NCBI GenBank assembly: GCA_041743505.1
Contig: JBGTMQ010000019.1
Span: forward strand, 70,147 to 134,146
Length of the DNA: 64,000 nucleotides
Direction: 5' to 3'
From: Candidatus Saccharimonadia bacterium
GTDB lineage: Bacteria; Patescibacteriota; Saccharimonadia; UBA4664
This document shows positions 1-64,000 of the stretch, one piece after another (the first letter of the stretch is position 1; every line of letters starts with the position of its first letter). The notes under the pieces were generated by a model. The model was given only the letters and a program-made list of their open reading frames with translations. It made no database searches and had not been told where the DNA came from. A program made the translations under genes and the position numbers.

Positions 1-110
1 GAAAACTCCAAGCTCCGGGTAGATTGTTGCCCTAAAGGCGGCCGCACATTAGGGGACAATCCAAAAACACACTTCAACGGCCGTGGATCTCGGATGCGAG
101 CTTCTACGCT

Positions 111-668
111 CTACGCGCACGGACCCCAGAACCAGCCCTTGGATTCGACATCGCCACCGAGCGAGCCGCCTGTTCGGAATAAAGGCTCCACACCCACGCA
201 TGCCATGCCAACACCGTTGACCATGCGTGACCAAGTACTGTAGCCCTTGTGTGAGAAGGAGAGGACATCGGCCTGAACGGGCTGCTGGCTCACGCCGCCT
301 GGGTTCCAGGCTGTAACCCGGCCATAGAAGGGAGTTGGTGAACCCATAGCGTCGAGAACCCACTCGCGTGGGCCCCAAGGAGCCGTGAAGCGTCCCCAAT
401 TTGCCTTGCAGCTTGGCGAGTACCGTAGGTCAAGCTGTCCTGCGGACTGTACCCCGTCCGCAATGATTGCGATGGAGTGCACAGTGTAGGCATCTCCGTC
501 ACAACGGCCAGTGGGATCAAGACCAACACAGGATGTACCGCTACACCCACCGGTGGCTGCAAGCGCTGGCGTAGCCGGAGCTACGAACAGCACAGCACCG
601 ACAGCCATGACAAGTGCGATTACCATCACAGTCAAACGGCGAGCAGATCGAATGGCCGAGGCGGCCAT
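111..668 (-). CDS. secreted hypothetical protein (signal peptide, Cys-containing)
   Basis: 185-aa ORF; N-terminal basic-hydrophobic signal peptide ending ...PALAATGG; no recognised catalytic motif. Confidence 0.5.
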   Translation of the reverse strand: MAASAIRSARRLTVMVIALVMAVGAVLFVAPATPALAATGGCSGTSCVGLDPTGRCDGDAYTVHSIAIIADGVQSAGQLDLRYSPSCKANWGRFTAPWGPREWVLDAMGSPTPFYGRVTAWNPGGVSQQPVQADVLSFSHKGYSTWSRMVNGVGMACVGVEPLFRTGGSLGGDVESKGWFWGPCA

Positions 669-779
669 GATTACCTCCTAAGGGCACGATCCGTTTACGG
701 CTCTGCTGAGCCGTCAAAATACCTTATGCGAGGATAGCGCAAAAGTCAAGCGTAGTAAACAGATCACATTTGTGGTAAC

Positions 780-1118
780 ATGCTGACCATGTTTAAAAAA
801 CTAGACAATTCAGTAGTTGCAGCTGCAATATTTGCCCTGGCAGAAGCCTTTGCCTTAAGGCCAGCAATAGCTGCGGCCTTTGCTCTGTGGGGATCTTCAT
901 TTCTCCCAAATGACATCGTGCTTAATATGGTTGCAATAAGCCTTGCGGTGATACTCGGGTATATGGGCGGAAAACTACTTTTTCAGAAGTGGCAAGCAAG
1001 GCTTTGGGTAAAGGCTGCTACTGCCAGTGGAATCTTCCTTAGTACTTTTATCCTGTCTTCGTGGATCTCAATCACTATTTACCGCTACTTATTTATTTCG
1101 ACTCACCCATTCAATTAG
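780..1118 (+). CDS. small 3-TM membrane protein, paralog A
   Basis: 112-aa ORF; shares AIFxLAEAFAL and FQKWxxxxWVK blocks with the adjacent ORF 1164..1499. Confidence 0.5.
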   Translation: MLTMFKKLDNSVVAAAIFALAEAFALRPAIAAAFALWGSSFLPNDIVLNMVAISLAVILGYMGGKLLFQKWQARLWVKAATASGIFLSTFILSSWISITIYRYLFISTHPFN

Positions 1119-1163
1119 GCTTAGCTGAGAGGTCGGGATGCTTTAAAGTTCAATTATGCTAAA

Positions 1164-1499
1164 ATGCAGCCCATGTATAAAAAGCCAACCAAAACAGCAG
1201 TTGCAATCGCGATTTTCACCCTAGCTGAGGCGTTCGCCTTAAAGCTGGCAATAATCGCGCCATTTCATCTGGTGAAAACTACGGTTTTCCCGAATGATTT
1301 TACATTCAATCTTTTCGCCTTGGGCATTGCCGCGATACCGGGATACTTGATTGGTAACCTCATATTTCAAAAATGGGACACGAAGTTTTGGGTAAAAATC
1401 GCAGCAGCTTGTTGCATTGTGCTGATCTCAGTGATTGCCTCATATTGGTTGGTGACAGTGGTTGATCGCCATATTTTTGAGCAGAACTTCTTAAAATAG
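1164..1499 (+). CDS. small 3-TM membrane protein, paralog B (tandem duplicate)
   Basis: 111-aa ORF; about 40-45% identity by eye to 780..1118, same length and hydrophobic segment order. Confidence 0.5.
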   Translation: MQPMYKKPTKTAVAIAIFTLAEAFALKLAIIAPFHLVKTTVFPNDFTFNLFALGIAAIPGYLIGNLIFQKWDTKFWVKIAAACCIVLISVIASYWLVTVVDRHIFEQNFLK

Positions 1500-1951
1500 C
1501 CGCTAGGCTCGTCCGTCACGGCTGAGTGGGATAATAAACTTCTAGTCTTAACAATCCCTCCGTATGGCATATCGAGGTTCTAGCAGAGTGAACAATGGGT
1601 CTCCAGTAATTATCAAGCAGCCGCCATTGCGGCTGTTTTTGGTTTTTAATCTGAGCATCCGTGAATTCTAAAACCTGCTCCCCTGGTGGCAAAAAGAATT
1701 CGGCTCCAGCTCCACGAGTCTCACAGGATACCGGCTAGACTTTTCAATAGGTACTCTCCTGGAAAGAGTAAGCTGCCAGTTACCATTGAATAATGGCTTG
1801 TTATAGTGATTTATAGGCCAACAAAAACCAAACACTCTCCTCAGGAGAGTAGGTACCTTATAAGTTAAATCAGTACCGAGCCTTAGAGATAGCCATGCCA
1901 ATGAATCATTATACAGCTCTCACTTTCATAATATCGAGGTTTTTGAATTCA

Positions 1952-1959
1952 CGGGAGCA
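1952..1959. repeat. target-site duplication (CGGGAGCA), left copy
   Basis: identical 8-mer directly abuts both ends of the IS (1952..1959 and 2813..2820). Confidence 0.7.
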
Positions 1960-2812
1960 GGGTTCTCTTAACGTGTTGGCACAAGCGTTAGTGATTTCTC
2001 TGCATAGTAAAGGGGATTTTCAAACAATTCTGGTGTGGAAAATCTGAAACAGAATTCCCTCACGTACTCGGGAAACTGCTCAGCTTCGACATGGTGGTAC
2101 ATCCGGCGGATGAAGGTTCTGAGTACCCCAAACATACCCTCAATCTCAGAAGTATGCTCAAACTCGAACTTCTTGTGAATATCCCGGCTGTGTATGATCG
2201 GCCACCACTCATCAATGCCTTGGTATATCTTAGCTCCGTCCGTCCATAGTTCACTACCCGGCCGGATCTTCTGGAAGAGAAAGTGAGTGGCATGAGTCCG
2301 GTTGGGGAATTCTCCTTCTAAGACAGTGTAGGCTAATTTACGGGTCCCAACCTGTTTGGCCATCATGAGACACCAGCCCTTACCGTACGCTTCGTCGAGT
2401 TGGACGATCCGTTCCAGGATATGTACCTCTTCAGGCAAATGCAGCCGGAACTGCCGGTACCAGTGCCGGACGGTTACCTCACTCAGACGGGTTAGACTCT
2501 GGGCTTGTAAGACTGGGATCCGAGTTGTCCAGCACCACAAGAGCATCCACCATTGTTGGAGCGGTAGCTTCATATCGGACAGCCAGGTGTGGCTGGTGAG
2601 TGAGAAACGGATACGACAATCCGGACAACGGTAACGATGCTCACTCCGCCAGACCTTACGACTGCGGCAGTTAGGACAGAAGACGTTCTTACCGAAGATG
2701 ATCCGGCGGAGATACTTCCTTATTTGGGCCTCTGAGGGTATTTGCTTGAGTTGGTACATGTCCATATTGTGACCTCCTGGTCTGGACCTGTGCCAATTGG
2801 TTGGGAGAACCC
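1960..2812 (-). mobile_element. IS1595-family insertion sequence (853 bp) with imperfect terminal inverted repeats
   Basis: tips are GGGTTCTC (1960..1967) and its reverse complement GAGAACCC (2805..2812). Inner conserved block TTGGCACA at 1976..1983 and 2789..2796. Element encloses one transposase ORF and is flanked by an 8-bp direct repeat. Confidence 0.75.
1968..2765 (-). CDS. IS1595-family (ISXO2-like) DDE transposase with N-terminal zinc-ribbon
   Basis: CPNCRSRKVW...RYRCPDCRIRFS zinc ribbon followed by a DDE_Tnp_IS1595-like core. Start taken at MDMYQLKQ, which lies inside the longer ORF 1968..2840. Confidence 0.8.
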   Translation of the reverse strand: MDMYQLKQIPSEAQIRKYLRRIIFGKNVFCPNCRSRKVWRSEHRYRCPDCRIRFSLTSHTWLSDMKLPLQQWWMLLWCWTTRIPVLQAQSLTRLSEVTVRHWYRQFRLHLPEEVHILERIVQLDEAYGKGWCLMMAKQVGTRKLAYTVLEGEFPNRTHATHFLFQKIRPGSELWTDGAKIYQGIDEWWPIIHSRDIHKKFEFEHTSEIEGMFGVLRTFIRRMYHHVEAEQFPEYVREFCFRFSTPELFENPLYYAEKSLTLVPTR

Positions 2813-2820
2813 CGGGAGCA
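2813..2820. repeat. target-site duplication (CGGGAGCA), right copy
   Basis: direct repeat of 1952..1959 immediately outside the right IS tip. Confidence 0.7.
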
Positions 2821-2824
2821 TGAC

Positions 2825-2853
2825 TTGACACATAGCACAAAATAATGTATAAT
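2825..2853 (+). promoter_or_regulatory. sigma70-type consensus promoter (TTGACA-N17-TATAAT)
   Basis: TTGACA at 2825..2830, 17-nt spacer, TATAAT at 2848..2853. Located 12 bp outside the IS right end. Confidence 0.5.
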
Positions 2854-2916
2854 TAAATAATACTGCCAACACTCAGCAGCGCTCCAACCCTACAACTACC
2901 CCGAAAGGTAGGAATC

Positions 2917-3087
2917 ATGGAAAAAACACTTTGTGCCAAGTGCATCCGCCGCCTGTCTGCCGGAGACCGCGAGAAGCTCGCAGCGAACATCAGAGCCGGC
3001 GGCATCGCCGGCGGCGCAGTATCAGGAGTGCCCAGAGCAGTAACCATATACAACGGCGACGCCGTTTGCGTCGAGCACACCTTGTAG
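2917..3087 (+). CDS. 56-aa small Cys-containing protein (or small RNA transcript)
   Basis: ATG 2917 with AAGG 8 nt upstream. Translation MEKTLCAKCIRRLSAGDREKLAANIRAGGIAGGAVSGVPRAVTIYNGDAVCVEHTL. Bracketed by a consensus promoter and a terminator. Below the 60-aa ORF-track cutoff. Confidence 0.35.
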   Translation: MEKTLCAKCIRRLSAGDREKLAANIRAGGIAGGAVSGVPRAVTIYNGDAVCVEHTL

Positions 3088-3092
3088 CCTAT

Positions 3093-3150
3093 GGGGCCCG
3101 AAGGAGGAGGATCGGAAGATCCAAACCCCTTCGGGTCCTCCTTCCTTTTT
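3093..3150 (+). terminator. rho-independent terminator
   Basis: GC-rich nested hairpin (gggcccgaagg.../...ccttcgggtcc and aggagga/tcctcct) followed by TTTTT at 3146..3150. Confidence 0.6.
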
Positions 3151-3154
3151 CGCT

Positions 3155-3538
3155 ATGCCATACAATACAAGCATGAAAATATACGTCTCCCATTCCCGCA
3201 AGCTAGATTATGTGCATGATCTATACGAGCCCCTAAAGGCATCCAGCCTCTACCCGAAACACGAGTTCTTCCTGCCACACGACGCCGGCAGCGACCGGGT
3301 AAAAACCAAAGAGATTATTCAAACGGCAGGTGTGCTCGTTGCCGAGATATCCTATCCTTCAACCAGCCAGGGGATCGAACTAGGCTGGGCTGACGCGGCC
3401 GGTATACGCATCATCTGTTTGTATCCCGAAGGCACTAAATATCAAGCATCCATTAGGTTTATCTGTCCGCAGCCCACGACCTACACAAGTGCTCATGATT
3501 TGATCAAAAAGCTCACAACACTACTAGCCAATAGCTAA
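3155..3538 (+). CDS. nucleoside 2-deoxyribosyltransferase-like / DNPH1(Rcl)-like N-glycosidase family protein
   Basis: MKIYVSHSRK N-terminus and STSQGIELGWADAAGIRIICLY, matching the PSxGxGxExGxA...K/R..I..L signature of the flavodoxin-fold deoxyribosyltransferase/DNPH1 family. Alternative start at 3173. Confidence 0.5.
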   Translation: MPYNTSMKIYVSHSRKLDYVHDLYEPLKASSLYPKHEFFLPHDAGSDRVKTKEIIQTAGVLVAEISYPSTSQGIELGWADAAGIRIICLYPEGTKYQASIRFICPQPTTYTSAHDLIKKLTTLLANS

Positions 3539-3596
3539 CCATCCCCCGCAAAGCTTGACATTATCCGAATATATGCAGTAAAGTGACTAATCCTGT

Positions 3597-4982
3597 TTGA
3601 TCATCATGAAATACCTCAAACCACTCATCATTACTAGTATTGCTGCATTATGCCTCGGCGCCACCGTGGGGGCCTTAACGTTGGTCGGTATCAACCCGGT
3701 CAAAGCCGTTACCCAAGCCCGCTGTGAAGCCGGTGGCGTATTAACGCACTCCCAGGCAGTCCCGGGTACCGCCGATGATCACGACCGTGACGACCAGCCG
3801 GCTGGGGCGCTCAACGTACCGGTTACGCCCGGCAAAACTACCACCCGTCCGTCCCTCACAGGCCAAAACCTGATTCCAAACCCCACGCTCAAAAACAGCG
3901 GGGGCGATCCGCACAGCTGGCTTACCAATGTCTATGGCAACAGCAATGCCAAGTTTGACGTGGTTTCCGGCAAGGATGGGGCACCGGCCCTGCGGGTGGA
4001 CATCACCTCCTACAAAGACGGCGATGCCGACTGGTACTATCCGCCGGTCAGTGTCACGCCGGGTGGCTACTACACCTTTCAAGACACCTACCGTTCCAGC
4101 GTCGCAACCCGCCCCCTCCTGATGCTCCGCCACCAATCGGGCCAAGACGAGTATATCGACCTCAAGGCCGCACCGGCCGCCGAGACGTGGACCAACTACT
4201 CAGTCACGTTTATCGTGCCAAGCGATGTCCGCCAGGCACTCGTCTACCATCCATTGGCCTCGGTAGGAACGCTCATTACCTCCAACCATTCCTTAACTGC
4301 CACGCAATCCGCCGGCTTCTCTAAAGCCCTCGTCTCGCTGACCTTTGACGACGGCTGGAAAAGCATCCACGACCACGCCTTGCCGCTACTCAAACGCTAC
4401 GACATGGTCTCAACTCAGTACCTGGTTACGGGCTACCTTGGCCGCGCCGCTGCCTATATGACACCCGCAGATGTCTACGATATGCTCGACGCCGGCAACG
4501 AAATTGGCTCGCATACGGTCAACCACCTCGATCTCACCAAGGCCACGCCGGATTTGCTCAAGCATGAGCTAACCAGATCCAAGCAAGACCTAACCAAGTG
4601 CTTTGGCGAACCAACGGGCTATGCAGCGCCCTATGGCACCTACAATTCGGCTACGATCCAGGCGGCACGCGGTTTTTATCAAACAGCCCGCTCCACCGAT
4701 ACCGGATTCAATACCGCTGAGAATTTGAATCCCTACGGGCTTCTGGTCCAGAACATGACACCTGACACCACCCCGGCCCAGGTCCAAGGCTGGCTCGAAG
4801 CCGCCAAAGCCCACAACGCCTGGCTAATCCTCGTCTATCATCAGATAGACGGCTCCGACAGCCCCTATGCCCGATCCCCGGAGAATTTTGAGCAGGACCT
4901 AAAAGCCATCAAAGCCAGTGGCATTTCGGTCAAAACAGTGCGCAATGCTTATCAAGATGTGAAGAACAAAGCTCACAAATAA
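3597..4982 (+). CDS. secreted carbohydrate-binding (CBM4/9-like) + CE4 polysaccharide deacetylase (NodB domain)
   Basis: signal peptide, a beta-sandwich CBM-like region (DADWYYPPVSVTPGGYYTF), then NodB motifs LTFDDGW, GSHTVNHLDL and AAPYG. Confidence 0.8.
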   Translation: MIIMKYLKPLIITSIAALCLGATVGALTLVGINPVKAVTQARCEAGGVLTHSQAVPGTADDHDRDDQPAGALNVPVTPGKTTTRPSLTGQNLIPNPTLKNSGGDPHSWLTNVYGNSNAKFDVVSGKDGAPALRVDITSYKDGDADWYYPPVSVTPGGYYTFQDTYRSSVATRPLLMLRHQSGQDEYIDLKAAPAAETWTNYSVTFIVPSDVRQALVYHPLASVGTLITSNHSLTATQSAGFSKALVSLTFDDGWKSIHDHALPLLKRYDMVSTQYLVTGYLGRAAAYMTPADVYDMLDAGNEIGSHTVNHLDLTKATPDLLKHELTRSKQDLTKCFGEPTGYAAPYGTYNSATIQAARGFYQTARSTDTGFNTAENLNPYGLLVQNMTPDTTPAQVQGWLEAAKAHNAWLILVYHQIDGSDSPYARSPENFEQDLKAIKASGISVKTVRNAYQDVKNKAHK

Positions 4983-5087
4983 CAAAACGCACATTGACAT
5001 TTGACAAAGAGTTAGAATAGGCGTAGAGTGATATATTAGATCAACCGCGAGAGTAACAATGACTCACATTGTCCCCCTCCCTTTTTT

Positions 5088-6188
5088 ATGGCTATGAAAC
5101 ACACTCGCTACCAATTCGCCAAACGACCATTAGCTCTCGTTATTGCCGCTCATAACGAAGAGATGGTTTTGGCTGCAACCATCTCTTCGGCTATCAATGC
5201 CGGCATGCATCCAGGTGATATCTACGTGGTAAACGACTCCTCGACCGACCGCACCCAGGCCATTGCCGAAAAGCATCTCGGTGCGCGCAATGTACTAGCC
5301 GTCCACCGCAGCGGCAAGGCCAAAGCCATTCTGCAGGCCATCGGGCATTTCCAGATCATCAAGCGCTACTACTGGATGCATATCGCTGACGCTGACGGCG
5401 TGTTTGCGCCTGACTATTTCCAGGTCCTGCGCCGCCACCTCAACCTCAAATACGCGGCGGCCACCGGCCACATCCAGAGCCTCAAGGGCGGCTGGATATC
5501 CAAATACCGCCTGTACGAGTACACGGTTGGACTGGAAATCATGCGCCCGATCCAGGCATTCTTCGGGGTTATTCCGGTTATCCCCGGTCCCACGAGCGTC
5601 TACCGGACCGATATTTTGCCCAAGCTTGATTTTACCGCCGGCACCCTAACCGAAGATATGGACATCACCTTCCAGATTCACCGTCAGAAACTGGGCAAAA
5701 TAAAGTTTGTTCACGATGCCCGCACTTACACCCAGGATCCCCGCGACTTCGGTGATTATTACAAGCAGATCCTGCGCTGGTACCGCGGCAACTTCCAGGT
5801 CATGTTGCGTCACAAGATTGGCCTCCGGGCGCAACGGCTCGACGCCTACGTCAGCTATGTGATGCTGGAGCAAGCGCTCCTCATCAGCCAATTGCTCCTC
5901 TTGCCATTAGCCGCCTGGTGGCTCGGTAACTACAACCTCATCGCTATCCCGTTCTTGTTCGATGTGGTCTTTTTCTTTGCCTTTACCGTTTGGGCTGCAG
6001 TGCTCAATCGCCGCCCCGACGTTTTAGGCGCCTTCCCGCTGTTCTATGCCTTGCGGATGGTCAACCTGTATGCGTTCGTAAAAGCCTGGTTCGAGATCGT
6101 CGTCCTGCGAAAGTTCCAATCCGCCCCGTCGGCTTGGAGTGTGGCAGGCCGAAGATATCGCATTGTGGCCGATGGAATCATTAATTAA
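5088..6188 (+). CDS. processive family-2 glycosyltransferase (PgaC/IcaA/NodC/chitin-cellulose synthase-like) with C-terminal TM helices
   Basis: D (VVNDSSTD), DxD (ADADGV), TED (TEDMDITF) and QxxRW (QILRWYRG) motifs in order, followed by hydrophobic helices. Confidence 0.85.
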   Translation: MAMKHTRYQFAKRPLALVIAAHNEEMVLAATISSAINAGMHPGDIYVVNDSSTDRTQAIAEKHLGARNVLAVHRSGKAKAILQAIGHFQIIKRYYWMHIADADGVFAPDYFQVLRRHLNLKYAAATGHIQSLKGGWISKYRLYEYTVGLEIMRPIQAFFGVIPVIPGPTSVYRTDILPKLDFTAGTLTEDMDITFQIHRQKLGKIKFVHDARTYTQDPRDFGDYYKQILRWYRGNFQVMLRHKIGLRAQRLDAYVSYVMLEQALLISQLLLLPLAAWWLGNYNLIAIPFLFDVVFFFAFTVWAAVLNRRPDVLGAFPLFYALRMVNLYAFVKAWFEIVVLRKFQSAPSAWSVAGRRYRIVADGIIN

Positions 6189-6202
6189 AAGGAGACAGTA
6201 AT

Positions 6203-6382
6203 ATGTATGGATACGGAAATGCTACAGGCCTAGTCCTGGGCACCGGCACCGGCGTCGTTGCCGCCACCACTCTGCCAGTCACTGGTACGAACTGGGTCGT
6301 CGATCTGGCTTTGGCAGCTGCGGCTGGCTTGGCTGTTTGGGCGATGGTATACGTGCTCAACACAAAGCTGAACAAGCGCTAA
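6203..6382 (+). CDS. 59-aa small membrane protein downstream of the GT2 synthase
   Basis: strong RBS AAAGGAG 7 nt before ATG 6203. Gly/Thr-rich N-terminus then one TM helix (LALAAAAGLAVWAMVYVL). Confidence 0.45.
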   Translation: MYGYGNATGLVLGTGTGVVAATTLPVTGTNWVVDLALAAAAGLAVWAMVYVLNTKLNKR

Positions 6383-6483
6383 TGAAGCGCCTGTTCAGCT
6401 ACACCGGCATAGCTTTTCTCGTAGGCTTTGTGGTTTACCACATCGTAGCCACGAGTAGCTTGCTGGTGTCGCTGGTTAGCTAA
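6382..6483 (+). CDS. 33-aa tiny membrane peptide, translationally coupled (TAATG overlap)
   Basis: ATG overlaps the stop of the previous small ORF. MKRLFSYTGIAFLVGFVVYHIVATSSLLVSLVS is one predicted TM segment. Confidence 0.25.
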   Translation: MKRLFSYTGIAFLVGFVVYHIVATSSLLVSLVS

Positions 6484-6501
6484 ATAACAAAGGCACGAAA
6501 T

Positions 6502-8265
6502 ATGAAACTGTTTTCAAAGATCACAGCAGCTTTTTTGATCTTGTCGATGCTGGTGTCGCCGGCCTTCTTTGGTCCGGCCGCTACCAATGCGGCAGGTCAG
6601 AATCTTATTGCTAATCCGTCCGCCGAAACCGCCACCGGTAGCACGCCTGCTAACTGGCTTCAGGGCGGCTGGGGTACCAATACGGCTGCTTTCACATATG
6701 CAAATACCGGCCAGGAAGGCACCCGTAGCATGAGCGTCAACGTATCAAGCTACACCAATGGTGATGCCAAATGGTACTTTACGCCCGTCAGTGTAACTCC
6801 AGGTACACAGTACACGTTCAATAACTGGTATCAATCCACCGTCCCAACCGAAATTGATGCTCAAATCACTGATACTGCCGGCAACATCACCTACGCATGG
6901 TTGTCTTCACCCGCTGCCAGCTCGGTCTGGAAGCAAAATAGTCTGACCTGGACGGCTCCAGCCAACGCCAAGTCGGTCACGTTCTTCCACGTCATTGCGG
7001 CTACGGGCACGCTGGTCACCGACAACTTCTCGTTGACTGCGGCAACTGCCACGCCAGTACCCACTCCAACCCCGACGGTCACCCCAACTCCAACCCCGGC
7101 GCCCACTCCAACCCCGACGCCTGACAATGACGTACCGAATCCCTCGGTCGAAATCGCCAGCGGCACGGCCCCCCAAAGCTGGACCGCAGGTTCCTGGGGC
7201 ACCAACACTGCTGCCTTCAGCTACCTGGGCACCGGCCACACCGGCAGCCGTAGCGTCAAGGTCACGGTCAGCGGCTACACCAGCGGCAGCGCCGATTGGA
7301 GCTACACCCCGCAGACCGTCAAGGCCGGCCAGCGCTACATGTACAGCGACTGGTACCAGTCAAATGTAACAACCGAGATTGATGCCGCGGTTACTATGAC
7401 CGACGGCACCATCCAGTACATGTACCTGGCCACCGCTCCGGCCTCTACGGTCTGGGCTCAGGCCAAAGCCGAGTTCACGACGCCGCCTGGCGCCGTCAGG
7501 GTAACTATCTTCCATCTCATTGCCACCAACGGTTACCTCACCACTGACGACTTCAGTTTCGGTGCCTACGCGCCCAAGCCGCTAACCCGTGGTCTCGTCA
7601 GTATCACCTTTGATGACGGTTGGATCAACCAGTATACCAATGCGTTTCCGCTGCTCAAGAAGTACGGTCAAACCGCCACATTCTACGTCCTTTCCGGCGA
7701 GCTGACCAACCAACCCACCTACATGTCGGTGGCGCAGATGAAAGATTTGTATGCTAAAGGCAATGAAATTGCCTCGCATAGCATTACCCATTCTAATCTC
7801 ACGACCGCAACGGCCGCCAAACTGACCAAGGAAATGTCGCAGAGCAAGTCTGTTTTGCAGACGAAGGTCGGTGTTCCGGTCACTAACTTCGCCTACCCGT
7901 ATGGGGCGTACAACGCCAAAACCATTACCGAAGGCAATAAGTACTACCAGTCCCAGCGCTCGACCGATACTGGCTACAATGCCTTGGATACCCTCAACCT
8001 AACGGCTCTGAAGGTCCAAAACATCTACGACACCACCACTCCGGCGCAGGTCCAAGCTTGGGTTAACCAAGCTGCCAAGGACCGCACCTGGCTCATTCTG
8101 GTTTACCACGAAGTAGCCACCACGCCGCTTGATCCGGCCGACGCCAGGTACACGACCAAGCCGGCCGACCTGGATGCCGAACTCGCCATCCTCAAAAACT
8201 CCGGCCTCGGTATCCTAACGGTTAAGCAGGCCATTAGCGAAATTACGCCTCAGCTTAACAAGTAA
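6502..8265 (+). CDS. secreted 2xCBM-like + Pro/Thr linker + CE4 polysaccharide deacetylase
   Basis: signal peptide, two repeated CBM-like modules (DAKWYFTPVSVTPGTQYTF and ADWSYTPQTVKAGQRYMY) and a (PT)n linker. NodB motifs ITFDDGW, ASHSITHSNL and AYPYG. Paralog of 3597..4982. Confidence 0.8.
   Translation: MKLFSKITAAFLILSMLVSPAFFGPAATNAAGQNLIANPSAETATGSTPANWLQGGWGTNTAAFTYANTGQEGTRSMSVNVSSYTNGDAKWYFTPVSVTPGTQYTFNNWYQSTVPTEIDAQITDTAGNITYAWLSSPAASSVWKQNSLTWTAPANAKSVTFFHVIAATGTLVTDNFSLTAATATPVPTPTPTVTPTPTPAPTPTPTPDNDVPNPSVEIASGTAPQSWTAGSWGTNTAAFSYLGTGHTGSRSVKVTVSGYTSGSADWSYTPQTVKAGQRYMYSDWYQSNVTTEIDAAVTMTDGTIQYMYLATAPASTVWAQAKAEFTTPPGAVRVTIFHLIATNGYLTTDDFSFGAYAPKPLTRGLVSITFDDGWINQYTNAFPLLKKYGQTATFYVLSGELTNQPTYMSVAQMKDLYAKGNEIASHSITHSNLTTATAAKLTKEMSQSKSVLQTKVGVPVTNFAYPYGAYNAKTITEGNKYYQSQRSTDTGYNALDTLNLTALKVQNIYDTTTPAQVQAWVNQAAKDRTWLILVYHEVATTPLDPADARYTTKPADLDAELAILKNSGLGILTVKQAISEITPQLNK
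7051..7130 (+). repeat. coding tandem repeat (ACNCCNACNCCN) encoding a Pro-Thr linker
   Basis: TPVPTPTPTVTPTPTPAPTPTPTP at the protein level; low-complexity DNA repeat. Confidence 0.6.
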
Positions 8266-8290
8266 GCTCTAGCCAAAAATCCGTCTCCTT

Positions 8291-8321
8291 AAGAAGCGGG
8301 CCCGGGGCCCGCTTCTTTTTT
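8291..8321 (+). terminator. rho-independent terminator of the EPS-like operon
   Basis: aagaagcgggcccggggcccgcttctt perfect GC-rich palindrome followed by TTTTTT. Confidence 0.75.
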
Positions 8322-8335
8322 GTTATGCTTGCATT

Positions 8336-9451
8336 ATGCAAACAACGATTGCGCATAGCCTATTCGAAGAGTTTGTCACCATCAAAGACGGGCTGACCTG
8401 CTACAAGGCCGGGCTACCCGGCTATGCCAGTAATTTTAGCCGCGACACGCTGTTAGCCGGCATCATCGCGACCGATCAGCATTTGCTTGAGAACCAGCTG
8501 TTGATGAGTTACATGCACCAGGGTAAAGAATATGACGCGATAACCGGGGAGGAGCCCGGGAAAATCCATCACGAATACCCCGGCGTTGAGGTGCATGAAC
8601 CCTACCTCAGCACTTACAATGCCTGTGATACCACGGCCCTTTACCTTATCGGTCTGGAGATACTGGGGCACCTAAACAAGCCCGGGTCAATGAGTTTCCT
8701 GCAGCACCACCGGGAGGGTATTGAGAGCGGCGTGGCCTATATTGAGCGGCATATCCAGGACGACATTTTTTGGGAGTTTCCTCCCCCAGGCGCAAAGCAC
8801 TTTTCGCTCCTCACCACGTACTGGAAAGATTCCATGGTTCCTCGGGCAAGTGGCTCCGCAGAGCCTGACTACCCTGTCGCGTTTGGGCTGGTTCAGTTTC
8901 AGGTGGCCAGAGGTTTGCTCGCGGCTGCCACCATGCTGGAGCGTAACGATCTCAGGGCGCAAGCAGACCGGCTCTTTAGGCGAGGCATAGAAACGTTTAT
9001 GACGGATCAATACTATTGTATTGAGCAAGACAGAACCCGCCGTCTCAAACAAATCTCTTCAGACGAGTTACACGCCTTGGCCTATATCCCTCTAGAATAC
9101 GCCCGGCTCCTTCCCAAAAAAGCCATTAGTCGCCGCGCCACGGGGCTTATAACAAAACCCGGTATTGTTTGTGCACCAAGGGCAGTTGGTACCAAGCTAC
9201 CGGACCAGTACCACGGCTACACCGTGTGGATATTTGAACAGGCACTCATACATTACGGCTGTCAGAAATTTGGCCTCAGCGAAATCGCCGGGGCAGCAAG
9301 GCGCTGTGTCCCATATATTGAACATGGTCAGGAGCGGCTATTAGTCGAACCTGGCGTTAAGTTAGCTGGAAATGACCGCCAGCTCTGGTCGGTCGCGGCA
9401 AAAAAATATTTTTCAAACATGCCTTCCCTCCGCAATATGAGTTGGCTATAA
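8336..9451 (+). CDS. six-hairpin glycosidase-like protein (GDE_C/GH15/GH63 superfamily-like)
   Basis: 371 aa, cytoplasmic. N-terminal NFSRDTL...ATD and an overall (alpha/alpha)6-like pattern. Weak assignment. Confidence 0.3.
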   Translation: MQTTIAHSLFEEFVTIKDGLTCYKAGLPGYASNFSRDTLLAGIIATDQHLLENQLLMSYMHQGKEYDAITGEEPGKIHHEYPGVEVHEPYLSTYNACDTTALYLIGLEILGHLNKPGSMSFLQHHREGIESGVAYIERHIQDDIFWEFPPPGAKHFSLLTTYWKDSMVPRASGSAEPDYPVAFGLVQFQVARGLLAAATMLERNDLRAQADRLFRRGIETFMTDQYYCIEQDRTRRLKQISSDELHALAYIPLEYARLLPKKAISRRATGLITKPGIVCAPRAVGTKLPDQYHGYTVWIFEQALIHYGCQKFGLSEIAGAARRCVPYIEHGQERLLVEPGVKLAGNDRQLWSVAAKKYFSNMPSLRNMSWL

Positions 9452-9554
9452 AGAGTTCGTTATACCCCTCGCCTGAAATAAAAAGACGCCCGGCCCAGAC
9501 TACAAGTTGCCCGCTGCGGTATAGTTGATCCATGATCTCGACTAATCCTATAGC

Positions 9555-9995
9555 ATGATTAAAACTGAAGAGTTGATCTATCAAGACATCGAACATATCG
9601 TCACGCCGCCGTACATCCAGCTTGCTCATGTCTTCGTGACGTGGCAAAAAAAGGTCTTGCTCGTCCGTCGCAATATCGAACCTACCAAGGGCCTATGGAG
9701 TATTCCGGGCGGCCATGTTGAAAAGGACGAGACATACCTGGCGGCTGCCATAAGGGAATTACAGGAGGAAACCGGAATCGCTGCCTCGGACCTAAGGCCA
9801 ATGTTTATTTATTTGAATCACGAACATAACATTGAAGTCCATCTTTTTCACGCCACAAGTAAAGACGGTGCTCACTCAAACCTAGAGCCAATAGTACATG
9901 ACATGATCACTTGGAAAACAATCAGCGAAGCCAGGGAACTGCCCTTAACGCCTGGCTTTGGCTTATTCTTCGACGAGCTCAAGCCGCTCTTATAG
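9555..9995 (+). CDS. NUDIX hydrolase
   Basis: Nudix box GGHVEKDETYLAAAIRELQEETGI. Confidence 0.75.
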   Translation: MIKTEELIYQDIEHIVTPPYIQLAHVFVTWQKKVLLVRRNIEPTKGLWSIPGGHVEKDETYLAAAIRELQEETGIAASDLRPMFIYLNHEHNIEVHLFHATSKDGAHSNLEPIVHDMITWKTISEARELPLTPGFGLFFDELKPLL

Positions 9996-10063
9996 ACTTT
10001 TAGCCTTACTTCAGCCAAAATAGGCAAAGTACATCTCACGGAGGGTGAGAAAGGCTCGGGCGG

Positions 10064-11500
10064 GTGCGCCGGACCACAGCCATTAGTCTCATATTCGCCG
10101 CCTTGCTTGCAGGCATAGCGCTGGGTCGGTTCGGCTTCACCATCCCGGTCTGGATGGTAGCCGCGGCTACCATCGGCGCCCTCGTCATCTGCCGTACCCG
10201 CCTGTTCACCCTAGGCCTGATAATACTGGCGCTAACACTTGGACTATGGCGCACCGAAGTCTACCTGGCGCAACAGGGAATCATCACAGATCTAGTAGGT
10301 CAGAAAATCGTCGCGGAAGGCATCGTCGCCGATGATCCCAGCTTCGACCCGCGCGGCTTCATAGTGTTTAAGCTCGGCGAGCTCAAACTAAACGGCCAAG
10401 CCGTACCCGGCGACATCCAGATCAGGATGTACCAGACCAACATGCATCGTGGCTACCAGGTCCATGCCGAAGGCAAGCTACGGGCCGGCTTTGGCAATAC
10501 GCTGGCAGAATTAAGCTATCCCAAACTCCAAATCGTATCAATGCAACAGTCCTGGCTGGAGCAAATCCGTCAAAAGTTCTTCGTCGGCATGAAAACAGCT
10601 CTGGCCGAACCAATGGCCTCGTTCGGTCTGGGGCTTCTGGTCGGGATCCGCTCGCTCATCCCCAAGGACATGGCGGCACAGTTATCGCTGGTGGGCCTAA
10701 GCCACTTGGTTGCGGTATCCGGCTACAACCTCACCATTATCGTGACGGCGGCCCACCGGCTACTCGAGCGCTTCGGGCGGGGAATTGCCCTCATCAGCTC
10801 GCTGTGGCTTATCGGCGGGTTCCTGCTGGTAACGGGTGCCAGCGCCAGCATCGTCCGGGCCAGCTTTGTGTCGGTGCTGGCTCTTTTTGCCGCCTTCTAC
10901 GGCCGCCGGTTCGATGCCATGGCCATTATTCTCCTCACCGCCGGTCTCACAGCCATCTATAAACCGGCCTATCTGTCCGACCTGGGTTGGCTCCTGTCGT
11001 ATCTGGCTTTCTTTGGCATCATGATCCTGGCGCCGGCCCTACAGGCACGTCTGGGCAATCCCAAGAACATCCTGGTCAAACTATTTATCGAGTCCTCAGC
11101 CGCTCAAATCATGACTGTTCCGCTCATTTTGTTCTTTTTCGGCGAATTATCCATCGTGGCGCCATTCACGAACCTCATCATCCTGCCCATGGTGCCGCTC
11201 GCCATGCTGCTTGGTTTCGTAGCGGGGCTGGCCGGCATGATAGCCCCGGCCTTTGCCGGCTGGCTCGCCTGGCCGGCCGACCTGCTCCTGCGGTTTATGC
11301 TGGGTATCGTACAATACGCCGCCGACCTGCCCTGGGCCGGAACTACATTCAAAATTACCTTGGTTAGCATGCTCGTGATGTACGGCCTCATCATTGCTGC
11401 CATCGTCGTGATGAAGCGGATTAACCAGCGTTCGGGGGCCATAGAAGAGTATCGAAGCCCGCTGGTCGAGCCGGGCCTGTCTACTAAAATCCCGGGGTAG
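10064..11500 (+). CDS. comEC: ComEC/Rec2-family DNA internalisation channel (no C-terminal metallo-beta-lactamase domain)
   Basis: polytopic membrane protein with the LVGLSHLVAVSGYNLTII competence-domain signature. Only 478 aa. Confidence 0.7.
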   Translation: MRRTTAISLIFAALLAGIALGRFGFTIPVWMVAAATIGALVICRTRLFTLGLIILALTLGLWRTEVYLAQQGIITDLVGQKIVAEGIVADDPSFDPRGFIVFKLGELKLNGQAVPGDIQIRMYQTNMHRGYQVHAEGKLRAGFGNTLAELSYPKLQIVSMQQSWLEQIRQKFFVGMKTALAEPMASFGLGLLVGIRSLIPKDMAAQLSLVGLSHLVAVSGYNLTIIVTAAHRLLERFGRGIALISSLWLIGGFLLVTGASASIVRASFVSVLALFAAFYGRRFDAMAIILLTAGLTAIYKPAYLSDLGWLLSYLAFFGIMILAPALQARLGNPKNILVKLFIESSAAQIMTVPLILFFFGELSIVAPFTNLIILPMVPLAMLLGFVAGLAGMIAPAFAGWLAWPADLLLRFMLGIVQYAADLPWAGTTFKITLVSMLVMYGLIIAAIVVMKRINQRSGAIEEYRSPLVEPGLSTKIPG

Positions 11501-11510
11501 CCTCTAGAGC

Positions 11511-11539
11511 TTGCCTAAAACAGATAATCGTGCTATAAT
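11511..11539 (+). promoter_or_regulatory. sigma70-type promoter (TTGCCT-N17-TATAAT)
   Basis: TTGCCT at 11511..11516, 17-nt spacer, TATAAT at 11534..11539. Confidence 0.4.
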
Positions 11540-11630
11540 AATATACAGAGCTATCGTCATTCCCCCGCACAGGATGGATCCAAGATGACAGTCTCGATCA
11601 TTTACTTGACCCCAGCCCAACAAGCCGGAC

Positions 11631-11978
11631 ATGTCGCACCCAGCTCCGACTGGGCACACTGCACAGCCTGCGGTGGGACAATCCGCTATCGGGCTGCTAG
11701 CCCGGCTAGCCGCACCTCGGCCAAGGCGGCCTGACATGGTCAGATTTCAGCCGGAAACCCAGCTTGAGATAGCGACCGCCATTGCAGTCATGCTGGATGC
11801 CGAACTAAACCGGAAACTGCCATGGTATGCCCGGTGTGCCAGAGAAGGTTGCGACAGCCTTCTCAAAATTACCGGCACGCGCGTGTTCATCGCTGGCAAT
11901 CCCCCAATCCGGTGCCCGGCCTGCCATGTGGTGGCTCCCTGGAGCGAATTCAGGCATCGGCCACACCATCCGTCTTAA
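11631..11978 (+). CDS. hypothetical zinc-ribbon protein (start uncertain)
   Basis: C-terminal CAREGCDSL...CPACHV zinc-ribbon-like motif. Alternative reading is a 49-aa ORF at 11584..11733 (RBS AGGA), then an 81-aa ORF from ATG 11736 in this same frame. Confidence 0.3.
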   Translation: MSHPAPTGHTAQPAVGQSAIGLLARLAAPRPRRPDMVRFQPETQLEIATAIAVMLDAELNRKLPWYARCAREGCDSLLKITGTRVFIAGNPPIRCPACHVVAPWSEFRHRPHHPS

Positions 11979-12062
11979 CTTATAAGGCCCGGGTACACGT
12001 TGTACCCGGGCCTTAAATCTTGCAGCTTCGAACCCGCCCGTAACCTGAGCTATAATTATCCC

Positions 12063-12542
12063 ATGCTGATAAGCTTTCGCGATCTTGAGCACTTCCGGGC
12101 CGCCTATCCTGGCCAAAGGATTGTTTTTGGTGGCGGAACGTTCGATCTACTCCATCGCGGCCACCTTGAATTTCTCCAGGGATTACGCCGCCGTGGCGAT
12201 ATCGTGGTTGTATCCGTAGCCAGCGATAAAAATGTGATACGGCGCAAAGGCCCCGCCCGTCCTATCATCAAACAAGCCGACCGCCTACGTTTAATTGAAG
12301 CCATGAAGTATGTCGATGCGGCTTTAATTTCCCCCACAAATTTTAAAAACAACCTCTCACCCTCAACCCAAATTATGCACGCGCTTCGCCCCGAAATTTT
12401 CGTTAGCAAAGATCCTAAATGGTTCAATTATGTAGCTAAAATCACCCAGTTTGGTGCTAAATTCGTCTATGACGACCAGCCCAAGCGGGAATCCACTACT
12501 CGCATTATCCGTCGGGTGGTCACTCGGCATGGCTTTTCATAG
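12063..12542 (+). CDS. cytidylyltransferase-like nucleotidyltransferase (RfaE domain II / TagD-like, HxGH)
   Basis: GGTFDLLHRGHLEFL...VSVASDKNVIRRKGPARPI matches the HxGH nucleotidyltransferase signature. Confidence 0.6.
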   Translation: MLISFRDLEHFRAAYPGQRIVFGGGTFDLLHRGHLEFLQGLRRRGDIVVVSVASDKNVIRRKGPARPIIKQADRLRLIEAMKYVDAALISPTNFKNNLSPSTQIMHALRPEIFVSKDPKWFNYVAKITQFGAKFVYDDQPKRESTTRIIRRVVTRHGFS

Positions 12543-12599
12543 CCACACTTAATTGGTATAATAAAGTCAATCTCCCAGCCTAATCCAAGGGGAACACGC

Positions 12600-13346
12600 A
12601 TGTCCGGTCACTCAAAATGGGCTTCCATCAAACACCAGAAGGGCGTTAAAGACGCCCGGCGCGGCGCGTCATTTACCAAGTTCGCCAACCTAATCTCCGT
12701 AGCCGCCCGTAGTGGCGCCGATCCGGCCACCAACTTCAAGCTGCGCCTGGCCGTTGATTCGGCCAAAAAAGCCAGCGTACCCAACGCCAACATCGAGCGG
12801 GCCATCAAACGCGGCGCCGGCCTCGACGGTGGCACCTCCTTCGAGGAGGTCATGTACGAAGGCTACGGCCCGGGCGGCGTTGCTATCCTTGCCGAAACCG
12901 CCACCGATAACCGCAACCGCACCGCCAGCGATGTCCGCAGCGCCTTCACCAAACACGGCGGCAGCCTCGGCACGACCGGCTCGGTCGCCTACCAGTTTGT
13001 CCAGCGCGGCCTCATCATCATCCCGGCCACCGACCTGGACACAGCCACCATGGACGCCATTGAGTCCGGCGCCGAAGACGTCGAGGAAGTCGATACCAGC
13101 CTCATCATCTACACCAAGCCGGCCGAGCTCGATGCCGTTCGCAAAACCCTGGCAGGCATTGGCTACGCCGCCGAAAAGGCCGAACTCAGCTTTGAACCCG
13201 GCACCACCATCCAAGTCACCGACGAAGCCACCGCCCGCAAACTCCTCCGCCTCATGGACGCCCTCGACGCCCTCGATGACGTCACCGCCACCTACGTCAA
13301 TTTCGACATTGATCCCAAATTGATGGAGCAGCTGGCCCTGCCTTAG
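12600..13346 (+). CDS. yebC: YebC/PmpR-family transcriptional regulator
   Basis: canonical N-terminus MSGHSKWASIKHQKG and matching full-length architecture. Confidence 0.9.
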   Translation: MSGHSKWASIKHQKGVKDARRGASFTKFANLISVAARSGADPATNFKLRLAVDSAKKASVPNANIERAIKRGAGLDGGTSFEEVMYEGYGPGGVAILAETATDNRNRTASDVRSAFTKHGGSLGTTGSVAYQFVQRGLIIIPATDLDTATMDAIESGAEDVEEVDTSLIIYTKPAELDAVRKTLAGIGYAAEKAELSFEPGTTIQVTDEATARKLLRLMDALDALDDVTATYVNFDIDPKLMEQLALP

Positions 13347-13387
13347 GTCCGGTGCTCTGTTAATGTTCTTATGCTAATATCAGGAAC

Positions 13388-13870
13388 ATGAGCAAGCCCG
13401 TAAGTAAATACCTCAAATACATTTTGGTCGCAGCAGTTCTAATTGGCCTGGTGATCATCATCTTTGCAGCCAGAAACATCACCGAAACGGTTGAGACAGT
13501 CGACCAGTCAAGCGCACCAAAGCCCGCCGCTATCGCAAATGACAGTCAGGTGCTGCGAAAAGGCGTTTTCAGTAACGCAGACGCAGTCCATAGCGGCAGC
13601 GGCACAGCCAGTGTCATCCAAACTAACCAAGGCCTGGTAATAAAATTCGAGAATTTTAAGGTGACTGCTGGGCCAGACTTGCTTGTCTACTTAACAAAAA
13701 ATAACTTCGAAAACACCAAGAGCCCCGGCGAATTCGTATCACTCGGCAAGCTCAAGAGCACCAGCGGCGAACAGGTGTATGCATTGCCCGACAATGCCTC
13801 GGAATATGCCTCAATCATCGTATGGTGCCGCGCTTTCAGTGTATCTTTCACCGGAGCCGTGCTGAGGTAA
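13388..13870 (+). CDS. DM13-domain protein with N-terminal membrane anchor
   Basis: N-terminal TM, then G.F...HSGSGTASV...LVIKFENFKVTAGPDLLVYL, matching the DM13 pattern. Confidence 0.5.
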   Translation: MSKPVSKYLKYILVAAVLIGLVIIIFAARNITETVETVDQSSAPKPAAIANDSQVLRKGVFSNADAVHSGSGTASVIQTNQGLVIKFENFKVTAGPDLLVYLTKNNFENTKSPGEFVSLGKLKSTSGEQVYALPDNASEYASIIVWCRAFSVSFTGAVLR

Positions 13871-13901
13871 GCAAGGCCTCAAAACGCTGTGATTACATGA
13901 A

Positions 13902-13936
13902 TACCAACCACTAAAACGCCCGGCTCAATTAGCTCG
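13902..13936. terminator. bidirectional terminator hairpin between convergent genes
   Basis: cgcccggct-caatt-agctcgggcg hairpin with an A-run on the plus strand (T-run on minus), between plus gene 13388..13870 and minus gene 13967..14593. Confidence 0.5.
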
Positions 13937-13966
13937 GGCGCTTTAGTCGTTACGTTAAATCAGAAA

Positions 13967-14593
13967 CTAAAAGTAGGTCAGGCGGGCATCCACGGTGCTG
14001 TCGTCAACCCGGAAATTGAGGTTTGGACCATGGTTCTGGACCTGAACCTTGATGGGGAAGGTGCAAGGTCCAGCCTGATGCTTCTTCGGGCACTTGAGGT
14101 AAGCTGTTCGCGAGAAAGCATTGCTCTCCCAGGCATTCGGATCGGTTTGGCTGTTAGCCCAGGCAAACGAGTCTGGCTCCGGGGCGGTTGGCTGGCCTTC
14201 AGCACCATCAATCAGCACCCGGCCCTGGCACCATTGGTTGTTGGTCGCATCCCCCGTGGTACAGGTGACTTCAGCGTCAGTCTTAACGACCACTAGAGCG
14301 CTCTTACCACGCGGTACAGTCACGCTAAAGGTGCCGCAATCCAAGTCAACCCAACTCGTGCTGGTGTAGAAGCCGGGCGTATTATTGGTGTAAACCCGGT
14401 TTTGGGTAGCGCTGTTCGTAGCCGAGAACAAAGTACAATCAGGTGTAGCCAAGGCCGCGATAGCTTTGGCATCTGTCTGGCTGTCTTGCGCACTCAGGGC
14501 CAACGTATCGGCTAACACCGGAGAGGCGCCAAATATCAGCACACCAACCAGTGCGGCTGCAGCTGCAATTTTCTTAGACAATGTTAAGGACAT
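13967..14593 (-). CDS. secreted Cys-rich hypothetical protein
   Basis: signal peptide (LVGVLIFGASPVLA); 8 Cys in the mature part; RBS GGAGA before the ATG. Confidence 0.5.
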   Translation of the reverse strand: MSLTLSKKIAAAAALVGVLIFGASPVLADTLALSAQDSQTDAKAIAALATPDCTLFSATNSATQNRVYTNNTPGFYTSTSWVDLDCGTFSVTVPRGKSALVVVKTDAEVTCTTGDATNNQWCQGRVLIDGAEGQPTAPEPDSFAWANSQTDPNAWESNAFSRTAYLKCPKKHQAGPCTFPIKVQVQNHGPNLNFRVDDSTVDARLTYF

Positions 14594-14878
14594 GAATGGT
14601 CTCCGTTTAGTTATTTGGTCTACAAGGCAAATATCTGCCAGCCGTGAGCTCTACGACATGAGTCATCATGAGATCAAAGCATAAGCATTATTAGGCCAAA
14701 AATACTAAAATTCATCACCGGTTAGTAGCTTATTTTAACAATCCTGACAAAAAATTTATGCTCCGGCACTTAATTCCAGATGCCTCAGGTACAGGTAATA
14801 AAAAGCAGCATAAGCAATATTCAAGCAGCAAATTGCCAATAATATTACAAACTTGCCACCTTGGTTTTATTTATCCAG

Positions 14879-15682
14879 CTACGAAACAATAAAAATTGGC
14901 AGCCAATGCGGGTAATACGCATGAATCAGTGCCAAGTACAAAATGAAATCAAGCGTCAAATGGATCGTCACAATGTAGAGCAATGAACCGGTCCGTCGGA
15001 AAATATAGCCCTGGCTCAATGCAAACAAGAAGATTGCGGCCGGTCCCCAGCCGCGGAATCCAAGCTCATACAAAAACGAGGTGAACAGAACGGCCTGGGC
15101 CAAGTTAGCCCAAACAAATGGTAAATAACGGCGAAACACAGCTAGCACGGTGCAGATAAAGAACAGCTCATCCCAGAGCCCGAGCCCGTTGGTGCCAATA
15201 AATAACCTGATGAGGCCGTCAGTCGTCGGTTCGACCGACCAGTTCTGATATGAACCCGTGTCCGCCAGGTAAAAGGGCAGGAGCAAGTAGGCAATTGCGG
15301 CTGTCACAAAAATGTAGATGAACTCACTGCGATGCCACCGGCGCTTGTTATGAATCGGAAATTGAATCAAATCTTCCCGCATCAAGTACTTGGATACCGC
15401 ATACGGTATAGCCACGGCCAGGGTCAGCGTCAAGGCCATTTGAAGCATATGGGCGTTGCTAACGTCGGTATTAATCGGCGTTATACCCAACAGCGCTAGC
15501 GAGCCCAACACCAGTGGCAAATGCCGGCGAATCGGGTGCGATGAGGCCAGCGTCAACACCAGGGTCAGCGCCCACAGCGACCAACCAGGCACCTGCCACT
15601 GCAGTCCGATCAGCACCACACCGCTGAGGCAAGTCAAGGCAATAAGTAAGGGTGGGGCTAAGATAGACCTAATCTGCTGCAT
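14879..15682 (-). CDS. polytopic membrane protein (possible CPBP/Abi-type intramembrane protease)
   Basis: 7-8 TM segments; loose DELFF...FRR / HxxxD pattern; weak. Confidence 0.4.
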   Translation of the reverse strand: MQQIRSILAPPLLIALTCLSGVVLIGLQWQVPGWSLWALTLVLTLASSHPIRRHLPLVLGSLALLGITPINTDVSNAHMLQMALTLTLAVAIPYAVSKYLMREDLIQFPIHNKRRWHRSEFIYIFVTAAIAYLLLPFYLADTGSYQNWSVEPTTDGLIRLFIGTNGLGLWDELFFICTVLAVFRRYLPFVWANLAQAVLFTSFLYELGFRGWGPAAIFLFALSQGYIFRRTGSLLYIVTIHLTLDFILYLALIHAYYPHWLPIFIVS

Positions 15683-15751
15683 AGCTTTAATAATAGCAAA
15701 TTGGCATTAGCACTTTGAAATACTTACGCTTATATGATAGCCTGAGCTTAA

Positions 15752-16987
15752 ATGAGGGCTTGGTCTATGGTATCTTTACGCTGGTTCGCCAGCATTTTAG
15801 TGTTTGCGCTGTTAGGTTCACTCGTACCTTTGGTGCCGGCTTCGGCTCAGGTAACTGTATCTTCTTCGTCGGCCGTCCATCAAAAACGGGTCTGCAATCA
15901 ACCGGGCAAGAATGCGGCTAGTTGTTACATGCGCGTTCGCACCAATGCCCAAAACTATGCCACGGCCGGTGTCCTGCCGGCCGGCTATGGACCCGCCCAA
16001 CTGCACGCGGCCTATGGTACCCCCACAACCGCCGCCGATCCGCCAACCGTCGCGGTTGTTACAGCCTACGACCATCCTCGCATCAAGAGTGACCTCGACG
16101 TCTACAACGCTACCTTCGGCCTTCCGGCGTTTCCTTCCTGCACGAGCACGGTGACCACCGGTTGCTTCTTCAAGGTCAACCAGCGCGGAACTACAACCGG
16201 TTTTCCGCGAACCCACGCTGGCTGGGCGCTCGAGACGGCCCTTGATGTCGAGACGCTCCATCAGACCTGCCAAAACTGCAAGCTTATCCTGGTCGAGGCC
16301 ACCACCAGCAGCTACACCAATCTCATGACCGCCGTTGATACGGCCGTGCGCTTAGGTGCCACCATCGTGTCGGGCTCCTGGGGCTCGACAGAATTTGCCA
16401 GCCAGACCAAATACGACGCTCGCTTCAACAAGCCCGGCGTCGCCTTCGTCTTTGCTGCCGGCGACAGCGGCTACGGTGTTAGCTACCCGGCCTCATCGCC
16501 CTACGTCACGGCTGTTGGCGGCACCACGCTCCGCCTTAACGCCGACGGCACCCGGGCCAGCGAAACCGTCTGGGCCAACACCGGCAGCGGCTGCAGCCGG
16601 TATGAACCCAAGCCGGCTTGGCAAACCGATACCTTGTGCTCCAACCGCACCACCACTGACGTTGCCGCCCTCGGTGACCCAGCCACCGGCGCCGCCATTT
16701 ACTCCAGTGTACGTTATGGTGGTGTCAAAGGCTGGTTCAAGGTCGGCGGCACCAGCCTGGCCGCGCCGCTCATTGCCGGCATTTACGCTCTCAATGGCAA
16801 AGTACCCGCAGACGCGGTTGGTGGCTCACTGCCATACGCCCAGGGCAACGCCTCAAACCTGTACGACATCACCACCGGCTCCAATGGCAGCTACGCTTCC
16901 GCCTACCTCTGCACCGGCCTCCTGGGTTATGACGGCCCCACCGGCCTCGGCGTACCCTCCGGTATCACCGCCTTCGGCCGCCCATAA
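15752..16987 (+). CDS. secreted S53 (sedolisin/kumamolisin-like) serine-carboxyl peptidase with propeptide
   Basis: signal peptide; propeptide LPAGYGPAQLHAAYG; GWALETALDVE (Glu/Asp catalytic pair); GGTSLAAPLIAGIYAL serine motif. Confidence 0.7.
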   Translation: MRAWSMVSLRWFASILVFALLGSLVPLVPASAQVTVSSSSAVHQKRVCNQPGKNAASCYMRVRTNAQNYATAGVLPAGYGPAQLHAAYGTPTTAADPPTVAVVTAYDHPRIKSDLDVYNATFGLPAFPSCTSTVTTGCFFKVNQRGTTTGFPRTHAGWALETALDVETLHQTCQNCKLILVEATTSSYTNLMTAVDTAVRLGATIVSGSWGSTEFASQTKYDARFNKPGVAFVFAAGDSGYGVSYPASSPYVTAVGGTTLRLNADGTRASETVWANTGSGCSRYEPKPAWQTDTLCSNRTTTDVAALGDPATGAAIYSSVRYGGVKGWFKVGGTSLAAPLIAGIYALNGKVPADAVGGSLPYAQGNASNLYDITTGSNGSYASAYLCTGLLGYDGPTGLGVPSGITAFGRP

Positions 16988-17048
16988 TAAAAACAGCCCC
17001 GAACCGGTCCCGCGCTTATAGCGCTAGACCAGTTCGGGGCCAATGGGT

Positions 17049-17840
17049 TCAGATAAGATTATGCTTTTGCAGGGCAGTTACCAGCGCCTCAACGTCGTAT
17101 TGCAAGTCATGGACGCCATCCACCACAATAAGCCGTTCGCGCGGCAGGTGGGCGAGTGCCTGTTGCACCGTCTCCAGGGCAAAGAGCACATCATCCCGGG
17201 CTAAAACGACGTATACTTCTACGCCTTTCTCTTCCACCCGCTGCATCAGCTGCCCGGTCTCAGAATACTGAGCCACCGCCCGGCCCTCGGTTATGGCGCG
17301 CCAAGGGTTAGCGCCAATATAGACTGCTCCGTCAATCAGGCCGCGTAATGTCGCCCAGCGCACGTTCTGGCTCGCGTGCCGCAGGCAGCTCACCATACTT
17401 TGTAGTGACTTGCGCGATACCGCCCGCATCAGCCTCATAAACTGCTCTTCCGGAACAAATCCTGCGCCGCATACGATCACCACGCGCTCAAATAGCTCCG
17501 GGTGCTCATGCGCAGCCATCAAGCCGGTCATACCACCCATGGAATGAAAGATGCCGGTGGCGCCGGACACTCCACGCGCCTGCAACCGCGTCGCAATATT
17601 GTTGGCCAATCTCTGAAGCGGTAGAGGGTAAAGGCCGGACGGGTCACGCTCACCACCCCAGCGCGGCGAGTCAATAAGCAGTATCCCGCGCCCGGTCTCG
17701 GCTGCCAGCTCATGCATAAGCGGTTCAAAGCCGAATCCGCTCTCTCCCAGGCCAGGAACCATCACAATCAGGTTACGCGTCTGACCACCGCTTAGATCCA
17801 CTACGCCATCAGAGCGCACCGGTTCCACCTGCTTTCGCAT
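17049..17840 (-). CDS. alpha/beta-fold hydrolase
   Basis: GxSxG nucleophile elbow IFHSMGG and overall alpha/beta-hydrolase length. Confidence 0.7.
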   Translation of the reverse strand: MRKQVEPVRSDGVVDLSGGQTRNLIVMVPGLGESGFGFEPLMHELAAETGRGILLIDSPRWGGERDPSGLYPLPLQRLANNIATRLQARGVSGATGIFHSMGGMTGLMAAHEHPELFERVVIVCGAGFVPEEQFMRLMRAVSRKSLQSMVSCLRHASQNVRWATLRGLIDGAVYIGANPWRAITEGRAVAQYSETGQLMQRVEEKGVEVYVVLARDDVLFALETVQQALAHLPRERLIVVDGVHDLQYDVEALVTALQKHNLI

Positions 17841-17953
17841 GTTCGAAAGGTACTCTGCGACCGGATGATCACAGCCAGAAGCTACATTACATCACAATTC
17901 TTAGCCAAACACAAGCACTAATATCCTGCCGCCCGGCTTGATAAGATAACAGC

Positions 17954-18436
17954 ATGAGAATCCTCGGGGTAGATCCCGGCACTGCTACCACCGGCTTTGG
18001 TGTCATCGAACACGAGCGCGGCCAATTTGCCTTTGTCGATGCCGGTGTCATCACCACGCCCCCGAACCAGCCAATGCCTATGCGCCTTGTCACGCTCCAC
18101 CAGGAGCTGGCCCAGGTCATCGCCGACGCCAAACCGGATCAGGCGGCGGTAGAGCTATTATATTTTGCCACCAACGTCACCACCGCCATCACCGTTGGCC
18201 AGGCCAGGGGAGTCATCCTCCTCACCTTGGCCGAAGCTAGCCTCATCCCGGCCGAGTACACCCCAATGCAAATCAAGCAAGCCGTTACCGGCTACGGCGG
18301 AGCCAAAAAACCCCAAATCCAGGAAATGGTTCGTGTCCTACTAAAACTACCCATCATCCCCAAACCCGACGACGCCGCCGACGGCCTGGCCATCGCCATC
18401 ACCCACGCTAATCAAGTCAAGACCCCGAGCCCATGA
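17954..18436 (+). CDS. ruvC: crossover junction endodeoxyribonuclease RuvC
   Basis: MRILGVDPGTATTGFGVIE N-terminus with catalytic Asp; 160 aa. Confidence 0.9.
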   Translation: MRILGVDPGTATTGFGVIEHERGQFAFVDAGVITTPPNQPMPMRLVTLHQELAQVIADAKPDQAAVELLYFATNVTTAITVGQARGVILLTLAEASLIPAEYTPMQIKQAVTGYGGAKKPQIQEMVRVLLKLPIIPKPDDAADGLAIAITHANQVKTPSP

Positions 18437-18470
18437 AGGCCCAAGAACCATAAATCTAAATCTCATATGA

Positions 18471-18498
18471 TTGACAATAAAGAAAAAAGTAGTATAAT
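18471..18498 (+). promoter_or_regulatory. near-consensus sigma70 promoter (TTGACA-N16-TATAAT)
   Basis: TTGACA 18471..18476 and TATAAT 18493..18498. A second TTGACA/TATAGA pair with a short spacer lies at 18510..18533. Confidence 0.55.
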
Positions 18499-18584
18499 AA
18501 AAATGTATTTTGACAACGTCATAAGACTATAGATCACCGCCACTATCCGGATATCGGTGAAATCCTACAATGAGAGAGGTCGTT

Positions 18585-19250
18585 ATGACCACCTCCAGTC
18601 AGCCTGTTCATACCCCTGGCCGGGTCTACCCCTACGCCAGCCTGCTGCTTTCGCTTCGGGAGCAGCTGGCCCGCCTCCGCGCCTACAATCCGCAATTCTG
18701 GGGTGGGCAGCTCACCGAGGCACAGCTCGACGCAGTCGATACCACCAGCGACCATACCCAATCAGTCGAGGACCTCGAGGTACTCTACGTCGACTTTGGT
18801 TCGCCGGAGGCCAACCTCGAGCTGTGGTGGAGAGTGCTGGCCGGTACTCAGCCTGACTCCCATCGCTGGTCAACCTTGGTATCAGGCCAAATGAATCTGC
18901 GTCTCGCCGGGTGCGCCCGCCAGTACGAGCCCGGCATCCACAAGATCCGGATCAATCTAGTGGCTCACTGGGAACCCGTGTCCGGCCGCTCTGTCAATCA
19001 AGTCAGAGTCCTGGCCAAGACCAACGGCGAGACACTCGCACACGCTGAAGCCCTGGCTGCCTACGGTCTCCACGATCGGCTGCTTCGGGAGCAGGATGGT
19101 GACATGTTCCCGCACACGACGCTAGCAGGCTGGCAGGATGTCATGCGGTTCCAATGGTACTTGTACGGCCGCCGGGTCATCCTGTGGCCCGGCGGGGCCA
19201 GCACTCTGAGCTGCTCCTCTGCCGTACCGGTGATCATCCCGGAATCGTAA
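18585..19250 (+). CDS. hypothetical cytoplasmic protein
   Basis: RBS GAGAGG before ATG 18585; 222 aa; no recognised motif. Confidence 0.5.
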   Translation: MTTSSQPVHTPGRVYPYASLLLSLREQLARLRAYNPQFWGGQLTEAQLDAVDTTSDHTQSVEDLEVLYVDFGSPEANLELWWRVLAGTQPDSHRWSTLVSGQMNLRLAGCARQYEPGIHKIRINLVAHWEPVSGRSVNQVRVLAKTNGETLAHAEALAAYGLHDRLLREQDGDMFPHTTLAGWQDVMRFQWYLYGRRVILWPGGASTLSCSSAVPVIIPES

Positions 19251-19400
19251 TATTTTACGGCCCTGCCTCAAGGAGCCTGGAAGACCATGGACGAACGTCC
19301 TCGTGGTACCTTCCAGGCTCCTTCTTCATGCTACCCCGGCTACCTTTAAGGTTCTTATACAGAAAAAATAGTCAGAAGTTACCGCCGCCATCCGTTTTAC

Positions 19401-19430
19401 TTGAAAATAAATAAAATTTATGCTATAGTA
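19401..19430 (+). promoter_or_regulatory. candidate promoter (TTGAAA-N18-TATAGT)
   Basis: hexamers at 19401..19406 and 19425..19430 in an AT-rich leader. Confidence 0.35.
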
Positions 19431-19494
19431 TAGATATACGGCATTTTTGCCGGTTTTTTAACAACCCAACCCGTCAGATAGGACGTGATCACGA

Positions 19495-20433
19495 GTGCCC
19501 GCCACTCAAATCGAGCGTCTGCCCGAGTCAATCCTTGCCTGGCAGAGCGTACTGACCCATGTTCACACGGCGGGCAGCAGCGCCTGCAGTGGCCAGCAAA
19601 GCCTCGATCAAATCGACACTTTAGCCCGGGCCTTGGGCTTTAGCGCAGTTGTCGTCACCGAGCATAGCTCCAGCCCCGAACGACCCCGGCTCTTCAGTCT
19701 GGATGATCCGGAAGCACGCACCATTGGAGTTGGCGCGGCCGAAATCAGAAGCCGCTACGGTTCTCTCAGCCGCGGATTCGTCCGTTACGGCCTCGAGTGC
19801 AACACGGCTCAGGTAGTCAAATTATCGCGGGCTGAGCCCTACGGCGTAGAAATCGAATTCCGCGTGGACACACCTCCGGCCATCCTTGACTGTTTTCCCT
19901 CGTATGTGGTTGGCTCATTTCATGGCGACGCCGGTGTTTACAAACATCCAGTGGCACTCATGACAGCCATCAAAATGCTGTGTGAACACCCCCGGATTGA
20001 TGCGCTGGGTCACATCACCCGTTACGTCAGTGATGTGTCCATCGACTGGGCCGAGGTTGGCCGGATGGCCGCCGACACTGGCACCATCATCGAATTGAAC
20101 CAGAACCTCTGGTTCAAGGAGTGCTGTCCCAAGAACGTACCGGAGCCGGACGATTCATTCAATTTCCAGTTCCACCGGCGTTTCATCGAAGCTGTGGCCG
20201 GCACTAAGGCGCACCTCATCATCGGGGCCGACGTTCACAATGAGGGCATGCTACCAACCGCCGGTGCTAAGCCCGGCGACTGGCAGACCTCTGTGGGTAG
20301 TGTCATCGCTTACCACCAGTTTCTCGCTGATTGCGGATTGAGAGCTTCTCGAGTGCTCAATTCCGATCTGGCCTGGTACGACCGGGTGCTGACAACGCCA
20401 AAACATCAGCGGTCGAGCTTCTCGTTCGCCTAA
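19495..20433 (+). CDS. PHP-domain metal-dependent phosphoesterase, paralog 1
   Basis: THVHTAGSS (HxH), VVTEHSS, GVEIEF, LGHITR, IIELN and IGADVHN motifs in PHP order. Confidence 0.5.
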   Translation: MPATQIERLPESILAWQSVLTHVHTAGSSACSGQQSLDQIDTLARALGFSAVVVTEHSSSPERPRLFSLDDPEARTIGVGAAEIRSRYGSLSRGFVRYGLECNTAQVVKLSRAEPYGVEIEFRVDTPPAILDCFPSYVVGSFHGDAGVYKHPVALMTAIKMLCEHPRIDALGHITRYVSDVSIDWAEVGRMAADTGTIIELNQNLWFKECCPKNVPEPDDSFNFQFHRRFIEAVAGTKAHLIIGADVHNEGMLPTAGAKPGDWQTSVGSVIAYHQFLADCGLRASRVLNSDLAWYDRVLTTPKHQRSSFSFA

Positions 20434-20530
20434 TCGTTCGCCAAGCCGACCATCAATTCACCTAGCCGGATAGCGCGAAAGCATTCTATCCGGCCACATT
20501 TTTACCCCAAAATGCTTATGTTTGAACAAA

Positions 20531-22171
20531 TTATTGATACAACTTTTCGTAGTAATCGCCCAGCATGCGGCTGGCACAAAATTGTCGCTCGACCAAGTCC
20601 ATATTAGTCCGCATCATCTTGATCCAGTTCAAAGGCAGACCGTTATGCCGGTCATAAAACAGCGGCGCAATATCGTTTTCCAAGATGTCATAAATGGCTG
20701 TCTCAGCGTTCTCGGTCGGTAGTTCCCAGCCGATCGGCTTAATGTCCGCCTCATCAATCCAGCCGTCCGAAGTACTAAACTGCAAGGCCCCGTTGAGGCT
20801 GGCCTTCATACCCGAGGTGCCACACGCCTCCTGGCCCCGCACCGGCGTATTCAGCCACAGGTCAGCACCCTGGACCAACAGCCGCGCCGTCATAGGGTTG
20901 AAGTGCGGTAAGTAAGCGAATGAGGCGGTCAGCTCCGGCCGTTGTGAGGTCATAATAATGTGGTTCATCAGCTCAATACCCGTCGCGTCAGCCGGATTGG
21001 CCTTACCGGCGATCACAAACTGAATCGGCCGCTCCGCATGCCGCGCCAGAGCTGTCAGCCGCTCCAGGTTATTCACCAACAAATCCGGCCGCTTGTAGGC
21101 AGTCATCCGTCGGGCCCACACCACTGTCAGCCGGCGCATCTCCATTTGTTTGCCGGTTTGGTTATGCACGTATTCGAGCAGACGGTGACGGTTCCCGCGG
21201 TGGATCAGGTAATAGGCTTCGTCATCAAGCTTTAGCGGCTCACGGGGCCAGGTAGTAGCCCGCCAGCGCGGCTGAAAAACGCCGTTGGTCACCGCTATCA
21301 ACGGGCTGCCGGGGTGAGCCGCTGCCTCAGCCTGCACGTGAATCTCAGAGACCCCACTATGGCGCCCGGCAATTCCTATCAAAAACTTAGTGGTCGAAAA
21401 GTAGCCATCATCCTTGCCGCCCAGCGCCATCAAATCATCAACGCTGCCGTGTGCTTTGGCTAGCATCGTCCCCAAGTGCTCCTTGAGAACCTCGCGCTCC
21501 AGCGTCAGCCCGGCGCCCGGCAAAATGGTATGTTTGCTGGCGGCCAGTTTCGGCTTAACCGCTTCCAGCGCTCCCACCAAGTGCATGCGTGGGTGATGAC
21601 GCTGATAATCCAGCGCCAGCGCCAGTCCCACAAACGCCATATGCCCCTCATTCAGATGGTAAACCTCGGGGGTAATATCCAGCTTGTGCAAGAAGGCCAC
21701 CCCACCAAACGCCAGCAGCAGTTGCTGCGTGAACATCATGCCCATGGTCCCGTCATAAAGATGGTTGGTGATTCTCCAGTCCTCGGGCGAGTTGGTCGGC
21801 AGCCGGGTATCGAGTAAGATCAGACTGCTCGTACCATATGATTTGCGCCAGGCCTGTATCGCCACCCTGGCGCCGCCAATTGCCACATTCAGAATAATCG
21901 GTCGGCCGTCATCCTCGGCCGCTACCTCAAACCCCTCAGCCCGCAGCCGCTCCACAATCGGGCGGGTGTCGCTCTCTCCGGCCGTAAAAGCTTCGTGATA
22001 GACCAGTCCGACGGCATGAAAATCCCGGCCCTCAGCACCGGCTTCTTGCACAATGTCGCCGGCCAGAATGCCCAGTCCTCCCGCATAAATTGGCAGTGAA
22101 TCGGCCACCGAATACTCGGCTGAGAAGTAGGCAATAGTTTTATGCATACCCGAATTATAATGGCTCGGCAC
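20531..22171 (-). CDS. glgP: alpha-glucan (glycogen/maltodextrin) phosphorylase, GT35 short form
   Basis: pyridoxal-phosphate site QEACGTSGMKASLNGAL; about 546 aa. Confidence 0.85.
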   Translation of the reverse strand: MPSHYNSGMHKTIAYFSAEYSVADSLPIYAGGLGILAGDIVQEAGAEGRDFHAVGLVYHEAFTAGESDTRPIVERLRAEGFEVAAEDDGRPIILNVAIGGARVAIQAWRKSYGTSSLILLDTRLPTNSPEDWRITNHLYDGTMGMMFTQQLLLAFGGVAFLHKLDITPEVYHLNEGHMAFVGLALALDYQRHHPRMHLVGALEAVKPKLAASKHTILPGAGLTLEREVLKEHLGTMLAKAHGSVDDLMALGGKDDGYFSTTKFLIGIAGRHSGVSEIHVQAEAAAHPGSPLIAVTNGVFQPRWRATTWPREPLKLDDEAYYLIHRGNRHRLLEYVHNQTGKQMEMRRLTVVWARRMTAYKRPDLLVNNLERLTALARHAERPIQFVIAGKANPADATGIELMNHIIMTSQRPELTASFAYLPHFNPMTARLLVQGADLWLNTPVRGQEACGTSGMKASLNGALQFSTSDGWIDEADIKPIGWELPTENAETAIYDILENDIAPLFYDRHNGLPLNWIKMMRTNMDLVERQFCASRMLGDYYEKLYQ

Positions 22172-22185
22172 GGGCCGTGAAAGCG

Positions 22186-23199
22186 CTAGACCTTAAAATG
22201 GTTGCTGCTGCCCAAAACACCTTGAATAGTATCTACAAAAAACTGCACAGCCCGCTTGTCATACTCAGGCGCACCAATAGGGCCCCCATCCGCAAAGTAC
22301 TGATGGTTGGCGAAGCTCTGGACCAATAATTCGCTCTCCCAATACAGTCGGCCGTCGCCCTCAAAGTAACCGTACTCCTCCAGGATCTCAACATACTCTG
22401 CCTGCCACTCCGGGTCGTCAAAACACCGCATCCACAGCACCGACAAATCTTGTAGCGCATGACCCCAGCCCACGTTTTCCCAGTCAATCAGACTAACCTT
22501 GTCGTGAACCAAAAATACATGGCACGAGTAAGGCTCATACTGGGTGATAACTTTCCGGTAATTCTCGTAACGAGGCTTGGCAGCCGCAAACTGCTCGGCC
22601 AAGTGGTCAGCAGACTGGCGGAATTCCGGCATGGTCTGAGCCCGCTCAACGCTTCGTTCAAACCGGCTTTCGTTCGTCAGCGTCGAAGTGAATGCCTGGA
22701 TCATGTCTTCCAGCGACTGCGGCAGCTGGCCCGACAAACTGTGCAGCTTGTGGAAAAAATCCACGGCTTGCCGCGGACTGACGGCCTGGTAGAATCGGGG
22801 ACTAAACACAAAATTCGAGTCCCAGGCCGACATCGGCCGCTCGCTAATGTACGTCCGCAGCGACCACACCGGCGAGACATCGGACATGGCAATAATCTGC
22901 GGCTCAAACCCCGCCTCACCCAGCTGCTGCGAGAAAAACTGCAAGAACAAAGCCTCCTTTAGCAGCCGCCGCTCCAACAGGTCAATCCGCTCAAACTCAG
23001 TCCATTTATATCCTGGCGGTGTATTACGCTCACCGCGCTCACTCTCGGGCAGAACCATTTTGAACATGCCTTTACGCTCACCGCTTTTAACCGTCAGGCA
23101 GATAAAACGTGGACCGTAGCGCAGTACGCTCAGCAGTTCAAAATGGTTTTCTTTGAGTACGTTTAAGACGAACGGCGAAAGCTCGTTGGTAGCTTGCAT
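22186..23199 (-). CDS. APH-fold (aminoglycoside phosphotransferase/maltokinase-like) kinase
   Basis: VHDKVSLIDWENVGWGHALQDLSVL resembles the APH catalytic/DFG-equivalent region (IDWE...DLA). Confidence 0.45.
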   Translation of the reverse strand: MQATNELSPFVLNVLKENHFELLSVLRYGPRFICLTVKSGERKGMFKMVLPESERGERNTPPGYKWTEFERIDLLERRLLKEALFLQFFSQQLGEAGFEPQIIAMSDVSPVWSLRTYISERPMSAWDSNFVFSPRFYQAVSPRQAVDFFHKLHSLSGQLPQSLEDMIQAFTSTLTNESRFERSVERAQTMPEFRQSADHLAEQFAAAKPRYENYRKVITQYEPYSCHVFLVHDKVSLIDWENVGWGHALQDLSVLWMRCFDDPEWQAEYVEILEEYGYFEGDGRLYWESELLVQSFANHQYFADGGPIGAPEYDKRAVQFFVDTIQGVLGSSNHFKV

Positions 23200-23239
23200 G
23201 TTGAAGGCCTTATTAAGGGTAAATGTAACGATAGTTGCG

Positions 23240-24736
23240 CTACTGGGCGCCGCGTTGCTCGGGCTGTCCGCCTCTCATCCGGCGGTAAGGTTCAGTGTAC
23301 TTGTCTAGCGTGCGTTCAATTTCATCATTGGGTAGCTTGGTTCGGAGCAGGTCGACGGCGTGGATGGTTTCGTAAATATCAGTTTTGTGCTCAATCTTAT
23401 ACAACGCGTCCCGCCACAGTACCGCTGCCTCATAATCGCCCCGCTTCACGGCCGCCGCCTCTTGGTCTTTCATCATATCCATAAAAGCGTGGTAAACGCC
23501 CTCTTCGCGACCGCCTTTCTCGAATGTGCGCTCCTTAAATGGGATCCGCAGAATACTAGCACGTTCTTGCTGTATCTGGAAGATCTTGCCCGTGCGTTTC
23601 CAGCTAAAAGCCGACGCCACTATCTGATGGTAGTACGATTCGCCCCGCTCGAACTGGTAGGGGTCGATATTGGGCAAATGCTGAAGAATCTCCAGCAGAT
23701 GGAACGCGCCCTCCTCGATCATCTCAATGCTCCACCATGGCTTAGCCGAGGCCCAAAAGAACTGGTCGGAGGCCAGGGCGCTATCCAGCATCCCGCGCAG
23801 TCGGCTCCATTCCGGGTCCGTTTCCGGCAATTCGTAAAATTGCTCCACCGTCAGGTCCCGCAATTGCCATTGCAACTTGTGAATGTCATTGGCCGGGTCA
23901 TTCCAGGAAATAAACTGGATACCTTCGGTAATATCCTGCTCGCTGGACGCCCAGGTTGATCCCACCGGCTTGATGGTCTTGGTATCATCATAGTGGTCAA
24001 ACAGCTCGCTCATCGTCACCAGGTTCAGCTCAGGCGAGTCAAAAATCTCAAACAACAGGTTTTCCAGCCCCGGCCGGTGATGGCCAAATGTTTCGCCGTC
24101 CATGCCCGTAATCACGTAGCGCGGGCTCTTCAGGTCGTCGCGAATCGCGTCCTTCAACTGGTCCACGTGCCTCACCACCGCGCTCATTATCAAGTTACTC
24201 ATCCGCCGCTCGCGGAAAAACACATGCAAATTCGTATCCTTAACCTTGTAGAGCTTGGTGTAGTCTACCTGTTCCACCCGGCCGTTGAAGGCGATTTCAT
24301 CAATAATCATCCACTTGAAACCAGCTTCCTCAAGTATCGGTGCCACCTCTGGGCTGTAAGCCATTTCAGGCAAAAAAATGCCCGTCGGCGCATACGCGTC
24401 ACCGAGGTAATGCCGGTTAGTCTCATTGTTAATCTCAATCTGCCGCAGCATCTCCCGGCGCGACAAAAACGGCAGCAGCGCATGGTACTTAGCCGAACCG
24501 GTAAACTCGACCTTGCCTTGCCGGCCGGCTTCCGCTAAGCCCTCAATGAGGTCATGGTAGCCATATTTATCAAATAACTCCAGCAAGGAGCCGTTAATAT
24601 TTAATGTAATCCTGGCGCCGTCATGCTTGAGCAGATTCCGGGCCAGCGGCCGGTACGATTGCTTGACCACCATATCCAGGATATCCGGCTGCTGGCCGTG
24701 GGGTTGGTAAATATGAAGAAAATTAGACCAAAACAT
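23240..24736 (-). CDS. GH57-family glycoside hydrolase (1,4-alpha-glucan branching enzyme-like)
   Basis: FLHIYQPHGQ, GIFLPEMAYS (nucleophile Glu motif) and GMDGETFGHH. Confidence 0.75.
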   Translation of the reverse strand: MFWSNFLHIYQPHGQQPDILDMVVKQSYRPLARNLLKHDGARITLNINGSLLELFDKYGYHDLIEGLAEAGRQGKVEFTGSAKYHALLPFLSRREMLRQIEINNETNRHYLGDAYAPTGIFLPEMAYSPEVAPILEEAGFKWMIIDEIAFNGRVEQVDYTKLYKVKDTNLHVFFRERRMSNLIMSAVVRHVDQLKDAIRDDLKSPRYVITGMDGETFGHHRPGLENLLFEIFDSPELNLVTMSELFDHYDDTKTIKPVGSTWASSEQDITEGIQFISWNDPANDIHKLQWQLRDLTVEQFYELPETDPEWSRLRGMLDSALASDQFFWASAKPWWSIEMIEEGAFHLLEILQHLPNIDPYQFERGESYYHQIVASAFSWKRTGKIFQIQQERASILRIPFKERTFEKGGREEGVYHAFMDMMKDQEAAAVKRGDYEAAVLWRDALYKIEHKTDIYETIHAVDLLRTKLPNDEIERTLDKYTEPYRRMRGGQPEQRGAQ

Positions 24737-24747
24737 AAGTCGGTATC

Positions 24748-25668
24748 CTATTTCACTAATGGTAATCTGGCGCGAGCGGCTTTGTCCATCTGTAGCCAGC
24801 CGTCAAAACGGTCATAGTCGGCGGAAACAACCCGTTCGGGCTTGATGCCGGCGGTTGCCAGCGCCTCTAAAAACCGCGCCAACTGGTTATCGTGGCGGCT
24901 GGCCGGCTGGTCGAGCGAGCGCCATTGCAGCGCAAACTCATCCAACTGGTACTGGTTATGAATATCGGTGCCAATAAATACGGCCGCTTTGGAACGGGCC
25001 AAGCTGCGTAGCCATTTATCCCAAAAGCGGTGCTGCACATGGCTGGCGTCCGGACCCGGGAAGGCGTTTAAGTTGATTTCAACCGCTGTGCCGGTTTCGG
25101 CCGCCCAGGCGAATATCTGCCGCCAATCAACCGTCACCAGGTCCTCGATGTAGCGCGGCGGATGACCCAGCACTGCCACGGCCGGATTGTTACAAGTTCG
25201 CTCAAACAAGGCCATCACCGAATCCGGATCGCGCTCAGTCGCCTCCGGCAGTGCATGCCGCGAAGCTATCACCATAGCGCAGTGGTCGGCCAGCCGCGGC
25301 GTCAAGTCCGTGCCGCCGCCGGGTAGCAAACTGACCTCCAGGCCATAATACACCGGCACGCGGTGAACCATCGGCCGCCGCCGCTGCTTCAGTAGCCGTT
25401 GCCCCCGCAAACTCAAAACACCCAGCCGCCGCGGCCGCGCCGGATCCGACGGGTGCTCGTTCAGCATCACATATCGCAGTGGCGCCTCCTCGCTACCAGC
25501 CAGCCCGGCGTCCACTAGCGTCTGCACCAACCGGTCAACTGACAGGTCGCTCTCGTGGTGGCCTCTATGATTGGATAGGACGGTATGAGCATGCGTCAGG
25601 CCGCCAATGTAGCGCACTGCCAATTGGCTCCACTGAGACTTTCCTACCATTTCTTGGGTATCTGCCAC
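24748..25668 (-). CDS. PHP-domain metal-dependent phosphoesterase, paralog 2
   Basis: THAHTVLSNH, LNEHPS, LGHPPRY, VEINLN and IGTDIHN; alignable with 19495..20433. Confidence 0.5.
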   Translation of the reverse strand: MADTQEMVGKSQWSQLAVRYIGGLTHAHTVLSNHRGHHESDLSVDRLVQTLVDAGLAGSEEAPLRYVMLNEHPSDPARPRRLGVLSLRGQRLLKQRRRPMVHRVPVYYGLEVSLLPGGGTDLTPRLADHCAMVIASRHALPEATERDPDSVMALFERTCNNPAVAVLGHPPRYIEDLVTVDWRQIFAWAAETGTAVEINLNAFPGPDASHVQHRFWDKWLRSLARSKAAVFIGTDIHNQYQLDEFALQWRSLDQPASRHDNQLARFLEALATAGIKPERVVSADYDRFDGWLQMDKAARARLPLVK

Positions 25669-27116
25669 GGCTGGCCCTGGTGTTCCTTAATTGCTGCCCG
25701 GTACATCCGCACGTATTTCTTGGCCGGAATCTCCCACGAGTAAGACAACGCCATGGCCCTAAGCATTAACGCCCCCCATCTTGGCTTGTCGTGCCACAGC
25801 GCCACCGCTTGGGAAATAGCGCTGTACAGGGCCGGGCCGGTGTAGTCGTCAAACACAAACCCGTTGCCGGCCCCAGTCCGGTGGTTGTAGTCAGTGATGG
25901 TATCGGCCAGCCCGCCGGTCCGCCGCACTACCGGTATAGTGCCATACCGTAAGCTCACGAGTTGGCCGAGTCCGCTAGGTTCAAACAATGACGGCATCAG
26001 AAAAATATCCGCCCCGGCATATACCAGACTGCCCAGCTCGTCCGAGTAAGGCCGGTAAGCTACCTGGTCGGGGTATTGCCGCATCTTTTCATCCAGAAAG
26101 CGCAAGAACGCCCCCTGGCCGGAATCTCCCACCACCACGGTCTGCACCCCCTGCTGCATCAGCTGGTCAAAGATCTCAAATACCAAGCTAAAACCTTTTT
26201 GCTCGGTTATGCGGGAATTCATGCCCAGAATTGGCAGGTTGTCATCTATGGGTAGGCCCAACCGGTGCTGCAAGGCCCGCTTGTTGTCATACTTGCGATG
26301 AATAATCTCAAAGTCATAATTTACCGGCAAATACTCGTCGAACAATGGGTTCCAGTACGAATAATCAACACCGTTACGAATTCCAAAAAACGTTCGCTCC
26401 CGGGGCTTTAGCACATCGTACAGGCCATGGCTGGTATCGAGGCGCAGCAGCTCTTTGGCATACTGCACGCTCACTGTTGTCACGATATCGGCATGGACAA
26501 TCCCGCGCTTCAAAAAGTTAATATACTGTACCTTGGCCAAGTCGGTCGGCGGAATCCCTGAGCCTTGGTCCTGCTCGTCTTCCGGCACGTGCCACTGGTT
26601 AACGATGGCGGCATAGGCAGAGTTATGAATTGTCTCAACTGTGGCAATATTCTTGTAGGGCGAATCCTCAGGCAAGTACTTAAGGATGTTAGGGATCAAC
26701 CCGGCATGCCAATCGTGAATGTGGATAATATCAGGCACCCAGTCCAGAGTTTCCAGGAGCCGGAAGACACTTAAGTTAAAAGCATAGTAGGGTAGGTTAC
26801 CATCCTCTGCCCGGTACAAGCCTTTACCCGGAGGAAAGTACTGCTGCGACTCCAAAAAATAAATCGGCACCTCTTGAGACAAGATGCTCGCATGAAAATG
26901 GATGGGGGATTTCTCGCCACCCACGTTTAATTGCTTTTCACGGCCAATCGGCACAAAAGCAAATTTTTGCCGGTCTATGTTGCCATACAGCGGCATAAAT
27001 ACCCGCACGTCATGCCCTAACCGGTGCACTGCCTTGGGCAGCGCGGCCATTACTTCCCCCAAGCCGCCGGTTTTGGCATACGGGGCGGCTTCTCCAGCTA
27101 TCATGAGAATATTCAT
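25644..27116 (-). CDS. glgA: glycogen/starch synthase (GT5)
   Basis: MNILMIAGEAAPYAKTGGLGEVMAALP, the KTGGLGDV-type motif; 490 aa. Confidence 0.9.
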   Translation of the reverse strand: MNILMIAGEAAPYAKTGGLGEVMAALPKAVHRLGHDVRVFMPLYGNIDRQKFAFVPIGREKQLNVGGEKSPIHFHASILSQEVPIYFLESQQYFPPGKGLYRAEDGNLPYYAFNLSVFRLLETLDWVPDIIHIHDWHAGLIPNILKYLPEDSPYKNIATVETIHNSAYAAIVNQWHVPEDEQDQGSGIPPTDLAKVQYINFLKRGIVHADIVTTVSVQYAKELLRLDTSHGLYDVLKPRERTFFGIRNGVDYSYWNPLFDEYLPVNYDFEIIHRKYDNKRALQHRLGLPIDDNLPILGMNSRITEQKGFSLVFEIFDQLMQQGVQTVVVGDSGQGAFLRFLDEKMRQYPDQVAYRPYSDELGSLVYAGADIFLMPSLFEPSGLGQLVSLRYGTIPVVRRTGGLADTITDYNHRTGAGNGFVFDDYTGPALYSAISQAVALWHDKPRWGALMLRAMALSYSWEIPAKKYVRMYRAAIKEHQGQPWQIPKKW

Positions 27117-27385
27117 TGGCTTATTTGTCTGCTCCGGTAAACCCAGTAAGCGTGTCGCTAACCCTAGTGTAATCTATTGGCTCCCGTGCGCCAAGGCAAG
27201 CATAAGCCTAACCCCCCGAACTCCATCTATGTGTCCGAATAGGTCTACGATACTATAAAGCTTAAGAGGGGGCATTTATTTTTTAACTACCTATGTGTTT
27301 GAATTCGCGGGGTAATAGTTGACAAGTAGCCACCAGTAATTCAAAATACATTTTACCGTTCAAATCGAAATGAGAGGAGACGGAA

Positions 27386-27745
27386 TTGCGCAACCGATTG
27401 CGCAGGCTGTTCGGTGGAGGAGCCATGGTCATCACTATCGTGATGGCGATGCTCCTCGCGAGCACCGGTGCTGCACATGCAGCCACCGTGCGGCCAGGCG
27501 CAGGGCCTTTTCAGGTCGACGTGATGCTCGACGAGTACGAGACCGAGCAGGCACGCCGGTCGTACTGGGCCGCAAGTGTGATCTGTTGGGACGCGGGCAT
27601 CACCGGCAAGCTCCTGTCATTTGGAGCGTGCCAGAGCATGGTGACTGTCTGTGCTGCGCGTGCGTTCTATGTCAGGCCACCCTTAAGGCGTATGCGTGCT
27701 GGTATCACGTTCGCGCCCGGTACTGCTTGGTGTTGGAAATACTAA
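27386..27745 (+). CDS. small secreted 4-Cys protein (TTG start)
   Basis: GAGGAG RBS 8 nt before TTG 27386; signal peptide ...AAHAATV; Trp- and Cys-containing mature region. Confidence 0.4.
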   Translation: MRNRLRRLFGGGAMVITIVMAMLLASTGAAHAATVRPGAGPFQVDVMLDEYETEQARRSYWAASVICWDAGITGKLLSFGACQSMVTVCAARAFYVRPPLRRMRAGITFAPGTAWCWKY

Positions 27746-27868
27746 CCTGAGCTAGCCCAGGCCGACGAGGGCTTCCTTCACCCCATCCTATACCCAGCTC
27801 TTATCTACGAGAGCTGGGTATAGGACAAACTAGCCATTATATAAACCGTGACATTGCCAGTCGAGTAA

Positions 27869-28123
27869 CTAATCTTTGTAACCCTTACCCAACATTTTGG
27901 CTCGGCGCAGCATATCAATGATTGTCTTATGGCCTGCTGGTGGCTCGTCTTTCGCGATAATAAATCCAAACTTGGTAATTGCTAAGCCAACTAATAATAA
28001 AACAACCCCCATAAGGATGTTGCTTGTTGGCGGAAAAAGCGAAGCGAAACCCACAGCTACAAGAAATAAGCCGAGCGCTACAATAAAAGTGCCACCAAAA
28101 AATCGTACATTAAATATCTTCAT
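27869..28123 (-). CDS. small 2-TM membrane protein
   Basis: 84-aa ORF from MKIF; two hydrophobic helices. Confidence 0.4.
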   Translation of the reverse strand: MKIFNVRFFGGTFIVALGLFLVAVGFASLFPPTSNILMGVVLLLVGLAITKFGFIIAKDEPPAGHKTIIDMLRRAKMLGKGYKD

Positions 28124-28400
28124 ATTTGTATAGTATAGGTTTCTATCGAAGGTTGTAAAATTACACCGTCGAAAAATAGAAGACCACCCTGGCAAAGGAG
28201 GCAGTTAGTCTTTAATGGCTGAGTCATTGCAAGGTAGCAAGCAGTAAGTTAACTGTGGCGTATTCTCAAGCATCAACCACTTTGACCGAGTCGAGTATTG
28301 CTAAGTCGCCTTCAAGTACTCATAAGCCTTGACAGGGCATTTTACTGGTTCTAACCTCCTTTTACCATCCGTTCCTCTATAATTTAAGGGGTGTAGATAA

Positions 28401-28781
28401 GTGTCTACGGCAGTCATGAAACGACTGACGAATGCTGGCTTGCTTCTTGCGATGGTTTTAGTGTTCGCTTTTGGGATGAATCCTCTGCCTGCATCTGCCT
28501 CGTCTATGTATGAGGTAAATGTTGCCCAAGCTTGTCGGCAACAGTACGCTGGCAAGGGAGCAATGGCCTGGTACTGGAACCCATACGATGCTGGTTCGTG
28601 GTTCTGCTGGAACATTCCTGGAGGGAGCTTCGTTCCGCCCAACGCTAACTGGGAAATTCTGGGCGGTGTGGATCTTCATGCGTGGTGCAGCAATACCTAC
28701 CCAGGTACTCGGGCTGTGGTTGTGGGGCCTTATGGTTACCAGCAACCGTTGGCATCTCGCTGGCGGTGCTTACAAAGTTAG
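28401..28781 (+). CDS. small secreted 4-Cys protein (GTG start)
   Basis: AAGGGG RBS before GTG 28401; signal peptide ...PASASSM; 4 Cys; Trp-rich. Loose similarity to 27386..27745. Confidence 0.45.
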   Translation: MSTAVMKRLTNAGLLLAMVLVFAFGMNPLPASASSMYEVNVAQACRQQYAGKGAMAWYWNPYDAGSWFCWNIPGGSFVPPNANWEILGGVDLHAWCSNTYPGTRAVVVGPYGYQQPLASRWRCLQS

Positions 28782-28851
28782 TGTTTGCTGGGGAGTAGTA
28801 TCACACTCCCCAGCAAAGTTTATCTGAAATTTATTAAAGGGTAATAGTATC

Positions 28852-29265
28852 TTGAGGCTGTTTAATTTCATTGATGGTGAGTGGTCATGGAAGATATGGA
28901 CTGTTTTATTGATATTGAGTTATTTCTATATTTTTGCTTTTGAGCTAGTATTTGCTGCGGTGAGCTCATCAGCTCCAAGGTATGTTGAGCTTATTCCGGC
29001 ACTTTTTGCATTGATTCTTGCGGGGCGCTTACTCGTAGTACGAGGAGCTCATAACTTGACAATTTTCAGCGGTAAGCAAAAATTAGTTCGCATAGTGGCA
29101 TTGGGTGTGGCAATGTGGTTGGGCTTTATGCTTTTCTTACGTGTGGTTCTTATAACCCAACTACTGAGCGGTCGCCAGGGGCTGTATATGATGATACTTT
29201 GGAGTATCGCACTGGCAACGTTCTTTTATACCTACGAGAAGCGACTTAGCAACCACCATACCTAA
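28852..29265 (+). CDS. 4-TM membrane protein (TTG start)
   Basis: 137-aa hydrophobic ORF directly after the secreted protein. Confidence 0.4.
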   Translation: MRLFNFIDGEWSWKIWTVLLILSYFYIFAFELVFAAVSSSAPRYVELIPALFALILAGRLLVVRGAHNLTIFSGKQKLVRIVALGVAMWLGFMLFLRVVLITQLLSGRQGLYMMILWSIALATFFYTYEKRLSNHHT

Positions 29266-29376
29266 CATGTTGACGATGTTTGAAGAAGTGGTGCGTGTTG
29301 CGATGCATGATGCATTCTGACGCATGCCCAGAACCACCTGCGCTTTCATTCGCCTCGTCTCTGTTACAATTTATCC

Positions 29377-29937
29377 ATGATTGCCACATTACTAGGTGAA
29401 ATCACCGAAAAGCTGCCCGATAGCCTCGTTTTGGAGGCCGCCGGCGTGGGCTATGAGCTGTTCGTCGCCGTCGATACCTGGGGCGGCGCCAAGGTCGGCG
29501 AGGAAGCCCGCTTCTACATCTATGAGCAAATCCGCGAGGACGCCCACAATTTGTATGGTTTCCGTGAGCTCACCTCACGCCAGTTATTCGTCCAACTCCT
29601 GGGGGTCAATGGCGTTGGCCCCAAGCTAGCCATGCAAATTCTCAGCTCCGCCGGCGAGACGCGCTTACGCCAGGCCATTGCCAGCGGCGACCCCGCCTTG
29701 CTCAAAGGCGTCTCCGGTGTCGGCACTAAAACCGCCCAACGCGTCATCCTGGATCTGCGCGGCAAAGTCGAAGAAGGCGCCGCCGGCCTGGCGCCGGTAG
29801 CCGACAGCACCTATCAAGCCCTCGTCGCCCTTGGCTACACGCCCGCCCAAGCCACCGCCGCCGTTAACGCCCTGCCCGACGACGTCACCGACGAGCAGGA
29901 GCGCGTCAAGCTGGCATTGAAAGGAGCGGGCAAGTGA
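29377..29937 (+). CDS. ruvA: Holliday junction DNA helicase RuvA
   Basis: MIATLLGEI...GVGYELFV N-terminal OB domain, HhH motifs (LQLLGVNGVGPKLA), C-terminal domain III. Confidence 0.9.
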   Translation: MIATLLGEITEKLPDSLVLEAAGVGYELFVAVDTWGGAKVGEEARFYIYEQIREDAHNLYGFRELTSRQLFVQLLGVNGVGPKLAMQILSSAGETRLRQAIASGDPALLKGVSGVGTKTAQRVILDLRGKVEEGAAGLAPVADSTYQALVALGYTPAQATAAVNALPDDVTDEQERVKLALKGAGK

Positions 29938-30003
29938 CAGCCATCATACATAATTTAATAACGACACCAAAAAACCTCCAGTAATACTGAAGGTAAAAAT
30001 ATT

Positions 30004-30036
30004 AGTGTGGGACGGTCAATACAACCGTCCCACACT
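30004..30036. terminator. bidirectional terminator hairpin
   Basis: agtgtgggacgg-tcaatacaa-ccgtcccacact has a perfect 12-bp stem and T-run on the minus strand. It separates ruvA (plus) from minus gene 30053..30337. Confidence 0.6.
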
Positions 30037-30052
30037 ATAAACAAACCTGAGA

Positions 30053-30337
30053 TCAAGCCAGCCGCCGCATAACCACCGCGGCGAATACTTCTTTGACGCC
30101 TTGGTGCGCGGCCGGGTAAGTACGACCGTTGCCGTCCGTCCGGGTATCAGTGAACAACGGCTCCGCAACTTCAAATCCGTCAGAATCGCGGGGGTCAGTG
30201 TCCAACACCATGGCGATATTCAGCGCTGCCAGCTGGCCATCGCTGAGTTTACCAGCCACATGGCTAACGAGCAGCGCAAGCTCCCGCCCTGGGTTCAGTT
30301 CGGGGCTCGGTGCAGGATTACTCATGTCATTCTCCAA
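30053..30337 (-). CDS. hypothetical small acidic protein
   Basis: 94-aa ORF, no motif. Confidence 0.4.
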   Translation of the reverse strand: MENDMSNPAPSPELNPGRELALLVSHVAGKLSDGQLAALNIAMVLDTDPRDSDGFEVAEPLFTDTRTDGNGRTYPAAHQGVKEVFAAVVMRRLA

Positions 30338-30450
30338 TCGAGAAGATCAACAGGATATCTAAATAATAACACATATTGCTAAAAAATGCAAATTTTACGC
30401 TATTACCATCCTCCCCATGTGTGACCAAAGCAAAGAACGAGCTACAATAC

Positions 30451-30480
30451 TTGACAAAAGCCAGAAAAGAGTGCTATAAT
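30451..30480 (+). promoter_or_regulatory. perfect-hexamer sigma70 promoter (TTGACA-N18-TATAAT)
   Basis: TTGACA at 30451..30456 and TATAAT at 30475..30480, upstream of ATG 30523 (RBS AGGAG). Confidence 0.6.
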
Positions 30481-30522
30481 AGTAGATATTGTACCTTAAT
30501 TCAACGAGCGACTAGGAGTGTC

Positions 30523-31023
30523 ATGACTGGCACGCTAACCCACTACAATAACCTCGTGTACGGCGACCTATTCACAACGGTGCCCGAGGACGGCCAACCG
30601 GCTTCGGGCAAACAATACCTCCGGCTCGCGCCATACCATATCGTTGACATCCAGAGCGGCCATGTCTACGAAATGTTCTGGCCTGCGCCTGTCATGCTTC
30701 TCGAGCAGGTAAAGCCAGAGGCCCAGTCGCGCCGCCTAGGAGCGCCCGGGCGCCGTCAGCGCGACATTCTTCGTATCGTGGCAGCGTCACCGGGCCGGGC
30801 CATCGCTCTGAATATCATCAGGGACTTTGTACGGCACGATCTGCCGTACTTTCGCCCCGACCAGGCCTTCCGGACCAATCTGGACCAACTGATGCTACTC
30901 GGGCTCATTGAACCGGCACGGGCAGAGGTCCACGCCTCCCATTCAATCCACTGGGTTGCTGGTTTCCAGGCCACCGGCGCCGGCCTGTTGCAAAACCTCC
31001 GCTGGGGTCCGCGTCAACGCTGA
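30523..31023 (+). CDS. hypothetical protein (possible winged-helix regulator)
   Basis: 166 aa; RBS AGGAG; [24 protein letters not shown] resembles an HTH/wHTH segment. Confidence 0.4.
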
Positions 31024-31115
31024 TCCTCTTGGAAACTGTGGCCCAGCTGCTTTGGAAACGACAACTTGTCGTCCGGGCGGCTGGGCCCTTTCTATCTGAA
31101 TGCTACAATAGCCCT

Positions 31116-32129
31116 ATGATTGAACGCATCGTCAACCCGGAAGCCGACACCGAAACCGACGCCGCCACTGAGCAGGTTCTCGAGACGATCCGGCCTAAAA
31201 GCTTTGCGTCCTACGTCGGCCAACCGTTGCTCAAGCAAAACCTGGCGCTCGCCATCGATGCGGCCAAAGTCCGCGCCGAGCCCGTCGATCACATCCTGCT
31301 CTACGGCCCGCCCGGCCTCGGCAAAACCACCATGGCCGGCGTCATTGCCCACGAACTCAGCGCCAACATCCGCATCACCAGCGGGCCGGCCATCGAGCGC
31401 GCCGGCGACCTCGCCAGCCTGCTCACCAATCTGGCCGACGGCGACGTCCTGTTCATCGACGAAATCCACCGCCTACCCAAAACCGTCGAGGAGGTACTCT
31501 ACCCGGCCATGGAAGACTTTGGCCTCGACGTCATGCTCGGTAAAGGTCCATCCGCCAAATCCATCCGTCTCGACCTGCCAAAATTCACCATCATCGGCGC
31601 CACTACCCGTGCCGGCGCCCTCAGCGCGCCCCTCCGCGACCGCTTCGGCCACATCCACAAGCTCGAATTCTACTCCACCGACGAAATGATCGAAATTATC
31701 GAGCGCACCGCCAAAATCCTCAATGTGGCCATCGACCGCGAAGCCTCCGGCGAAATCGCCCAACGCGCGCGTCTGACCCCGCGCATTGCCAACCGCCTCC
31801 TCAAACGCGTCCGCGATTACGCCCAAGTTAAACAAGTCGACACTGTTACCCGTAAGTCCGCCCGCGACGCCCTGCATCTTCTCGAAATCGACGAGCTCGG
31901 TCTCGACACCTCAGACCGCAAATTACTCCAAGCCATCATCGACAACTATGGCGGCGGGCCGGTCGGCGTCGAAACCCTGGCCGCTATCTGCGCCGAAGAA
32001 CGCGCTACCATCGAGGACGTCTACGAACCATACCTCATGCAAATCGGCCTGCTCGAACGCACCGTGCGCGGCCGCAAAGTCACCCTTAAGGCCTACTCAC
32101 ACCTTGGTGTCACACCTCCAGCTATGTAA
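31116..32129 (+). CDS. ruvB: Holliday junction branch-migration ATPase RuvB
   Basis: Walker [13 protein letters not shown], Walker [11 protein letters not shown], sensor and arginine-finger regions. Confidence 0.9.
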
Positions 32130-32301
32130 TCAGGCTACATCCTAAGTTTCGCTGCAACCGCAGAACATGATTATTCCTGTCCGGCCAAAATCAAAAATAT
32201 GCCCCTTAAGCCTATGGCCGGAGTCAGAATCTATTGACACAATGACATATTAGTGCCAGTATATGCACGTCCAATGCTCTTTGACCAGATAAGGATCTTC
32301 C

Positions 32302-32703
32302 ATGAGGCTAGCAACGACCTTTGCAGGCACCATTCTCGCAATGTGCCTGCTCGGCAGCTGTTCAGGTGGCGGCAACATCGCCGCCCAGGTAACCGGCCCG
32401 CTCATCTGCCAGCAACTCAACAACTCGCTGACTCAGCAGGCACTCGCACTCGCGATCCAACACACCATGGTTGGCCAGGCCACGCCGGCCGATCTTGCTA
32501 CCATCATGACCTCAGCTGCCAGCCTCCGCGTAATGGCGGGACAAGCCGGCGAACCGCTCAAGTCCCGGCTCACAGACGCGGCCACTGCCGCCGAAGGGGT
32601 AGGCGATGGCCAAGTCACACCCGGGGACACTCAAGCTGTAGCTGACGCGTTCACCAGGCTCGGAGAGGAGGTCGGCAAGACATGCAATCCGCCCGTTCGA
32701 TAG
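32302..32703 (+). CDS. putative lipoprotein
   Basis: signal peptide with lipobox-like LLGSC; Ala/Thr-rich mature part. Confidence 0.45.
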   Translation: MRLATTFAGTILAMCLLGSCSGGGNIAAQVTGPLICQQLNNSLTQQALALAIQHTMVGQATPADLATIMTSAASLRVMAGQAGEPLKSRLTDAATAAEGVGDGQVTPGDTQAVADAFTRLGEEVGKTCNPPVR

Positions 32704-33914
32704 CGCGCCACGCATCTCTCCTAGTGGCTACCGTCCTGTCCATGCTAGGATTGGCGGTTCCAGCCCAGGCCGGACCAGACACCACGCTCTGTCGCTCTAG
32801 TACCACCCGGGCCACCATCCCGGACACGTTCCCACTGCAAGCCTGTTTCGACGGCAACAAGCTGGTAGTCGTCAACCCGCTCGGCTTCCCCGTTATCGTG
32901 AGCGTTACAGGCAACGGCGTTGGCCAAGCGGTGCGTGTTCCCAAGCTCGGCGGCACCATACCAAGCGCCGTTCTATCCATCCTTGGCCCACACACGCCCA
33001 ACCTGGTGCCACCCGGTTACCAAATCGCAGTCCCCATCGGGGCCGGCGAGGCCAAAGTGTCGCTTTCGACCACCCCGGACCTAACCAGGGGCTATGCCGT
33101 CATCAAGATCATCTGGAATTACTTGCCGGTAGGTGAAAGCGCCAAGGCTATTGCTGATCTGGTCAGTGAGTTAACCGACGTCAGCGAGCAACACACCAAC
33201 TGCCGCAACACCAACAACAACTGGGGCGACATTGGTTGCGATGCGCTGCTCTACCGCAACATCACCTTCGCCGTGGCACGAGCCGGCATACAAGGCGGCG
33301 TCGCCGGATCCTTGAAGACCCTGATCGACTCGGCCGCCTGGTCCAACGCGGCCACTCAAGACGCACTCAAGGCCCGAAACGGTGTATCGGCATTCACCAT
33401 CAAGGCTGCTCCCGCGCCTCAGGCACCCAAGCTGCCACCGGCCCAAAGCAACCAACCGCCGCCCAGCAATCTGCCCGTGGTAACCAACAACCCGCCGTCA
33501 CCGGCGCCGAACCACACTCAACCGCTTCCGCCGCCACCAGTTACTGCACCGGCGCCAACACCGCCGTCACGCACGATAACCGTCCAAAATAAGTACCTGG
33601 TGGGCGCCAGCGGCATGGCCGAAGATAGCATCCCGGCTTATTTGTCATCACGGATGGAGCCCAGGTGCCGGGTCAACGGATGCATGCTCGACGGCACCGA
33701 AATGGCTTCCGGTGACACCATCACGGTCACATGCTACGCGCACGGCGCCGCGATGACCAATCAGAACCAATCCATCTCAGATGATGACAACAACCCCAAC
33801 CGGGCCGACTCATCGCTCTGGTATTACGGTACCCGTAGCGGTCAGCGCGGCTTCATCTCGGAGGTCTACATCACATCCCAGCACCGTGGCGGCCTCGGCC
33901 TCCCCGTCTGCTAA
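32682..33914 (+). CDS. secreted protein with proline-rich linker and Cys-containing C-terminal domain
   Basis: signal peptide ...AVPAQAG. PAPQAPKLPPAQSNQPPPSNLPVVTNNPPSPAPNHTQPLPPPPVTAPAPTPP linker. Start overlaps the upstream lipoprotein gene by 22 nt. Confidence 0.5.
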   Translation: MQSARSIARHASLLVATVLSMLGLAVPAQAGPDTTLCRSSTTRATIPDTFPLQACFDGNKLVVVNPLGFPVIVSVTGNGVGQAVRVPKLGGTIPSAVLSILGPHTPNLVPPGYQIAVPIGAGEAKVSLSTTPDLTRGYAVIKIIWNYLPVGESAKAIADLVSELTDVSEQHTNCRNTNNNWGDIGCDALLYRNITFAVARAGIQGGVAGSLKTLIDSAAWSNAATQDALKARNGVSAFTIKAAPAPQAPKLPPAQSNQPPPSNLPVVTNNPPSPAPNHTQPLPPPPVTAPAPTPPSRTITVQNKYLVGASGMAEDSIPAYLSSRMEPRCRVNGCMLDGTEMASGDTITVTCYAHGAAMTNQNQSISDDDNNPNRADSSLWYYGTRSGQRGFISEVYITSQHRGGLGLPVC

Positions 33915-34032
33915 TAGTTACCAAATTTTCATCGCTGCGGGAGTTCACCCCGAACCCGGCCGGGGAGTGCATTGTATTCCCCGGCCGTATATATAAAAAA
34001 GCCCCGCTGGATGCGAGGCTTGAAAGATCGTG

Positions 34033-34485
34033 TCAGCCGAAGAGGGCAGGCCGGACTAGGACATTAGCGTCAGGAAACTGCTCCCGGCACTGGACAACCG
34101 TGTCCGAACAATCTGACTTGAGAGCATGCAGCCCATCTGAGCGACGGTCGGTTCTAAAACGAAGCCAAAGCCCTTGGTCATCCCGTTGATAGACCACCTC
34201 ATAATATGGTGGCCTCATCACTGAATCCAGCATGGCGTAGTAGACCACGAAGGTTTCGTAACCACCATCCGCCGCCTGGTTAGAGCGGGTATAGATTAGA
34301 CCACAAACCGCCGGCCTCGTCACTCCGAAGGCTTCACCATCAACGAGCATGAAATCGCGCGAAACCAGGTACTCGTTGATGCGGACGGCCGCCGGATAGT
34401 CGTGCACCCAGGCCTGGGTACGGTCAACATTCCAGAATACTCCCTCACCGGTAAAGCCGGTTGCGAGTTGGTCTCCAGGATTCAC
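34033..34485 (-). CDS. hypothetical protein
   Basis: 150-aa ORF followed (minus strand) by a hairpin plus T-run near 33995..34025. Confidence 0.4.
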   Translation of the reverse strand: MNPGDQLATGFTGEGVFWNVDRTQAWVHDYPAAVRINEYLVSRDFMLVDGEAFGVTRPAVCGLIYTRSNQAADGGYETFVVYYAMLDSVMRPPYYEVVYQRDDQGLWLRFRTDRRSDGLHALKSDCSDTVVQCREQFPDANVLVRPALFG

Positions 34486-34597
34486 GGATGCTCAGCTCCC
34501 TTAGTTGTGAACGATCGATCTTTAATTATAGCACAAATACTAATAATTGTCAATTAAAACTCATCGAAAAATCCCTAACGCGCTACAATAAGCCATA

Positions 34598-34783
34598 ATG
34601 AAACGCATCATCATCCCCAAATCCAAACTCGCCCGCCAGCTCGGCGAAGCCGCCCAACTCAAGGCCGAAGCCACCGAACTGCTCCGTCAACTTGAACAAC
34701 AGTACCTTGGTCAAACCGTTCAGAAACCAGGCGGTTGGCGGCAAGATCCACTCGGGTGGTCTAAACGTCAGCGCAAAAACTAA
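34598..34783 (+). CDS. hypothetical small basic protein
   Basis: 61-aa ORF, coiled-coil-like. Confidence 0.25.
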   Translation: MKRIIIPKSKLARQLGEAAQLKAEATELLRQLEQQYLGQTVQKPGGWRQDPLGWSKRQRKN

Positions 34784-35077
34784 CTACTGGCCGTCAAACG
34801 GATTGCTGGTGCCAATGGCCGTCGGCGCAACCTGGCCGGGCACCACTTGGAGGCTTTTGACGGTCTGGACGGCGGATTTATCAAACACGATTTTAGACTG
34901 CGCCGGAGTCACAGTAGTCTCTGCCGGCTTAGTGTTAAAGGCCGCATTAACCACCCAGCCGGTATAACCAAACAGCGCTACCAGCGACAGCCCGAGCACA
35001 GACGGCCCAAATTGCTTGAGTAGCTTGAGTAATCCGGCCTGGCTGAGATCAAGTTTTAAATTCATCTTCATGTTCAT
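34784..35077 (-). CDS. small membrane-anchored pilus assembly accessory protein (PilP-like position)
   Basis: last gene of the pilMNO operon; one N-terminal TM segment. Confidence 0.35.
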   Translation of the reverse strand: MNMKMNLKLDLSQAGLLKLLKQFGPSVLGLSLVALFGYTGWVVNAAFNTKPAETTVTPAQSKIVFDKSAVQTVKSLQVVPGQVAPTAIGTSNPFDGQ

Positions 35078-35079
35078 AA

Positions 35080-35634
35080 TTATGGCTTCACATAAGCGTT
35101 AACTGTCATGGCGTAAGTAATGGGCTTACCCTTACCGGTCGTCGTCACCGTCAAGGTCGTGACACTGGTAAACCGGCTCAGGTGCTCCACTTTGGCCAAG
35201 AAACTCTGTAACTGGCCATATGACCCTTGGACTTGAAAAGTAATAGGCAGAGCCAGGACGTTACCAGCGGCCACAGTTTGCGAGGTCGCCGTAGGCAAGC
35301 CAACCGGGCTGGTAAAGTTCACGTTGGATAACGCGAGACCACTGCCGCCGGCTATGGTTTGCAGCTGAGCCAATATAGCGGTCTGGTTCTTGGCTCGGGG
35401 CAGCGCGTCCTCAATCAACGGCAGGATCGGTTCAATCTCCCGGTTGTATTGGTTTTTAAGCCGGTTCAGGTACTGGATTTGCTCTTCGGCGCTGGCTTGC
35501 TCGGCCAATTGCACAGCTAGTTTATCGGTGGTCGCCTTCAAGTTGGTCAGCGCATAATAGTAACCAGCGCCACCCGCCACTACAAATGCGGTAATTGCTC
35601 CCAATAAAACATAGAAAAATTGCTTGGGTTTCAT
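35080..35634 (-). CDS. pilO: type IV pilus assembly protein PilO-like
   Basis: bitopic; N-terminal TM; coiled-coil then periplasmic domain; 4-nt overlap with pilN. Confidence 0.55.
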   Translation of the reverse strand: MKPKQFFYVLLGAITAFVVAGGAGYYYALTNLKATTDKLAVQLAEQASAEEQIQYLNRLKNQYNREIEPILPLIEDALPRAKNQTAILAQLQTIAGGSGLALSNVNFTSPVGLPTATSQTVAAGNVLALPITFQVQGSYGQLQSFLAKVEHLSRFTSVTTLTVTTTGKGKPITYAMTVNAYVKP

Positions 35635-36170
35635 CTGGCCTGCCCCGGCTTAAAGCCGATTACTACGCTGGACTGGAACGAGCTGGCGTTCTGGGCAATA
35701 TTCTCCAGGTCAACGCCACTAATTCGCGGCGAGTTAGCTGCAGCGTCCCGAAAGGCCAGCATGGAATTGTAGCTGTCGCCCGTAACGGTGACACGTACGG
35801 GCTTCGTGTCATCGCCGGTTAGCGTAATACTAACGATGGCCACGCCCTGAGGTAGCACCTTAGCCAGGTCATCCAGCAATAGCGAAAAGCGCGTCTGAGT
35901 ACTTTGGATCGTCTTAATTGCGGTCAACCGGTCCGCCGCTTCCCGCGACTTTTTAACGTTCGGCGCATGACTGGCAATTGTTTGTTGCTTATCGGCAACG
36001 TCACGGGTTAGCGCATTAGCCTGCTGCCCCAAAAAGTACAGTGTGACGCCAAATATCGCCGTCAGCACAATCAGCACTAGTACCAACATGCGCAGATAAC
36101 CCAGAACCCGGCGGTTAAGCTTGGCATAATGCATCTGCTCCTTGATGTCTGGCGACAAGAGGTTAATCAT
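35631..36170 (-). CDS. pilN: type IV pilus assembly protein PilN-like
   Basis: MINLLSPDIKEQ...RRVLGYL N-terminus (PilM-binding peptide) then TM; ATGA overlap with pilM. Confidence 0.6.
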   Translation of the reverse strand: MINLLSPDIKEQMHYAKLNRRVLGYLRMLVLVLIVLTAIFGVTLYFLGQQANALTRDVADKQQTIASHAPNVKKSREAADRLTAIKTIQSTQTRFSLLLDDLAKVLPQGVAIVSITLTGDDTKPVRVTVTGDSYNSMLAFRDAAANSPRISGVDLENIAQNASSFQSSVVIGFKPGQAR

Positions 36171-37219
36171 AACGTGCCCTCCAGCCGCGCCAACCCGATA
36201 GCGGTCGTGTACATGGGCGCCTCCAGTGCCGAGACATTCTGGATGTTTTTGAGCAGAAGACCCTCCCACGGCGCAGCAATATTAACCGGAATGCCAAGCT
36301 GTTGGCTCATGTATTCAACCAGCCCGGGCATACCGGCGCTACCACCGGCCAAAATAACTGTTTGAATCGGCCGCTTATCCGCGCCACGGTCAGCGTAGAA
36401 TTTCATCACCCGCTTCATCTCACTACAAATAGTATCAAGCTGAGGCTTCATCGCCGCCGTAATCTTAACCTGGAGTCCGGACGGGCCAATGCCGAACTTA
36501 AACTTAATTTCATTCGCTTGCTCGTGTTTAATCTCCAGCTCGTTCATCAGCTGAACGGTCAAGTTGTCTCCACCCAGCGCGATGGTGTCTGTCAGGCGGG
36601 TAACCCGGTCGTGCACGGCCAGGTCGATCGAGTTTGAGCCCATATCTGCCACCAGAGTCACCTTGTCCATGGGCTTGGCCGACAACAAAGCCCTCGTCAC
36701 GGCCGACAGGCTTGACTCAATAAACACGACCTCCAGGTTCATCAAGGAAAATAGCTTGATATAGCTGTCTACGATCGCCCGCGGTGCCGCCACCATCAGC
36801 ACCTGGAGATGCTCGGTTTGACGCTCGATGATCTCATAATCAATATACAAATCCGGCAAAGGCACCGGCACATACTGCTCGGCCTCCAGTTTGACCGCCG
36901 CGTCAAGGTCGGCCGTTTCCATCGGCGGTAGTTGCAACACCCGGGTAAATGTCTTGGCCACCGGCAAGGCCGTAGCCACTCGGGTAGCGGTAATGTGACC
37001 GTAACTCATTTGGGTCAATAGCGGCTTGAGCGCCTTAGCAATTTCCTGTGGGTCCACAATAATGCCCTCAACAATGGCATCATCGGGGAACATTGCATAA
37101 CCATAACCCAACACTTGCATTCCCTTGCTGGTGGGGCGCAATTGAATCATTTTAGCAGTCCGGGTACCAAGGTCAAACCCGAACAGCGGTTCATATTTGT
37201 AAACGAGGCGAACTTGCAT
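36167..37219 (-). CDS. pilM: type IV pilus assembly ATPase-fold protein PilM
   Basis: actin-like ASKHA fold signature FGFDLGTRTAKMIQL...; 350 aa. Confidence 0.8.
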   Translation of the reverse strand: MQVRLVYKYEPLFGFDLGTRTAKMIQLRPTSKGMQVLGYGYAMFPDDAIVEGIIVDPQEIAKALKPLLTQMSYGHITATRVATALPVAKTFTRVLQLPPMETADLDAAVKLEAEQYVPVPLPDLYIDYEIIERQTEHLQVLMVAAPRAIVDSYIKLFSLMNLEVVFIESSLSAVTRALLSAKPMDKVTLVADMGSNSIDLAVHDRVTRLTDTIALGGDNLTVQLMNELEIKHEQANEIKFKFGIGPSGLQVKITAAMKPQLDTICSEMKRVMKFYADRGADKRPIQTVILAGGSAGMPGLVEYMSQQLGIPVNIAAPWEGLLLKNIQNVSALEAPMYTTAIGLARLEGTL

Positions 37220-37253
37220 CTATATAACCATAACAATATTCATTTTAGCACGC

Positions 37254-38672
37254 TTAGAGAGCCTCGTAGTATCGCACATCCCATGAACTGCTACCCCCCG
37301 AAGAGCTGCTGCCGAAGGTAATGTTACCAGAGTTACTCAAGGTTATTTTTTGTGCCATAATCGCGCCAATATTCCCACCATTGCTCAGCGTCAGCGCTGT
37401 CCAGCGGGCATAAAATGTACTGCTGGCGGCCAAACCTTGGTTATTAATACTAACGGTCTGCACATTCATGGAACTGTTAAGGTTAGAGCCTGTCACGGTG
37501 GAGCAGTCTGGCGAACATGAGGCTGTTGAGTAGAAGGTAATAAAATTGGCACCTATGCCATTTGTGTTGGTGGCTACAACCGATGAATTGCTCATCGTAA
37601 TACCGCCAGAGCCGTCGATCATGACGGTGGGTGTCGTGGTAACGCCAGCCGCCAGCCTCAACTGACTGCTATTAGATAGGCTCAGCGTTCCAGTAATCCA
37701 GGCGTTTCCGGACAACGTCACATTGCAACTGTTACTCAACGAGACGTTGCCGGTGATCTTCACGTTGGCCGGCCAAGTCTTAGCTTGACTACCACTGCAA
37801 GAGGCCGCCGAGCCGCTGATATTATGAACCGGCCCGGCAGGAACAGCGGCTTTTTGCCCGTCGCGGTCATAATCGGGCAAGGTCACGGCAGCGACGCCGC
37901 TGGCTTCTGTCAGCCCCGGATTAGACAAACCGGTAGTAGTAATTTGGCCGTTGGCTTTAGTGTCACCATAAATGCGGGCACTATTAGTTATAGTAATGGG
38001 ATTGTTTTGCGTCCCCATCGGGCAAATCTGCGGCCACGTAGCGTTTACAGGAACGGGGCAACGCTGGTTTGCTACTGATACGGCCACCGGCGAGGCAGCC
38101 GAACCAATCCGGGATGAGTTACTCATGGTGAGGAAACCTCCGACATAAACCGGGCCGGTGGTAATAGTCGCAGAGTTGCTCATAACCAGCCCGCCTGGCC
38201 CGGTCTGAATCACGTAGCCACCGGAGGGGGTGCCTTCAATGATGAGCCGGACTTTTTTGGTAGATTTAGGTGTCACGGATGAGGCCGGGGCATAAACCTT
38301 ACCCACGGCATAAACAATTTTTTCATTGGCAATAGTGCCGCTGGTAACACAGGTTTCGTATGTAGCCCGGCCCTGGGCATTGCTATAGAGCGTTACTGGG
38401 TTGGAACCACTGGAGGTTATCGGGCAAACAGTGTTGGTACCGGTGTAGGAGCCACTTTGGTTGATCTCATACATAAACCGGTCTGCGCCAGCTTCGGCCG
38501 CATAAACCGCATTGGTAGTATAGGTCGAACGTTTAGCGGCTCCCAGGTTATAGAGTCCCAGCGTCATCACTCCCATCAAAATCGTCAAGACAACGAAGCC
38601 TTGGACAAGCATAAGAATGAGCAGGAAGCCATTTTCTGAGCTACGTAATGGTAATTGCAATCGTTTCATCAT
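37254..38672 (-). CDS. large pilin-like protein (PilX/PilY1-position tip or minor pilin, lacks Glu5)
   Basis: N-terminal NGFLLILMLVQGFVVL hydrophobic helix resembling a class III signal without the conserved Glu. 472 aa, rich in G/S/T/N (beta-helix-like). Confidence 0.45.
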   Translation of the reverse strand: MMKRLQLPLRSSENGFLLILMLVQGFVVLTILMGVMTLGLYNLGAAKRSTYTTNAVYAAEAGADRFMYEINQSGSYTGTNTVCPITSSGSNPVTLYSNAQGRATYETCVTSGTIANEKIVYAVGKVYAPASSVTPKSTKKVRLIIEGTPSGGYVIQTGPGGLVMSNSATITTGPVYVGGFLTMSNSSRIGSAASPVAVSVANQRCPVPVNATWPQICPMGTQNNPITITNSARIYGDTKANGQITTTGLSNPGLTEASGVAAVTLPDYDRDGQKAAVPAGPVHNISGSAASCSGSQAKTWPANVKITGNVSLSNSCNVTLSGNAWITGTLSLSNSSQLRLAAGVTTTPTVMIDGSGGITMSNSSVVATNTNGIGANFITFYSTASCSPDCSTVTGSNLNSSMNVQTVSINNQGLAASSTFYARWTALTLSNGGNIGAIMAQKITLSNSGNITFGSSSSGGSSSWDVRYYEAL

Positions 38673-39355
38673 TTATTCCTCAATGCAGCAGTTGTTGTAT
38701 AAGAACTCGTGTACGTACGGGACCCGATCGTCTTGCTCTCGGTTACGGTGAAGCTAATGGCTTCAGTGCCGGCCGGCGAGGTTACAGTAGCGCCGTTAGC
38801 ATCTAGGTAAGAGGTAGTCAAATTAGCCACATCCTCAACAATGACCGAATCGGCCGGACAGCTGCCGTTAGCGATGGCTGGCGGGCAAGTAGTGACTGCC
38901 CGGTTGCTAGGAGCCGAGGTATTAGCTATTACGCGCTTATACAACCGGCGGGTAGTATTATCAAGGTAAAAGATAATGTCGTCTGTGTAGAGGTTGTTAT
39001 GCAAGCCATCAATATAGATAAGGTTATTTGACGTGTCACGTGATGGCACGGACACAATGAGCGTAGTGCCGGAGCCGGCCGCACCTGACCAACTGTAAAG
39101 GTTGCCTGGTGCGCCTGGAGCGTTGTTATCAGCCAGAACATTATTTGCCTGAACGGAGCGGCCCTCACGAGCAATACGGGCCACTGCCTCCACCGCTGCT
39201 TTGGTGTTTACTAGCACCTCGGTCTGGGTGTAGTCCTGCTGGCTAGAACGTATGCTATCAGTCACAAAGTTACCGGCTACAAGAAGTAAAACACTAGTCA
39301 AGCTAATGGCCATTAGCACTTCCAATAAGCTAAAACCCCGTTCATCGGGACTCAT
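38669..39355 (-). CDS. type IV minor pilin (prepilin-type N-terminal cleavage/methylation domain)
   Basis: ERGFSLLEVLMAISL class III signal peptide. Confidence 0.7.
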   Translation of the reverse strand: MSPDERGFSLLEVLMAISLTSVLLLVAGNFVTDSIRSSQQDYTQTEVLVNTKAAVEAVARIAREGRSVQANNVLADNNAPGAPGNLYSWSGAAGSGTTLIVSVPSRDTSNNLIYIDGLHNNLYTDDIIFYLDNTTRRLYKRVIANTSAPSNRAVTTCPPAIANGSCPADSVIVEDVANLTTSYLDANGATVTSPAGTEAISFTVTESKTIGSRTYTSSYTTTAALRNK

Positions 39356-39753
39356 TTATTAATCCCCCGGCTTGCCACTAGCGTAGTCACACTAGTGGTC
39401 TTAAGGCCGCCTTTGCCGGTAAAGGTGATCGTCAGGTCAATCTGCTTTAGCCCGTTAGGCTGAAGTTCGGTAATGGTGGCAGTAGCCGACCGCGGCGCTA
39501 GGAGCGTGGGGTACGGCGTAAGAATTCCCGCTATATTCTGGGTGCCAACCACCAGATTGTTATATGGCGTATTGCGGTATTGCTCAATCTGTTGTTGTGC
39601 CAACTGGTTAACGATAACCATATTGCTGGAAAAACGGTTCAAATCCCGCACTTCAATAAAAAACTGAAGCATAGCCATAATCATAACGCTCATTACAGTT
39701 ATGGTTACAATAAGCTCAAGGAGCGAAAACCCCCGCTCATCAGCATATTTCAT
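39352..39753 (-). CDS. type IV minor pilin (prepilin-type N-terminal domain)
   Basis: ERGFSLLELIVTITVMSV class III signal peptide. Confidence 0.7.
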   Translation of the reverse strand: MKYADERGFSLLELIVTITVMSVMIMAMLQFFIEVRDLNRFSSNMVIVNQLAQQQIEQYRNTPYNNLVVGTQNIAGILTPYPTLLAPRSATATITELQPNGLKQIDLTITFTGKGGLKTTSVTTLVASRGINK

Positions 39754-39782
39754 ATTGATATTATACTGCTTACGCTCATCAA

Positions 39783-39813
39783 AAACGACCCCGGTAGAGA
39801 GGTCGTTTTCAGA
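39783..39813 (-). terminator. rho-independent terminator after pilA
   Basis: aaacgacc-ccggtagagag-ggtcgttt hairpin with T-run on the minus strand. Confidence 0.6.
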
Positions 39814-39828
39814 TTGGCTCAGGAAGTT

Positions 39829-40263
39829 CTAGTTGTTGTTAATCAGCTGGAAGTTACGGCTGGAGCCAGTACATGTTGCATCGTTGTTGGTCCCAGTGCT
39901 CGAGTCACCGCCATTCTCAAGACAAGCCTTGAGGGTGTAGGTGGTGTTGGTACCAGCCGGGGTGTAGGTGTAAACCAGCACACCAGTGTTCTTGGGGTCG
40001 GTCGGCACGTTCGTTAAGATTGGCGGGTTACCAGCCGTCAGGTCAGTGAGCGCCGCCGGATAAACATTGTTGCTAACAAAGTACTCTTCCAGTCCCTTCT
40101 GGATGGCCTTAAGATCGGTTTTACGCTGAGTGTCGCGGGCCTTCTTGGGCGCGGACGTAATGTTGGGGATAATCAACAAGGCTAGGATGCCAATGATCAC
40201 AATAACGATCAAAAGCTCCAGGAGCGTGAAACCGCCTTGTTTTTTAATGATGTTTTTAAGCAC
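39829..40263 (-). CDS. pilA: type IV major pilin PilA
   Basis: KQGGFTLLELLIVIVIIGILA prepilin signal; KARDTQRKTDLKAIQKGLEEYF; C-terminal Cys pair. Confidence 0.8.
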   Translation of the reverse strand: MLKNIIKKQGGFTLLELLIVIVIIGILALLIIPNITSAPKKARDTQRKTDLKAIQKGLEEYFVSNNVYPAALTDLTAGNPPILTNVPTDPKNTGVLVYTYTPAGTNTTYTLKACLENGGDSSTGTNNDATCTGSSRNFQLINNN

Positions 40264-40361
40264 GAGTGCTCACCTCCTTAATATTTGTGGAACTAGAATA
40301 GAGATAATAAGCTCTATATAAATTCACTATAAAGTGCTTACGTTTGAGTGTCAAATGAGAT

Positions 40362-40402
40362 CAAAAAAAGCCCCCGCCCCGGCCAAAAAACCGGAGCGAG
40401 GG
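40362..40402 (-). terminator. rho-independent terminator
   Basis: GC-rich imperfect 12-bp hairpin (cccccgccccgg/ccggagcgaggg) followed by T7 on the minus strand. Confidence 0.6.
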
Positions 40403-40414
40403 TAACGCACAACA

Positions 40415-40981
40415 CTAGCTATGTTCTGGCAAGCCCGTTTCGCGTCTTGATGCCGCCGAGCGACGAAGTGAGGCCAATTCCTCAGCCAAATTGTCTGCGC
40501 TGGACTTGTGGTCATCCGCGCGCGCGGCCAAACCGCGCTTCTCCAGCTCCTGCAATTGGGGCTGCTGGGCGGCCCACTTCTTGGCCTGTACCTCAGCCAC
40601 ACCCACCACCGCGATGAGGGCAGCGGTCAGGATAAAGCGGCTGGGCTTTCCCGTCACCCGGTTATGAACCAGCTTGACGAGGGGAGCACGCACAAGTGCA
40701 GAAGCTAGCTCAATACTGCCACGAACAGGCTTAGCCGCAACACCGGCGGTCATGGTAGCCAGCACACCCACCTTCAGATTCTTTGCCAGGCGCGGCCGCT
40801 TGGGTTTCAACCCAGGCTCGGTCTTTGCCATAACAACGCCGGTTATGACGGCGCCGACAACAGCTGGGAGGTACTCGAGCGGTGGTTCCCGGAGCAACTC
40901 CGGGTTCTCAACCACCGCGGCAATCCGCTGCCGGGCACTCTCGGCCAGGGCCTGCAGGTGCTGCGTGTAATTCGGCATCAA
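40415..40981 (-). CDS. hypothetical membrane-associated protein
   Basis: 188-aa ORF with hydrophobic stretches and its own terminator. Confidence 0.4.
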   Translation of the reverse strand: MMPNYTQHLQALAESARQRIAAVVENPELLREPPLEYLPAVVGAVITGVVMAKTEPGLKPKRPRLAKNLKVGVLATMTAGVAAKPVRGSIELASALVRAPLVKLVHNRVTGKPSRFILTAALIAVVGVAEVQAKKWAAQQPQLQELEKRGLAARADDHKSSADNLAEELASLRRSAASRRETGLPEHS

Positions 40982-41054
40982 TACTCCTAGCGAACGAAGA
41001 GCGGATCTGCTCCGAATGGGGCAGATTTACACTTTATAGCACAAAAACAAAGTT

Positions 41055-41093
41055 AAAACAAGACTCCGCCCCGGCCAAAAGCCGGAGCGGAGA
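41055..41093 (-). terminator. rho-independent terminator (same hairpin family as 40362..40402)
   Basis: ctccgccccggc-caaaa-gccggagcggag hairpin; weak T-run on the minus strand. Confidence 0.5.
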
Positions 41094-41114
41094 CAAAACC
41101 GGTGACAGACAAAA

Positions 41115-41603
41115 CTACTGTCGGTATACGGGGTCTTCCACGAATGTTGGTAGTTGCTTCAATTCGTGTCGGTAGGCAGCAATAGCCGCCTCGTGTTCCG
41201 ATGGCAATTTTCCTCCCAGTCTCGGGTGAAATTTGATGGCGAGAAGCCAACGGTGATTGCGCAGCCAAGCCATGCGGGGCTCATAGTGTCTTTCGACACT
41301 CAACTCGGGCTTGGTTAAATGCTTGTAGAGCAGGGTTATAACAACGCCACTAACGATGGTAACCAAGAACAACACAGTGCCGGCGTTGATGAATTTTCGT
41401 GCCTCAGGACTCCAGTCGAACGGCAGTGGCCATACCAGCAGGAGCGTATAAGCGCCGACACCGGCGCCGGATGTTGAGAGAGCCAGGACAGGCATAACCC
41501 AAACTGGTATTCGGCAGTATCGCCACGTTACAAGCCAGATTACAACGACGACCAACCCCAGTACGACAACTGCTGTTGTGGGGGGAAAAATATGGAGGGT
41601 CAT
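41115..41603 (-). CDS. 3-TM membrane protein with cytoplasmic tail
   Basis: RBS AGGGAG 5 nt before ATG (MTLHIFPP); 162 aa. Confidence 0.45.
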   Translation of the reverse strand: MTLHIFPPTTAVVVLGLVVVVIWLVTWRYCRIPVWVMPVLALSTSGAGVGAYTLLLVWPLPFDWSPEARKFINAGTVLFLVTIVSGVVITLLYKHLTKPELSVERHYEPRMAWLRNHRWLLAIKFHPRLGGKLPSEHEAAIAAYRHELKQLPTFVEDPVYRQ

Positions 41604-41732
41604 GTTGCTCCCTGTGTCAGGAAGGTACTGGAGGGGAAACGAACTAACAACTAGATTAATATACTCCTCAAGCCAAAATACGCAAGAGTTTGTCCACAAT
41701 GTTAATCAAAACAAGAATACCCCCAGATATGA

Positions 41733-41770
41733 GGACGCCCGCCCCGGTCATTGACCGGGGCGGGCGTAAG
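41733..41770 (-). terminator. strong GC hairpin terminator
   Basis: cgcccgccccggtca/tgaccggggcgggcg, about a 15-bp perfect stem. Confidence 0.55.
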
Positions 41771-41783
41771 CTGTGAAGAGTGG

Positions 41784-41909
41784 TTATGCAGCCTTGTCGT
41801 AAGGCGCTTCGTCCTCTTCACGGACCAACACGGCCCGGCGGCGCAGAAGCCCGGCTGCTACCAGCCCCACTATTGCCACCGCAATCAAAACAATCCAGCC
41901 GCGATTCAC
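41784..41909 (-). CDS. 41-aa single-TM peptide (GTG start), paralog B
   Basis: GGAGG-N6-GTG; VNRGWIVLIAVAIVGLVAAGLLRRRAVLVREEDEAPYDKAA. Confidence 0.4.
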   Translation of the reverse strand: MNRGWIVLIAVAIVGLVAAGLLRRRAVLVREEDEAPYDKAA

Positions 41910-41940
41910 AATTCACCTCCTTTACTGACTCGATGGAGGC

Positions 41941-42054
41941 CTATTTATCGGTGTTCCGGTTAGCCCGGCTCCGCGCGCGAAGCTTCGCGAACAACCCCAG
42001 CGCCGCCGCCACCAGACCGATGCGTTTCCACGACTGGCCTGACCACTTGGGCAT
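41941..42054 (-). CDS. 37-aa single-TM peptide, paralog A
   Basis: GAGGGGG-N6-ATG; MPKWSGQSWKRIGLVAAALGLFAKLRARSRANRNTDK. Shares the GLVAAxLGL core and an identical RBS-spacer (GGTGAAT) with paralog B. Confidence 0.4.
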   Translation of the reverse strand: MPKWSGQSWKRIGLVAAALGLFAKLRARSRANRNTDK

Positions 42055-42147
42055 GATTCACCCCCTCGAACATGTCGGATGTGCCCTTCGGACTATTAGG
42101 TGATACCACAGGGGTAAAATAATTGCTAGCTTAAGTAGTTAGGGCAA

Positions 42148-43380
42148 TTAAACAGAGTTACTGATCTCTGAGATCGGACCAAACACCGAGATAACGATAA
42201 AACCAACCATGCCTCCGAGCACAATAATAAGAATCGGTTCAATGATAGAAGTGATGCCGGAAATTACCGTGTCAACCTCACGCTCATAAAAGCCGGCCAG
42301 TTTGAGCAAAATTTCATCAATTTTGCCCGTTTCCTCACCCACCGACAGCATTTGGCCGACGATAGCGGGGAAGTGTGGGGAGGCCCGGATTTGCTCGCTC
42401 ATGGGCCGGCCGTTCTTAACTTTTTGGGCCACGATAGCTAATTCATCGCGGTAGACCGTGCTGCCTAGAGCACTTTGAGTAGCCTTCAAGGCATCGAGCA
42501 CCGAGATGCCCGAGGCCATCAGCGAACCAAAAGTACGGGCAAACCGCGCTATATTAACCTTAACAAGGATCGGGCCAATAATAGGGGCTTTGAGCAGCAG
42601 CCGGTCAAAAATACGCTTACCGCTATCGGTCCGGTGCCAGCGCACAAAAGCAATGATTGCTACAATCGCGCCACCAATAAGGTAATACCAGCCATGCACC
42701 AGGAAATCGGACATTGCTAACATAATTTTTGTGTAGATAGGCAGGTCGGCGCCCGCATCCTCAAAAATGCTGGACAATTTCGGCACGATCACAGTCATTA
42801 GGAAAAAGAATGCGCCAAAAGTCGCTATTGTAATAACGGCCGGGTAGATCATGGCGCTCTTGACCTTGCTCACGATCTCGGCGTCTTTTTCCTGCTGGGT
42901 GGCCAGGCGGTCAAGCACGTCATCCAGAATACCGCCGGTTTCACCGGCCCGCACCATGTTGACATAGATATTATTGAATACGTCCGGATGAGCGGCCAGC
43001 GCGTTGGCTAAGGTAGCACCGCCTTCAACCTGTTTGGATACATCAGCCACCACCAGCTTAAGTTTCTTCGACTCGGATTGTTCCGCCAGGATGCTCAGGG
43101 CCTGCGCGATCGGCACACCGGCATTAATCATCGTGGCAAACTGACGGCTCATGATAACCTTATCTTGTAATTTAACTCCGCCGCCCAGGTGTATTTTCTC
43201 CAGAAATCCATCGAGACCGCCAATACCAGCCGGCTTGGCCTTTGCCTCCTCCTTGAGCAGGATCGGCGTCAGACCTTTATCGGCCAGGCTGGCTGCAGCT
43301 GCCGCCCGGTCAGCCGCAAATAACGTACCCTTCTGGAACACCCCGGACTTGTCACGCGCACTGTAACTAAATGATGCCAT
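42148..43380 (-). CDS. pilC: type IV pilus inner-membrane platform protein PilC (GspF family)
   Basis: two GspF repeats and three TM segments; 410 aa. Confidence 0.9.
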   Translation of the reverse strand: MASFSYSARDKSGVFQKGTLFAADRAAAAASLADKGLTPILLKEEAKAKPAGIGGLDGFLEKIHLGGGVKLQDKVIMSRQFATMINAGVPIAQALSILAEQSESKKLKLVVADVSKQVEGGATLANALAAHPDVFNNIYVNMVRAGETGGILDDVLDRLATQQEKDAEIVSKVKSAMIYPAVITIATFGAFFFLMTVIVPKLSSIFEDAGADLPIYTKIMLAMSDFLVHGWYYLIGGAIVAIIAFVRWHRTDSGKRIFDRLLLKAPIIGPILVKVNIARFARTFGSLMASGISVLDALKATQSALGSTVYRDELAIVAQKVKNGRPMSEQIRASPHFPAIVGQMLSVGEETGKIDEILLKLAGFYEREVDTVISGITSIIEPILIIVLGGMVGFIVISVFGPISEISNSV

Positions 43381-43383
43381 TGA

Positions 43384-45435
43384 TTACTCCCGGGTTACTC
43401 TTAAGATCTCTTCGATGGTCGTCCGGCCCATCAAAGCTTTTACAAAACCGTCCTGTTGCATGGTTAACATACCGCCGCGGACGGCCTGTAGCTGAATGTC
43501 ATCCGAGGTTGCGTGACCCACAATCATCTTCTGGATCGAATCACTCACTTCCAGGACCTCGTAAATACCCATGCGCCCCTGGTACCCAACCCCGCCACAA
43601 GCTTCACACCCGGGACCGGCTTTATACAGAATAAATTGACCGGCCTTGAGATGGGCTGGATCCGGAGCCGGCCCGGCCTGCAGGGGCGCGGGAGGCGGGG
43701 CTGCCGCGCCGACAACCAGCGCAGCAGCAGGGGCAGTCACGGGTGCCGGCGGTTGCGGTGCTGCCGGGGAGCCGGCCTTTTTGGCGTCCTCGACCGACCG
43801 GTTGATAATATTCGGGTCGGCCGCGATCTTATCCAGAATCGAATTCGCCGTATCAATATCATGCGTCGGCTCAATAATCCGGTTCTTCTTGCGCTCGTTC
43901 GGCTCTACCCGCACTGGCTTTGGCGCCTCTTGCGGCACCGGTGAAGGTACAGCCGGCTTCTCGGCCGGGATCGCTCCGCCGCTCTTCAGTTCATTGAAAT
44001 GCTTTAGCGCAATATCAAGCTGGAAATCCCGCTTGATATTACTAAGCTCTGTGCCCTCGGGCACGTACGACTGGCGGCAAACCGGGCACAGCCGCCGCAC
44101 CAGCCGCTGGCCAATCACTGTGTTAACCGTACTCGCAATCAGAAACGGCTCAATGCCCATATCCAACAACCGGGGTAGGGTAGTGGCGGCATTATTAGTG
44201 TGCAGCGTGCTCAAAACCACGTGCCCGGTCAAAGCCGCCTGCACAGCCAAATCCGCCGTCTCACCGTCACGAATCTCACCCACCATGATGATGTTGGGGT
44301 CTTGCCGCAACAGCGCCCGCAAACCGGCCGCGAAACTCATGCCGGCCTTAACGTTGGTTTGCGTCTGGTTGACACCGGTCACGCGGTATTCCACCGGGTC
44401 CTCAATCGTCGAAATATTCACGCCCGCCGTGTTGAGCATTGACAATATCGAATACAACGTAGTGGACTTGCCCGAGCCGGTCGGACCCGTTACCAGCGTC
44501 ATACCATGCGGCTTGTGCAGGTTGCGGCCGATAGTATCCAGCGCATTACCGGCAAAGCCCAGCTCTTCCAATGTCAGCGCCCGGGCCGATTCGTCCAAAA
44601 TACGCATGACGACCTTCTCGCCGTCCATGATCGGCAAAGTCGATACCCGCAGCGCCACTTGCTTCTGCCCGATACTAAACTTAAACCGCCCGTCCTGTGG
44701 TACCCGGTGCTCATCAATTTTCAAATTCGACAAAATCTTAATACGCGACACTACCGCCGCCAATATTGGCTTTGGCAAAGTCATGGTTTCGCGCAGTACA
44801 CCATCGATGCGGTAACGCACCTGCACAATATTTTCCCGCGGCTCAATATGAATGTCGGATGCCCGGCTCTTGATGGCGTATTCCAATATGACGTTTACCG
44901 TTTTGGCGATTGGTGCGTCTTCGGCTATATCCTTTGCCGACACCTTTTCCTCGGCCGCCGCGTCCGCGCTGCTGTCCTTGATGGCCTTTGTTATCTCGCT
45001 CGATATGTTACCCTTGTATTGGTCAATAGCACCCAACACATCGCTTGGCACCGCCAAATAAGACTTAAGTTTCCCGCCGACTTGCTTGCTAATAAAGTCT
45101 GCCGCCTGGAAGTCCTCAGGATCGGCCATAGCCAGCTGATAGTGGTCCTCCTCCACACCAAATAACACCGCCTGATACTTCCGCGCGATCCGCTCCGGGA
45201 TCTTTAGCAGCACCTCGCGCGGAATCTTAACGTCACCCAATTCTACGAACGGCACCTTAATACTGTCCGCAAACAGTTTGGCCAGGTCCTTCTCGTTAAT
45301 GAATTTATTTTTGAGGACGGCAGCTTGCAGCGTTTCGGTGGATCCTTGCTTGGGCGTAGCATCATTAAGAACGGTCTCTTTTACGCGACCGGAGTCAATT
45401 AACAGCTTTCTGAGCTCACCATCAGATATGTGCAT
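43384..45435 (-). CDS. pilB: type IV pilus assembly ATPase PilB (GspE family) with low-complexity insertion
   Basis: Walker A GPTGSGKSTTL, Asp box, Walker B, His box, tetracysteine CPVC...CEAC. 683 aa. Confidence 0.9.
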   Translation of the reverse strand: MHISDGELRKLLIDSGRVKETVLNDATPKQGSTETLQAAVLKNKFINEKDLAKLFADSIKVPFVELGDVKIPREVLLKIPERIARKYQAVLFGVEEDHYQLAMADPEDFQAADFISKQVGGKLKSYLAVPSDVLGAIDQYKGNISSEITKAIKDSSADAAAEEKVSAKDIAEDAPIAKTVNVILEYAIKSRASDIHIEPRENIVQVRYRIDGVLRETMTLPKPILAAVVSRIKILSNLKIDEHRVPQDGRFKFSIGQKQVALRVSTLPIMDGEKVVMRILDESARALTLEELGFAGNALDTIGRNLHKPHGMTLVTGPTGSGKSTTLYSILSMLNTAGVNISTIEDPVEYRVTGVNQTQTNVKAGMSFAAGLRALLRQDPNIIMVGEIRDGETADLAVQAALTGHVVLSTLHTNNAATTLPRLLDMGIEPFLIASTVNTVIGQRLVRRLCPVCRQSYVPEGTELSNIKRDFQLDIALKHFNELKSGGAIPAEKPAVPSPVPQEAPKPVRVEPNERKKNRIIEPTHDIDTANSILDKIAADPNIINRSVEDAKKAGSPAAPQPPAPVTAPAAALVVGAAAPPPAPLQAGPAPDPAHLKAGQFILYKAGPGCEACGGVGYQGRMGIYEVLEVSDSIQKMIVGHATSDDIQLQAVRGGMLTMQQDGFVKALMGRTTIEEILRVTRE

Positions 45436-45462
45436 AGTTAGAATTATTGTAGCATAAGCAGC

Positions 45463-45744
45463 TTAAACGCGTTCATGCAATAGCCGGGCTACGCGGCTGG
45501 CCCGTACAGATTCGCTCTTGATAATACGCCGCCCCCGTTGCGTCAGTTTATATCGTTGATTATCTCTCGTTAGCTCGATAAGGCCATCCCGCACAAGGCG
45601 TTGCAGCGCATAATAAAACGTTCTCTCGCCTATTATTAAGGTACTTTGCGAATCCTCCGCCACTTGAGTCGCAATCTCCGGTCGGGTCGCTTCGCCCGCT
45701 GCAAGTGCCAGCAAAATATGAAGGGTGACAGGGGTTGGTGGCAT
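45463..45744 (-). CDS. PadR-like winged-helix transcriptional regulator
   Basis: 93 aa; LHILLALAAGEATRPEIATQV...YYALQRLVRDGLIE pattern. Confidence 0.5.
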   Translation of the reverse strand: MPPTPVTLHILLALAAGEATRPEIATQVAEDSQSTLIIGERTFYYALQRLVRDGLIELTRDNQRYKLTQRGRRIIKSESVRASRVARLLHERV

Positions 45745-45932
45745 GGCGAGAAATTCCAGTTTATATCCGGATAGGATACTGAAACCATTTCAGTAGGGGG
45801 GCTTAAACAATATGTCATGACCCGCGAAGTAAATAAACAAAGCTCATGCTTGCATTTCGGTTTTTGTTCACTTACATTGAAAACACAACTCGCAGGTGAG
45901 GCGAAAAGAGGTCTATAAAGGGAGATTTTCGT

Positions 45933-47831
45933 ATGCGCTTGCGAGCGGTGGTTCTAGTTGGTGTGATGCTTGGGCATAGTTTGGGTGCAGCGCTACTTGC
46001 TGTTCCCGGAACCGCTTCAGCCGCCAGCGGCGGCATTTATATCAGCGAACTTCAGACCAGCGGCCCCTTGTCCGGCCAGTCTAGCTACGAATTTGTAGAA
46101 CTCTATAATTCCAGCGACGTTGATGTGTCACTCAAAGGTTGGCAAATTGAATACCGGGCTGCCAGCACCGCCAATGGCAACGATTGCTCCCTGGGCTGGC
46201 CCAAAACTCCCACCATACTACCGGATGCAGTCGTAAAAGCCCACGGCTTCTACCTACTTGCGAACACGAAATACCCTCTCCAGTCGGACGGCCGGTTTAG
46301 CTTTGACCTGGCCTCTACCGCCGGCACCATCCGCATCCAGGACGCCAATAAACAGGTTGTCGATGCACTAGCCTGGGGCGACTCTACCGCTTGCGGCGCC
46401 GGCTCTCCAGCGCCCATCACGTCCGGCCAAAGCCTTGAGCGGCTCCCTGGTGCATCGGCCCCGTCAGGCGGCAATGGCTTCGACACCGGCGACAACCTGA
46501 ACGACTTCGCTCTGCGCCCAAGTCCCGAACCGCAAGGCACCGGCGCTGCCACCGAAGCGCCGCTCAATTTCGCTGGCATAGCTGAGGGCGATCCCACCGG
46601 CCAGTTGGCGCTCTCTGAGCTCCTCATCAACCCACACCTGGACCAGCCGGCCTTTGTCGAATTCAAAAACACCGGCCCGGATGTAATTGTCCTCAGCGCC
46701 TATGCCCTCAAAGTCGGAACAGCCAGTTACAATTTGCCCCACCATGTCATACTATCCGGCGGCTATGCGGTCGTCCGCTCAGACGTCTTTCCGCTATCTT
46801 TGCCCACTTCGGGCGGTAGTGTCAGCTTGATGGACGCAGCCGGCACCCCAACCGACACCATCACCTGGGACGAAGCACCGCTCGAAGCCGGCTTAATCGC
46901 AGGCGACAGCGACTGGACGTGGACCGCCAAGCCAACGCCGGGTACGGCCAATGAGGCTGTTGCGCTACCCGAAACCATTCCATTGTCGCTAACCGACACG
47001 GGCCTCTCGTCTCTTTATCCAGTCCTCAATATAACTGAGCTCTTGCCCGACCCGGCCTCACCAGCCACCGATGCCAGCGATGAATTTATTGAGCTGCACA
47101 ACCCGAATTCATTTGATGTTAATGTAGCGGGCTTTAGCCTCAAATCCGGTCAGACATTTAGTGGCAACTACACACTGCCGGACCTAACGGTTCCCGCGGG
47201 CGGGCATATAGCACTGACATCAGCTCAAACACATTTGGGCCTATCAAATAGCGGCTCGTCAGTCGGACTGTTCGATCCGCTAGGTAGTCAGATTGGTGCG
47301 ACCGTCAGCTATACCGCCGCCAAGGCCGGCAATACCTGGGCGCATTTCGAGTCCGGCTGGGCTTGGACAACCACGCCTACACCTGGCGCACCAAATATCC
47401 TGACGGCACCCGCCGATGTGGCAGGTGCCGCTGCCGCTGCGGCTGCGGCCAAGAAAGTCAAAGCCGCAGCCGCCACCAAAAAACCAAAGGCCGTCGCGGC
47501 CAAGGCTGCCAAGGCGCCAAAAGCGCCCAAGGAAAAGAAAACTGTTGCCACTAAATTCAAGGCAGCCGCCGCCAAAATCAAGCCAACCCTAGAAGCCGCC
47601 GCCGGCGGGCCGTGGGTCCTCCTGGTCCTGGTTGGTCTGACTATTTGTTATTGTATATACGAGTTCCGCTATGACTTACGAAATTACTACCACCAACTCA
47701 GAGGCCACACAGGCCGTAGCCGCCAAGCTGGCCCGGCTCTTGAAGGGCGGGGAGACGATCGAGCTGGCCAGCGACCTGGGCGGGGGCAAAACGACCTTCA
47801 CCCAAGGCCTAGCCGCAGCCTTGGGTTATAG
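45933..47831 (+). CDS. cell-surface lamin-tail-domain (LTD) triple-repeat protein with KA-rich tail and C-terminal TM anchor
   Basis: signal peptide; three LTD-like modules (IYISELQTSG...EFVELYNSS; LALSELLINPH...FVEFKNTG; LNITELLPDP...EFIELHNPN); AKKVKAAAATKKPKAVAAKAAKAPKAPKEKK; TM WVLLVLVGLTICYCIY. Confidence 0.7.
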   Translation: MRLRAVVLVGVMLGHSLGAALLAVPGTASAASGGIYISELQTSGPLSGQSSYEFVELYNSSDVDVSLKGWQIEYRAASTANGNDCSLGWPKTPTILPDAVVKAHGFYLLANTKYPLQSDGRFSFDLASTAGTIRIQDANKQVVDALAWGDSTACGAGSPAPITSGQSLERLPGASAPSGGNGFDTGDNLNDFALRPSPEPQGTGAATEAPLNFAGIAEGDPTGQLALSELLINPHLDQPAFVEFKNTGPDVIVLSAYALKVGTASYNLPHHVILSGGYAVVRSDVFPLSLPTSGGSVSLMDAAGTPTDTITWDEAPLEAGLIAGDSDWTWTAKPTPGTANEAVALPETIPLSLTDTGLSSLYPVLNITELLPDPASPATDASDEFIELHNPNSFDVNVAGFSLKSGQTFSGNYTLPDLTVPAGGHIALTSAQTHLGLSNSGSSVGLFDPLGSQIGATVSYTAAKAGNTWAHFESGWAWTTTPTPGAPNILTAPADVAGAAAAAAAAKKVKAAAATKKPKAVAAKAAKAPKAPKEKKTVATKFKAAAAKIKPTLEAAAGGPWVLLVLVGLTICYCIYEFRYDLRNYYHQLRGHTGRSRQAGPALEGRGDDRAGQRPGRGQNDLHPRPSRSLGL

Positions 47832-48138
47832 CGGCAACGTTACCAGCCCCACCTTCACCCTCAGCCATGTCTATAAACTTGAATCAGGTCTAGAGTTGCA
47901 CCACTACGACCTCTACCGCCTTAACGAAGGGGGAGTAGTCGGCGATGAGCTGGAGGAGGATTTAAACGACAACCAGGTCATAACTATCATTGAATGGGCC
48001 GGCATTATGGACGCCCGTCTGCCCGCTGACCGGATGCGTATCCACATCGACACCACCGGCGAAACCGACCGCCGCCTCACCCTGCTTTCCGGCGGCCCGG
48101 TATCTGAGCAATTAATAAAGGAGTTGAAGAGCACATGA
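47671..48138 (+). CDS. tsaE: tRNA threonylcarbamoyladenosine biosynthesis protein TsaE
   Basis: ASDLGGGKTTFTQGLAAALG Walker A in TsaE context; about 155 aa. Confidence 0.8.
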   Translation: MTYEITTTNSEATQAVAAKLARLLKGGETIELASDLGGGKTTFTQGLAAALGYSGNVTSPTFTLSHVYKLESGLELHHYDLYRLNEGGVVGDELEEDLNDNQVITIIEWAGIMDARLPADRMRIHIDTTGETDRRLTLLSGGPVSEQLIKELKST

Positions 48139-48542
48139 TCCTTGCCCTCCAAACCGCCGACATGACAACGCGGCTCTGGCTCATCAATCCGTCAGATGCC
48201 ACGTCCGCAGCAATCGAGCCCGCCCTAACGTGGGACAGCGGCCGCCAGCTCTCGGACGGCCTGCTGGCCAAGATTACCAGCACATTGGATCGGGCTGGCG
48301 CCGCATTGGAGAACCTTTCGGGCATTATCATCTTCAGTGGGCCCGGCTCCTTCACGTCCCTGCGTATCGGTCATAGCGTCGCCAATGCCCTGGCCGATAG
48401 TCTGGATATCCCAGTGATTGGAGTCGTCGGCCAGGACTGGATCCAAACTGGTCTCCATCAACTAAAAGTAGCCAAGCCTGGCCATCCGGTGCTGCCGCAT
48501 TATGGCTCTGAGGCGCACATCACAAAGCCTAAGGTTGACTAG
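48135..48542 (+). CDS. tsaB: tRNA threonylcarbamoyladenosine biosynthesis protein TsaB (short form)
   Basis: MILALQTADMTTRLWLIN N-terminus; ATGA overlap with tsaE; 135 aa. Confidence 0.65.
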   Translation: MILALQTADMTTRLWLINPSDATSAAIEPALTWDSGRQLSDGLLAKITSTLDRAGAALENLSGIIIFSGPGSFTSLRIGHSVANALADSLDIPVIGVVGQDWIQTGLHQLKVAKPGHPVLPHYGSEAHITKPKVD

Positions 48543-48644
48543 CAAACTAAACTCACGTTTAATATAGAAGCGATACCTTATTATCTGATATTGGCCAATT
48601 TCGGTATTCTTAGCATCAGAAGCATCAGAACTTTCTAGATCCGC

Positions 48645-50180
48645 TTGGCCTTGGGCGACACAATGTTTACTTTATCTATAATTGGAGCTGTGCTATTCGG
48701 TGGTGCGGCTGGCTATTCTTACAACTACATAATCGAAAAACGGCGGACTGGTGCCGCCGCCAACAAGGCCGAGGAGCTCCTAAAGGATGCAAACGCCAAG
48801 GTCAAAGAGATCACTCTGGAGGCCAAATCCGATGCTCTCAAGGTAGCTGAAGCGGCCAAGAAAGAAGAGACTGCCCGCCGGGCCGAACTAACGGTTACTG
48901 AGCGGCAATTGCTCCAGCGCCAGTCATCATTGGATCTAAAACTCGAAGAACTTGATCAGCGCCAGGAAAAGCTCCGCAAACATGAAGGTGAACTCGAAAC
49001 ACTCAAAGAAGATTTGCGGTCCATCCGCGCCAAACAACAGGACAACCTCGAAAAAATAGCCAAATTATCCCGCGACGAAGCCAAGGCCAAGCTTCTGCAG
49101 ATGACCGAGCGCGACATCCGCCAAGATCTGGTTAAGCTTGTGGAAAAACTCCAGAGCGAGGCCAAGGAAGAGGCTGAGGACCAGGCCAAGCTAATAATTG
49201 TCGGAGCTATGGAACGTATGGCCTCCGAGCAAACGGCTGAGCGCACCATCACTACTGTGCCGCTCCCCAGCGATGAGCTCAAGGGCCGGGTTATCGGCAA
49301 AGAAGGCCGCAACATCCAGTCACTAGAGCGGGCCACCGGCGTTGATGTCATTATCGATGAAACCCCCGGCGCCATTGTCTTATCCAGTTTTGATCCCATC
49401 CGCCGCCAGGTCGCCCGTGTCGCCCTCGAGAAACTCCTCTCAGACGGTCGCATCCACCCGGCCCGCATCGAAGAAGTCGTGGCCAAAGCCCGCACCGAAA
49501 TCGATAAACAAATCAAAGAGGCCGGCGAAAAGGCCCTCAAAGAAACCGGCGTTGTCGGCGTCCCGGTTGAGATGGTCCAGCTTCTCGGCGCCCTCAAGTT
49601 CCGCACCTCGTTCTCGCAAAACGTCCTCAAACACTCAGTCGAAATGTCGCATCTGGCCGGCATGATCGCCAAAGAAATCGGCGCCGACGTCCGCATTGCC
49701 AAAACTGCCGCCTTGCTCCATGACGTCGGCAAAGCCGTCGGCCATGAGATCGAAGGTGGCCACCACCACATCGGCGCTGACCTGGCCGCCAAGTATGGCA
49801 TGGACGAAACCATCGTGCATGCCATCAAGGCCCACCACGACGACGTCGAGGCCACCACGCCTGAGGCCCTCGTCGTGCGCGTCGTCGATGCCCTCTCAGC
49901 CGGCCGGCCTGGCGCCCGCGGCGATACCTTGGAAAACTACGCCAAACGCATGACCGAGCTCGAGAATCTGGCCAACACCTTCCCAGGCGTCAGCAAGTGC
50001 TATGCCATCTCAGCCGGCCGCGAGCTTCGCATTATCGTCGAACCCGAGCGTGTCGATGACCTGCTAGCCATTAAAATGGCCCGCGACATTGCCACCAAGG
50101 TTGAAGCCACCCTCAAATATCCCGGCGTCATCAAGGTCAACGTCATCCGCGAAACCCGCGCTATCGAATTCGCTAAGTAA
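48645..50180 (+). CDS. rny: ribonuclease Y
   Basis: N-terminal TM, coiled coil, KH domain (GRVIGKEGRNIQSLE), HD domain (LLHDVGKA...HH). Confidence 0.9.
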   Translation: MALGDTMFTLSIIGAVLFGGAAGYSYNYIIEKRRTGAAANKAEELLKDANAKVKEITLEAKSDALKVAEAAKKEETARRAELTVTERQLLQRQSSLDLKLEELDQRQEKLRKHEGELETLKEDLRSIRAKQQDNLEKIAKLSRDEAKAKLLQMTERDIRQDLVKLVEKLQSEAKEEAEDQAKLIIVGAMERMASEQTAERTITTVPLPSDELKGRVIGKEGRNIQSLERATGVDVIIDETPGAIVLSSFDPIRRQVARVALEKLLSDGRIHPARIEEVVAKARTEIDKQIKEAGEKALKETGVVGVPVEMVQLLGALKFRTSFSQNVLKHSVEMSHLAGMIAKEIGADVRIAKTAALLHDVGKAVGHEIEGGHHHIGADLAAKYGMDETIVHAIKAHHDDVEATTPEALVVRVVDALSAGRPGARGDTLENYAKRMTELENLANTFPGVSKCYAISAGRELRIIVEPERVDDLLAIKMARDIATKVEATLKYPGVIKVNVIRETRAIEFAK

Positions 50181-50200
50181 TTAAGCCCACAACCGTTAAT

Positions 50201-50689
50201 ATGCCAAGCTCTAATACAATCATCCGACCTGCCACAAACAAAGATTTCACCAGCGTTCAACAACTCAACGCAGAATTATTCAGATTCGAAGACGGTCTAA
50301 GTGGCCACGATCACTCACGCAATCTTGACTGGCCTAACACCGACTTTGCAATCAAATACTTCCAAAAATGCTGTGCCACCGAAGGAGGGTATGCCGCTTT
50401 CATCGCCGAGTGTAACAGTCAGATCATTGGTTACCTGGCTTCCGCCATCTCTACCAAACTTTACCTCGCCACCAACCCCATTGCTGAAATTGAAAACATG
50501 TTTATCAAGGAGGCCTACCGCCAGCAAGGCATCGGCTCTCAGCTTGTGGCTGCTTTCAAGGACTGGGCTACCGATCAAGGCGCCCACCGCCTCAAGGTTG
50601 GTGCTTTTGCCTACAATCACTCAGCTCTCAACTTTTACCGAAAACACGGATTCACTGACTTTGAAGTCATTTTAGAACAGCCGCTTTAG
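50201..50689 (+). CDS. GNAT-family N-acetyltransferase
   Basis: acetyl-CoA motif QQGIGSQLVAAFKDWA. Confidence 0.7.
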   Translation: MPSSNTIIRPATNKDFTSVQQLNAELFRFEDGLSGHDHSRNLDWPNTDFAIKYFQKCCATEGGYAAFIAECNSQIIGYLASAISTKLYLATNPIAEIENMFIKEAYRQQGIGSQLVAAFKDWATDQGAHRLKVGAFAYNHSALNFYRKHGFTDFEVILEQPL

Positions 50690-50792
50690 TCGCCCTCGCT
50701 ACTCAATATCAGTAAAAATTGAACTAGCATCTACGCTATCAGATTTAAAAACAGGCCAGCAACGAACTTTCGTTCATCACTGACCCGGTCGA

Positions 50793-52211
50793 TCAACATT
50801 GTGGGGCGGTGTGCACCAGATTCATGTCATAGCTCCAGCTATCCTTTAGCTGGTTGTAAGCATGAAACTGGCTGTCTCTGTCTGTTTGATCAGTCGCCTC
50901 AGTCCAGAATGGGGCCGCAAAGAAGTCGCCTTCAAACCACATATCCTGACCGGACGGGTCTTTGTACTGACCTTCGATGCGCCACTCGCCACCCACATTC
51001 TGGGTCCAATGCATCCATGCTGGAGATGGAACCTGAATCTGATCAACCGAATTGAACTGACGAGCGTAGAACAACACATAGCTATGGTTGTCCGGCCTGA
51101 CGAACGTCCGGTAATCCGATCCCCCTAGCCAGCACGCATCCGGTACATCCACAGGCGGTGGTGGAGGTGCAGCTTGCGTTACCGGCTCCGGGTGCGTCAC
51201 CTGTCTCGGCTGAACCTGCTGTACTGGACCCGGAATTGGCTGGGCCTTAACTTCAGGCTGTGTGTCGGTCGGAGCAACAATCGATTCAGGCTGAATGTTA
51301 GCACCTAGTGGTGCTGTTGTGCTGCTTTGCTCATCGTGTGATGGCGCAGCCGGACCCGGTAGAAAAGGCCGGATAAACTCAGCCGCTTTCTTAGTTAATC
51401 CATTTGACTTGTAGTTCGTGTGTTCAGCAAACAGAGAAGTAGTAATATGGGACTGGCATATCGGATCCGGGACATTACAATAATTACCCGTCCTATCTCG
51501 AACCCCTGAGGGAATCAAAACATTGACTAGGTCGAATCCGTAAGCTGAACCATTGCGGGTAGCTGTCATCTTGTTTACTCGGTTTATATCCAAGCCCGAT
51601 GAAAAGAGCGGATCACCAAACAAAGCGACCCCTGCAATCTCCTCTAGCCGATCTGGGCTTAACCGGTTTAATGCCTTGTGAATCAACCACGTCCCTTGCG
51701 AGTAACCTACAAGTACAAATCTTGTATGGTGCTCACACTGAGCGTCTACTAAACCAATCTCTTGAGCCATCCACCCGGCCCCCGCGTTAACGTTGGCTGC
51801 ATATGCGCTTGGTGTACTTAGCAACAGAGCTGGTTTCGTCTCGCCAAACACCGGTTGTGCGGCGTACTGAACCCCTTCATAGGCGATACGAAGTTGCGGC
51901 GCTGATGCTGCCAAATTCTGGTAGACATCGTAGCTTATGCTTCCCATGCCGTTGAACTGGTCATTCGCATATGCGGACGAGTCAACAGCATCATCACCCT
52001 GGGGGGCTTCACCTGAACCGCGAGCACCAATGACAAGGACATCCGGGCAAGGTTCTCCCTGCCATTTACCTTCCTTATCTTTGTGCCCAACCCCAACTTG
52101 AGCATTAACAGCTGAGCTAGTGAGTACTGACATTCCTGTAAAAAGCACCAGCATGGCTAATACGCACGCAAATACCCCTGATCTGCGCTTACCCATCACT
52201 GTGACCCCCAT
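50793..52211 (-). CDS. secreted cutinase-family serine esterase with Pro-rich linker and C-terminal domain of unknown function
   Basis: signal peptide; CPDVLVIGARGSGE and GYSQG (cutinase nucleophile elbow); DPIC...H region. Linker ...PPPPPVDVP. About 120-aa C-terminal module. Confidence 0.6.
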   Translation of the reverse strand: MGVTVMGKRRSGVFACVLAMLVLFTGMSVLTSSAVNAQVGVGHKDKEGKWQGEPCPDVLVIGARGSGEAPQGDDAVDSSAYANDQFNGMGSISYDVYQNLAASAPQLRIAYEGVQYAAQPVFGETKPALLLSTPSAYAANVNAGAGWMAQEIGLVDAQCEHHTRFVLVGYSQGTWLIHKALNRLSPDRLEEIAGVALFGDPLFSSGLDINRVNKMTATRNGSAYGFDLVNVLIPSGVRDRTGNYCNVPDPICQSHITTSLFAEHTNYKSNGLTKKAAEFIRPFLPGPAAPSHDEQSSTTAPLGANIQPESIVAPTDTQPEVKAQPIPGPVQQVQPRQVTHPEPVTQAAPPPPPVDVPDACWLGGSDYRTFVRPDNHSYVLFYARQFNSVDQIQVPSPAWMHWTQNVGGEWRIEGQYKDPSGQDMWFEGDFFAAPFWTEATDQTDRDSQFHAYNQLKDSWSYDMNLVHTAPQC

Positions 52212-52446
52212 CTATGTCGAAGAACTAGGTAAACTTACCTACGGACATACACTATACATATAATATCATTCAATGTCAATCGCGAGAGATCGGGAAAGCT
52301 TGAAATGAATGGAAATAACTAACCCCGATTTGGCCACAAGCTTTAATAGGGAAAAAGCCTATTACAACGAGCTAACACAATCATGGCCTCACTCTGGGTC
52401 TGAGCTAGATAGGCAAGTCATGCAAATTGGCAACCAAAGAGGCGCC

Positions 52447-52776
52447 CTATGGATGAGTAATCAAATATCCGCATATAATGATAGCCGGTACAGCGTAGCC
52501 ATATACTGAGAGGTTCTTAGCGTTTGGCCGCTTACTGATAGCCAAGCTAAAAAGACCGCCGACGATTGCTACTAGTGGTGCCTCGATCACATATGCCCCA
52601 AAGAGCGCTAGACCAATTGCTTCATTACCATATGGGACGTTGTATTTGGCTGAGTAATAATGGGCCAATATCGTGGTCACCATAATCGGACTGAGAATAA
52701 AGAATAATTTCGCGAGCATTCGAGGCCAGCCATCGGCTGGAGTCAAAATGTAGCTCCATTTACTGTGTTCAGACAT
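52447..52776 (-). CDS. small 3-TM membrane protein
   Basis: 109-aa hydrophobic ORF. Confidence 0.35.
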   Translation of the reverse strand: MSEHSKWSYILTPADGWPRMLAKLFFILSPIMVTTILAHYYSAKYNVPYGNEAIGLALFGAYVIEAPLVAIVGGLFSLAISKRPNAKNLSVYGYAVPAIIICGYLITHP

Positions 52777-53230
52777 TCCAAATTTTCTCCTGAGTAGCTC
52801 ATTGCACGAAGTTTCACATAGCTGGGTGACCGATAGTACATATTACGAGACACTGATGGTGACTCAAACGATCTTTCGGGGTAAATTGTACGTAATAATG
52901 TTGAGTCTGTCAAGGCTAAGTGGTAATTCGCCACTCACGAGGTTACCGCAGCACAATTTTATTCCACCCACTATATAACAAGATTACATAGTGAGATACA
53001 TTCGAGCGTAGCAAAATACCTTTACCAAGGCATAAAAATTTGCTATATGTAATATCGTTATATAGTGAAGCAAGATGTTTTATATAATCCGCCACAAACT
53101 TAACTAAAGACCTGCCTCAATTACCCAAAATTGCACCCGCAAGACCCGGGGCCGAGCGCAGTAATCAAGCCTTAAGCATTGACCGTCCATACCCCAATCA
53201 CCATACTCTAGAGCAGGAATTAACTTCGCT

Positions 53231-54025
53231 ATGAACATACTTTATCTCGGCGATATCATGGGCAAAGCCGGCCGCGAAACCGTCACCCAGCTACTACCCG
53301 AGCTCAAAACCAAACACAAAGTCGACTTTGTCATCGCCCAGGGCGAAAACCTCAGCCACGGCAAGGGCATGCAAATCAACCACACCGAGGCCATGCTGGA
53401 GGCCGGCGTCGACTTCTTCACCGGCGGCAACTGGACCCTACACCGCCCGGCCATCGTCCCGTGGCTTGAAGACCCCCACAAGCCCGTCATCCGCCCCGCC
53501 AATTACAAAGCCGGCACCCCCGGCCGCGGCTGGAAGGTCGCCGACACGCCGTTCGGCAAAATCCAAGTCATCACCTTGCTCGGCCAAATCGTCGGTGCCT
53601 TCCCAGCCGATATCGACAACCCGCTCCACACCGTAGACGCTATCCTCGAGGAAACCAAAAACGAGCACTACGCTGCCCGCATTGTAAATTTCCATGGCGA
53701 CTACTCCAGCGAGAAACTAGTCATTGGCCAATACCTCGACGGCCGGGTCACCGCCGTCATCGGCGACCACTGGCATATCCCCACCGCCGATGCAAAAGTC
53801 TTTCCGCATGGCACAGCCCACATCACCGATGTTGGTATGGTCGGGTCGTATGACTCATGTTTAGGAGTTGAAACTGATGTTATAGTTAAACGCTGGCTTT
53901 CAGGCCTACCTAGCCGTAATGAGCTCGAATCAGATGGCAAGATGTGGCTTTGCGCGATTCTCATTAGCGTAAATGTCGAAAATAGCCAAGCCAAAAGCAT
54001 AAAACAAATTATCGTCTTTTCATAA
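53231..54025 (+). CDS. ymdB: YmdB-family 2',3'-cyclic-nucleotide phosphodiesterase (metallophosphoesterase)
   Basis: MNILYLGDIMGKAGRE...GENLSHGKG...VIGDHWH matches the TIGR00282/YmdB pattern. Confidence 0.8.
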   Translation: MNILYLGDIMGKAGRETVTQLLPELKTKHKVDFVIAQGENLSHGKGMQINHTEAMLEAGVDFFTGGNWTLHRPAIVPWLEDPHKPVIRPANYKAGTPGRGWKVADTPFGKIQVITLLGQIVGAFPADIDNPLHTVDAILEETKNEHYAARIVNFHGDYSSEKLVIGQYLDGRVTAVIGDHWHIPTADAKVFPHGTAHITDVGMVGSYDSCLGVETDVIVKRWLSGLPSRNELESDGKMWLCAILISVNVENSQAKSIKQIIVFS

Positions 54026-54086
54026 ATTTACCCTTTACCTATCCAAAGCCGATAGGTACCATAGGGTGTGTAATCTGGAGTATTGG

Positions 54087-54359
54087 ATGACAAAGCAACA
54101 GCTAATTGAGACATTGGCGTCCGAAACGAACACCACTAAGCGTCAGGTTGAGCAACTTCTCACCACCTTCGTTGGCATCGTTGAGCGAACCGTCGCTAAG
54201 GGTGAAAAAGTATCAATTACCGGTTTCGGTACCTTTGACCTCGGTAAGCGGGCAGCCCGCCGCGGTGTTAATCCTCAAACCGGCGCGGAGATTCACATCC
54301 CCGAGATGGCCATGCCTCGCTTCCGTGCTGGTAAGCGCCTCAAAGAAACTATTCGCTAA
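54087..54359 (+). CDS. hup: DNA-binding protein HU
   Basis: MTKQQLIETLA...GFGTFDLGKRAARRGVNPQTGAEIHIP signature arm. Confidence 0.9.
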   Translation: MTKQQLIETLASETNTTKRQVEQLLTTFVGIVERTVAKGEKVSITGFGTFDLGKRAARRGVNPQTGAEIHIPEMAMPRFRAGKRLKETIR

Positions 54360-54382
54360 ACCGATCGTATCAGTTTGTTACT

Positions 54383-54416
54383 AAAAAGAACCCACCTTAT
54401 GAACGGGTTCTTTTAG
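54383..54416 (+). terminator. rho-independent terminator after hup
   Basis: aagaaccc-accttatgaac-gggttctt hairpin followed by TTTT. Confidence 0.7.
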
Positions 54417-54590
54417 TTGGACAGCTGCCCGGGTTAGCTATTCTGTCGCTATTAAGCCACCCTTGGAAGAAGATGAAGTGCAGTAATGCTCTGCCCGTCA
54501 TTAATTTCACCGCGCTCAATCATTGACTCAACCTTCGGCAATGATATAAATTTTGCGTCACTAATAGTGGCTCCTGCAATTACAGACCTT

Positions 54591-55214
54591 CTAATGGCTG
54601 GTTACGGATAACACTGCTTTTATATCATTATCATGTTTACTAACCCGGATCCATGGGTACCCATACTTTTTAGTCTCAGTCTCAAGACACCGGCCAAACA
54701 GCCGCACCCACTCCACCTCTTTCTCTTTCACGCTATCCAGATAGCTCTCCGCCTTGCCCCAAAGACCACGTTCATAAACAACCCTCCGCAACCGGTCTTC
54801 GTCATGGTCCACCAGAAATACCGGCTTAATATGACCGTTATTTCCAAAATCCCTCGCAATCAAACGAGGTAGGAGGTGAACACCCTCGACAATAAAACCC
54901 TCCGGCCATATCGGCCATTCATAGTCGTTCTCAATGAACGCCTTAATTCCAAGCCATACTGCTTCGTTATGTTTCAGTACCTTCTCAACAATCTCCTCAG
55001 CCGTAAATTCGGTCAGAAATCGCTCAGCAGTATAACCCTGAGGCTTAAATATGTCAGGAAAATCGTCCCTACGAGCCGTAACCTGCATCATATCGCCAAT
55101 TTGGTCCGTCGATATCCACGGCAGCCCCAATTGCTTTGCCAGCGCTCTTGCCACAGTAGTTTTACCAGTCGTCGGCGAGCCACCGATGAGGATGATAGTT
55201 TTGTCCTGCTTCAT
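54591..55214 (-). CDS. P-loop NTPase/small-molecule kinase (AAA_33/NadR-kinase-like)
   Basis: Walker A IGGSPTTGKTT at the N-terminus; 207 aa; 4-nt overlap with the upstream SemiSWEET gene. Confidence 0.5.
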   Translation of the reverse strand: MKQDKTIILIGGSPTTGKTTVARALAKQLGLPWISTDQIGDMMQVTARRDDFPDIFKPQGYTAERFLTEFTAEEIVEKVLKHNEAVWLGIKAFIENDYEWPIWPEGFIVEGVHLLPRLIARDFGNNGHIKPVFLVDHDEDRLRRVVYERGLWGKAESYLDSVKEKEVEWVRLFGRCLETETKKYGYPWIRVSKHDNDIKAVLSVTSH

Positions 55215-55462
55215 CGGAACCGGTTCTGAGCCTTAATCACCAAAATGATTAATCCAAGCCCAAAAACAACCGCATTAGTCACCCAAATTGCCGGTAACCC
55301 GCCCACCAAGCCATAAACCACCCACAGAAGCGCCGACACGTTCAACAACATAAGCGTCAAAAGCGATAAATCCCGGGTTTTCCGGGTAATTACCGTTTTG
55401 TATGCTTGTGGAACATAAGTCGAAAGGGTAAGAACCCCGGCAATAACGCCGACTACTTCCAT
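55211..55462 (-). CDS. SemiSWEET / PQ-loop 3-TM transporter
   Basis: 83 aa, three TM helices, PQ motif (STYVPQAYK) in TM1. Confidence 0.6.
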   Translation of the reverse strand: MEVVGVIAGVLTLSTYVPQAYKTVITRKTRDLSLLTLMLLNVSALLWVVYGLVGGLPAIWVTNAVVFGLGLIILVIKAQNRFR

Positions 55463-55664
55463 CGCTGACCGCCGTGACCGGTCAAATTAGCCACCAAACA
55501 ACCGGGCTATAGCATCAAACAAGCTATTGAACAGATTTTGCAATGCCGTCAAAAAAGCCTGCAACAAGCTAAAAACAGCGTTAACAAAATCCATGATCGG
55601 CCTCAGAATCGAGTCTACTACATCCATATCTCTATTATAGCTTCTCTCCCGCCTGCTTACACGC

Positions 55665-56363
55665 CTACTTTTGCTTCATAATGTCATCGGACTTTAGCCC
55701 GGTAAGTTTCTCGATGCGCAGTAAAAGATATGAAATAACCACCACGATCCCCACCATCAGCGGCAACGCGATTGCCGGCAAGCTTACCAGCCTCAGGTGT
55801 GCATATTCCTGGTTGAAAGCGTCAGAGCCAGTTGGGCTTTGGATAATAATGTGAGTCAAAATATAGCTCGCCACCGCAATAGCCGCAAAAATTCCGCATA
55901 ACGCATAAGCTGCGTTGGTAGCCGTTTGCTCAACTTTCTTCAACGTTCCTTTCTCCCTGGCGGCTTCGCTCACGACGTTCATGTCAAAAATTCTTTTCAG
56001 CAGCGCATTAACCACCGGGCGTTTAATCAGTTGCCCAACCAAAATCACCACCACAATAAACACGTACGGCACACTCCGCCGGATAGCCAGCCAATTCTCG
56101 TCCAGATTAAACAAACCAATCGCGCCCGTCACCAGCAAGCCGCCAATCACCGCCAGCGATACCATACTAACTTTCCGGCGGCGCCATATGCTGTATATCT
56201 CAAACCCAACCGGAAACGCCAATGCCAGCAAAAACGCCTTAGTGGCACCGAGCTCGGACTCTGCGCTAAAACGGGTCAGAATAAATATCGGAATAATAAA
56301 ATTAACAAACAGCTGCAACAGAAAAGATGGTTTCCCGGAATTCGCTCGAGTATCTTTCGTCAT
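55665..56363 (-). CDS. polytopic membrane protein of unknown function
   Basis: 232 aa, 5-6 TM; 4-nt overlap with the upstream LigT-like gene. Confidence 0.45.
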   Translation of the reverse strand: MTKDTRANSGKPSFLLQLFVNFIIPIFILTRFSAESELGATKAFLLALAFPVGFEIYSIWRRRKVSMVSLAVIGGLLVTGAIGLFNLDENWLAIRRSVPYVFIVVVILVGQLIKRPVVNALLKRIFDMNVVSEAAREKGTLKKVEQTATNAAYALCGIFAAIAVASYILTHIIIQSPTGSDAFNQEYAHLRLVSLPAIALPLMVGIVVVISYLLLRIEKLTGLKSDDIMKQK

Positions 56364-56968
56364 TTTTTCTCCAAGGGGTAAGTTCGAATTATCTCATACT
56401 GCAACAGTGGCTTTATGACATTCTTGATGAGTTTAAATTCTGTCACCTCTTCTTCAAATAATACGCTATGGCGCCTCACAACCTCTTGCACTTTCTCAAG
56501 CTCTGCTTCAGCCTCGTATCGCGCTATGGAGCTATGAACAATATCCGGTGGCGCGTTTGTCTCGGCTGGCAAGGGAAACCCCTCGAGCAGTTGCGTCCGG
56601 ATGGCATTAAAAACGCCCCCATCCTGCCCACGCACGATAATCGCCTGGGGGCTGGCTTGAACAGTATCAAACACAACTTTAATGGGCCTATGTATTGATA
56701 AAACGCCGGCTGGTACGTTCTCGTAGTCCGCTTTGTGCAGCCTATAAAGCGATTCTTTATCCTGGCTATACGGCTTGGTTTGGATTATTTCGAGGAGCGT
56801 AATATGCAACGATTCCGGCGGCATTGTCCACAACATACCCGGTAATTCTCTGGATAATTCATTAAGTAGGCTTACGATCCGCCTTTGTCCCGTCTGGCTA
56901 ATAAAAGCCACAATAGCGTAACCAGTAATTTCCGTTCCGGTATCAGTGGCAGGCAGGGTTTTTGTCAT
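56360..56968 (-). CDS. 2H-phosphoesterase (LigT / 2'-5' RNA ligase-like)
   Basis: two HxT/Sx motifs (LHITLLE and VHSSIAR) about 90 aa apart. Confidence 0.6.
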   Translation of the reverse strand: MTKTLPATDTGTEITGYAIVAFISQTGQRRIVSLLNELSRELPGMLWTMPPESLHITLLEIIQTKPYSQDKESLYRLHKADYENVPAGVLSIHRPIKVVFDTVQASPQAIIVRGQDGGVFNAIRTQLLEGFPLPAETNAPPDIVHSSIARYEAEAELEKVQEVVRRHSVLFEEEVTEFKLIKNVIKPLLQYEIIRTYPLEKK

Positions 56969-57051
56969 GGCTCAAAGTATATCAAACGACCCTCTTACCC
57001 GCCCCTCCATCCGCCTAGACCGCAGGCTTAAGCCGTGACACAATTCCCAAT

Positions 57052-58344
57052 ATGAATAACCACGCTGAAGCCGTCTTTCTAATTCAAGCGGCAGTTCTTA
57101 TCGGTATACCTTATGCCTTGTGGCAAATTAAAGCCATCCGCAGTTTTATGCCACTCGTGGTCATCCAGGTATTGCTCGGAATCGTGCTGGGCCCCTCGCT
57201 CTTTGGTTACCTCGCCCCGGATCTCTTTAACCAGCTCTTTGCCCCGGATTCGCTAAAAGTATTAAGCGGGGTTGGTTGGCTGGGCGTATGTATGCTAGGG
57301 TTTCTGACCGGCCTGCATTTTGACTTAAGCGAAGTCGCCAAACGAGGCTTCAAGTTTTTTTTCTTCAGCCTGAGTACCATGATCGTGCCTATGGCTCTAG
57401 GTGCACTCCTCGCCTATGGAATTTATGCTTCCCAAATAATACCTATTGGTGTCCACCCGGCCATATTCATATTCGGCATGAGCATTGCCTTTGGGGTTAC
57501 CGCGCTGCCGGTCCTAAGCGCCATCCTCATTGAAATGCGCTTAATAGACACCAGCATCGGCCAGCGCGTGCTTGGTTATGCCACATTAAATGATGCCATG
57601 CTATGGGTATTTGTGGCCGTATTAGCCGCCGTCACGGCTTCAGGATCAGCCGGCGACGCATCTTCCGTAGTATCAACAACCCTACTCATGCTGGTGCGTA
57701 TCTTCGGCTTCCTAGCCATCATGTATCTCGCGGTCCGGCCGCTACTGGGTCACGCCTACGACAAAGGCTGGATAGCCAGCGATACAGCACCCGCCCATCT
57801 CGCCATTCTTCTTTCCCTAGCCTTTGTCTGTGCCATTATCACGCAGGTAATCGGGGTACACTTCTTACTTGGAGCGTTTATATTTGGCATCATGCTGCCG
57901 GCTCCAGTCAAGCGCCGCCTCCACGGCATACTTGATACGTTCACCATGGTCGTCTTGATGCCTTTCTATTTCATGCTTGTCGGCCTTCAAACATCGTTTT
58001 CTTTCAGCGATAGCAGTGTGTGGGTACTCTTTGGAGCGGCCACCTTCGTGGCAGTTATTGGAAAAATGCTGGGCACGGCTCTGCCAGATTATTACATCAA
58101 CCGTTCCGGACTTGCCGAATCCCTCCGGGCCGGCGCCTTAATGCAAACCAAGGGCCTCATGGAAGTCATCGTCTTAAACATTATGCTGGCGGCCCATATC
58201 ATCACGCCTACGGTATTCACTGCTATGTTACTTATGGCTGTCGCAACGACTTTCCTAACCAAGCCTCTCATGCTGCTTATTGCAAAGATACTTTCCAGCC
58301 CGCCACCACAAGCACCCTTCCGGCCTGCTGCCCAGACCAATTAA
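57052..58344 (+). CDS. cation:proton antiporter (CPA family, Kef/NhaP-like)
   Basis: 430 aa, 11-12 TM; typical N-terminus with conserved charged residues in mid-helices. Confidence 0.7.
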   Translation: MNNHAEAVFLIQAAVLIGIPYALWQIKAIRSFMPLVVIQVLLGIVLGPSLFGYLAPDLFNQLFAPDSLKVLSGVGWLGVCMLGFLTGLHFDLSEVAKRGFKFFFFSLSTMIVPMALGALLAYGIYASQIIPIGVHPAIFIFGMSIAFGVTALPVLSAILIEMRLIDTSIGQRVLGYATLNDAMLWVFVAVLAAVTASGSAGDASSVVSTTLLMLVRIFGFLAIMYLAVRPLLGHAYDKGWIASDTAPAHLAILLSLAFVCAIITQVIGVHFLLGAFIFGIMLPAPVKRRLHGILDTFTMVVLMPFYFMLVGLQTSFSFSDSSVWVLFGAATFVAVIGKMLGTALPDYYINRSGLAESLRAGALMQTKGLMEVIVLNIMLAAHIITPTVFTAMLLMAVATTFLTKPLMLLIAKILSSPPPQAPFRPAAQTN

Positions 58345-58604
58345 AGCCGGATGAAATTACTGGTATAAACGTCCGCCTCACCCTTATCAAACAACTTCAA
58401 AACCTCCACTTCCAGTGATGTCTTGCCGGTTTCAAGTATCAGCTTTCGAACCGCCACTTTACCATAGTAACGGTAATTTTCGTCACAAATCTCAACCGGA
58501 TATTCAGCGGGTAAAGCCGCTCTTTGCTCTTCGTAATCCGGTATGGTTCCCCAACCCTGATAGTTTTCAGGTCCAGTACGTCGGGTGGTACAACCAGCAA
58601 GCAA
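58341..58604 (-). CDS. hypothetical small protein
   Basis: 87-aa ORF, no motif. Confidence 0.3.
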   Translation of the reverse strand: MLAGCTTRRTGPENYQGWGTIPDYEEQRAALPAEYPVEICDENYRYYGKVAVRKLILETGKTSLEVEVLKLFDKGEADVYTSNFIRL

Positions 58605-58630
58605 TTAAATTCCAGCTGATACCCCAAAAT

Positions 58631-59083
58631 TTATAGAACCTGATGCCGCTTGCCGCGCGCTAAGTGCTCTTCGTCAAACAAATAAATCGCCTCGGGACTC
58701 AGCTTGTACAGCCTGTGCAAAGTATTCCCAGCCACAAAGTCGCTCACCCAGTCATCGGTTTTCAAGAACCGCTGAGCATAACGCTCCACAATGCCTCGGT
58801 CATAATCCGGCGGTTGCAATACCGCTGCCCGGCCTTCAAGCTGCACGCCAATCACGGCTTGCCCAACTACAGAATTTACGGCCATCGCTGCCGCCACCCG
58901 CGGGTTCGCCGCAATATCCTGGCTATGCCGCCGCGTCGGCAAGCTGGCCCAATACAAGTTACGGTCCGCATCAGCAATAAACCAAACGGTACATGCCCAC
59001 GGCCCGTCATTGGCAGCCGTCGCCAGCTGCATCACATGCTGCTCGGCTAAATACTGATCTAGTAATTCTTGCATAGCTGACAT
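58631..59083 (-). CDS. pyridoxamine 5'-phosphate oxidase-like FMN-binding protein
   Basis: QHVMQLATAANDGPWACTVWFIAD...LYWAS split-barrel pattern. Confidence 0.55.
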   Translation of the reverse strand: MSAMQELLDQYLAEQHVMQLATAANDGPWACTVWFIADADRNLYWASLPTRRHSQDIAANPRVAAAMAVNSVVGQAVIGVQLEGRAAVLQPPDYDRGIVERYAQRFLKTDDWVSDFVAGNTLHRLYKLSPEAIYLFDEEHLARGKRHQVL

Positions 59084-59244
59084 TATAAGCTATTGATCCG
59101 CCCTAAAACATCGAACCTCGATTCGAGACCTTGGGGTGGTGCCGGAGTCCATATCCGGCTCCTCGCATTTGGATAATGCGAGAGGCCCCGTTTTGCGTCT
59201 TGGCGACGCGGGATGGGGTTCCTGGGAAGCGAATCTCGCCGTCC

Positions 59245-59766
59245 TTACGTGAACTGCAAGAGTTGATCAGGGTCCAGGCCGAGACGGTACGCGCTAAGCA
59301 ACAAGATGAAATGCTTTGCAAATTGTTGCAGCTCTTGGCGCACCAGGGTCAGGTTTCGCCGATAAAGCAGGCGCATTAACCCAGTTTCCACGAGCGCGTC
59401 AATGACGGCCGTGATCTGATCCTCAACCCCCCATTCATCCATTTCCCTGTAGGCTGCAGTGGTAAATCGCTCCTGCCAACCATTCGAAAAATCAGACCAG
59501 CTAAGCAGCTTGGCGAAGTGCGACCCGGCCAGGGTGCGGGCAAATACCTCCAGAGGAGCGTAAACCTGGTCCGTACGGTTCGGGCCGTCAGCCAACGGAT
59601 CTCTGATAGGCTGCAGCGAATCCGAAGCGACACCGGGGAACTGCTCACCCTGGCCGCCAGGAAATTGGCCGGTTAGGTTGAACAGAGCCATGCGTATATG
59701 TCGCTTCATGTCTTCGTGAGAGATAGCAGCTTGGAATAGCAGGTTCTGCTTCGTTGTGAAGGCCAT
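59245..59766 (-). CDS. hypothetical protein (possible DinB/YfiT-like four-helix bundle)
   Basis: 173-aa ORF, weak. Confidence 0.35.
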   Translation of the reverse strand: MAFTTKQNLLFQAAISHEDMKRHIRMALFNLTGQFPGGQGEQFPGVASDSLQPIRDPLADGPNRTDQVYAPLEVFARTLAGSHFAKLLSWSDFSNGWQERFTTAAYREMDEWGVEDQITAVIDALVETGLMRLLYRRNLTLVRQELQQFAKHFILLLSAYRLGLDPDQLLQFT

Positions 59767-59868
59767 CTCGGTCTCCTGGTTGTAGAAGGTACACCACCTA
59801 AATTACATTATAACACATAATGGGCTACAAGTAAAGCAAGTCTCCTGCGAACGGCTGCGGTCAGCACG

Positions 59869-60294
59869 TTACCAAGCCGGATTACCCGGTACATAAGTCC
59901 CAAACGACCAGTGAAACCCTTCCGGGTCAAGCAAGTCACAAGCATAGTTTCCCCACGCAGTTTCTACGGGTGCCCTGAGAGACTTCGCTCCGGCTTTCAT
60001 CGCCCTATCGTATAACTCACGAACAGCCTCCTCCGAACCGAGGGTAATGTATGGTCCTTGTCTGGATGTATGGTTCTTAACGTGAGGCACTTCAAAACCT
60101 TCATGATCAGCTTGGACCATAACAACTGCCTCACCAAGCTTCAACTCAGCATGAGCGATACCGCCTCTTTCTTCGTCAGGGTATGCCACAACCTTCTCAA
60201 ACCCGAACGCCTCGCTCAAAAATTTAATCGCGTTAGATGGGTCCTTGTAGCACAAGAACAAAAATAATTTCGGCTGCTCATTATCTGCCATCAT
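59869..60294 (-). CDS. VOC-family (glyoxalase/bleomycin-resistance fold) protein
   Basis: 141 aa; paired beta-alpha-beta-beta-beta modules; H/E metal-ligand positions. Confidence 0.6.
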   Translation of the reverse strand: MMADNEQPKLFLFLCYKDPSNAIKFLSEAFGFEKVVAYPDEERGGIAHAELKLGEAVVMVQADHEGFEVPHVKNHTSRQGPYITLGSEEAVRELYDRAMKAGAKSLRAPVETAWGNYACDLLDPEGFHWSFGTYVPGNPAW

Positions 60295-60372
60295 TAATCC
60301 TTTTCATTAATCGTCATGCCACCCATTATATTTGTTGGCCTATAACTATTGATTGAATAAAAACGCCAAAAC

Positions 60373-61041
60373 TCAGCCGCCCAAGTGTCTGGCAATTATC
60401 TGCCCCGGCGTTTCTGATCTCAGTAGCTTAAATGCCCGGGTCATATGCGCCTGGTCTGCGAAGCCTGCCTCAGCCGCAGCGTTTGACACAGAGTATCCCT
60501 GTTGCAGCAGGAAAAACGCGTAACGCGCCCGCCTCAGTTGCTCGATCTGTTTTTTGGTTACCCCGGTCGTATCTTTGTGCTGCCGTTGCCAGCTGCGCCT
60601 TGAAAGCCCCCTAACATCACCATTTAAAGACCGCTCTATCGCCTCATCAGACACAATAACTCCATCGCGCTCGAGTTTTACCACAAAATCCTCAATCGTT
60701 TCATACGACGGTATCGAATATGCCACCCCGGCTATCAAAACTTGCCGGCCCACGACCAGCAACGCAGCGATAGCCCCAAGTATCGCCGGCTTTTTCACCC
60801 CGCGCAAAACTATGTGTGCTTTAAATTCCACTCCCCAGTGACGCTCACCCCGCACACAATATAGTTGCCGCGGGGTCAGACTTGGACCAATTAGCTCGGC
60901 CGACAACCGGCCATCAGTATGCTCAGTAAACGCCAGCCCCCAATATTCGTTGGCTGGGTCTACGAACCTGTCATCTTCGCTGACCACGGCTCGCCAAACG
61001 CAGTTAACAAGCTTCAATCCTGATGAATGCTGCTCGTACAT
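60373..61041 (-). CDS. AraC-family transcriptional regulator
   Basis: C-terminal AraC HTH (YSVSNAAAEAGFADQAHMTRAFK). Confidence 0.65.
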   Translation of the reverse strand: MYEQHSSGLKLVNCVWRAVVSEDDRFVDPANEYWGLAFTEHTDGRLSAELIGPSLTPRQLYCVRGERHWGVEFKAHIVLRGVKKPAILGAIAALLVVGRQVLIAGVAYSIPSYETIEDFVVKLERDGVIVSDEAIERSLNGDVRGLSRRSWQRQHKDTTGVTKKQIEQLRRARYAFFLLQQGYSVSNAAAEAGFADQAHMTRAFKLLRSETPGQIIARHLGG

Positions 61042-61071
61042 GAACCTATTTGACCTATATTTTGCGCTAGA

Positions 61072-61674
61072 TTACTGAACAATAGCAGCAGTGTCTTTTG
61101 GTTGGCGGCCTATCAGGCCCAACAACTTATCTTCCGACGAGGCATCGTCTTTAATCCTAATCTCGGGCGGGAAAACACCGGCCTCACGCAAATAGTCTGC
61201 GTTTGGGGCAGCGATGTCCCACAAGCCTTTCACGACATCTTCGGGCAGACTTACATCCACGCCGGTAAGCGCCCCGATATCATATGCTGCTGTACTACGC
61301 TGGAGGGAGATATCAGACAAATAGTCACTGGCCGGAAAGTCACCATACGAGATGTGCACCACCTGCTTCATATCAGTCTGCGCCCTAGCCGCTTCATTTG
61401 CAGCGTCACTCAACTTTTCATAATTGGCCATAGGGTCATCCTTGAGCAGATCCTCATCGAACTCTGTATTGGTCGCCAGCCCCGTTTCCCCATGCAGGAC
61501 CTTCGGTACGCACAAGTTCTCGTACGCCAAGATATTAATCGTTGTCTTCAGCACTTGGCCGTCACGGTAGCGCATGTGTGCCGGTACTTCCAGCTCAAAT
61601 TGTTCCGGAGTTATCTGTTTTACAGCATCAGTCAGCGCTTGGTTGGTAGCAACAAAAAGTTTTTTGACATCCAT
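61072..61674 (-). CDS. hypothetical protein
   Basis: start taken at MDVKK to avoid overlapping the divergent NUDIX start; no motif. Confidence 0.4.
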   Translation of the reverse strand: MDVKKLFVATNQALTDAVKQITPEQFELEVPAHMRYRDGQVLKTTINILAYENLCVPKVLHGETGLATNTEFDEDLLKDDPMANYEKLSDAANEAARAQTDMKQVVHISYGDFPASDYLSDISLQRSTAAYDIGALTGVDVSLPEDVVKGLWDIAAPNADYLREAGVFPPEIRIKDDASSEDKLLGLIGRQPKDTAAIVQ

Positions 61675-61716
61675 AGTTATCAATATACCAGACTGATGGA
61701 GGTATAGAATATAACC

Positions 61717-62106
61717 ATGAACACCCAATCCATCAGTGTTTACGGGGTTTATCTTAACGAAGCCGCCGAAGTACTATTAATAAACGACTCGAGTTCACAC
61801 GTATGGGGGTTCCCTGGCGGCTCAGTCGAAAAAGATGAGACCGAAACCCAAGCCCTAAAACGAGAATTTATTGAAGAAGCTGGTCTAACAATTCTAGGCA
61901 AACCTGTATTTATAACTGAACAAACTCACAACGGAAAAATACGACGCTTTTACTCGCTAGAAAATGTTGAGGGGAGTTTGCTAATCGACGGTAACAACGA
62001 CGATACCGCGGCAGCCAAGTTCTTTAGTCCACCAAATCTCGATAATATGCCATTAGCTCAAGGTGTGAAGGAAATTTTGGAACAGCACCATCAACGAAGT
62101 CCATAA
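61717..62106 (+). CDS. NUDIX hydrolase
   Basis: Nudix box GGSVEKDETETQALKREFIEEAGL. Confidence 0.7.
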   Translation: MNTQSISVYGVYLNEAAEVLLINDSSSHVWGFPGGSVEKDETETQALKREFIEEAGLTILGKPVFITEQTHNGKIRRFYSLENVEGSLLIDGNNDDTAAAKFFSPPNLDNMPLAQGVKEILEQHHQRSP

Positions 62107-62246
62107 TCTGCCTACTGGTATAGTAACAACAACATGAGTTTCAAGTACTTCGGCCTGGTTTGGCGCATTTTTTACTCCGATACTATTTATCGCTTATACA
62201 TAACAAAAACCTCCAAGTTGGAAGTGGAGAGCTATACAATAATCCC

Positions 62247-62903
62247 ATGAGAATATTAATCTTTGGCGACAGCATATCCCAGGGCTACTTCGATTTAGAA
62301 ATGGGCGGGTGGGTCAATCTGCTGGCCATCGATGTGTTGAAACGCAAAGTCCGCCGCAACGACAACCCCACCGAGGTCTTTAATGTCTCCGTATCCGGCG
62401 ATACGACTCGCCGCGTCATAACGCGCCTAAAGGCCGAAATCAAGCCCAGGCTTTGGAAAGCCGAGCCGGTTTTACTCATCTTTGCCATTGGCATAAACGA
62501 TACGCACCTGGAAAATGACCGGCCAGTCTCCACCCTTGAGCAATTTGCTACAGAGCTAGAGGAGCTATATGGCCTTGCCTCGTCATCCTCGAACCACATC
62601 ATCTTTATCGGCCTGCAGCCCGTGGATGAAGCTGAAAGCTCTCCCTGGAAATTTAATATTGGCCCAGATAAACTGAGCTGGAAAAATAGTCGAATCCGCC
62701 TCTTTGACACCCAGCTCAAAAACTTCGCCGAAAGTAGGGGTGCCGGTTACATACCCATCTTTGACGCTTTCATTAAGCAACAGCAAAAAGGCGTAAAGCT
62801 GCATGCCGACGGTCTGCACCCCAATAGCGATGGGCACAAGCTTATGTACCAACTCATCCAGCCGACAATCAACGAGGTATATCAAAGACTAAAATCTAGC
62901 TAG
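62247..62903 (+). CDS. SGNH/GDSL-family hydrolase
   Basis: block I IFGDSIS, block V DGLHPNSDGH. Confidence 0.7.
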   Translation: MRILIFGDSISQGYFDLEMGGWVNLLAIDVLKRKVRRNDNPTEVFNVSVSGDTTRRVITRLKAEIKPRLWKAEPVLLIFAIGINDTHLENDRPVSTLEQFATELEELYGLASSSSNHIIFIGLQPVDEAESSPWKFNIGPDKLSWKNSRIRLFDTQLKNFAESRGAGYIPIFDAFIKQQQKGVKLHADGLHPNSDGHKLMYQLIQPTINEVYQRLKSS

Positions 62904-63673
62904 GCGGGCCGGTCGTTGAAACTTAGCCATAAAAATATGGCGGCTGCACACATATCTGCCAGTGTCCCAATCCCAACTTGGGGATTATTCTGCTTCTGGG
63001 CATTAAAAATAGCTTTCGTCGACAGTATAACTTCACCCTTCTCGCTATACTCATCAAAAAAGGCCCGTAAAATGGGCAACCCTCGCTTATAGTGGTCAGT
63101 CCATTGAAAGATCGAGCTCTCAGGTGGGAAGTCCTTACCAGCTGCTATGTAATAATCCCAAACGCTTTCTAGATCTTTGTATTTACCCGGCCCAAAAACG
63201 GTCTTGTAAGGCCTGGTTGACGTTGACCAGGCCAGCTTCCTGGTGGCCATCAAGAAACCAACATCATCGTTTCGCGTCTTCTTGATAAGCTCAATAACCG
63301 TATCAATAACAGCATCCGGATCATTAGTCGTTAAACGCGCGGCAACAACCGGAAACATTATCTCTAGCAAGCCAAAGTTAACGTATTTAGCAGATTTATG
63401 CTTATTCGATGACTCTAGGGCGGCCACATTGTAGGCAAAAAGCGGAGCGTTCGGATTTTGTGCTAGCGACTGGGCAAACACGGCAAAAGCACCCGAGCAA
63501 TTAATGCCTGCCAATACAAAATCCCGAAGCGGTTTCCCGGGCAGATCTTCGTATCTTGTGGTGCAGCCTGGTTTATCGGTCAAGGCTTCAAGCACAAAAG
63601 CCTTTGCTACAAGTTGTTGTACCTCTTGGGCCGATAGCGAGTGTTCCTGAGTCATAATAGCTTTCTTCAACAA
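62900..63673 (-). CDS. hypothetical protein
   Basis: 257-aa ORF; 4-nt overlap with the convergent SGNH gene end. Confidence 0.35.
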   Translation of the reverse strand: MLKKAIMTQEHSLSAQEVQQLVAKAFVLEALTDKPGCTTRYEDLPGKPLRDFVLAGINCSGAFAVFAQSLAQNPNAPLFAYNVAALESSNKHKSAKYVNFGLLEIMFPVVAARLTTNDPDAVIDTVIELIKKTRNDDVGFLMATRKLAWSTSTRPYKTVFGPGKYKDLESVWDYYIAAGKDFPPESSIFQWTDHYKRGLPILRAFFDEYSEKGEVILSTKAIFNAQKQNNPQVGIGTLADMCAAAIFLWLSFNDRPA

Positions 63674-63718
63674 AGTGTACGAAGTTAGGGTCGCGCTAAG
63701 TTTGGATCCTTCCTAAGG

Positions 63719-63997
63719 CTATATCGCCTTAAACTGTACATTTAATCGCTTAGGAACCTTAAAGTCGATTGATTTTACAGGATACTTCTCGGCTAGTTGT
63801 TTCGGAATCTCGGGTTCATCAATCTTAGTGAGAGAGAAGCCATTCTGAAGAAACGGACTTGTATACTGCTGCAGGTTTCTGTGAATTTTAGTCACATTAC
63901 TATAGGTGGTACCGATTCGGACCTCAAACCGTCGCATCTCCCAATACGGAATGTCATCATCGGGATGAGAGAATATTGCCAGAAGTGGATGTTGCAC
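63719..63997 (-). CDS. hypothetical small protein
   Basis: 92-aa ORF at the window edge. Confidence 0.25.
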   Translation of the reverse strand: MQHPLLAIFSHPDDDIPYWEMRRFEVRIGTTYSNVTKIHRNLQQYTSPFLQNGFSLTKIDEPEIPKQLAEKYPVKSIDFKVPKRLNVQFKAI

Positions 63998-64000
63998 CGA

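Follow-up and report, generated by a model that had tools for sequence, protein, structure and literature searches.

In Escherichia coli the genes pnuC and nadR are unlinked, so the lack of a conserved adjacency does not by itself disprove a functional pair of transporter and kinase. Co-translation implied by a 4-nt overlap often accompanies shared function. In the fungal and plant tRNA ligase Trl1, kinase and CPDase healing domains are found together. Among sugar transporters of the SemiSWEET type, Asn64 of LbSemiSWEET contacts glucose (PMC5742349), and among COG2074 kinases, 2-phosphoglycerate kinase (2PGK) and mevalonate-3-phosphate 5-kinase (M3P5K) are mutually related (PMC11052028, PMC8975820).

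Here we compare with these systems a four-gene cluster of the window, that is, the whole stretch of 64,000 nucleotides that was analysed. A sequence-only reading had suggested, as a hypothesis, a transport-and-trap logic for its SemiSWEET and kinase; the genes are identified correctly there and their coupling in translation holds, whereas the kinase is not NadR-like and the adjacency of SemiSWEET and kinase genes does not recur. Our verdict is that the four genes form an ordinary lineage-specific accessory cluster. In the reading that we prefer, with a probability of about 0.5, they are a co-directional set of two coupled pairs without a conserved pathway, in which each gene would do the job of its family. 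The genome that holds them is probably patescibacterial and Saccharimonadia-like, as type IV pilus proteins with 34–47% identity to those of a Saccharibacteria MAG suggest.

Two overlapping gene pairs on the minus strand

All four minus-strand ORFs are present as the sequence-only reading had placed them, and the locus comprises the following features.

56360–56968, minus strand: 2H phosphoesterase, LigT/ThpR-like, 202 aa (ORF; PF13563; AF2 model)
55665–56363, minus strand: VC0807-family (IspA/YciB-like) integral membrane protein, 232 aa (ORF; NF041646)
55487–55627, minus strand: possible small ORF, 46 aa (gene call, translation, hydropathy)
55211–55462, minus strand: SemiSWEET, 83 aa, 3 TM (ORF; Pfam PQ-loop and MtN3_slv)
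54591–55214, minus strand: stand-alone P-loop kinase, 207 aa (ORF; PRK04220; AF2 model)
54418–55214, unstranded: presence/absence segment of ~797 bp, kinase ORF plus 173 nt downstream (blastn and MAFFT against the relatives L085/L086)
54381–54417, unstranded: bidirectional intrinsic-terminator-like hairpin (RNA folding; alignment to a relative)

The 2H gene opens the cluster and shares 4 nt at its stop with the start of the membrane-protein gene (56360–56363), while the kinase start overlaps the SemiSWEET stop at 55211–55214. Both of these overlaps, which had been described as 4 nt long, read ATGA, and the arrangement is one of two translationally coupled pairs, 2H with the VC0807-like gene and SemiSWEET with the kinase gene. 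By a crude gene call, 4- or 1-nt overlaps occur in 3 of the 46 same-strand neighbour pairs of the window, and two of these three lie in this cluster; their scarcity elsewhere in the window indicates that the compactness of the cluster is local and not genome-wide.

A gap of 202 nt (55463–55664) lies between the SemiSWEET and membrane-protein genes and contains the possible 46-aa ORF, of which a 35-aa version starting at 55594 is called in a Logan assembly (L001). Its predicted product is hydrophobic or amphipathic by hydropathy. The ORF is not conserved in the closest relative (L085/L086, Logan runs ERR14334695/ERR14334694), in which another gene precedes that for the SemiSWEET, and its standing as a real gene is uncertain. 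Promoter or terminator signals inside the cluster, which might divide it, were no more numerous than in shuffled sequence; with no such signal above chance, the cluster may form one operon or two bicistronic units, both being compatible with the sequence. A riboswitch or leader RNA in the gap or flanks was rejected, as Rfam gave no match in the window at gathering thresholds and, under relaxed settings, only one chance-level match (E 7.5).

The hairpin at 54381–54417 consists of an A-tract, a stem and a U-tract and is shared between the kinase transcript and HU, whose gene is convergent. The hairpin folds at –14.4 and –13.6 kcal/mol in the window (z = –3.5 and –3.0) and is conserved in L085 with a stronger stem (–20.8 kcal/mol). 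Composition was set aside as a sign of horizontal transfer: the GC3 of the four genes lies 0.7–1.7 SD below the window mean, which is not diagnostic because the entire 52–64 kb stretch is similarly low.

A 2H phosphoesterase and two membrane proteins

The first product carries both of the H-x-T/S motifs that had been read from the sequence, H55-I-T57 and H145-S-S147, and across 20 homologues neither H55-x-T57 nor H145-x-S147 varies. A bilobed 2H fold is predicted for it, supported by a PF13563 score of 28.9 bits (cut-off 27) and by an AF2 model (pLDDT 95.7) whose top Foldseek matches are 1iuh, 1vdx, 5h7e and entries beginning with 5ld, at probability 1.00. Superposed on LigT/ThpR structures including E. 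coli LigT, the model gives TMt values of 0.65–0.77 (normalised to target length). No relative with a solved structure is detectable by sequence, and the subfamily is small (20 clusters). The enzyme would most likely act as its family does, by hydrolysing 2',3'-cyclic phosphate or similar termini of RNA or nucleotides.

The second product shows 5–6 hydrophobic segments by hydropathy, in agreement with the 5–6-TM protein described earlier. It reaches 95.4 bits against NCBIfam NF041646 (VC0807 family; cut-off 65), with residues 14–209 aligned to positions 2–187 of the 189-position profile, and 28.0 against Pfam IspA, slightly under the cut-off of 28.7. The pairing of its gene with the 2H gene did not recur: at 14 other loci of 2H homologues, none had a VC0807-like, SemiSWEET or kinase gene as neighbour. 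A metagenome scan for 2H relatives yielded 10 loci, mostly short.

The third product is a canonical SemiSWEET, and the earlier description of an 83-aa PQ-loop protein proved accurate: both Pfam models are matched over their cut-offs (PQ-loop 32.9 bits, cut-off 22; MtN3_slv 24.4 bits, cut-off 23.7), hydrophobic segments at residues 3–17, 35–53 and 58–76 make three helices, and the PQ motif P18-Q19 in TM1 is invariant in the SemiSWEET clade. NCBIfam SemiSWEET_2 is matched at E 2e-16, but the score of 59.8 lies under the cut-off of 80. The protein aligns to the solved structures 9kax, 4rng, 4qnc, 4x5m and 4qnd at E~1e-8, and its pocket residues W47 and N63 correspond to W48 and N64 of LbSemiSWEET (4qnc). 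The presence of this canonical sugar-binding Trp/Asn pair points to a sugar, and not to nicotinamide riboside, as the predicted substrate. The protein would presumably homodimerise into a passive sugar uniporter.

This pocket and the ATGA overlap that couples SemiSWEET and kinase favour an import-and-trap reading, in which, in this lineage, the SemiSWEET would admit a host-derived sugar or sugar-like compound down its gradient and the co-translated kinase would phosphorylate it and thereby keep it in the cell, the 2H and VC0807-like proteins being bystanders. We consider this possible, if somewhat unlikely, and the further evidence on it comes from the kinase and from the recurrence of the pair.

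The kinase, its family and its neighbours

The 207-aa product carries the N-terminal Walker A motif noted by the sequence-only reading (GGSPTTGKT), and its AF2 model (pLDDT 92.9) predicts a P-loop kinase fold that matches generic NMP/shikimate-kinase-like structures only (TM 0.45–0.6). A NadR/Nrk-like identity was not borne out: the match to Pfam AAA_28, cited as NadR-type (29.7, cut-off 27), is confined to the P-loop at residues 8–51, and NadR/Nrk entries are absent from the PDB profile matches and from the top 50 fold matches. NadR-like, adenylate-, shikimate- and gluconate-kinase identities were all rejected, their matches being P-loop-limited or sub-threshold and the fold matches generic; the housekeeping kinase that had been named as the counter-case, of adenylate or shikimate type, was not recognisable here. 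A defence-system role was also discarded, as PADLOC models match the kinase P-loop only briefly and the other three proteins not at all.

Full-length matches are limited to models of 2PGK and M3P5K. The kinase matches PRK04220 at E 1.5e-20, with residues 3–190 aligned to positions 90–273 of the 306-position profile, and PRK12339 at E 7e-8; equivalog cut-offs are missed (73.8 versus 343 for 2PGK, 32.4 versus 250 for M3P5K). A match over the full domain with scores under the equivalog cut-offs makes the kinase a relative of the COG2074 enzymes, not an orthologue. Sequence comparison places it in a large orphan family without a characterised member, related to 2PGK and M3P5K. At E ≤ 1e-30 this family counts 100 representatives (50%-identity clusters), a number that rises to 728 at E ≤ 1e-10; nearly all are stand-alone proteins of ~200 aa, mainly from CPR/Patescibacteria and DPANN archaea. 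The window kinase is 44–49% identical to DPANN archaeal proteins and 56–61% to CPR ones, and the distribution is patchy.

In the family alignment (A1), D37, E110-G111 and R149 are invariant. An Asp after strand 2, as Asp37 is, is a feature of hydroxyl-phosphorylating P-loop kinases such as shikimate and gluconate kinases, and it speaks for an import-and-trap role; the Gly that replaces Arg40 in the window kinase, at a position at least 90% conserved in the family, speaks against it. So do the characterised relatives, whose substrates are 2-phosphoglycerate and mevalonate-3-phosphate and neither free sugars nor nucleosides (PMC12136491, PMC5177888, PMC11052028). The enzyme would use ATP and an Asp37 base to phosphorylate a hydroxyl of a small metabolite, probably one already phosphorylated or nucleotide-derived, and would do a job of its own in the many CPR and DPANN genomes that have it without a SemiSWEET.

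The adjacency of SemiSWEET and kinase genes had been expected to recur, and it did not: a SemiSWEET neighboured the kinase at 0 of 83 other orthologous-kinase loci (80 species-representative genome loci and the three closest metagenomic homologues). Nor was a SemiSWEET–kinase fusion found among the best 150 of 2,585 family matches, among which the one long protein, P0207, is a fusion with Peptidase_S51. Both results weigh against import and trap. A clade-specific SemiSWEET HMM at maximum sensitivity found its sole copy within 6 kb of a kinase in L006. Small ORFs beside the closest kinase homologues (L084, 85 aa; L082, 114 aa) were considered as hidden SemiSWEETs and rejected, having no PQ-loop match; one is MazG-like.

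In the closest relative, the HU, SemiSWEET and YmdB products are 99%, 82% and 78% identical to those of the window. The gene order there is SemiSWEET, terminator and HU; the kinase gene and 173 nt are missing from a locus that is otherwise collinear in blastn and MAFFT alignments. This relative retains the SemiSWEET without the kinase, a further point against import and trap. On this comparison, the kinase gene would most likely be a recently gained or lost accessory gene, sited exactly at the SemiSWEET stop codon, a position that implies co-expression of the two genes here. The patchy distribution of the kinase, together with its place in L072, where its gene and that of a serine recombinase belong to one chain of overlapping genes, fits a mobile accessory gene.

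The SemiSWEET side was sampled in 7 contexts only, among them L006, which was chosen because it carries the kinase, and this small sample limits what it can say in favour of import and trap; further contexts sought in viral contigs held no relatives. In L091, the gene ahead of a SemiSWEET of the window clade (61% identical) encodes a distant kinase of COG2074 type, which hhalign places in the superfamily of the window kinase with a probability of 97.9% and whose only NCBIfam match is the mevalonate-3-phosphate 5-kinase model; the chance of such a neighbour is ~5%, from the frequency of paralogues in ~990 genes. In the Saccharimonadia genome L006, a divergent SemiSWEET lies between two unrelated small-molecule kinases, an AAA_18 kinase and an APH-fold kinase. 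In L106, the SemiSWEET gene comes after one for a sugar-phosphate aldolase of the kinase/aldolase type. All three contexts favour import and trap, L091 as an independent juxtaposition. Together with the 4-nt SemiSWEET–kinase overlap and the rarity of overlaps in the window, they run counter to the reading that we prefer.

The window and L091 may also reflect a wider pattern, in which SemiSWEETs and COG2074-type kinases would have come together several times independently in Saccharimonadia-like episymbionts and would import and phosphorylate a host sugar or sugar-like metabolite. We hold this to be unlikely; if true, it would provide a first physiological substrate for the large orphan CPR/DPANN kinase family.

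The genes around the kinase family bear on two further readings. NUDIX genes are the commonest immediate neighbours (8 of 148), and 8 of the 13 that lie within 6 kb of a kinase adjoin it directly. PF13563 2H proteins account for 2 of the 148: in the Nanoarchaeota locus L072 the 2H gene and the start of the kinase gene share 4 nt, and the Saccharibacteria locus L020 has the two genes in convergent orientation. His_Phos_1 phosphatases neighbour the kinase in 3 loci, and between the family profile and the N-terminal part of T4 polynucleotide kinase there is a weak match (E 0.011). The nucleoside or NAD-derivative substrate guessed at earlier fits loosely with the NUDIX (8) and 2H (2) neighbours, and the sugar pocket of the SemiSWEET argues against its nicotinamide-riboside version. 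These neighbours and the polynucleotide-kinase match would also suit a functional pair of kinase and 2H enzyme on nucleotide or RNA-end substrates, the two membrane proteins being unrelated to it; by analogy with the healing domains of Trl1, the pair might open a 2',3'-cyclic phosphate and phosphorylate a hydroxyl, or handle ADP-ribose-derived compounds. We regard such a pair as quite improbable. In the window, two or three genes intervene between the two, which belong to separate overlap pairs; the 2H proteins of L072 and L020 come from different 2H subfamilies, and relatives of the window 2H never neighbour a kinase (14 other loci). Moreover, NUDIX, GNAT, APH and phosphatase genes are common accessory genes that may merely share variable regions with the kinase (L017, L072), and the full-length similarity of the kinase is to small-molecule kinases.

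GNAT (4) and APH (2) genes also occur among the immediate neighbours, and L017 has a kinase-APH-kinase-GNAT string. Several family members have precomputed chloramphenicol phosphotransferase (CPT, PF07931) matches, the window kinase matches CPT at E 3.7e-4, and the kinase is polymorphic in presence and absence. Such observations would agree with a kinase that modifies xenobiotics or antibiotics as chloramphenicol phosphotransferase does, in a detoxification or tolerance island whose membrane proteins handle the compound. This is very improbable in our judgement, given that the CPT match covers the P-loop region only and is under the cut-off, that the kinase family is highly conserved between CPR and DPANN (40–60% identity), to a degree uncommon among resistance enzymes, and that SemiSWEETs are not known to export drugs.

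For the lineage-specific accessory cluster that we prefer, the main value is a negative one: a tight overlap by itself should not be taken as a pathway. If the SemiSWEET–kinase pairing were functional, it would represent a minimal uptake-and-trap device in host-dependent organisms. The kinase family is sizeable and well conserved in CPR bacteria and DPANN archaea, in NUDIX-rich surroundings, and assigning it a substrate would close a gap in what is mapped of the metabolism of these reduced symbionts.

Comparison with described systems

By analogy, the SemiSWEET and kinase resemble PnuC–NadR in combining a small facilitator with a P-loop kinase that could trap an imported compound. The differences lie in both partners. 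The window kinase matches AAA_28 in the P-loop only, with no NadR/Nrk among its profile or top fold matches; the transporter is a 3-TM SemiSWEET and not a PnuC, as Pfam and NCBIfam match it to nothing but PQ-loop, MtN3 and SemiSWEET; and the window system is without an NMN adenylyltransferase domain or a NAD-related regulator. Compared with the Trl1 module of kinase and 2H CPDase, the window likewise encodes a P-loop kinase and a 2H protein together, and in L072 the 2H gene overlaps the kinase gene, an analogy of arrangement. By contrast, there is no ligase domain here, the window genes are not adjacent, and the kinase is closer to small-molecule than to polynucleotide kinases.

The 2H protein shares the two H-x-T/S motifs and the fold with LigT/ThpR-type enzymes (E. 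coli LigT, Thermus thermophilus TT0787, Deinococcus radiodurans CPDase), whereas its sequence identity to them is only 13–18%. The SemiSWEET agrees with the solved proteins of Leptospira biflexa (4qnc), Thermodesulfovibrio (4rng), E. coli (4x5m) and Vibrio (4qnd) in length, three TM helices, PQ motif and Trp/Asn pocket; it differs in its small divergent clade, of which 8 clusters were recovered, and in its SemiSWEET_2 score under the cut-off. For the kinase, the nearest described enzymes are those of COG2074, 2PGK of Methanothermus fervidus in the cyclic-2,3-diphosphoglycerate pathway and M3P5K of the Thermoplasma-type mevalonate pathway. Genes for cDPG synthetase or for the mevalonate pathway (mevalonate 3-kinase, bisphosphate decarboxylase) were not found among the ORFs flanking the cluster or among the family-wide neighbours. 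The window kinase leaves the first ~89 positions of the 2PGK model unaligned, and its family is centred on CPR and DPANN, not on methanogens or Thermoplasmatales, whereas the match to COG2074 extends over the whole domain and JGI labels many members of the family 2-phosphoglycerate kinase.

Gene layout and flanking signals

The four minus-strand genes proposed by the sequence-only reading are present exactly where it placed them, and its 4-nt overlaps at two junctions correspond to ATGA at 55211–55214 and 56360–56363.

Features of the cluster and its flanks (window coordinates)
54381–54417, both strands: bidirectional terminator-like hairpin (A-tract, stem, U-tract), about 170 nt downstream of the kinase gene
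54591–55214, minus: ORF, P-loop kinase, 207 aa
55211–55462, minus: ORF, SemiSWEET, 83 aa
55487–55627, minus: possible small ORF, 46 aa, hydrophobic or amphipathic (MDVVDSILRPIMDFVNAVFSLLQAFLTALQNLFNSLFDAIARLFGG), in the 202-nt gap between the VC0807-like and SemiSWEET genes
55665–56363, minus: ORF, VC0807-family membrane protein, 232 aa
56360–56968, minus: ORF, 2H protein, 202 aa

Of the 46 same-strand pairs of adjacent genes that a crude gene call finds in the window, 3 show –4/–1 overlaps. Two of these lie within the cluster, indicating that the coupling is a local feature rather than general genome compaction. The gap separating the two gene pairs matches no Rfam family, and its promoter/terminator signal does not exceed shuffled expectation; the small ORF within it is called as a 35-aa version in the Logan assembly and is absent from the close relative. 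The hairpin, common to the kinase gene and the convergent HU gene, folds well on either strand (z –3.5 and –3.0) and is kept in the relative (contig L085, 430–462), where two G–U pairs are replaced by G–C pairs (–14.4 kcal/mol in the window versus –20.8 kcal/mol in L085). Rfam provides nothing pointing to a riboswitch, nothing at the cluster points to a defence system, and base composition carries no diagnostic signal of foreign origin.

Elsewhere in the window, tandem paralogous plus-strand ORFs of ~111 aa (780–1118 and 1164–1499) share similar hydrophobic N-termini (…AIFALAEAFAL… and …AIFTLAEAFAL…). A minus-strand ORF run (36167–45744) is read from sequence as putative type IV pilus genes (PilB/PilC/PilM-like); its members at 36167–37219, 42148–43380 and 43384–45435 are 25–47% identical to ORFs of a Saccharibacteria MAG locus (L007), which is the chief pointer to the taxonomic affinity of the window.

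An orphan kinase family

The interest of the cluster rests mainly on the orphan family of its kinase. The expected N-terminal Walker A motif is present, and the AF2 model, at pLDDT 92.9, confidently shows the fold of a P-loop kinase, with generic matches to UMP/CMP, adenylate, shikimate, PFK-2 and dephospho-CoA kinases (TM 0.45–0.6); no solved structure close by sequence was found. The Pfam AAA_28 (NadR-type) match covers residues 8–51 only. Full-length matches are limited to two NCBIfam models, 2-phosphoglycerate kinase (E 1.5e-20, residues 3–190) and, more weakly, mevalonate-3-phosphate 5-kinase, both scoring far under the equivalog cut-offs. These two enzymes are related members of COG2074 that act on phosphorylated hydroxy-acids (PMC12136491, PMC5177888, PMC11052028, PMC8975820).

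The homologues are stand-alone proteins of ~200 aa, with identities of 56–61% in CPR/Patescibacteria and 44–49% in Woese-, Pace- and Nanoarchaeota, and are also scattered in proteobacterial MAGs and Dongia. An exhaustive profile search counted 728 cluster representatives at E ≤ 1e-10, of which 100 reach E ≤ 1e-30, and almost all have a single domain; in the sole long member among the best 150 (P0207, 411 aa), a Peptidase_S51 domain is fused to the N-terminal side of the kinase domain. Residues D37 (LPWISTDxIR motif), E110–G111, R149, K163, E166 and several tryptophans are invariant in the family. At position 40 the window kinase has Gly in place of the Arg found in at least 90% of family members (LPWISTDQIR motif), and it has a three-residue insertion, EWP (~100–102), ahead of the conserved W-x-x-GF-I-EG strand; possibly it is a relaxed copy or one of altered specificity.

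Neighbourhoods of the kinase and the SemiSWEET

The sequence-only reading had proposed import by the SemiSWEET and trapping by the kinase. In 80 loci from species-representative genomes, each with flanks of 6 kb, and at the three closest metagenomic homologues, neither phmmer nor an unfiltered clade-specific SemiSWEET HMM revealed a SemiSWEET adjoining the kinase. Pfam annotation found no PQ-loop/MtN3 protein among 148 immediate kinase neighbours, and all-against-all clustering of ±4 genes disclosed no conserved neighbourhood, the largest cluster, found at 7 loci, being a class I aminoacyl-tRNA synthetase whose Pfam matches indicate the methionyl type. The closest SemiSWEET relative (82% aa identity, contigs L085/L086) lies in a locus collinear with the window that retains the terminator hairpin, HU (99% identical) and YmdB (78%). 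It lacks ~797 bp comprising the kinase ORF and a 173-nt tail, with a ~31-nt linker instead, starting just past the SemiSWEET stop codon; upstream of the SemiSWEET lies a SpoIIAA-like gene, not a VC0807-like one. In none of 14 other sampled 2H contexts does a VC0807-like gene, a SemiSWEET or a kinase adjoin the 2H gene, and in contig L105 the 2H gene adjoins a NUDIX–ComEC–YebC–RuvC–RuvA block that lies 27–47 kb away in the window. The changing neighbours of all four genes indicate that the cluster is lineage-specific. The best account, to which we assign a probability of about one half, sees two coupled pairs in a lineage-specific cluster and no pathway common to them; the kinase would be an accessory gene gained or lost recently and docked at the SemiSWEET stop codon.

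Three observations keep import and trapping from being dismissed, although in narrowed form we consider it unlikely. In contig L091, a P-loop protein of 157 aa (IIGGAPKTGKT...FIMEGAQIAPHLL) is encoded ahead of, and on the same strand as, a SemiSWEET 61% identical to that of the window. The protein is a distant member of the kinase superfamily (hhalign probability 97.9%, E 5e-13; 41.1 bits to the family HMM for the whole ORF, best domain 33.8 bits at positions 6–135), and its sole NCBIfam match is the mevalonate-3-phosphate 5-kinase model. At 23% identity it is not an orthologue, and would thus represent an independent juxtaposition; the chance of such a paralogue among the dozen neighbours of other SemiSWEET contexts is estimated at roughly 5%, from the paralogue frequency in ~990 sampled genes. 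The Saccharimonadia chromosome L006 encodes a divergent PQ-loop protein with a kinase on each side: an AAA_18/shikimate-kinase-like P-loop kinase across a 38-nt gap and an APH-fold kinase across a 19-nt gap. A window-type kinase lies 2.2 kb beyond this trio; the locus is not an unbiased sample, because it was chosen for carrying the kinase. In L106, another SemiSWEET-clade member follows an aldolase like that of the bifunctional 5-dehydro-2-deoxygluconokinase/aldolase enzyme. By contrast, the SemiSWEETs of L085/L086, L087 and L088–L090 have no kinase neighbour.

Kinase neighbourhoods in other genomes
L006 2434–7317, same-strand run: PEMT/ICMT-like methyltransferase, AAA_18 kinase, PQ-loop/SemiSWEET-like protein, APH-fold kinase, two unknown genes, window-type kinase, His_Phos_1 phosphatase
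L064 6598–9531 (Pacearchaeota): LeuRS with inserted NUDIX, directly downstream of a kinase-family gene
L073 3720–5744 (Woesearchaeota): ProRS with inserted NUDIX, directly downstream of a kinase-family gene

Across the family, NUDIX is the commonest immediate neighbour (8/148), spanning CPR, DPANN and one alphaproteobacterial MAG; 8 of the 13 NUDIX within 6 kb are directly adjacent, and two are the domains inserted in LeuRS and ProRS. GNAT (4), His_Phos_1 (3), APH (2) and PF13563 2H proteins (2) follow. In Nanoarchaeota (L072, 4495–7456), a 2H gene, the kinase and a serine recombinase are joined by 4-nt overlaps and followed by a PD-(D/E)XK nuclease, suggesting that mobile DNA can carry the kinase. 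A kinase–2H pairing acting on nucleotide or RNA ends is improbable, and a detoxification reading of the cluster still more so. In Peribacteria (L017, 4420–7227), a divergent kinase paralogue, an APH-fold kinase (4-nt overlap), the kinase and a GNAT acetyltransferase stand in a row. The neighbour pattern fits either a nucleotide-derivative role or small accessory enzymes that simply share variable and at times mobile regions.

Comparison with known systems

Taken singly, the four genes are new members of families already known; taken together, they are not an established "system". The membrane protein, with the anticipated 5–6 hydrophobic segments, belongs to the VC0807 family (IspA/YciB-like; 95.4 against a cut-off of 65). 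The 2H protein passes PF13563 (28.9 bits, cut-off 27), and its two H-x-T/S-x motifs, as first noted, are H55-x-T57 and H145-x-S147, invariant in 20 homologues. Its AF2 model (pLDDT 95.7) resembles the LigT/ThpR-type enzymes T. thermophilus TT0787, P. horikoshii 1vdx, D. radiodurans CPDase and E. coli LigT (TM-score normalised to target length, 0.65–0.77). The SemiSWEET is canonical, with three helices, a PQ motif and Pfam scores above threshold, and matches five solved bacterial SemiSWEET structures at E~1e-8. Its W47 and N63 align with W48 and N64 of the Leptospira protein, in which Asn64 hydrogen-bonds glucose (PMC5742349); this correspondence argues for a sugar rather than a PnuC-type substrate.
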